Source: Myxococcales bacterium
GTDB taxonomy: Bacteria > Myxococcota_A > Polyangia > Nannocystales > Nannocystaceae
Assembly (NCBI GenBank): GCA_020633315.1
Contig: JACKDV010000004.1
Span: 576,071-587,987 of the forward strand
DNA: 11,917 bases
Direction of reading: 5' to 3'
Notes under the pieces: model-generated
What the model was told of the DNA's origin: nothing
Database searches by the model: none
Seen by the model: only the letters and a program-made list of their open reading frames with translations
Part shown: positions 1 through 11,917 of the stretch, piece by piece
Position numbering within the stretch: the first letter of the stretch is position 1
Layout: every line of letters starts with the position of its first letter
Position numbers and translations under genes: made by a program

Positions 1-1
1 C

Positions 2-892
2 CTGCACGAGCAGGCCGCAGCGGCGGCCGTCGCCGCGCTGGGTCCCCAGCACCCCGCCGCCGCCCAGATGCGCGACAACGTGGCCACCCTGCGCTGGAGC
101 CTCGGCGATCGCGAGGCATCGCTCGAGCTCGCGCGAGAGATCATCGCCGATGCGCCCGAGCCGGGGGCGGGCGGCGATGCGCAGCGACGCTGCTCGCTCG
201 CGGGGCGCCTGCGGGAGGTGGGCCGCATGCAGGAGGCGCAGCAGGTCCTCGCGCCCGTGCTCGCCTCCGACGCGGCGCTGGAGCAGATGGAGCCCCCGTG
301 CCTGCTCATCGCCGGCTTCGGGCTGGCGATCGCGGGGCGACGACCCGAGGCGGCCCACCTCCGCGAGCTCCTCGAGCCGCGGCGAGCCAGCCTCCGCGAT
401 CCGCAGCTCCGCTACTGGTGGGATCTGCTCGAGGTGCTGCTGCGGGAGCCGGACGACCCCGAGGCCGCGGCCGCGTCGCTGCAGCGGATGTCGGAGGTGG
501 GCCGTTGGCTGTTCCCCGACGAGCCGAGCCTCACCCACTGGGCGCCGTCGCTGCTGGCCCGCAACCGCTGGCGCGCGGGAGACTGTGCCGGCGTCGAGCG
601 GGCGACCGCTCCCGTGCTCGAGGCGCTCGAGGGGCCGCTCGATCTCTCGCAGACCCGCTGCGCCTTCGTGCGGGCGCGCTGCTCGGCCGCCGCGGGCGAC
701 GAGGCCGGCGCCATGCGATGGCAGGCCGTCACCGCGCGCGGCCTGGCAGAGCTCGAGGTGGCCTCGGCCCCCGCCCAGGACCCCCTGGGGCCGTGGCTGG
801 AGCCCGATCCGGGGACCGACGAGAAATCCTCGAGCCCCCGAAATCCCGCGCCGGGCCCCGCGACACTGCCCCGGCATGACGATGATCCCTAG
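2..892 (+). CDS. 3' portion of a TPR-like helical-repeat protein; the reading frame is open to the window edge, so the gene continues upstream. The first ~50 aa align with the TPR tail of the Ser/Thr kinase at 8397..8546 (LHEQAAAAAVAALGPQHPAAAQMRDNVATLRWSLGDREASLELAREIIA vs LHRRALAISIAAQGPNNGTALSIRNNLALNYQAAGDLEAAIAELEALLE), and the C-terminal tail is similar too. Likely C-terminus of a paralogous kinase or TPR sensor.
   Basis: Frame 2 has no stop from base 2 to the TAG at 890-892. It contains a TPR_10/12-like motif (LGPxHPxTxxxxxNLAxxYxxxGxxxEA), GC3-rich codon usage, and is a paralogue of the tail of the 6414..8909 protein. Confidence 0.6.
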   Translation: MHEQAAAAAVAALGPQHPAAAQMRDNVATLRWSLGDREASLELAREIIADAPEPGAGGDAQRRCSLAGRLREVGRMQEAQQVLAPVLASDAALEQMEPPCLLIAGFGLAIAGRRPEAAHLRELLEPRRASLRDPQLRYWWDLLEVLLREPDDPEAAAASLQRMSEVGRWLFPDEPSLTHWAPSLLARNRWRAGDCAGVERATAPVLEALEGPLDLSQTRCAFVRARCSAAAGDEAGAMRWQAVTARGLAELEVASAPAQDPLGPWLEPDPGTDEKSSSPRNPAPGPATLPRHDDDP

Positions 893-2771
893 CCGTACCC
901 TTGGCCTGGAGCTCGCGCTGCTCGCCCTCGCCCCCCTCGCGGCGTGCTCCGAGCTGGAGCCCCGCGACCTGCTCGAGCAGGACCGCAGCATCGACGACGA
1001 AGACGTGGCGATGCCCCACGCGGTGTACTTCCCCCTGGTCACGCGCAAGGACCCGACCTGGGGCACCACCTCGATCACCTTCCACGACCTGGGCGGCACG
1101 ACCAATGCGTACGTGTTCGAGGCGCTCGATGCCGCGGGGCAGGTGGTGTGGTCGAGCGGGGTGGGGACGATCACCGCGGCCTCGGGCAGCTCCCAGCCGC
1201 TGCACCAGGTGGCCCTGCCCGAGGGCTTCCGCGGGTCGATGGTGCTCCGCAGCTCGCATCCCATGGCCGCCACCGCGGTGCAGACGGACCTGAGCAACCG
1301 CCCCATGTACAACGGCTCGACCTTCAACGACGGCGAGCGCGAGCTGTACCTACCCAGCGCCGAGTCCGGCCACGCGGCGCTGGTCGCCATCCAGAACGTG
1401 ACGATGCGCGACGTGACGGTGCAGGGCACCACCCTGGCCCCCGGCGCCTCGCTGCTGCTCTCGGGCTCGGCCCAGGTCACCCGCCTCGAGGCCAGCGGTC
1501 GCATCGCCGCGGTCACGCTCGAGGAGACCACCGCACGCTACGGCACCGCGACCGAGGCCGTCCCGGCGCGCACCCGCTCGGTGATGGCGATCGCCCAGTG
1601 CAAGGACTCGTGGCGCACCTACTCCTCGTACGAGCTGCACAACCCGCAGGGGGGCTGGGAGCAGGCGAGCATCCGCTACACCAACGGGCGCGAGCAGGCG
1701 GTGTGGCTGGCCCCCGGCGAGACCAAGCGGGTCTCCTCCTGCGACGCGGGCGATCGCGACTTCAACGGGGGGGCCGTGATCTCGGCGGGCGCCCCGGTCG
1801 CGGTCACCGGCTCGGTGCACCACATGGACCTGCCCGGCCGCACCGGCTTCGTGGGAGCGGCCAGCGGCGCGGAGATCGTGGCGCTGCCCTACGTGCGCTG
1901 GTGGCCGGATCCGTCGACCACCCAGCAACGCACGTACATCGCGGTGGCCAACACCTCCACCGATCGCTCCATCGACGTCGACGTGGCCTACTTCGACGCC
2001 AACGGCGGGCTGCTCGACACCCACTCGCTGGTCATCCCCCCCGAGGGCAAGGCCAACACCTTCCCGTGCCGCGACGGCGAGTGCGACTGCACGGGGCTGC
2101 TGAGGTTCGGCACCCCCGACGGCAACGAGGCGGCCCCGCGCTGTGACGATCCCTCCGCTCCCCTCGCGCCCCGTCGCTGGGGCGGCTCGGCGCGGATCAT
2201 CTCCAGCGATCCCCAGTCGGTGCTGGTGACGGCCCGCACCGCCACGGTCACCCCGGCCGGCGCGGCCTTCGACGCCGAGGACTACAACGGCGTGGCGGTG
2301 GATGCCCCCGACCTGCCGTTCATGGGCGTGCGCGGGCTGCCCAACGGGGCCCACACCCTGGAGTACCGGGTGGTGTCGCGCTGCAAGCCGGTCACCGCCG
2401 ACGAGATGGTCGCGGCCTACACCCTCGAGATGGACGTGGAGCTCGCCGGCAGCTCGGGCCACCGCACGATCACCATCGACGCCGTGCGGGCGCGCGACGG
2501 GTGGCACGCCGGCGACGTCGACGGCACCGTGCTCGACAGCCCCATCGGACACCCGCTGACGATCACTGGCCACGAGCCCGACGGCAGCACCGTGGTGTGG
2601 GACGCCGGCATCAGCCAGGGCTGGCTGCTCGAGCAAGGCAAGCAGTGGCTCCCCGACGTGCCCGCGCTCGACCTGCAGCGCGACCTGGTGCTCGAGACCA
2701 CGCTGGTCAACGGCGAGGAGAACGGCGCGGGCAACTGCGCGGCGATCCACCTGCTCGGCCTGCGCGACTGA
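876..2771 (+). CDS. Hypothetical secreted lipoprotein of ~631 aa with internally repeated beta-rich modules and no recognisable family. The signal peptide plus lipobox reads MTMIPSRTLGLELALLALAPLAAC|SE.
   Basis: There is an ATG at 876, with an alternative ATG at 882. Both lie in the same frame as the long ORF 150..2771, whose upstream part is a spurious extension overlapping the previous gene. The N-terminus has a basic n-region, a hydrophobic h-region and an L-A-A-C lipobox. The gene overlaps the previous CDS by 17 nt, which suggests translational coupling. Several Cys are present (CRDGECDC). Repeated segments resemble YxPxV...GxxxxVxVxN...D..G... Confidence 0.6.
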   Translation: MTMIPSRTLGLELALLALAPLAACSELEPRDLLEQDRSIDDEDVAMPHAVYFPLVTRKDPTWGTTSITFHDLGGTTNAYVFEALDAAGQVVWSSGVGTITAASGSSQPLHQVALPEGFRGSMVLRSSHPMAATAVQTDLSNRPMYNGSTFNDGERELYLPSAESGHAALVAIQNVTMRDVTVQGTTLAPGASLLLSGSAQVTRLEASGRIAAVTLEETTARYGTATEAVPARTRSVMAIAQCKDSWRTYSSYELHNPQGGWEQASIRYTNGREQAVWLAPGETKRVSSCDAGDRDFNGGAVISAGAPVAVTGSVHHMDLPGRTGFVGAASGAEIVALPYVRWWPDPSTTQQRTYIAVANTSTDRSIDVDVAYFDANGGLLDTHSLVIPPEGKANTFPCRDGECDCTGLLRFGTPDGNEAAPRCDDPSAPLAPRRWGGSARIISSDPQSVLVTARTATVTPAGAAFDAEDYNGVAVDAPDLPFMGVRGLPNGAHTLEYRVVSRCKPVTADEMVAAYTLEMDVELAGSSGHRTITIDAVRARDGWHAGDVDGTVLDSPIGHPLTITGHEPDGSTVVWDAGISQGWLLEQGKQWLPDVPALDLQRDLVLETTLVNGEENGAGNCAAIHLLGLRD

Positions 2772-2791
2772 GCCCGCGCGGCCCCGGCCGT

Positions 2792-2820
2792 GGTCCGCGG
2801 CGAGGTGCTCGTCGCGGACC
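2792..2820. terminator. GC-rich hairpin between convergent genes. GGTCCGCG (2792-2799) pairs with CGCGGACC (2813-2820) around a 13-nt loop. A flanking GTGGTCCG direct repeat sits at 2790-2797 and 2822-2829. There is no U-tract.
   Basis: A perfect 8-bp inverted repeat was read directly from the sequence. It lies in the 121-bp gap between the lipoprotein stop (2771) and the desaturase stop (2893). Confidence 0.25.
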
Positions 2821-2892
2821 CGTGGTCCGAGCACAGGAGGAGCGCCTCGGCGAGCCGGGTGCGCGAGGCAGCGAGGGGCCGACCCGGCCGCC

Positions 2893-4242
2893 CTACTCGG
2901 CGCTGAGGCTCGAGCCCTCGCGCGGCACCGTACGGTCGACCCCGGCCGCCTTGGGCCAGCCCAGCGCGTGCAGGAAGCCGATGGTCCCCCACAGCGCCGG
3001 CCAGAACCCGCGGAAGCTGCGGTAGGGGATCCCGTGGTCCTCGCAGGCCTCCCGCACCACCGGCGCGATCACGGGGTAGAGGTGCACGGCCATGCTGGGG
3101 AACAGGTGGTGCTCGATCTGGTGGTTGAGCCCGCCCGAGATGAAGTTGGACCAGCGCGAGGCGGAGCCCCAGTTGGTCGTGCCCATCACCTGCTGCTCGG
3201 CCCAGTGTCGATCGTTGGGCGGCACCAGGTCCTTCTGCAGGTGATTGACGATGAAGATCCCCTCCATGTAGTAGGAGCCGATCCCCAGCATCACCAGGGT
3301 GGTGAGCACGCCGTGCAGCGGTCCCAGCACCACCATGGGCAGCACCAGGTGCACGCTGCCCCAGGCCACCTTGTGCAGCATGGCCAGCGTCAGCGTGCGG
3401 CGCTCGAGGTGGAACGAGGCGTTGACCACCCGCCCCCGCAGCAGGTGGGTCACGTCGGAGACCAGCCACTTGACCATCCCGACGCTCATGCCGATGGCCA
3501 GCCCGATGTGCTGGATGCGGTGCCAGGGGCGGTGCGGGATCTCGGGGTGGAAGCGCAGCAGCGGCGTTCCGATCTCGCAGTCGTTGTCGTAGCCGTAGAT
3601 GTTGGGGTGGCCGTGGTGGGCGAACTGGTGGGCGTGCCGCCAGATGATGCTCGAGCCGCCGATGTACTCCATCAGCAGCCCGCACAGGCGGTTGCGGATC
3701 GAGCGGCGGGCCACCGCGGCGTGGTTGCCCGAGTGCATCAGGAAGCCCATCCGCGCCATCATCACGCCGCCGACGATGGCCGCGAGGTACGAGCCGTCGA
3801 AGGCGCGGAAGTACCAGGCCACCGCGTAGATCGAGGCCACGATCACCGCCTCGGTGGCCATGATCCATCCCCCCGAGCGGTAGTCGAGGCCGCGCTCGCG
3901 CAGGCGCTCGGCCACCCGCTGCTGCACGTCGTCGAAGAACGTGGGGTTGCCCCGGCTGAGGACCTCCGCCGGATCGAGCGAGCCCACGTGCCGCGTCCTG
4001 CGACCCAGCACCCGCCGCGCTCGCTCGAGCGACGGCCCCGGGTGGTAGGACTCGAACAGCGGAGTGGCCTGACGTCCGGCCGCGAGCTTGAGCAGCCCGC
4101 GACCGGGATGCTTGGGCATGAACTCGCCGAGGTCATAGACCTCGCCGTCCACCACGGTCCAGTACGTCCCGTCCCGGCCGTCGTGGCGGGCCACTTCCTC
4201 CATCGTGTACGTACGGGGTGCCAAGGGCCGTGAGCATGGCAC
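2893..4242 (-). CDS. Front-end-type membrane fatty-acid or sphingolipid desaturase with a fused N-terminal cytochrome b5 domain.
   Basis: The cytochrome b5 heme motif reads ...KHPGRGLLKLAAGRQATPLFESYH. The desaturase His boxes are HSGNH and HQFAHH. The third box, NHQIEHHLFP, carries the QxxHH variant that is diagnostic of front-end desaturases (delta-4/5/6/8). There is a hydrophobic transmembrane stretch between b5 and box 1. The GTG start at 4242 has an alternative ATG at 4203 (M14), so the start is uncertain. The stop is TGA/TAG at 2893. Confidence 0.85.
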   Translation of the reverse strand: MPCSRPLAPRTYTMEEVARHDGRDGTYWTVVDGEVYDLGEFMPKHPGRGLLKLAAGRQATPLFESYHPGPSLERARRVLGRRTRHVGSLDPAEVLSRGNPTFFDDVQQRVAERLRERGLDYRSGGWIMATEAVIVASIYAVAWYFRAFDGSYLAAIVGGVMMARMGFLMHSGNHAAVARRSIRNRLCGLLMEYIGGSSIIWRHAHQFAHHGHPNIYGYDNDCEIGTPLLRFHPEIPHRPWHRIQHIGLAIGMSVGMVKWLVSDVTHLLRGRVVNASFHLERRTLTLAMLHKVAWGSVHLVLPMVVLGPLHGVLTTLVMLGIGSYYMEGIFIVNHLQKDLVPPNDRHWAEQQVMGTTNWGSASRWSNFISGGLNHQIEHHLFPSMAVHLYPVIAPVVREACEDHGIPYRSFRGFWPALWGTIGFLHALGWPKAAGVDRTVPREGSSLSAE

Positions 4243-4409
4243 GAACCGCCGCGAGCCCCGGTCATCGCTCGGTCATAGTCTTGTCGCCGCAGCTCATCAG
4301 CCGTGACTTTTCCCGAGTGAGCTAGCTCGATGCGCAAGCTCGTTCACGCCCGAGCGCCGGCCGATCGCGCTTGCCAACCGTGCGCCTGCCGTGCAAAGAC
4401 CGCGCCGTG
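4243..4409. promoter_or_regulatory. Divergent intergenic region between the desaturase (-) and cfa (+). It is the lowest-GC stretch in the window. It contains a perfect 10-bp palindrome, GAGCTAGCTC (4319-4328), and a direct repeat of CGGTCAT at 4259-4265 and 4270-4276 (11-bp period).
   Basis: The motifs were read directly. No clear sigma-70 -35/-10 consensus was identified. Confidence 0.3.
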
Positions 4410-5603
4410 ATGATGGATGGGGCCAAGGCGATGAGCGCGGTGCGAGAGATGTTCGAGGCGGCCAGTCCCGCCAAGAGGGGTCAGCGCGCCGAGGCGGTGG
4501 TGCGCGAGCTCTTCGAGTACGCAGGGATCGACATCGGCGGGGGCTCTCGCGGCCACATGATCGTCCACGACGAGCGCTTCTACGAGCGCTTCTTGCGGGA
4601 CAAGTCCATCGGCCTGGGCGAGTCCTTCATGGACGGCTGGTGGACCACCGACGCTCTCGACGTGCTCATCGAGAAGATCCTGCGCGCAGACCTCAAGAGC
4701 AAGGTGACCGGGAGCTGGAAGCTCAAGCTGCTCACGGCCGAGGCCATGCTCTTCAACCGCCAGGACGTGGACCGGGCCCAGCGCTCGATCCAGGCCCACT
4801 ATGACATCGGCAACGACCTCTATGAGCGCATGCTGGACCCCCGCATGGTCTACACCTGCGCCTACTGGACGGGCGCCACCACCCTCGAGGAGGCCCAGGA
4901 CGCCAAGCTCGACCTGGTGTGCCGCAAGGTGGGCCTCGAGCCCGGCATGAAGGTGCTCGACCTGGGCTGCGGCTGGGGTGGCTTCGCCCTGTACGCGGCC
5001 GAGAAGTACGGCTGCACCGTGGAGGGTCTGACCATCTCCCGGGCGCAGGCCGAGCTGGGCCAGGCGCGGGCCAAGGCCTCGGGCCTGCCCGTCACGATCC
5101 GCCTGGCCGACTACCGCGAGGCCAAGGGCAAGTACGATCGCGTGGTCTCCATCGGGATGATGGAGCACGTGGGCCCCAAGAACTACCGCACCGTCATGCA
5201 GCTCATCCACGATTGCATGAAGGACGACTCGGTGGCGCTGGTCCACACCATCACCAACAATCGCAGCGTGGCCCACGGTACCCCCTTCGTGGAGAAGTAC
5301 ATCTTCCCCAACGCGGTCGCCCCCTCGCCCGCGCAGCTGTGCAAGGCGATGGAGGGCCTGATGGTGCTCGAGGACCTGCACAACATCGGCCCGCACTACG
5401 ACCCCACCCTGATGGCCTGGTGGGAGCGCTTCGACGCGTCCTACCCCGAGCTGCAGCACAAGTACGACCGCCGCTTCTACCGAATGTGGCAGTTCTACCT
5501 GCTGGGCGCCGCCGGAGCCTCCCGCTCCCGCGACGGGCAGCTGCTGCAGCTGGTGATGACCAAGACCGGGCGCAAGTACCCGGACCACTGCCGGGCGAGC
5601 TAG
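4410..5603 (+). CDS. cfa: Cyclopropane-fatty-acyl-phospholipid synthase (SAM-dependent CFA-synthase / mycolic-acid cyclopropane synthase family).
   Basis: It is collinear with E. coli Cfa over the whole length: IGLGESFMDGWW, HYDIGNDLYERMLDPRMVYTCAYW, the SAM motif VLDLGCGWGG, SIGMMEHVGPKNY, EKYIFPN, and the end LMAWWERF...YLLGAAGASRSRDGQLLQLV. The start is uncertain. The ORF opens with TTG at 4371. Other candidate starts are GTG 4380, GTG 4407, ATG 4410, ATG 4413 and ATG 4431. Comparison with the E. coli N-terminus favours 4410-4431. Confidence 0.88.
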   Translation: MMDGAKAMSAVREMFEAASPAKRGQRAEAVVRELFEYAGIDIGGGSRGHMIVHDERFYERFLRDKSIGLGESFMDGWWTTDALDVLIEKILRADLKSKVTGSWKLKLLTAEAMLFNRQDVDRAQRSIQAHYDIGNDLYERMLDPRMVYTCAYWTGATTLEEAQDAKLDLVCRKVGLEPGMKVLDLGCGWGGFALYAAEKYGCTVEGLTISRAQAELGQARAKASGLPVTIRLADYREAKGKYDRVVSIGMMEHVGPKNYRTVMQLIHDCMKDDSVALVHTITNNRSVAHGTPFVEKYIFPNAVAPSPAQLCKAMEGLMVLEDLHNIGPHYDPTLMAWWERFDASYPELQHKYDRRFYRMWQFYLLGAAGASRSRDGQLLQLVMTKTGRKYPDHCRAS

Positions 5604-5620
5604 CGAGCGCCCGCGAGCGC

Positions 5621-6220
5621 CTATGGCCGCGGCGCGGTGCCGTCCCTCGAGGCCTCGAGTCGGGCCATCATGGCGCTCGCTCGCTCGGGATCGGCCGAGA
5701 GCTGGTCGAAGGCGGCGCGCAGCAGCTTGCGGCCGCGATGCAGGCGGGTCCGCACGGTGGCGGTCTCGATCTCCAGCACGGCCGCGATCTCCGGCGAGGC
5801 GAGGCCCTCGAAGTAGTGCAGCTCGAGCGCGATCTGGAAGTCGATCGGCACTTGTCGCAGGGCCTCGATCATCAGCTCCCTGGACTCGGCGCGTCGGAAT
5901 GCGGTGCTCGGCGAGGGGCCGAGGTCACGCACCGAACAGCTGCCGAAGTCGACGTGGTCGCGGGCGCGGAGCCGGCGATAGTGCTGGTAGAGCATCCGCC
6001 GCGCCACCCCGAACAGGTACGCGCGAAAGCTGCCGTGCGCGATCCGATCGCGGCCCTCCACGCAGGCCAGCATCGTGGCCTGGATGAGATCCTCGACGCC
6101 GTCGTCGAGCTTGTAGTGGAAGAAGCCGACCAGCGAGTCGAAGTGGCGACCCAGCAGCTCCTCACCCGCCCTTCGATCACCTTCGCGCCAGCGCTGGAGC
6201 AGCTCGAGATCGGTGGACAT
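5621..6220 (-). CDS. ECF-family (sigma-70 group 4) RNA polymerase sigma factor.
   Basis: Region 2 reads LELLQRWREGDRRAGEELLGRHFDSLVGFFHYKL...DLIQATMLACVEG...FRAYLFGVARRMLYQHYRRLRAR. The region 4 HTH reads ALELHYFEGLASPEIAAVLEIETATVRTRLHRGRKLL. The ORF stays open upstream to 6415. The extra 65 aa are Pro/Arg-rich with no sigma homology, so the ATG at 6220 (MSTDLELLQRW) was chosen. The stop is TAG at 5621-5623. Confidence 0.8.
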   Translation of the reverse strand: MSTDLELLQRWREGDRRAGEELLGRHFDSLVGFFHYKLDDGVEDLIQATMLACVEGRDRIAHGSFRAYLFGVARRMLYQHYRRLRARDHVDFGSCSVRDLGPSPSTAFRRAESRELMIEALRQVPIDFQIALELHYFEGLASPEIAAVLEIETATVRTRLHRGRKLLRAAFDQLSADPERASAMMARLEASRDGTAPRP

Positions 6221-6413
6221 GGTCGGGGCAAGGATAGCAGCCGACGACTGGCGAACGCGCAGGAGCTCGCGCTGCCGGCCGGCCGGATGCGAGCGCGGCA
6301 TGTGAGGTCGGCGCTCGGACGGAGGCGAGCAAAGAGGTGGCAGCGCGGTCGCCACCGGGCACACTGATGCGTGGCGCCGGGCGTCGACCCTCGAGGTCCG
6401 GTAGCGCGCTGCC

Positions 6414-8909
6414 ATGGATCCTCGCCCCCGCCCTCATCGCTTGCACGCCGAGCGCATCCTGGCGCAGGTCAAGACCTCGCTCTTCGACGCGCCGACCTAT
6501 CGCGTGGGGCGCTTCGAGCTGCGCGAGCGGATCGGCGGCGGAGGCATGGGCATCGTCTATCGAGCGCACGATCCCGAGCTCGAGCGCGAGGTGGCGCTCA
6601 AGCTGCTGCACCACGACGATGCGAGGCCCGGCGGGGCGAGCCACGCCGACTCGCTCCGCGAGGCCCGGGCCGCCGCTCGCGTGGTGCACCCCAACGTGGT
6701 CACCGTGCACGAGGTGGGAATCGCGTGCGCGGAGGCCTATGTGGCGATGGAGCTCGTGCGTGGGACGACCCTGCGGCGCTGGCTCGAGGGAGCCCGCCGC
6801 TCGGTGCCCGAGATCCTCGACGTGTTCACGGCGGCGGGGCGAGGGCTGGCGGCGGCCCACGCCGCAGGAATCGTCCATCGCGACTTCAAGCCCGACAACG
6901 TGCTCATCCGTGACGACGGCCAGGTCAAGGTGGTCGACTTCGGCCTGGCCCGCGTGTGCTCCGAGACGGTGGAGTCCCTGGAGACGACGACCGGCGCCGA
7001 GGAGCCCTCCGGCGAGTCGGTGACCCACCGCTGGGCCGGGACGCCCGCGTACATGGCCCCCGAGCAGCACCAGGGCCGGGTCGCGTCGCCCCGCACCGAT
7101 CAGTTTGCGTTCTGCGTGTCGCTGCACGAGGCGCTCTTCGGGCACCGCCCGTCGGTCGAGCCCTCGACGGGCCGCGAGGAGCTGCCCCGAACGGAGGCCA
7201 CGGTCGCGGGACGAGCCGGGGTGCCGCGGCGTGTGCTCGCGGTGATCGAGCGCGGCCTGCAAGCGCAGCCGGCCGCGCGCTGGGACGGCATGGACGAGCT
7301 GCTCGACCGCCTCGAGCAGGCCCGGCGCCGACCGAAGCTCGCGCTGCCCATGGTCGTGGCGGGGATCGTGGCGGCGGGCGTCGCAGTCGCGACGTGGCCG
7401 ACCACGCCTTCGCCGGCCGTCTCGCCGCCCTGCGACGGGCCCGATCGCCTCGATGGGATCTGGGACGACGAGCACCGGGCGGCCCTCCACGAGGTGCTCG
7501 CGGCACCGGGCCGCGACGCCAGCCTCGCCGGCGACGTGGTCGAGCAGCTCGATGACTACGCGCAGCAGTGGGGTGAGGTCGATGCGCGCCACTGCGAGGC
7601 GATGCGAGGCCCCGTGGCCCACCCCGCCCTGGCGATCCGAGCCGAGCAGTGCATCGACGAGCGGCGGCTCGCCCTCGGAGCGCTGGTCGAGGTGATCACC
7701 GGGCCCGCCGAGCTGCCTCCCGACCGGGTACGGCAAGCGGTCGCCGCGTTGCCTCGCATGGAGGACTGCGCGGACGAGCTGCGCCTGCGGGCGATGCCGG
7801 CCCCGCCCCTGGATCCCGAGGTAGCCCGTCGCGTCCGCGAGCAGGAGCGGATCGTCGAGCGGGCCCACGCCCTCAACCTCGCCGGCCAGCGCGAGCAAGC
7901 GATGTCGGTCGCGACCGAGGCCATCGCCACCGCGCGCGAGATCGGCTACCCGCCGCTCCTGGTCGAGGCTCTCAGCGAGCTCGGCGAGGCCCAGGGCGCC
8001 CTCCGGCGCCCGGAGGCGGCGGCCACCCTGGAGGAAGCGGTGCTCATCGCCGAGGAAGCGGGCGACGACCTCGACAAGACCGAGATCTCGATCTACCTCG
8101 CGGCCTACACCGCCTACTACGCTCGTGACGTGGAGGCAGCGCGATCGCATGCTCGCCGCGCCTCGGCCTCGCTCGCTCGGATCGGCACCCCCTCCGACGT
8201 GGAGATACGCCTGCTGGCCGCCCGCGCCGGCATCGAGTGGGTCGCCGAGGACTACGACGCTGCGCTCGAGCTCGCCAACCAATCGATCGAGCGCTGGGAG
8301 GCCTCGGAGCGGGACGACCCCCAGCAGATCATCTCGCCGCTCACCATGGCGGCGAACATCCACACCATGCGCGACCAGTGGCAGCAAGCCGAGCAGCTCC
8401 ACCGCCGAGCGCTCGCGATCTCGATCGCCGCCCAGGGGCCGAACAACGGGACGGCGCTGTCGATCCGCAACAACCTCGCGCTGAACTACCAGGCCGCCGG
8501 AGATCTCGAGGCCGCCATCGCAGAGCTGGAGGCTCTGCTCGAGCTCCACCGGGCCCGCGGAGCCGACGGCCGCGTCGACGTGGCCCGCGTGATGCGGCTG
8601 CTGTGCGGCCTCCACCAGGACGAGGGGGACCTCGATCGCGCCGCGGCGTGCATCGGGCCCGCGCTCGCGGCCAGCACGGCCTTGGGGCTGCCGATGGAGC
8701 AGCGCCTGACCCTCATCCGAGCCGCGAAGATCCACCTCGCCCGCGGCGAGCTCGACGAGGCCATGCGCCAGGGCTGCCGGGCCCGGGCGCTGATCGAGGC
8801 CGAGCCCGAGCCCGATCGCTCGAGGGCACGGGCCCAGCTCGCCGCTGCCTTCGAGGGCAACGACGAGCCGAGCTCGGACCGCTGTGATCCCGACGACGCG
8901 GATCAGTAG
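6414..8909 (+). CDS. Hanks-type Ser/Thr protein kinase with a single transmembrane helix and a C-terminal Cys-containing, TPR-like repeat domain that is predicted to be extracytoplasmic.
   Basis: The kinase motifs are present: the Gly loop IGGGGMGIVYRA, VALKLL, the catalytic loop VHRDFKPDNVLI (Phe in place of the usual Leu/Ile/Val), VVDFGLA, and YMAPEQ closing a long acidic Ser/Thr-rich activation loop. The TM segment is LALPMVVAGIVAAGVAVATW. After the TM there are 4 Cys (PCDG, HCEAM, QCIDE, DCADE). The TPR-like repeats resemble LGPxxxxTLxxxNNLAxxYQAAGDLEAA. Confidence 0.9.
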   Translation: MDPRPRPHRLHAERILAQVKTSLFDAPTYRVGRFELRERIGGGGMGIVYRAHDPELEREVALKLLHHDDARPGGASHADSLREARAAARVVHPNVVTVHEVGIACAEAYVAMELVRGTTLRRWLEGARRSVPEILDVFTAAGRGLAAAHAAGIVHRDFKPDNVLIRDDGQVKVVDFGLARVCSETVESLETTTGAEEPSGESVTHRWAGTPAYMAPEQHQGRVASPRTDQFAFCVSLHEALFGHRPSVEPSTGREELPRTEATVAGRAGVPRRVLAVIERGLQAQPAARWDGMDELLDRLEQARRRPKLALPMVVAGIVAAGVAVATWPTTPSPAVSPPCDGPDRLDGIWDDEHRAALHEVLAAPGRDASLAGDVVEQLDDYAQQWGEVDARHCEAMRGPVAHPALAIRAEQCIDERRLALGALVEVITGPAELPPDRVRQAVAALPRMEDCADELRLRAMPAPPLDPEVARRVREQERIVERAHALNLAGQREQAMSVATEAIATAREIGYPPLLVEALSELGEAQGALRRPEAAATLEEAVLIAEEAGDDLDKTEISIYLAAYTAYYARDVEAARSHARRASASLARIGTPSDVEIRLLAARAGIEWVAEDYDAALELANQSIERWEASERDDPQQIISPLTMAANIHTMRDQWQQAEQLHRRALAISIAAQGPNNGTALSIRNNLALNYQAAGDLEAAIAELEALLELHRARGADGRVDVARVMRLLCGLHQDEGDLDRAAACIGPALAASTALGLPMEQRLTLIRAAKIHLARGELDEAMRQGCRARALIEAEPEPDRSRARAQLAAAFEGNDEPSSDRCDPDDADQ

Positions 8910-10111
8910 TCCCAGGCCACCGACACGATGAAGTTGCTGAACGCGGTGTCGATGCGACGGGCGAAGTTGCGGCGGCACACGTCGAAGCCGCACTTGAACA
9001 GGTCGAAGTACTCGCGGTAGCCCCACAGCACCCCGACCGGCCGGTTGATGTCGTACATGCGGTACCAGGGCGAGCCGCTCTGGCCGGAGACCGAGTCGAT
9101 GTTCTGCGACTCGATGCGCCAGTCGTTGATCTCCGACGCGCCACTCATGCCGCACATGTAGTTGCCCGAGCCGGGCGCGCCCGGGCAGGTGTCGCTGGGA
9201 TAGCCGTAGGTCGCGAAGGTCGAGTTGGCGGCGTTCGCCTGGTAGCCACCGAACCAGTTGGGCGCGCTGTGACACGGGAAGGTGTCCATCACCGCGTAGT
9301 CGAGGCTGTCCTGCTGTCCGGTGTAGTACCCGGCGGGCACCGACCACAGGTAGTCGTTGGTCGAGCTCGCATCGTCGAGGCGGCAGTCGAACGATCCGTA
9401 GGGCAGCGTGCCGCCGTTGCGCGCCGGCTGGAACACGATGCGGTTGACCCGGTCGGTGTCGCTGAACACCAGGCAGTGGGCGGAGGTGATCACGGTCCAC
9501 GGCCCGATGTAGGAGCCGCTGCACCAGCCGCGATAGGTGTTGCCGGTGTAGAGCTGGAGCTTGACGATCGCGTTGTAGGGCGCCACGGTGGTGTCGAACA
9601 CCCGGGTGCGGCCGTCGGGGCCGATGACCTGGCGCATGACCATGTCGGGCTCGACGCTCGGGCGTCCCTCACCCTCGCGATCGAGCACGTCGTACGACAG
9701 CGACTCCTTGGAGCCGGAGAGGACCGCGTCGGCGGCCTCCCACGCCGGCTCGCGGGCGACGTAGAGGGTGTCGTTGCCGGTGGCGATCACCGGGCGCAGC
9801 ATGTCGGCCAGCTCCTCGCGCGACCACGCATCGAGGGGGATGACCTCGCCGGGCTCCTCGGTGAAGGCTCGGCGGGGCATCAAGACCGCATCGGGGCCGG
9901 GCTCGACCTCTTGCTCGACTACGGGGCCGACGAGATCGAAGACCTCGCCGTCGCGCTCGATCTCGGTCTCGAGGGGCTGATCCTCTTCCTCGACCACGCA
10001 GCCGGCGGCCAGCGCAGTCAGCATGGTCAGCGTCAGCAAGCGACCGGACGGACGAAGCGGGGAGGAGAGCAGGTGGGGGGGCTCGTTGCAGGGACTGGGG
10101 TTGGTGCGCAT
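8903..10111 (-). CDS. Secreted trypsin-fold serine protease lipoprotein of subfamily S1B (glutamyl-endopeptidase/V8-like), with a ~150-aa acidic N-terminal pro-region.
   Basis: The catalytic His is in WTVITSAHC. The Asp is in the DYAVMD context. The Ser motif is GQSGSPW...VGVLWGY (compare V8 protease GNSGSPVF...IGIHWGG). The signal peptide with lipobox reads ...RLLTLTMLTALAAGC|VVEEED. There are multiple Cys pairs. A GAGGA Shine-Dalgarno sits 10 nt upstream of the ATG at 10111. Confidence 0.8.
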   Translation of the reverse strand: MRTNPSPCNEPPHLLSSPLRPSGRLLTLTMLTALAAGCVVEEEDQPLETEIERDGEVFDLVGPVVEQEVEPGPDAVLMPRRAFTEEPGEVIPLDAWSREELADMLRPVIATGNDTLYVAREPAWEAADAVLSGSKESLSYDVLDREGEGRPSVEPDMVMRQVIGPDGRTRVFDTTVAPYNAIVKLQLYTGNTYRGWCSGSYIGPWTVITSAHCLVFSDTDRVNRIVFQPARNGGTLPYGSFDCRLDDASSTNDYLWSVPAGYYTGQQDSLDYAVMDTFPCHSAPNWFGGYQANAANSTFATYGYPSDTCPGAPGSGNYMCGMSGASEINDWRIESQNIDSVSGQSGSPWYRMYDINRPVGVLWGYREYFDLFKCGFDVCRRNFARRIDTAFSNFIVSVAWDY

Positions 10112-10250
10112 GGCGTTCGTTCCTCACGTGTCGAGCACGCCGCGAGTCGAGGGCTCGTCCCAGGTCGATGCCCGGGAGCCCGGTCCGCGGCGGCTCGGTT
10201 GGGTCGGCGATGAAGTGGCGGCACCCCGGCAGACGTTCCCGACCCGGACG

Positions 10251-10280
10251 AAAAAAGTGGGGCGGCCGATCGCGCCCGTG
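10251..10280 (-). terminator. Candidate intrinsic terminator on the minus strand. The transcript would read cacGGGCGcgaucggcCGCCCcacUUUUUU: a 5-bp GC stem with an 8-nt loop, followed by a T6 run that is rare in this ~70% GC DNA.
   Basis: Read directly: GGGCG (10260-10264) pairs with CGCCC (10273-10277), and A6 on the plus strand lies at 10251-10256. It sits between the P450 stop (10440) and the protease start (10111). Confidence 0.25.
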
Positions 10281-10439
10281 CCCAGCCCGCGGCTTGGCGG
10301 CGTGGCCGGGGTGGCACGCGCATCGTTTGCGTCACGGGCAACAGCGGGAGGAGGTGGCCGTACCTCTCGGTCGTCGAGTGCCCCGCGGGTAGACGAGCGC
10401 AGCAGGTCGGACCGACCGCGATCGCTCGATCGCCGACCC

Positions 10440-11852
10440 TCAGCCGTCGCGGCGGCGCACGTCGAGCCACACGCCCTGCGTGGGCCGCAGGGTGACCGAG
10501 GTGCTCAGCCGCAGCGGCGGCGCCGAGTCGTAGGGGCTCACCTCGAGCCGCTGCACGAGGGTGGCCAGCACCAGCACGCCCTCGAGCATGGCGAAGTGGT
10601 TGCCCACGCAGATCCGCGGGCCGCCGCCGAAGGGGAAGTAGGCGAAGCGATGCAGCCGCGCGGCGAGGCCATCGAGCCAGCGCTCGGGCCAGAACAGCTC
10701 GGGCGCGGGGAACCACCGGGGGTCGCGGTGCACCACCCACTGCCCGGTGAGCAGCTGGGCGCCCTTGGGCATGGGGAAGCCGGCGATCTCGCGGTCCTCG
10801 AGCAGCTCGCGTCCCACCAGGTAGGCGGGAGGATACAGGCGCATGGACTCGCGCAGCACGGCGTCACACAGGCGCAGCCGCGGTAGGTCGTCGACGGTGG
10901 CCGGGCGATCGCCGAGCACCTCGTCGAGCTCGGCCCGCAGCGCCCGCGCGACCCGAGGGTGATGGGCCAGCAGGTACAGGGCATAGGAGAGCGCGAGGGC
11001 GGTGGTCTCGTGGCCGGCGAGGAACACGGTGGCCACCTCGTCGCGGAGCTGCCGATCGCTCATGCCCTTGCCCTCGTCGTCCTGGGCCGCGAGCAGGCGA
11101 TCGAGCAGGTCGGCATCGCCGGCCACGGCCCGTCCCCGGCGGGCGGCGATGAGCTCGTAGAGGATCGCGTCGAGGCGCCCGACGGCATCGTCGATGCGGG
11201 CGAAGGCGGCCACCCGCAGGCGCCGAGGCAGCAGGCGGCGCCAGGTGAGGAACTCGCGGCCGTAGCCCTCCATCAGGGTGTCGACGATCTCCCCCACCCC
11301 GTCGATGTCGCGCACGGTGTCGGCCCCGAACATGGTGTCGAGCACGATCTCGAGGGTGATGCGCATCATGTCGGCGTGGACGTCCCGGCGCGAGCGGGCG
11401 GGCAGGGCCTCCACGCCCCGGCGGCTGCGCTCCACCATGGCCTCGCCGAAGCGCTCGATGTGGCGGGGCTGGAAGGAGGGCGCGGCGATCTTGCGCTGCC
11501 GTCTCCACAGCTCGCCCTCGCTGGTGAGCAGGCCCTGGCCCACGATGAGCGAGAGCGTGCGGGTGAGCTCGTCCTTCATCACGTGGGCATGCTCGCCCAC
11601 GAGCACGGTCTGGATGTCGTCGGGGTGGTTGAGCAGGTAGAGCTCGGCCAGCGGCATCGAGACGTAGACGACGTCGCCGTAGCGCTCGCGGTAGCGCACC
11701 ATCGAGCCGAGGAAGTCGGAGGAGAAGGCGAGCCCGGAGCCGAGCAGGGGCAGCGCGCGAGGACCCGGAGGACGACGTCGTCCCCCGCGATCGACCCGCG
11801 AGGAGCCGAGCACGACGCGAGGGTAGGCCGACGTGGTGGCGGTCGAGCTCAC
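10440..11852 (-). CDS. Cytochrome P450 monooxygenase of the CYP4/CYP102-like clan (fatty-acid hydroxylase-like), heme domain only with no fused reductase.
   Basis: The I-helix motif is FLAGHETTA. The K-helix ExxR is ESMRLYPP. PERW is present. The heme-binding loop is FPFGGGPRICVGNHFAMLEG. N-terminal PPGP is present. GLLTSEGELWRRQRKIAAPSF resembles P450BM3 [23 protein letters not shown]. The start is GTG at 11852, with an in-frame TAG 9 nt upstream. Confidence 0.85.
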   Translation of the reverse strand: MSSTATTSAYPRVVLGSSRVDRGGRRRPPGPRALPLLGSGLAFSSDFLGSMVRYRERYGDVVYVSMPLAELYLLNHPDDIQTVLVGEHAHVMKDELTRTLSLIVGQGLLTSEGELWRRQRKIAAPSFQPRHIERFGEAMVERSRRGVEALPARSRRDVHADMMRITLEIVLDTMFGADTVRDIDGVGEIVDTLMEGYGREFLTWRRLLPRRLRVAAFARIDDAVGRLDAILYELIAARRGRAVAGDADLLDRLLAAQDDEGKGMSDRQLRDEVATVFLAGHETTALALSYALYLLAHHPRVARALRAELDEVLGDRPATVDDLPRLRLCDAVLRESMRLYPPAYLVGRELLEDREIAGFPMPKGAQLLTGQWVVHRDPRWFPAPELFWPERWLDGLAARLHRFAYFPFGGGPRICVGNHFAMLEGVLVLATLVQRLEVSPYDSAPPLRLSTSVTLRPTQGVWLDVRRRDG

Positions 11853-11917
11853 CGGGTCACCCTAGCACCCGAGGAGAATGCGAACGTTGCGACACGCGCT
11901 CCTCGAGTGATTCGTAG

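Follow-up and report, generated by a model that had tools for sequence, protein, structure and literature searches.

A divergent gene pair for a cytochrome-b5-fused front-end desaturase and a cyclopropane fatty acyl phospholipid synthase in a Myxococcales bacterium

The locus described here raises the question of whether two adjacent lipid genes of a Myxococcales bacterium, one for a fatty-acid desaturase and the other for a methyltransferase of the CFA-synthase family, form a functional unit or are only neighbours. The window, that is, the whole stretch of DNA analysed (11,917 nucleotides), contains the two open reading frames exactly where the original prediction had placed them, at 2893–4242 on the minus strand and 4371–5603 on the plus strand. 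The predicted head-to-head arrangement of a desaturase and a methyltransferase gene was borne out by the strands of the reading frames and by the family matches of their products. The following features were identified in the pair.

2893..4203, minus strand: CDS of the cytochrome-b5-fused membrane fatty-acid desaturase, 436 aa from ATG 4203
TTG 4224 and GTG 4242, minus strand: alternative desaturase starts (NCBI model, 443 aa, and longest ORF, 449 aa, respectively)
4033..4203, minus strand: N-terminal cytochrome b5 domain, HPGRG at 4096–4110, second heme-ligand His in ‘SYHPG’
3013..3786, minus strand: di-iron desaturase domain with the His boxes HSGNH (3721–3735), HQFAHH (3613–3630), and QIEHH (3106–3120)
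4204..4409, no strand: divergent intergenic/5' region, 167–245 bp by the starts chosen, GC about 0.67
4319–4328: perfect 10-nt palindrome GAGCTAGCTC within a pair of 12-nt direct repeats (4318–4329 and 4331–4342)
4410..5603, plus strand: CDS of Cfa, with alternative starts TTG 4371, GTG 4407, and ATG 4449
4953–4982, plus strand: SAM motif VLDLGCGWGG of Cfa, which aligns to VLDIGCGWGG of E. coli Cfa
4851–4868 (YTCAYW), 5157–5174 (MMEHVG), 5241–5255 (VHTIT), and 5391–5408 (PHYDPT), plus strand: bicarbonate-site residues of Cfa

The assignment of the minus-strand product as a cytochrome-b5-fused front-end desaturase was confirmed by Pfam matches to Cyt-b5 (1e-13, aa 13–70) and FA_desaturase (4e-29, aa 153–410) and by the His boxes. 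The protein P0001, “MAG: fatty acid desaturase [Myxococcales bacterium],” is 100% identical to it. Its b5 domain matched cytochrome b5/b2 chains (phmmer E 7.5e-9) with both His positions aligned and resembled cytochrome b5 with a target-normalised TM of up to 0.89 in Foldseek, and a Foldseek search against the PDB confirmed both the cytochrome b5 and the membrane-desaturase folds. The AF2 model (mean pLDDT 87.1) accommodates four membrane helices as two hairpins, 119–143 with 146–167 and 275–300 with 302–328; the hydropathy peaks were located at 114–132 and 286–304. Front-end desaturases are defined by the His boxes H(X)3-4H, H(X)2-3HH, and H/Q(X)2-3HH (PMC3423564), which the boxes HX3H, HX3HH, and QX2HH of the window protein match, with Gln in the third. 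The three boxes and both heme ligands were invariant in an alignment of 26 homologous sequences (A1). The heme motif is HPGR, a variant of HPGG; the Euglena delta-5 desaturase tolerates a change of the last Gly of HPGG to Ser (PMC3423564). HPGR was also present in P0011, P0014, P0026, and L001, and it was rejected as a marker of pair-bearing lineages because P0011 and P0026 are both without Cfa.

The most unusual feature of the locus is the clade to which this desaturase belongs, an uncharacterised bacterial group whose sister is a eukaryote-rich clade (38–48% identity; Cercozoa, MMETSP protists, and Rotaria). The bacterial clade comprised only about 50 clusters. The N-terminal b5 fusion and three His boxes, the third with Gln, are common to the window desaturase and the eukaryotic b5-fused front-end enzymes (delta-4, -5, and -6, acyl-lipid or acyl-CoA), such as the delta-5 desaturase of Euglena (PMC3423564) and the delta-6 desaturase Fed3 of bdelloid rotifers (PMC10597677); unlike them, the window protein is bacterial, belongs to a separate Myxococcota clade, and carries HPGR in place of HPGG. 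Homologue searches from the window desaturase and from P0081, a eukaryote-like match with the JGI label “delta-4 desaturase,” found no characterised enzyme, and the search from P0081 retrieved environmental sequences only; therefore, regiospecificity cannot be carried over to the window desaturase. The matches listed from pattern scans of genomes and metagenomes were mostly distant, non-fused desaturases with 25–34% identity, and the close relatives among them were L001, L002, L090, and L091 only. To our knowledge, the host is not known for a desaturase/elongase pathway to PUFAs. Myxobacterial PUFAs have been ascribed to Pfa synthases (PMC8968027).

The plus-strand product belongs to the CFA-synthase family, as predicted: it matched Pfam CMAS (9.3e-79) and scored 501.9 bits, against a cut-off of 400, with the NCBIfam equivalog NF008686, “cyclopropane fatty acyl phospholipid synthase,” in line with the first of two readings offered earlier, that of a genuine phospholipid cyclopropane synthase. 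Other models remained below their own cut-offs, namely Brucella CFA synthase (263.5 vs 600), CfaB (219.1 vs 650), and the mycolic-acid methyltransferase model (154 vs 390). The very high collinearity with E. coli Cfa that had been claimed was also found, since residues 43–398 align to 20–373 of the 383 residues of 6bqc (E. coli Cfa) with 47% identity, an E-value of 2.7e-108, and one 2-residue gap. All five bicarbonate-site residues of the E. coli enzyme, C139, E239, H266, I268, and Y317 (PMC3132707), are kept in the alignment of the two proteins. The two-domain architecture, with an N-terminal lipid-binding and a C-terminal catalytic domain, is likewise common to both; unlike its E. coli counterpart, the window Cfa gene divergently adjoins a desaturase gene. 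The N-terminal start is uncertain (4371, 4407, 4410, or 4449), and the NCBI models of identical proteins begin at GTG 4407 (P0121, 398 aa) and ATG 4449 (P0122, 384 aa).

The second earlier reading was an analogue of fungal sphingolipid tailoring, in which a long-chain-base desaturase is followed by a C9-methyltransferase. Sphingolipids are made by some myxobacteria. Both protein superfamilies also match the fungal tailoring of glucosylceramide, where a b5-fused front-end desaturase (delta-8 long-chain-base) is found with a CFA-synthase-like methyltransferase (ceramide C9) (PMC9325734). However, the fungal methyltransferase has 525 aa, a membrane anchor of two TM helices at its N-terminus, and, according to its description, a distribution limited to fungi (PMC9325734), whereas the window protein is a soluble Cfa equivalog of 384–398 aa, collinear with the E. 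coli enzyme, in which no TM segment was detected by hydropathy (maximum KD19 0.95). The equivalog score, above the cut-off, was also counted against placing it with the C9-methyltransferases. Across the window and all 13 related loci, neither serine palmitoyltransferase nor ceramide or other sphingolipid genes were found. In addition, the prediction had listed delta-4 sphingoid-base desaturases among the b5-fused enzymes; sphingolipid delta-4 desaturases are a family apart, without the b5 fusion. They form a cluster of their own in PMC5037126. We therefore regard the sphingolipid reading as extremely unlikely.

Judging from family membership and the intact active-site residues, both proteins very probably have the enzymatic activities of their families. 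The desaturase would be an O2-dependent, membrane-embedded di-iron enzyme of the front-end (Q-x-x-H-H) class, supplied with electrons directly by a cytochrome b5 domain at its own N-terminus, and it would put a double bond into an acyl chain, yielding unsaturated phospholipid chains aerobically. Cfa, presumably an ordinary soluble, peripheral, two-domain enzyme, would move a methylene from S-adenosylmethionine to cis double bonds in the acyl chains of membrane-resident phospholipids and would turn these cis-unsaturated chains into oxidation-resistant cyclopropane chains. The link to which we would commit is a substrate pool common to both enzymes, and the reading of the locus as a phospholipid acyl-chain remodelling pair with one such pool has, in our judgement, an even chance of being correct. 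Direct sequential coupling, with the product of this desaturase passing to this Cfa, is a more tentative proposal. Front-end desaturases mostly act at delta-4 to delta-8, and E. coli-type Cfa acts at delta-9 to delta-11 cis bonds; these usual positions do not overlap, which was counted against the coupling. The same non-overlap favours an explanation in which the two are chemically independent neighbours that both tune the membrane (fluidity, oxidative or acid stress, stationary phase) at different bond positions or in different lipid pools and are linked via regulation or physiology only. Consistent with this, homologues of the desaturase adjoin other lipid genes, a CDP-alcohol phosphatidyltransferase gene in L088 and an EBP-family gene in L172.

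Opposite reading from one spacer of about 0.2 kb would allow coordinated or reciprocal control, and the desaturase and cfa genes may be co-regulated. The control region of 167 bp that had been described holds as a minimum (ATG 4203 to TTG 4371) but not as a fixed size, for the spacer is 182–224 bp with the NCBI models (TTG 4224; GTG 4407 or ATG 4449) and 203–245 bp from ATG 4203. It was also said to have the lowest GC in the window, which is correct among the complete intergenic spacers (0.665 vs 0.73–0.88) but not for the window as a whole, the lowest-GC stretch of which lies inside cfa (0.593 at 5145–5311). A consensus scan of the spacer found no sigma-70-like promoter, and no Rfam family matched it. 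Its alignment with the spacers of two other pair-bearing loci, L085 and L001, revealed only patchy similarity. GTGAAC/GTTCAC-like elements and the palindrome were rejected as an operator because their placement was inconsistent between the three spacers, and neither a promoter nor an operator could be defined from the comparison. The lack of a common regulator or conserved operator among these three loci argues against independent neighbours held together by regulation.

Of the 13 Myxococcota loci of the desaturase clade that could be read, three carried the divergent pair: the window, L085/L086 (desaturase 79% and Cfa 83% identical to the window proteins), and the Kofleriaceae locus L001 (57% and 64%, respectively). 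Spacer length was similar elsewhere, with 189 bp between the called genes in L085 and about 0.2 kb in L001. No further window gene is syntenic in L085/L086 or L001, and the flanks of those loci differ from each other. The pair-bearing sub-lineages (n = 2) were separated in 100/100 NJ bootstraps. From a desaturase (P0005, 63%) and a Cfa (P0125, 73%), both from Logan and with a longest contig of 9217 bp each, we infer a probable fourth pair. In the other 10 of the 13 readable loci, Cfa was absent within 5–10 kb, including in P0006 and P0026, which are close relatives of the two pair-bearing lineages; P0026 is 77.5% identical to the L001 desaturase, yet its upstream neighbour is not Cfa. In favour of the pairing, no Cfa was found in the flanks of distant, non-fused desaturase relatives among the approximately 150 loci listed. 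Cfa homologues with at least 64% identity, a level reached by all of the best 120 of more than 8000 matches, cultured Paraliomyxa miuraensis among them, are far commoner than the desaturase clade; therefore, Cfa is in general independent of this desaturase. The restriction of the pair to three loci in two sub-lineages, its absence from close relatives, and the far greater commonness of Cfa indicate that the linkage is recurrent but labile. Thus, when checked across genomes, the predicted pairing recurs without other synteny, but only in a minority of loci, and the claim of a compact fixed module did not hold: adjacency is not conserved across the desaturase clade, contrary to what would be expected of an obligate two-gene unit. 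The genes next to the pair for an ECF sigma factor and a Ser/Thr kinase, candidate regulators of it, were rejected as part of the unit, being absent from L085 and L001.

Recurrence without other synteny is equally compatible with a pathway and with a regulatory or functional association, and the easy loss of the linkage and the commonness of Cfa further favour chemically independent neighbours. On the other hand, the exact divergent arrangement in two separated lineages goes somewhat beyond loose co-function, and we consider this explanation somewhat unlikely. The pair might also be an accident of history, in which an ancestral gene neighbourhood survived neutrally in a few lineages and has no functional meaning. 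Its retention in so few loci and the example of P0026 are consistent with this. In addition, the desaturase and Cfa of each pair cluster with their own lineage (the relatives of the L001 Cfa have 75–82% identity to it, and the window Cfa ranks 109th of 119), and therefore the pair is not a mobile cassette under obvious selection. However, it persists at 57–64% protein identity although all other synteny has been erased, the chance of one given immediate neighbour is about 1 in several thousand in a genome of several thousand genes, and the biochemical relation between the enzymes is obvious; an accident is thus improbable. Recent horizontal transfer of the pair was rejected because of the clustering of each Cfa with its own lineage and the native GC3, which is 0.961 in the desaturase gene and about 0.96 in both genes, with the neighbours alike, and therefore both look native to the Myxococcales genome. 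Against the preferred reading, a remodelling pair with a common substrate pool, we counted the clade loci that lack Cfa, the poorly conserved spacer, and the greater commonness of Cfa than of the desaturase.

Comparison with known systems bears on the order of the reactions and on novelty. The UfaM/UfaD/UfaO furan-fatty-acid pathway of Rhodobacter and Rhodopseudomonas (PMC7380195) also combines a CFA-synthase-family SAM enzyme with a desaturase, which act sequentially on phospholipid acyl chains and whose genes are clustered in R. palustris. It differs in that UfaD is a flavin enzyme of the phytoene-desaturase type, the methylase yields a methyl-branched trans-ene, and UfaO is required, all of which the window pair lacks. 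This pathway, in which UfaM is followed by UfaD and then UfaO, is a bacterial precedent for the reversed order, where Cfa or a Cfa-like methylase would modify a monoene first and the desaturase would then produce an unsaturated cyclopropane, a cyclopropene, or a methyl-diene. Cyclopropane acids are converted to cyclopropene acids in plants (PMC3132707), and the substrate of a front-end desaturase is normally already modified further along the chain. Nevertheless, the methyltransferase is a Cfa equivalog and not UfaM-like, UfaD is FAD-binding and not a di-iron PF00487 enzyme like the window desaturase, and no UfaO-like or flavoprotein gene or extra oxidoreductase was found in the window, L085, or L001; accordingly, the reversed order is very unlikely.

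The sigma-Ec/ChrR-controlled cluster smlt2375-smlt2367 of Stenotrophomonas maltophilia (PMC11832516) likewise brings a membrane acyl-CoA-type desaturase and CFA synthases together in one lipid locus, with an adjoining ECF sigma factor gene. That operon spans nine genes, which include two for CFA synthases, one for an FAD oxidoreductase, and one for the anti-sigma factor ChrR, whereas the pair consists of two genes only and its desaturase is b5-fused; unlike in S. maltophilia, the adjacent ECF sigma gene of the window is convergent, is without ChrR, and is absent from L085 and L001. The concept of a desaturase and CFA-synthase-family cluster is therefore not new, having been described in other bacteria (PMC7380195, PMC11832516). 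The original remark that the pair is not recognisable as a described operon stands insofar as we found no literature report of this desaturase/cfa pair. Nor was a report of cyclopropane fatty acids in myxobacteria found in a literature search that left aside the fatty-acid survey PMC3133044.

If the two enzymes are mere neighbours, the locus amounts to two ordinary membrane-lipid genes for which annotations already exist. If they act in sequence, they would offer a simple and transferable way to make cyclopropane fatty acids with rings at unusual positions, and a bacterial clade of cytochrome-b5-fused front-end desaturases would gain its first function. In its most far-reaching form, which we consider speculative and improbable, some Myxococcota would have a dedicated two-step pathway, in which the desaturase inserts a cis double bond where such bonds are unusual and Cfa cyclopropanates it (or the desaturase works after Cfa, on its product) to give a cyclopropane or unsaturated cyclopropane acid new to bacteria, and, separately, the desaturase clade would be the bacterial sister of the eukaryote-rich front-end desaturase clade. 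A connection between myxobacteria and eukaryotes has been argued earlier for sterols and plasmalogens (PMC12004948, PMC13012113). The eukaryotic nearest relatives of the clade are relevant to the debate over whether Myxococcota and early eukaryotes exchanged lipid genes, and if the clade is the bacterial sister of the eukaryote-rich one, the desaturase would be one more lipid gene in this connection.

Both open reading frames of the divergent pair were found exactly where they had been predicted, at 2893-4242(-) and 4371-5603(+), and both enzyme identities held. The minus-strand product carries an N-terminal Cyt-b5 domain (1e-13) followed by FA_desaturase (4e-29), and the plus-strand product matches CMAS (9.3e-79) and NF008686, the NCBIfam equivalog model of Cfa, the cyclopropane fatty acyl phospholipid synthase. 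Earlier deposits from a Myxococcales MAG already give both proteins these names (P0001 for the desaturase; P0121 and P0122 for the Cfa models). The proposed spacer of 167 bp, from ATG 4203 to TTG 4371, stands as a minimum but not as the likely value. Since the NCBI models start at TTG 4224 for the desaturase and at GTG 4407 or ATG 4449 for Cfa, and residue 43 of the TTG-initiated Cfa frame aligns with residue 20 of E. coli Cfa, the true spacer is probably ~180-245 bp. The spacer GC of 0.665 (window GC, 71.5%) is the lowest among the complete intergenic spacers, although lower values occur inside cfa. A consensus scan of the spacer revealed no sigma-70-like promoter and no terminator of note, and no Rfam element was found there; a perfect palindrome, GAGCTAGCTC, lies at 4319-4328 within a short direct repeat.

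Judged by its sequence, the methyltransferase is a genuine Cfa, in agreement with the first of the two readings in the original prediction. It scored 501.9 bits against NF008686 (cut-off 400), while every other CFA-family NCBIfam model remained below its own cut-off. The collinearity with E. coli Cfa was borne out: the protein aligned with residues 20-373 of the structure 6bqc with one 2-residue gap (47% identity, E 2.7e-108). The residues that hold bicarbonate in the E. coli active site, C139, E239, H266, I268, and Y317, are strictly conserved in non-plant enzymes (PMC3132707), and the alignment showed all five, together with the SAM motif, in the window protein. Among the matches listed, Kofleriaceae and Myxococcales MAGs supply abundant homologues (64-84% identity), and cultured Paraliomyxa miuraensis carries one. 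Cfa is in itself ordinary.

The alternative that the pair performs sphingolipid tailoring, by analogy with fungi, is scarcely credible. The fungal ceramide C9-methyltransferase is a 525-aa protein with two N-terminal transmembrane helices and is described as fungi-only (PMC9325734), whereas the window protein is a Cfa equivalog without a hydrophobic segment (hydropathy, max KD19 0.95).

A divergent Cfa neighbour was also found at the desaturase locus L085/L086 (desaturase 79% and Cfa 83% identical to those of the window) and at L001, a contig of Kofleriaceae (57 and 64%). Spacer lengths are alike: the called genes are 189 bp apart in L085, and the spacer of L001 is ~0.2 kb. The flanks of the pair differ between these two loci, and neither contains a counterpart of any other window gene. 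Those genes are as follows.

68-892, plus strand: TPR-like ORF with a weak match to the FxSxx-COOH system TPR protein model, just upstream of the next ORF
~876-2771, plus strand: lipoprotein-like protein of ~630 aa, bearing a lipoprotein-type signal (…LALLALAPLAAC…) but matching no Pfam or other family, upstream of the pair
5621 to ~6220, minus strand (ORF to 6415): ECF sigma factor, likely start at ~6220 (MSTDLELLQRW)
6414-8909, plus strand: Ser/Thr kinase of 831 aa with C-terminal TPR repeats, divergent from the ECF sigma gene
8903-10111, minus strand: serine-protease-like ORF of 402 aa with the motifs TSAHC ... GQSGSP (chymotrypsin fold) after a signal or lipoprotein-like N-terminus
10440-11852, minus strand: cytochrome P450 (Pfam, 1.2e-86)

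The ECF sigma and kinase genes lack an anti-sigma gene and resemble a kinase-associated ECF arrangement. The sigma gene is convergent with cfa, ending 17 bp from the cfa stop, and is not conserved beside the pair in L085 or L001. The 8903-10111(-) ORF had no Pfam or NCBIfam match at E<=0.01; its product is probably a divergent secreted protease. The top NCBIfam models for the P450 are terpenoid-oxidising (albaflavenone monooxygenase, pentalenene oxygenase), all far below cut-off, and no partner genes for it were seen within the window.

Conservation of the pairing across genomes proved partial. It recurs in L085/L086 and L001 but is missing from 10 of the 13 readable loci of the desaturase clade: no Cfa lies within 5-10 kb of the desaturase in L081, L083, L087, L088, L089, L091, L170, L171, L172, or the P0026 locus, leaving three pair-bearing loci including the window. 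A fourth pair, desaturase P0005 with Cfa P0125, is probable, the sole ground being a longest contig of 9217 bp for both; each is fifth in its own hit list. No Cfa was found nearby at any of the ~150 listed loci of distant, non-fused desaturase relatives. The two pair-bearing desaturase lineages grouped together in 0 of 100 neighbour-joining bootstraps, and P0026, with no Cfa upstream of it, shares 77.5% identity with the L001 desaturase. Both window genes look native because their GC3 (~0.96) is like that of neighbouring genes and each Cfa groups with its own lineage (L001 Cfa relatives at 75-82% identity, the window Cfa 109th of 119). The des-cfa linkage is recurrent but labile, whether a few lineages have kept an old neighbourhood or the arrangement arose more than once.

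Other neighbours with roles in lipid metabolism were observed at these loci. In L001, a PF04185 phosphoesterase gene (phospholipase C / acid phosphatase family) at 6735-8330(-) shares the strand of cfa and is the next gene downstream. In L088, a CDP-alcohol phosphatidyltransferase gene at 4822-5925(+) sits immediately upstream of the desaturase homologue. In L172, a Myxococcota contig, an EBP-family gene (PF05241, sterol delta8-delta7 isomerase family) at 4445-4912(+) is directly followed by desaturase homologue P0032 at 5001-6302(+), 57% identical to the window enzyme; this neighbour is intriguing in a sterol-producing phylum.

The biochemical relation within the pair is obvious, because Cfa would require cis-unsaturated phospholipid chains and its neighbour is predicted to make double bonds in acyl chains. 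Survival of the pair despite the loss of all surrounding synteny mildly favours a link in function or regulation, and adjacency by chance, with no such link, is improbable. Direct sequential coupling, with the desaturase feeding Cfa, is possible, if somewhat short of an even chance. Against an obligate form of it, the pair is often absent from close relatives, Cfa is distributed far more widely than the desaturase, and front-end desaturases usually act at delta-4 to delta-8, whereas the cis bonds used by E. coli-type Cfa lie at delta-9 to delta-11. The reading to which we therefore commit is a phospholipid acyl-chain remodelling pair predicted to share a substrate pool. That the two are co-functioning neighbours working independently is rather unlikely.

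Desaturases and CFA-synthase-family enzymes are combined in the furan-fatty-acid pathway UfaM/UfaD/UfaO (PMC7380195) and in the sigma-Ec/ChrR-controlled smlt2375-smlt2367 cluster of S. maltophilia (PMC11832516). Unlike these systems, the window pair combines a b5-fused di-iron desaturase, rather than a flavoprotein, with a true Cfa; it has no third enzyme, and the adjacent ECF sigma gene is not retained along with it elsewhere. A reversed order of action, as in furan or cyclopropene chemistry, is very unlikely. Overall, the pair puts known parts together in a simple new way and is partially conserved.

The desaturase is a b5-fused enzyme of front-end type, and its histidine boxes (HSGNH, HQFAHH, and QIEHH) conform to the pattern that defines this type, H(X)3-4H, H(X)2-3HH, H/Q(X)2-3HH (PMC3423564). 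A confident AF2 model (pLDDT 87.1) shows a cytochrome b5 domain and a pair of helical hairpins. The heme motif at 4096-4110(-) is HPGR, a variant of HPGG, and is accompanied by the second heme-ligand His. In the homologue alignment, HPGR also occurs in P0002-P0004, P0011, P0014, P0026, P0039, and L001; the substitution does not track the presence of a Cfa neighbour. In NCBIfam, the sole match was to the model titled Delta(10) desaturase DesB, and it was weak, at 39.7 bits against a cut-off of 500. One match is labelled "delta-4" by JGI, and there are delta-6 enzymes among the rotifer and kinetoplastid relatives (PMC10597677). No characterised enzyme from which regiospecificity could be transferred occurs among the matches listed.

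Among the matches listed, ~50 homologue clusters come from Myxococcota MAGs (48-79% identity); at 38-48% they give way to eukaryotic or eukaryote-like sequences from Cercozoa and Rotaria, transcripts of MMETSP and EukProt, and the intron-like contig L096. These relatives, P0054-P0120 and L096, make up a diverse, eukaryote-rich set in which environmental transcripts and bdelloid rotifers join Cercozoa and MMETSP protists; ORFs on L096 are sparse, as on a eukaryotic contig. In addition, homologues in L020 and L033 (Planctomycetota) and in L141 and L158 (unassigned metagenome) match from ~residue 25-40 at 27-29% identity and so cover the C-terminal end of the b5 region as well, a hint that bacteria outside Myxococcota may also have b5-fused desaturases. 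In the neighbour-joining tree, the bacterial desaturases formed one clade (monophyly in 79 of 100 bootstraps) beside a eukaryote-rich clade, which suggests that the two are sisters. What is most unusual is that the b5-fused front-end desaturases of Myxococcota form a clade whose sisters are eukaryotic enzymes, which echoes the myxobacterial links proposed for sterol and plasmalogen genes (PMC12004948, PMC13012113).

Follow-up and report, generated by a model that had tools for sequence, protein, structure and literature searches.

The window analysed here, an 11,917-nt stretch of myxobacterial DNA with seven genes, contains an ECF sigma factor gene and a transmembrane Ser/Thr kinase gene whose functional coupling is supported by the conservation of their pairing in Myxococcota. 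We posit that they represent a conserved module in which the receptor kinase stands in for an anti-sigma factor and governs the activity of the neighbouring ECF sigma factor, a reading to which we assign a probability of roughly 55%. The pair itself is an ordinary, well-supported member of the known kinase-linked ECF class.

The divergent gene pair and its surroundings

A first-pass annotation had placed the starts of the two genes 193 bp apart on opposite strands, and this layout was borne out exactly. The features of the pair, its spacer and its downstream neighbour are as follows:

5621 to 6220, minus strand: gene for a 199-aa ECF (group 4) sigma factor of the sigma-70 family, beginning MSTDLE
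6221 to 6413: divergent intergenic spacer, 193 bp between the sigma and kinase starts
6231 to 6239, minus strand: element TGCTATCCT resembling an extended -10, its end 10 nt upstream of the sigma ATG
6336 to 6356, spacer: inverted repeat GGTGGC-N9-GCCACC, flagged on the minus strand by a terminator-like scan
6414 to 8909, plus strand: Hanks-type transmembrane Ser/Thr kinase gene, 831 aa
8903 to 10111, minus strand: lipoprotein gene, glutamyl endopeptidase-like, 402 aa, directly 3' of the kinase gene

The sigma reading frame can be extended upstream as far as an ATG at 6415. This longer start was rejected because the extension lacks a coding GC3 bias (GC1/2/3 of 0.74/0.66/0.77 versus 0.72/0.47/0.89 in the sigma core) and is missing both from homologues and from P0001, a protein of a Myxococcales MAG that is 100% identical to the window sigma factor. 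The kinase start was set by the MDPRPRP N-terminus kept in orthologues, and the protein equals P0121 (Myxococcales bacterium; annotated as serine/threonine protein kinase) at 100% identity.

Domain searches of the seven window genes (Pfam, NCBIfam) gave no match to anti-sigma, STAS or PhyR/NepR families, in agreement with the earlier statement that no canonical anti-sigma factor is adjacent. A partner-switch module (RsbW/RsbV, SpoIIAB/AA, PhyR/NepR), also considered in that annotation, found no support: the kinase is Hanks-type and not GHKL, and neither a GHKL-type anti-sigma kinase nor a STAS anti-anti-sigma or PhyR/NepR-like gene was found among the seven genes.

The TGCTATCCT element is kept in L087 and L081, two of the three closest relatives, and a TAnnnT starting at -22 to -10 is present in 31 of 37 family sigma genes versus 2 of 21 neighbouring genes. 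As the element lies 10 nt from the ATG, we infer that a promoter of the housekeeping type yields a transcript with no leader or a very short one. The divergent spacer measures 213 bp in L087, 87 bp in L081 and ~79 bp in the third relative, L084. The stem of the inverted repeat is kept in L087, where the loop is down to 6 nt.

The pair had further been described as lying between lipid-modifying genes (cfa, a desaturase and a P450), with envelope-lipid homeostasis as the suggested regulon. The P450 gene is indeed present, farther out and past the 402-aa protease-like gene, but the direct downstream neighbour of the kinase is this lipoprotein gene and not a lipid gene. The regulon proposal itself was not supported: cfa, the desaturase and the P450 adjoin the pair in no relative, L087 carrying a CHAT-like gene and a Lipase_3 gene at their place, and a search for a shared bipartite ECF-type -35/-10 motif upstream found none.

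Architecture of the kinase and the sigma factor

The kinase combines an N-terminal catalytic part with a predicted extracytoplasmic sensor:

6441 to 6494, plus strand: pre-kinase N-terminal helix RLHAERILAQVKTSLFDA, aa 10-27, conserved among sigma-adjacent kinases
6510 to 7283, plus strand: kinase catalytic domain, aa 33-290, catalytic motifs all present
7332 to 7406, plus strand: single transmembrane helix, aa ~307-331, with RRRPK just before it on the cytoplasmic side
7407 to 8906, plus strand: predicted extracytoplasmic region, a ~130-aa helical module with four conserved Cys followed by ~8 TPR-like repeats

Pfam matches were obtained to Pkinase (E = 1e-35) and TPR_12. All Hanks-type motifs (G-loop, VAIK Lys, alphaC Glu, HRD, DFG, APE) are present, and across an alignment of 52 sigma-adjacent kinases the G-loop, K63, E83, H155-R-D157, K159, N162, D175-F-G177 and the GTPxYMAPE segment are 94-100% conserved; judged by these motifs, the kinase is catalytically intact. 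The same alignment gives the motif L-x-A-x-V-R-x-x-L-F-G for the N-terminal helix, for which a role in docking would be speculation on our part. Residues 307-331 form the sole Kyte-Doolittle window above 1.6 in the protein. The AF2 model of the sensor region (pLDDT 90.2, pTM 0.87) is all alpha-helical, its best Foldseek matches being the TPR domains of LGN/Pins, kinesin-light-chain and Rap/NprR, and three of the module's Cys are invariant with the fourth conserved in the consensus. The C-terminal 500 aa are predicted, from the topology, to lie outside the membrane and to adopt a TPR solenoid fold, consistent with the extracytoplasmic sensor domain that the first-pass annotation had attributed to this kinase.

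Two elements of the sigma factor bear on how such a kinase might act on it:

6089 to 6100, minus strand: sigma2.2 core-binding motif G41-V-E43-D44, aligned to DAED (SigE) and QATE (EcfK)
5903 to 5950, minus strand: conserved linker D91-F-G-S-C-S96-V-R-D99-L-G-P-S103-P-S105-T106, putative phospho-acceptor

The protein matches Sigma70_r2, Sigma70_r4_2 and Sigma70_ECF in Pfam, PF07638 at 36 bits, and in NCBIfam the ECF superfamily model TIGR02937 as the sole match above cutoff. Its 199 aa comprise no domains other than sigma2 and sigma4, with a short linker between them, as is typical of ECF (group 4) factors, and its AF2 model (pLDDT 86.6, pTM 0.84) shows two helical domains. Among solved structures the family profile is nearest to RpoE/AlgU (E ~1e-22, full length; ~84 bits), versus 14.7 bits for EcfK of Xanthomonas citri as rebuilt from published peptides.

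The HMMER alignment to Mycobacterium tuberculosis SigE sets 'dgvEDLiQaT' of the window against 'HDAEDLTQET'. D44 is acidic in 100% of the sigma family members, and position 43 carries an acidic residue in 74-79% and Ser/Thr in 0% (121 database homologues; kinase-adjacent genome copies). In the rebuilt EcfK sequence, the residue aligned with E43 is the phospho-Thr T51. An ECF43-type sigma2.2, uncharged and with a conserved Thr, was rejected, since the window reads GVED and position 43 is never Ser/Thr. With sigma2.2 already acidic, a switch that restores charge there cannot apply, and as E43 and D44 are kept together with D91 and D99 of the linker, the sigma factor may bind core polymerase without phosphate.

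The linker, which in solved holoenzymes of ECF sigma factors occupies the RNA polymerase active-centre cleft and the RNA-exit channel (PMC6648896), contains conserved Ser/Thr residues, for which a search had been suggested. Among the 121 homologues, Ser or Thr occupies position 96 in 100%, position 105 in 74% (acidic there in 1%) and position 103 in 64%, alongside P104 in 92% and the acidic positions D91 (98% acidic) and D99 (89% acidic). Residues 103-111 have an AF2 pLDDT below 50 and are therefore regarded as a flexible loop. At the place of S105, RpoE, AlgU and SigE carry Glu and SigL carries Asp, and the family HMM sets T104-S110 of EcfK against D99-S105 in a low-confidence alignment (14.7 bits overall) whose register is ambiguous by 2-7 residues. 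We consider the Ser-rich linker S103-P-S105 the best candidate phospho-acceptor. The linker Ser/Thr are equally conserved in family members without an adjacent kinase, S96-x-x-D99 resembles an N-capping box for the helix that AF2 models at 97-100, and these positions could be structural.

Conservation of the pairing and rival explanations

All three closest relatives retain the divergent pair, with identities to the window of 82% for the kinase in L087, 76% for the sigma factor and 48% for the kinase in L081, and 73% for the sigma factor in L084. Their other neighbours all differ, except for the 402-aa protease-like gene kept in L087. A lack of conserved adjacency in relatives had been named in advance as evidence against functional coupling, and the opposite was found. 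Across 80 Myxococcota genome loci with 81 copies of the sigma family, a kinase is directly adjacent to 50 (62%), where ~3% would be expected from a background of 12 other kinase-domain matches in ~905 kb of flanks. Six more copies have a kinase one gene away (56/81 in total), and for the other 25 it is absent from the fetched flank or distant, a few of these loci being truncated at a contig end. Adjacent kinases are arranged divergently in 24 cases, on the same strand immediately downstream in 14, on the same strand upstream in 7 and convergently in 5. When the neighbours were clustered by BLAST, the kinase was the only widely recurrent one (next-largest cluster, 5 of 241 proteins), and neither an anti-sigma gene nor any other downstream or flanking gene family recurred in the 80 loci. 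Distances among the sigma factors track those among their kinases (Mantel r = 0.60; permutation maximum 0.14), and for 39 of 52 pairs the kinase that accompanies the closest sigma relative is one of the three nearest kinases. A deep co-divergence signal was not found, with r ~0 at sigma distances above 0.40. Overall the sigma family has at least 551 matches in species-representative genomes, often in several copies per genome, and the genomes surveyed here likewise hold several copies.

Such abundance raises the question of chance. The source lineage is rich in both families, with many ECF sigma factors and hundreds of kinases in myxobacteria (317-508 kinases in Sorangium genomes; PMC3696898), so that chance neighbours are expected and the multiple copies of this sigma family add to them. 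Fortuitous adjacency is nevertheless refuted in effect, and we consider it extremely improbable, given the family-wide adjacency of 50/81 copies against ~3%, the distance correlation and the retention of the pair in three close relatives despite otherwise different neighbours. The adjacency evidence is, on the other hand, symmetrical, and would also fit reverse coupling or mere co-expression, in which the sigma factor drives the kinase gene, or both are co-regulated, and the kinase acts on other substrates. The 14 loci with a same-strand kinase directly downstream, which are possibly co-transcribed, point in this direction, and with acidic sigma2.2 and linker residues kept, a need for phosphorylation is not obvious. 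However, no shared upstream ECF-type bipartite motif was found, and a sigma factor whose core-binding determinants are intact, whose promoter is of the housekeeping type and which lacks an anti-sigma factor would be left with zero signal input. In both experimentally tested kinase-linked ECF pairs it is the kinase that acts on the sigma factor (PMC8999054, PMC13147305), and the partnership is constant while its arrangement varies between divergent, tandem and convergent, so that a partnership at the protein level fits better than an operon or promoter relationship. We hence regard reverse coupling or mere co-expression as quite unlikely.

The intact sigma2.2 does imply that a negative regulator is needed if the sigma factor is made constitutively. 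The kinase could provide for this indirectly, by phosphorylating an unlinked anti-sigma factor, or by sequestration, its cytoplasmic part, N-terminal helix included, tethering the sigma factor at the membrane as an anti-sigma factor would and letting it go once the kinase is activated. The conserved pre-kinase helix is specific to sigma-adjacent kinases, and indirect control has a precedent in PknB of M. tuberculosis, which acts on RshA or RseA; both SigH and RshA are phosphorylated by PknB, as cited in PMC13147305. Against this, no anti-sigma-like gene was found in the window and none is recurrent across the 80 genome loci, the N-terminal segment, at 30 aa, falls well short of a class I anti-sigma domain, and the cited kinase-linked ECF literature describes no Hanks kinase that sequesters a sigma factor in this way. 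Indirect control or sequestration is therefore rather unlikely in our view, and we favour direct control of the sigma factor by the adjacent kinase.

Comparison with known systems and proposed mechanism

Kinase-linked ECF groups with a conserved kinase neighbour and usually without an anti-sigma factor have been catalogued (PMC7826278), and two pairs, EcfP/PknT and EcfK/PknS, have been tested experimentally, in line with the first-pass statement that a kinase replaces the anti-sigma factor in several groups. The window shares the conserved kinase neighbour, and no co-encoded anti-sigma factor was found. As in the window, EcfK of X. citri (ECF43) is encoded beside a Hanks-type receptor kinase with no anti-sigma factor. 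PknS, a transmembrane kinase of 833 aa in which a kinase domain is followed by one membrane helix and periplasmic TPRs (PMC13147305), is nearly identical in size and layout to the window kinase of 831 aa. PknS phosphorylates EcfK at T51 and at T104, T106, S108 and S110 of the linker, and the linker phosphosites were shown to matter in X. citri (PMC13147305); in the window sigma factor, this segment of the linker holds a Ser-rich stretch that is conserved and flexible. The sigma factors themselves are only weakly similar (family HMM 14.7 bits, BLAST aligning just 25 N-terminal residues), and EcfK has QATE with phospho-T51 at sigma2.2 where the window family has G/D-V-E/D-D without Ser/Thr. PknS further has an N-terminal extension of 83 aa compared with 30 aa, the window sigma family is multi-copy in Myxococcota genomes unlike EcfK/PknS, and T6SS genes are absent from the window.

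EcfP/PknT of Vibrio parahaemolyticus (ECF43) likewise uses a kinase instead of an anti-sigma factor in a one-step transmembrane route, and acts through direct phosphorylation (PMC8999054). EcfP reads STTA at sigma2.2, has no acidic residue there and is intrinsically inactive, the charge coming from phospho-Thr (PMC8999054), whereas the window sigma factor has E43 and D44. The ECF43 consensus is QTTA, with Thr in 88% of members. The other kinase-associated groups of the 2021 classification (ECF59-62, ECF217, ECF267 and ECF283; PMC7826278) retain, according to a review, a DAED-like motif and may follow another mechanism (PMC8999054), and no experimental characterisation of them is reported in the cited ECF reviews. 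On circumstantial grounds, ECF267, a proteobacterial kinase-linked group of the ECF02 (RpoE) clade, or a group close to it would be a candidate for the window family, which is also kinase-linked and has its profile nearest to RpoE/AlgU of ECF02. ECF267 is, however, described from only 28 proteins with a FecR-like TPR protein in the neighbourhood, while no non-kinase neighbour family recurs in the BLAST clustering of the 80 loci of the window family. Common to RpoE/AlgU and the window sigma factor are a sigma2.2 of the canonical acidic type and, in the linker, the motif (D/E)-(I/L)-x-x-P, but RpoE/AlgU are released by proteolysis from a co-transcribed membrane anti-sigma factor (RseA/MucA), where the window has a kinase partner and no anti-sigma gene, and the Glu after the linker Pro (E119 in RpoE) is replaced by Ser/Thr in the window family.

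In the mechanism that we propose, the sigma gene would be read from its housekeeping-type extended -10 promoter into a near-leaderless mRNA, probably without autoregulation. The periplasmic TPR domain would bind a ligand, most likely a peptide or protein as judged by the nearest folds, and ligand binding would activate the kinase, which may then phosphorylate the sigma factor directly, a step made plausible by the published precedents. The phosphorylated site would not be sigma2.2, where E43 and D44 are already acidic. The leading candidate site lies in the Ser-rich, flexible linker (S103-P-S105-T106, possibly S96 as well), S105 occupying the Glu/Asp place of RpoE, AlgU, SigE and SigL in the linker that, in solved ECF holoenzymes, threads the polymerase cleft and RNA-exit channel.

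At the level of the window the result is modest: a sound annotation, with the proposed lipid-gene link removed. Alongside anti-sigma factors and two-component systems, kinase control of ECF sigma factors has recently been validated as a third wiring from the envelope to transcription, and those studied are ECF43 members only. Unlike them, the abundant myxobacterial family described here has an already charged core-binding patch; the published mechanism cannot be its switch, and the family would be well suited to learning how the remaining kinase-linked ECF groups work. A more far-reaching reading, which we put forward very tentatively and hold to be doubtful, is that of a large Myxococcota-specific, RpoE-related ECF family with a linker-only phospho-switch, constitutive supply and orthogonal arrays of TPR-receptor kinase-sigma pairs. 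If true, sigma2.2 would be constitutively acidic and kinase input would arrive solely via the Ser-rich, sigma3.2-like linker, with S103/S105 in place of Glu/Asp, gating steps inside the polymerase cleft (open-complex formation, promoter escape) and not core binding. The sigma factor would be supplied constitutively by leaderless housekeeping-type transcripts, and each genome would hold an array of orthogonal TPR-receptor kinase-sigma pairs. The family would also serve to ask if phosphorylation of the linker is enough by itself to gate an ECF sigma factor, and it offers many naturally orthogonal kinase-sigma pairs.

Gene content of the window and gene starts

The window has a G+C content of about 71%, and its genes were listed on the basis of codon-position GC and family searches:

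2-892, plus strand, C-terminal fragment of a TPR protein (gene runs off the window)
876-2771, plus strand, lipoprotein of 631 aa without family match
2893-4242, minus strand, cytochrome-b5/fatty-acid desaturase fusion
4371-5603, plus strand, cyclopropane-fatty-acid synthase (cfa) homologue
5621-6220, minus strand, ECF sigma factor
6414-8909, plus strand, Ser/Thr kinase
8903-10111, minus strand, lipoprotein of 402 aa, glutamyl endopeptidase-like
10440-11852, minus strand, cytochrome P450

The sigma factor and the kinase are 100% identical to the database proteins P0001 and P0121, respectively, both annotated from a Myxococcales bacterium MAG. A longer sigma ORF of 264 aa, starting from an ATG at 6415, was ruled out by codon-position GC and homologue starts: its 65-codon extension is without coding bias (GC1/2/3 of 0.74/0.66/0.77 versus 0.72/0.47/0.89 in the core), and the homologues begin at the position equivalent to MSTDLE. 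The kinase start was placed at 6414 because the orthologues have a common N-terminus (MDPRPRP...). With these two starts the spacer spans 6221-6413, so that the 193 bp given in the first-pass annotation for the divergent starts holds. None of the window genes matches anti-sigma, STAS or PhyR/NepR families, which agrees with the earlier statement that no anti-sigma factor is adjacent and leaves the partner switch that had also been proposed without support.

The pair lies between lipid-modifying genes, as had been described, except that a protease-like gene, not a lipid gene, comes directly after the kinase gene. This gene is convergent with the kinase, overlaps its 3' end by 7 bp and is conserved alongside the pair in no relative but the closest, locus L087 (87% identity). 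Its product has no Pfam match; it shows a lipoprotein-type signal (…LAAGC) and an S1 protease domain that resembles glutamyl endopeptidase (PDB 1p3c, E = 1.8e-10), with the motifs TSAHC and GQSGSP. The TPR fragment at the window edge is 31% identical to the TPR region of the kinase over 96 aa and may belong to another TPR receptor; its end overlaps the start of the 631-aa lipoprotein gene by 17 bp.

Conservation of the sigma/kinase pairing

Whether the adjacency is kept in relatives had been raised as a check, and the divergent pair is present in all three closest relatives (loci L087, L081 and L084), which retain it in otherwise altered surroundings. In L087 the kinase is 82% identical and the spacer measures 213 bp; sigma gene, kinase and 402-aa gene are all present, with a CHAT-like gene in the place of cfa and a Lipase_3 gene in that of the P450. 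Downstream genes are wholly different in L081, where the identity is 76% for the sigma factor and 48% for the kinase (over 801 aa) and the spacer has 87 bp, and in L084, where it is 73% for the sigma factor and 62% for the N-terminus of the kinase, with a spacer of about 79 bp. None of the three has cfa, desaturase or P450 in synteny with the pair, and the envelope-lipid regulon suggested earlier has neither synteny nor motif support.

The family scan, with one genome per species, yielded at least 551 relatives, and neighbourhoods were analysed in the best 80 loci, all from Nannocystaceae, Polyangia or other Myxococcota and often several per genome. Cultured Nannocystis or Enhygromyxa strains are among the carriers of the family (L005, L026, L043). 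Of the 81 sigma copies of these loci, 24 have a divergent kinase-domain gene within 700 bp, 14 have one directly downstream and 7 one upstream on their own strand, 5 have a convergent one, and in 6 it lies one gene off. Other kinase matches number only 12 in about 905 kb of flanks, a background that by our estimate would give about 3% of copies a chance kinase neighbour. When 241 flanking proteins were clustered, families other than the kinase reached 5 members at most, and the kinase is the only widely recurrent neighbour of the family sigma genes. Close relatives, family-wide adjacency and this sole recurrence are three lines that place the pairing beyond chance, and we regard a fortuitous adjacency as very improbable.

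A hidden anti-sigma factor nearby was rejected after clustering same-strand downstream genes and three genes on either side: only ortholog sets of at most 5 of the 241 proteins recur, and no downstream gene at the family loci is recurrent in the manner expected of an anti-sigma factor. In L084 a 201-aa gene overlaps the sigma stop codon; it has no Pfam match and no counterpart elsewhere. In one subclade (L018, L019, L026 and L036) the same-strand order is kinase, sigma factor and a membrane protein of about 595 aa, whose first part resembles proteins of the signal-peptide-peptidase (SppA) type; in these paralogues it may belong to the regulon.

Sigma and kinase distances are correlated (Mantel r = 0.60; permutation maximum 0.14), and in 39 of 52 pairs the closest sigma relative has a kinase that ranks among the three nearest kinases. 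Deep co-evolution was rejected, with r at about 0 once close relatives are left out. Since the correlation vanishes among distant paralogues, it indicates joint inheritance of the two genes and no more than that, and is not evidence for an interface.

Receptor kinase and sigma factor

All Hanks catalytic motifs are present in the kinase and are conserved in 94-100% of the 52 sigma-adjacent kinases. The protein has a single hydrophobic helix (aa ~307-331) just after RRRPK, and from this topology we infer that the C-terminal 500 residues are extracytoplasmic, in line with the extracytoplasmic sensor domain described earlier. This region is predicted, at high confidence, to be all alpha-helical (AF2, pLDDT 90, pTM 0.87) and comprises a module of some 130 aa, in which four cysteines are conserved, and then about eight TPR-like repeats; the nearest solved folds are the peptide- or protein-binding TPR domains of LGN/Pins, kinesin light chain and Rap/NprR. 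The juxtamembrane module (7437-7790, plus strand; aa ~342-459) also contains invariant Trp and Asp residues and has no family annotation. Its cysteines suggest periplasmic disulfides. A word-index-limited search with the sensor domain returned 16 matches, namely 14 kinases and two remote TPR proteins without transmembrane-receptor context; they gave no sign that the sensor domain is swapped onto other N-terminal domains such as an anti-sigma domain.

The architecture is practically that of PknS of Xanthomonas citri (833 aa, one membrane helix, periplasmic TPRs). The sigma-adjacent kinases (L001 to L081) share a short pre-kinase helix, L-x-A-x-V-R-x-x-L-F-G (6441-6494, plus strand, in the window), a possible docking element; PknS likewise has a conserved N-terminal extension.

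The sigma factor is a canonical two-domain ECF protein, and among solved structures its family profile is closest to Escherichia coli RpoE and Pseudomonas aeruginosa AlgU (E ~1e-22, full length). ECF43 sigma factors are defined by an uncharged sigma2.2 that requires a phospho-threonine (PMC8999054, PMC13147305). The window protein lacks this trait: its sigma2.2 reads G41-V-E43-D44 and aligns to DAED of Mycobacterium tuberculosis SigE. In an EcfK sequence of X. citri that was rebuilt to about 94% from published mass-spectrometry peptides, the phospho-threonine T51 (motif QATE) aligns with E43. An acidic residue stands here in 74-79% of members (121 database homologues and genome copies) and Ser/Thr in none of the 121 homologues or the kinase-adjacent copies, and D44 is acidic in all members. 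Catalogued kinase-linked groups are ECF43, ECF59-62, ECF217, ECF267 and ECF283 (PMC7826278), of which those other than ECF43 retain a DAED-like motif and may work differently, according to a review (PMC8999054). The window sigma factor may belong to ECF267 or a neighbour within the RpoE clade. Two further features are a nearly invariant cysteine in sigma2 (C53; 6062-6064, minus strand; motif L-A-C-V-E), the sole Cys conserved across the family alignment, where RpoE has Tyr, and a conserved tail after sigma4 in most members, S-T-L-x-x-L-D-x-W-A (Thr in 63-94%; alignment columns ~230-250), which is degenerate (AMMARLEAS) in the window protein (5624-5692, minus strand) and its three closest relatives.

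ECF linkers are reportedly unconserved in general (PMC6648896); in the window sigma family the linker is strongly conserved across 121 homologues, with D91 (98% acidic), S96 (100% Ser/Thr), D99 (89% acidic), S103 (64% Ser/Thr), P104 (92%) and S105 (74% Ser/Thr, 1% acidic). Residues 103-111 are disordered in the AF2 model. In HMMER alignments S105 lies opposite the Glu of an 'xPE' motif in RpoE, AlgU and SigE and opposite Asp in SigL; the RpoE residue, E119 as we number it, begins the linker tail (PMC6648896). EcfK is phosphorylated at linker residues T104, T106, S108 and S110, of which T106 is functionally important and was modelled against a basic patch of beta' (PMC13147305). These phosphosites and the Ser-rich stretch occupy the same linker segment, in an uncertain register. 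The conserved Ser/Thr residues that had been asked for are present, but they are no commoner in kinase-adjacent members: frequencies at S96, S103, S105 and T106 show no difference with (n=58) and without (n=26) an adjacent kinase, and differential conservation was rejected as a pointer to the phospho-acceptor. S96-x-x-D99 may be a mere helix N-cap.

Promoters and proposed control of the sigma factor

An autoregulatory ECF promoter was rejected as improbable: the regions before 84 family sigma genes gave no bipartite motif in excess of shuffles (a maximum of 12 in the real set and of 9-12 in the shuffled ones). The shared ECF motif sought upstream of the window genes (5-mer, N15-18, 4-mer) did not emerge either; the search gave only a palindromic, non-ECF-like CGAGC...GCTC(G), a pair that comes from two divergent spacers, each counted on both strands. 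A scan of 5500-6600 for the sigma-70 consensus gave no match. Of 37 family sigma genes, 31 have the -10-like element TAnnnT (often TGnTAnnnT) with its start 10-22 nt ahead of the ATG, versus 2 of 21 neighbouring genes; in the window it is TGCTATCCT at 6239-6231 (minus strand). This points to near-leaderless sigma transcripts from a housekeeping-type promoter, which would fit a constitutive sigma factor controlled post-translationally. The P450 gene has a like layout, with TGCTAGGGT (11858-11866, minus strand) ending 6 nt before its GTG start. The spacer also contains an inverted repeat, GGTGGC-N9-GCCACC (6336-6356), after which comes a T-rich stretch on the minus strand; its stem is kept in L087 with the loop down to 6 nt, and it is absent from the short-spacer loci L081 and L084. 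It could be a kinase 5' UTR hairpin, an insulator-like terminator or an operator.

We posit that the TPR-receptor kinase would control the adjacent sigma factor in the stead of an anti-sigma factor, probably by phosphorylating it directly; the best candidate for the site is the Ser-rich linker. Functional coupling has in our estimate a probability of about 0.8, and the core of the earlier reading, a kinase-regulated sigma factor, is well supported by comparative genomics. For direct phosphorylation the odds are about even, and the linker as its site is a tentative proposal. It is unlikely that the kinase sequesters the sigma factor itself or acts via an anti-sigma factor encoded elsewhere. A sigma factor that merely drives kinase expression or is co-expressed with the kinase appears slightly less probable again.

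Experimentally characterised kinase-linked pairs are EcfP/PknT of Vibrio parahaemolyticus and EcfK/PknS (PMC8999054, PMC13147305). The window pair has the genomic hallmarks of this kinase-linked ECF class and departs from ECF43 in sigma2.2. It adds a member to an already known type of system and does not represent a new one, and its interest lies in how a kinase would gate a sigma factor whose core-binding patch is already acidic.
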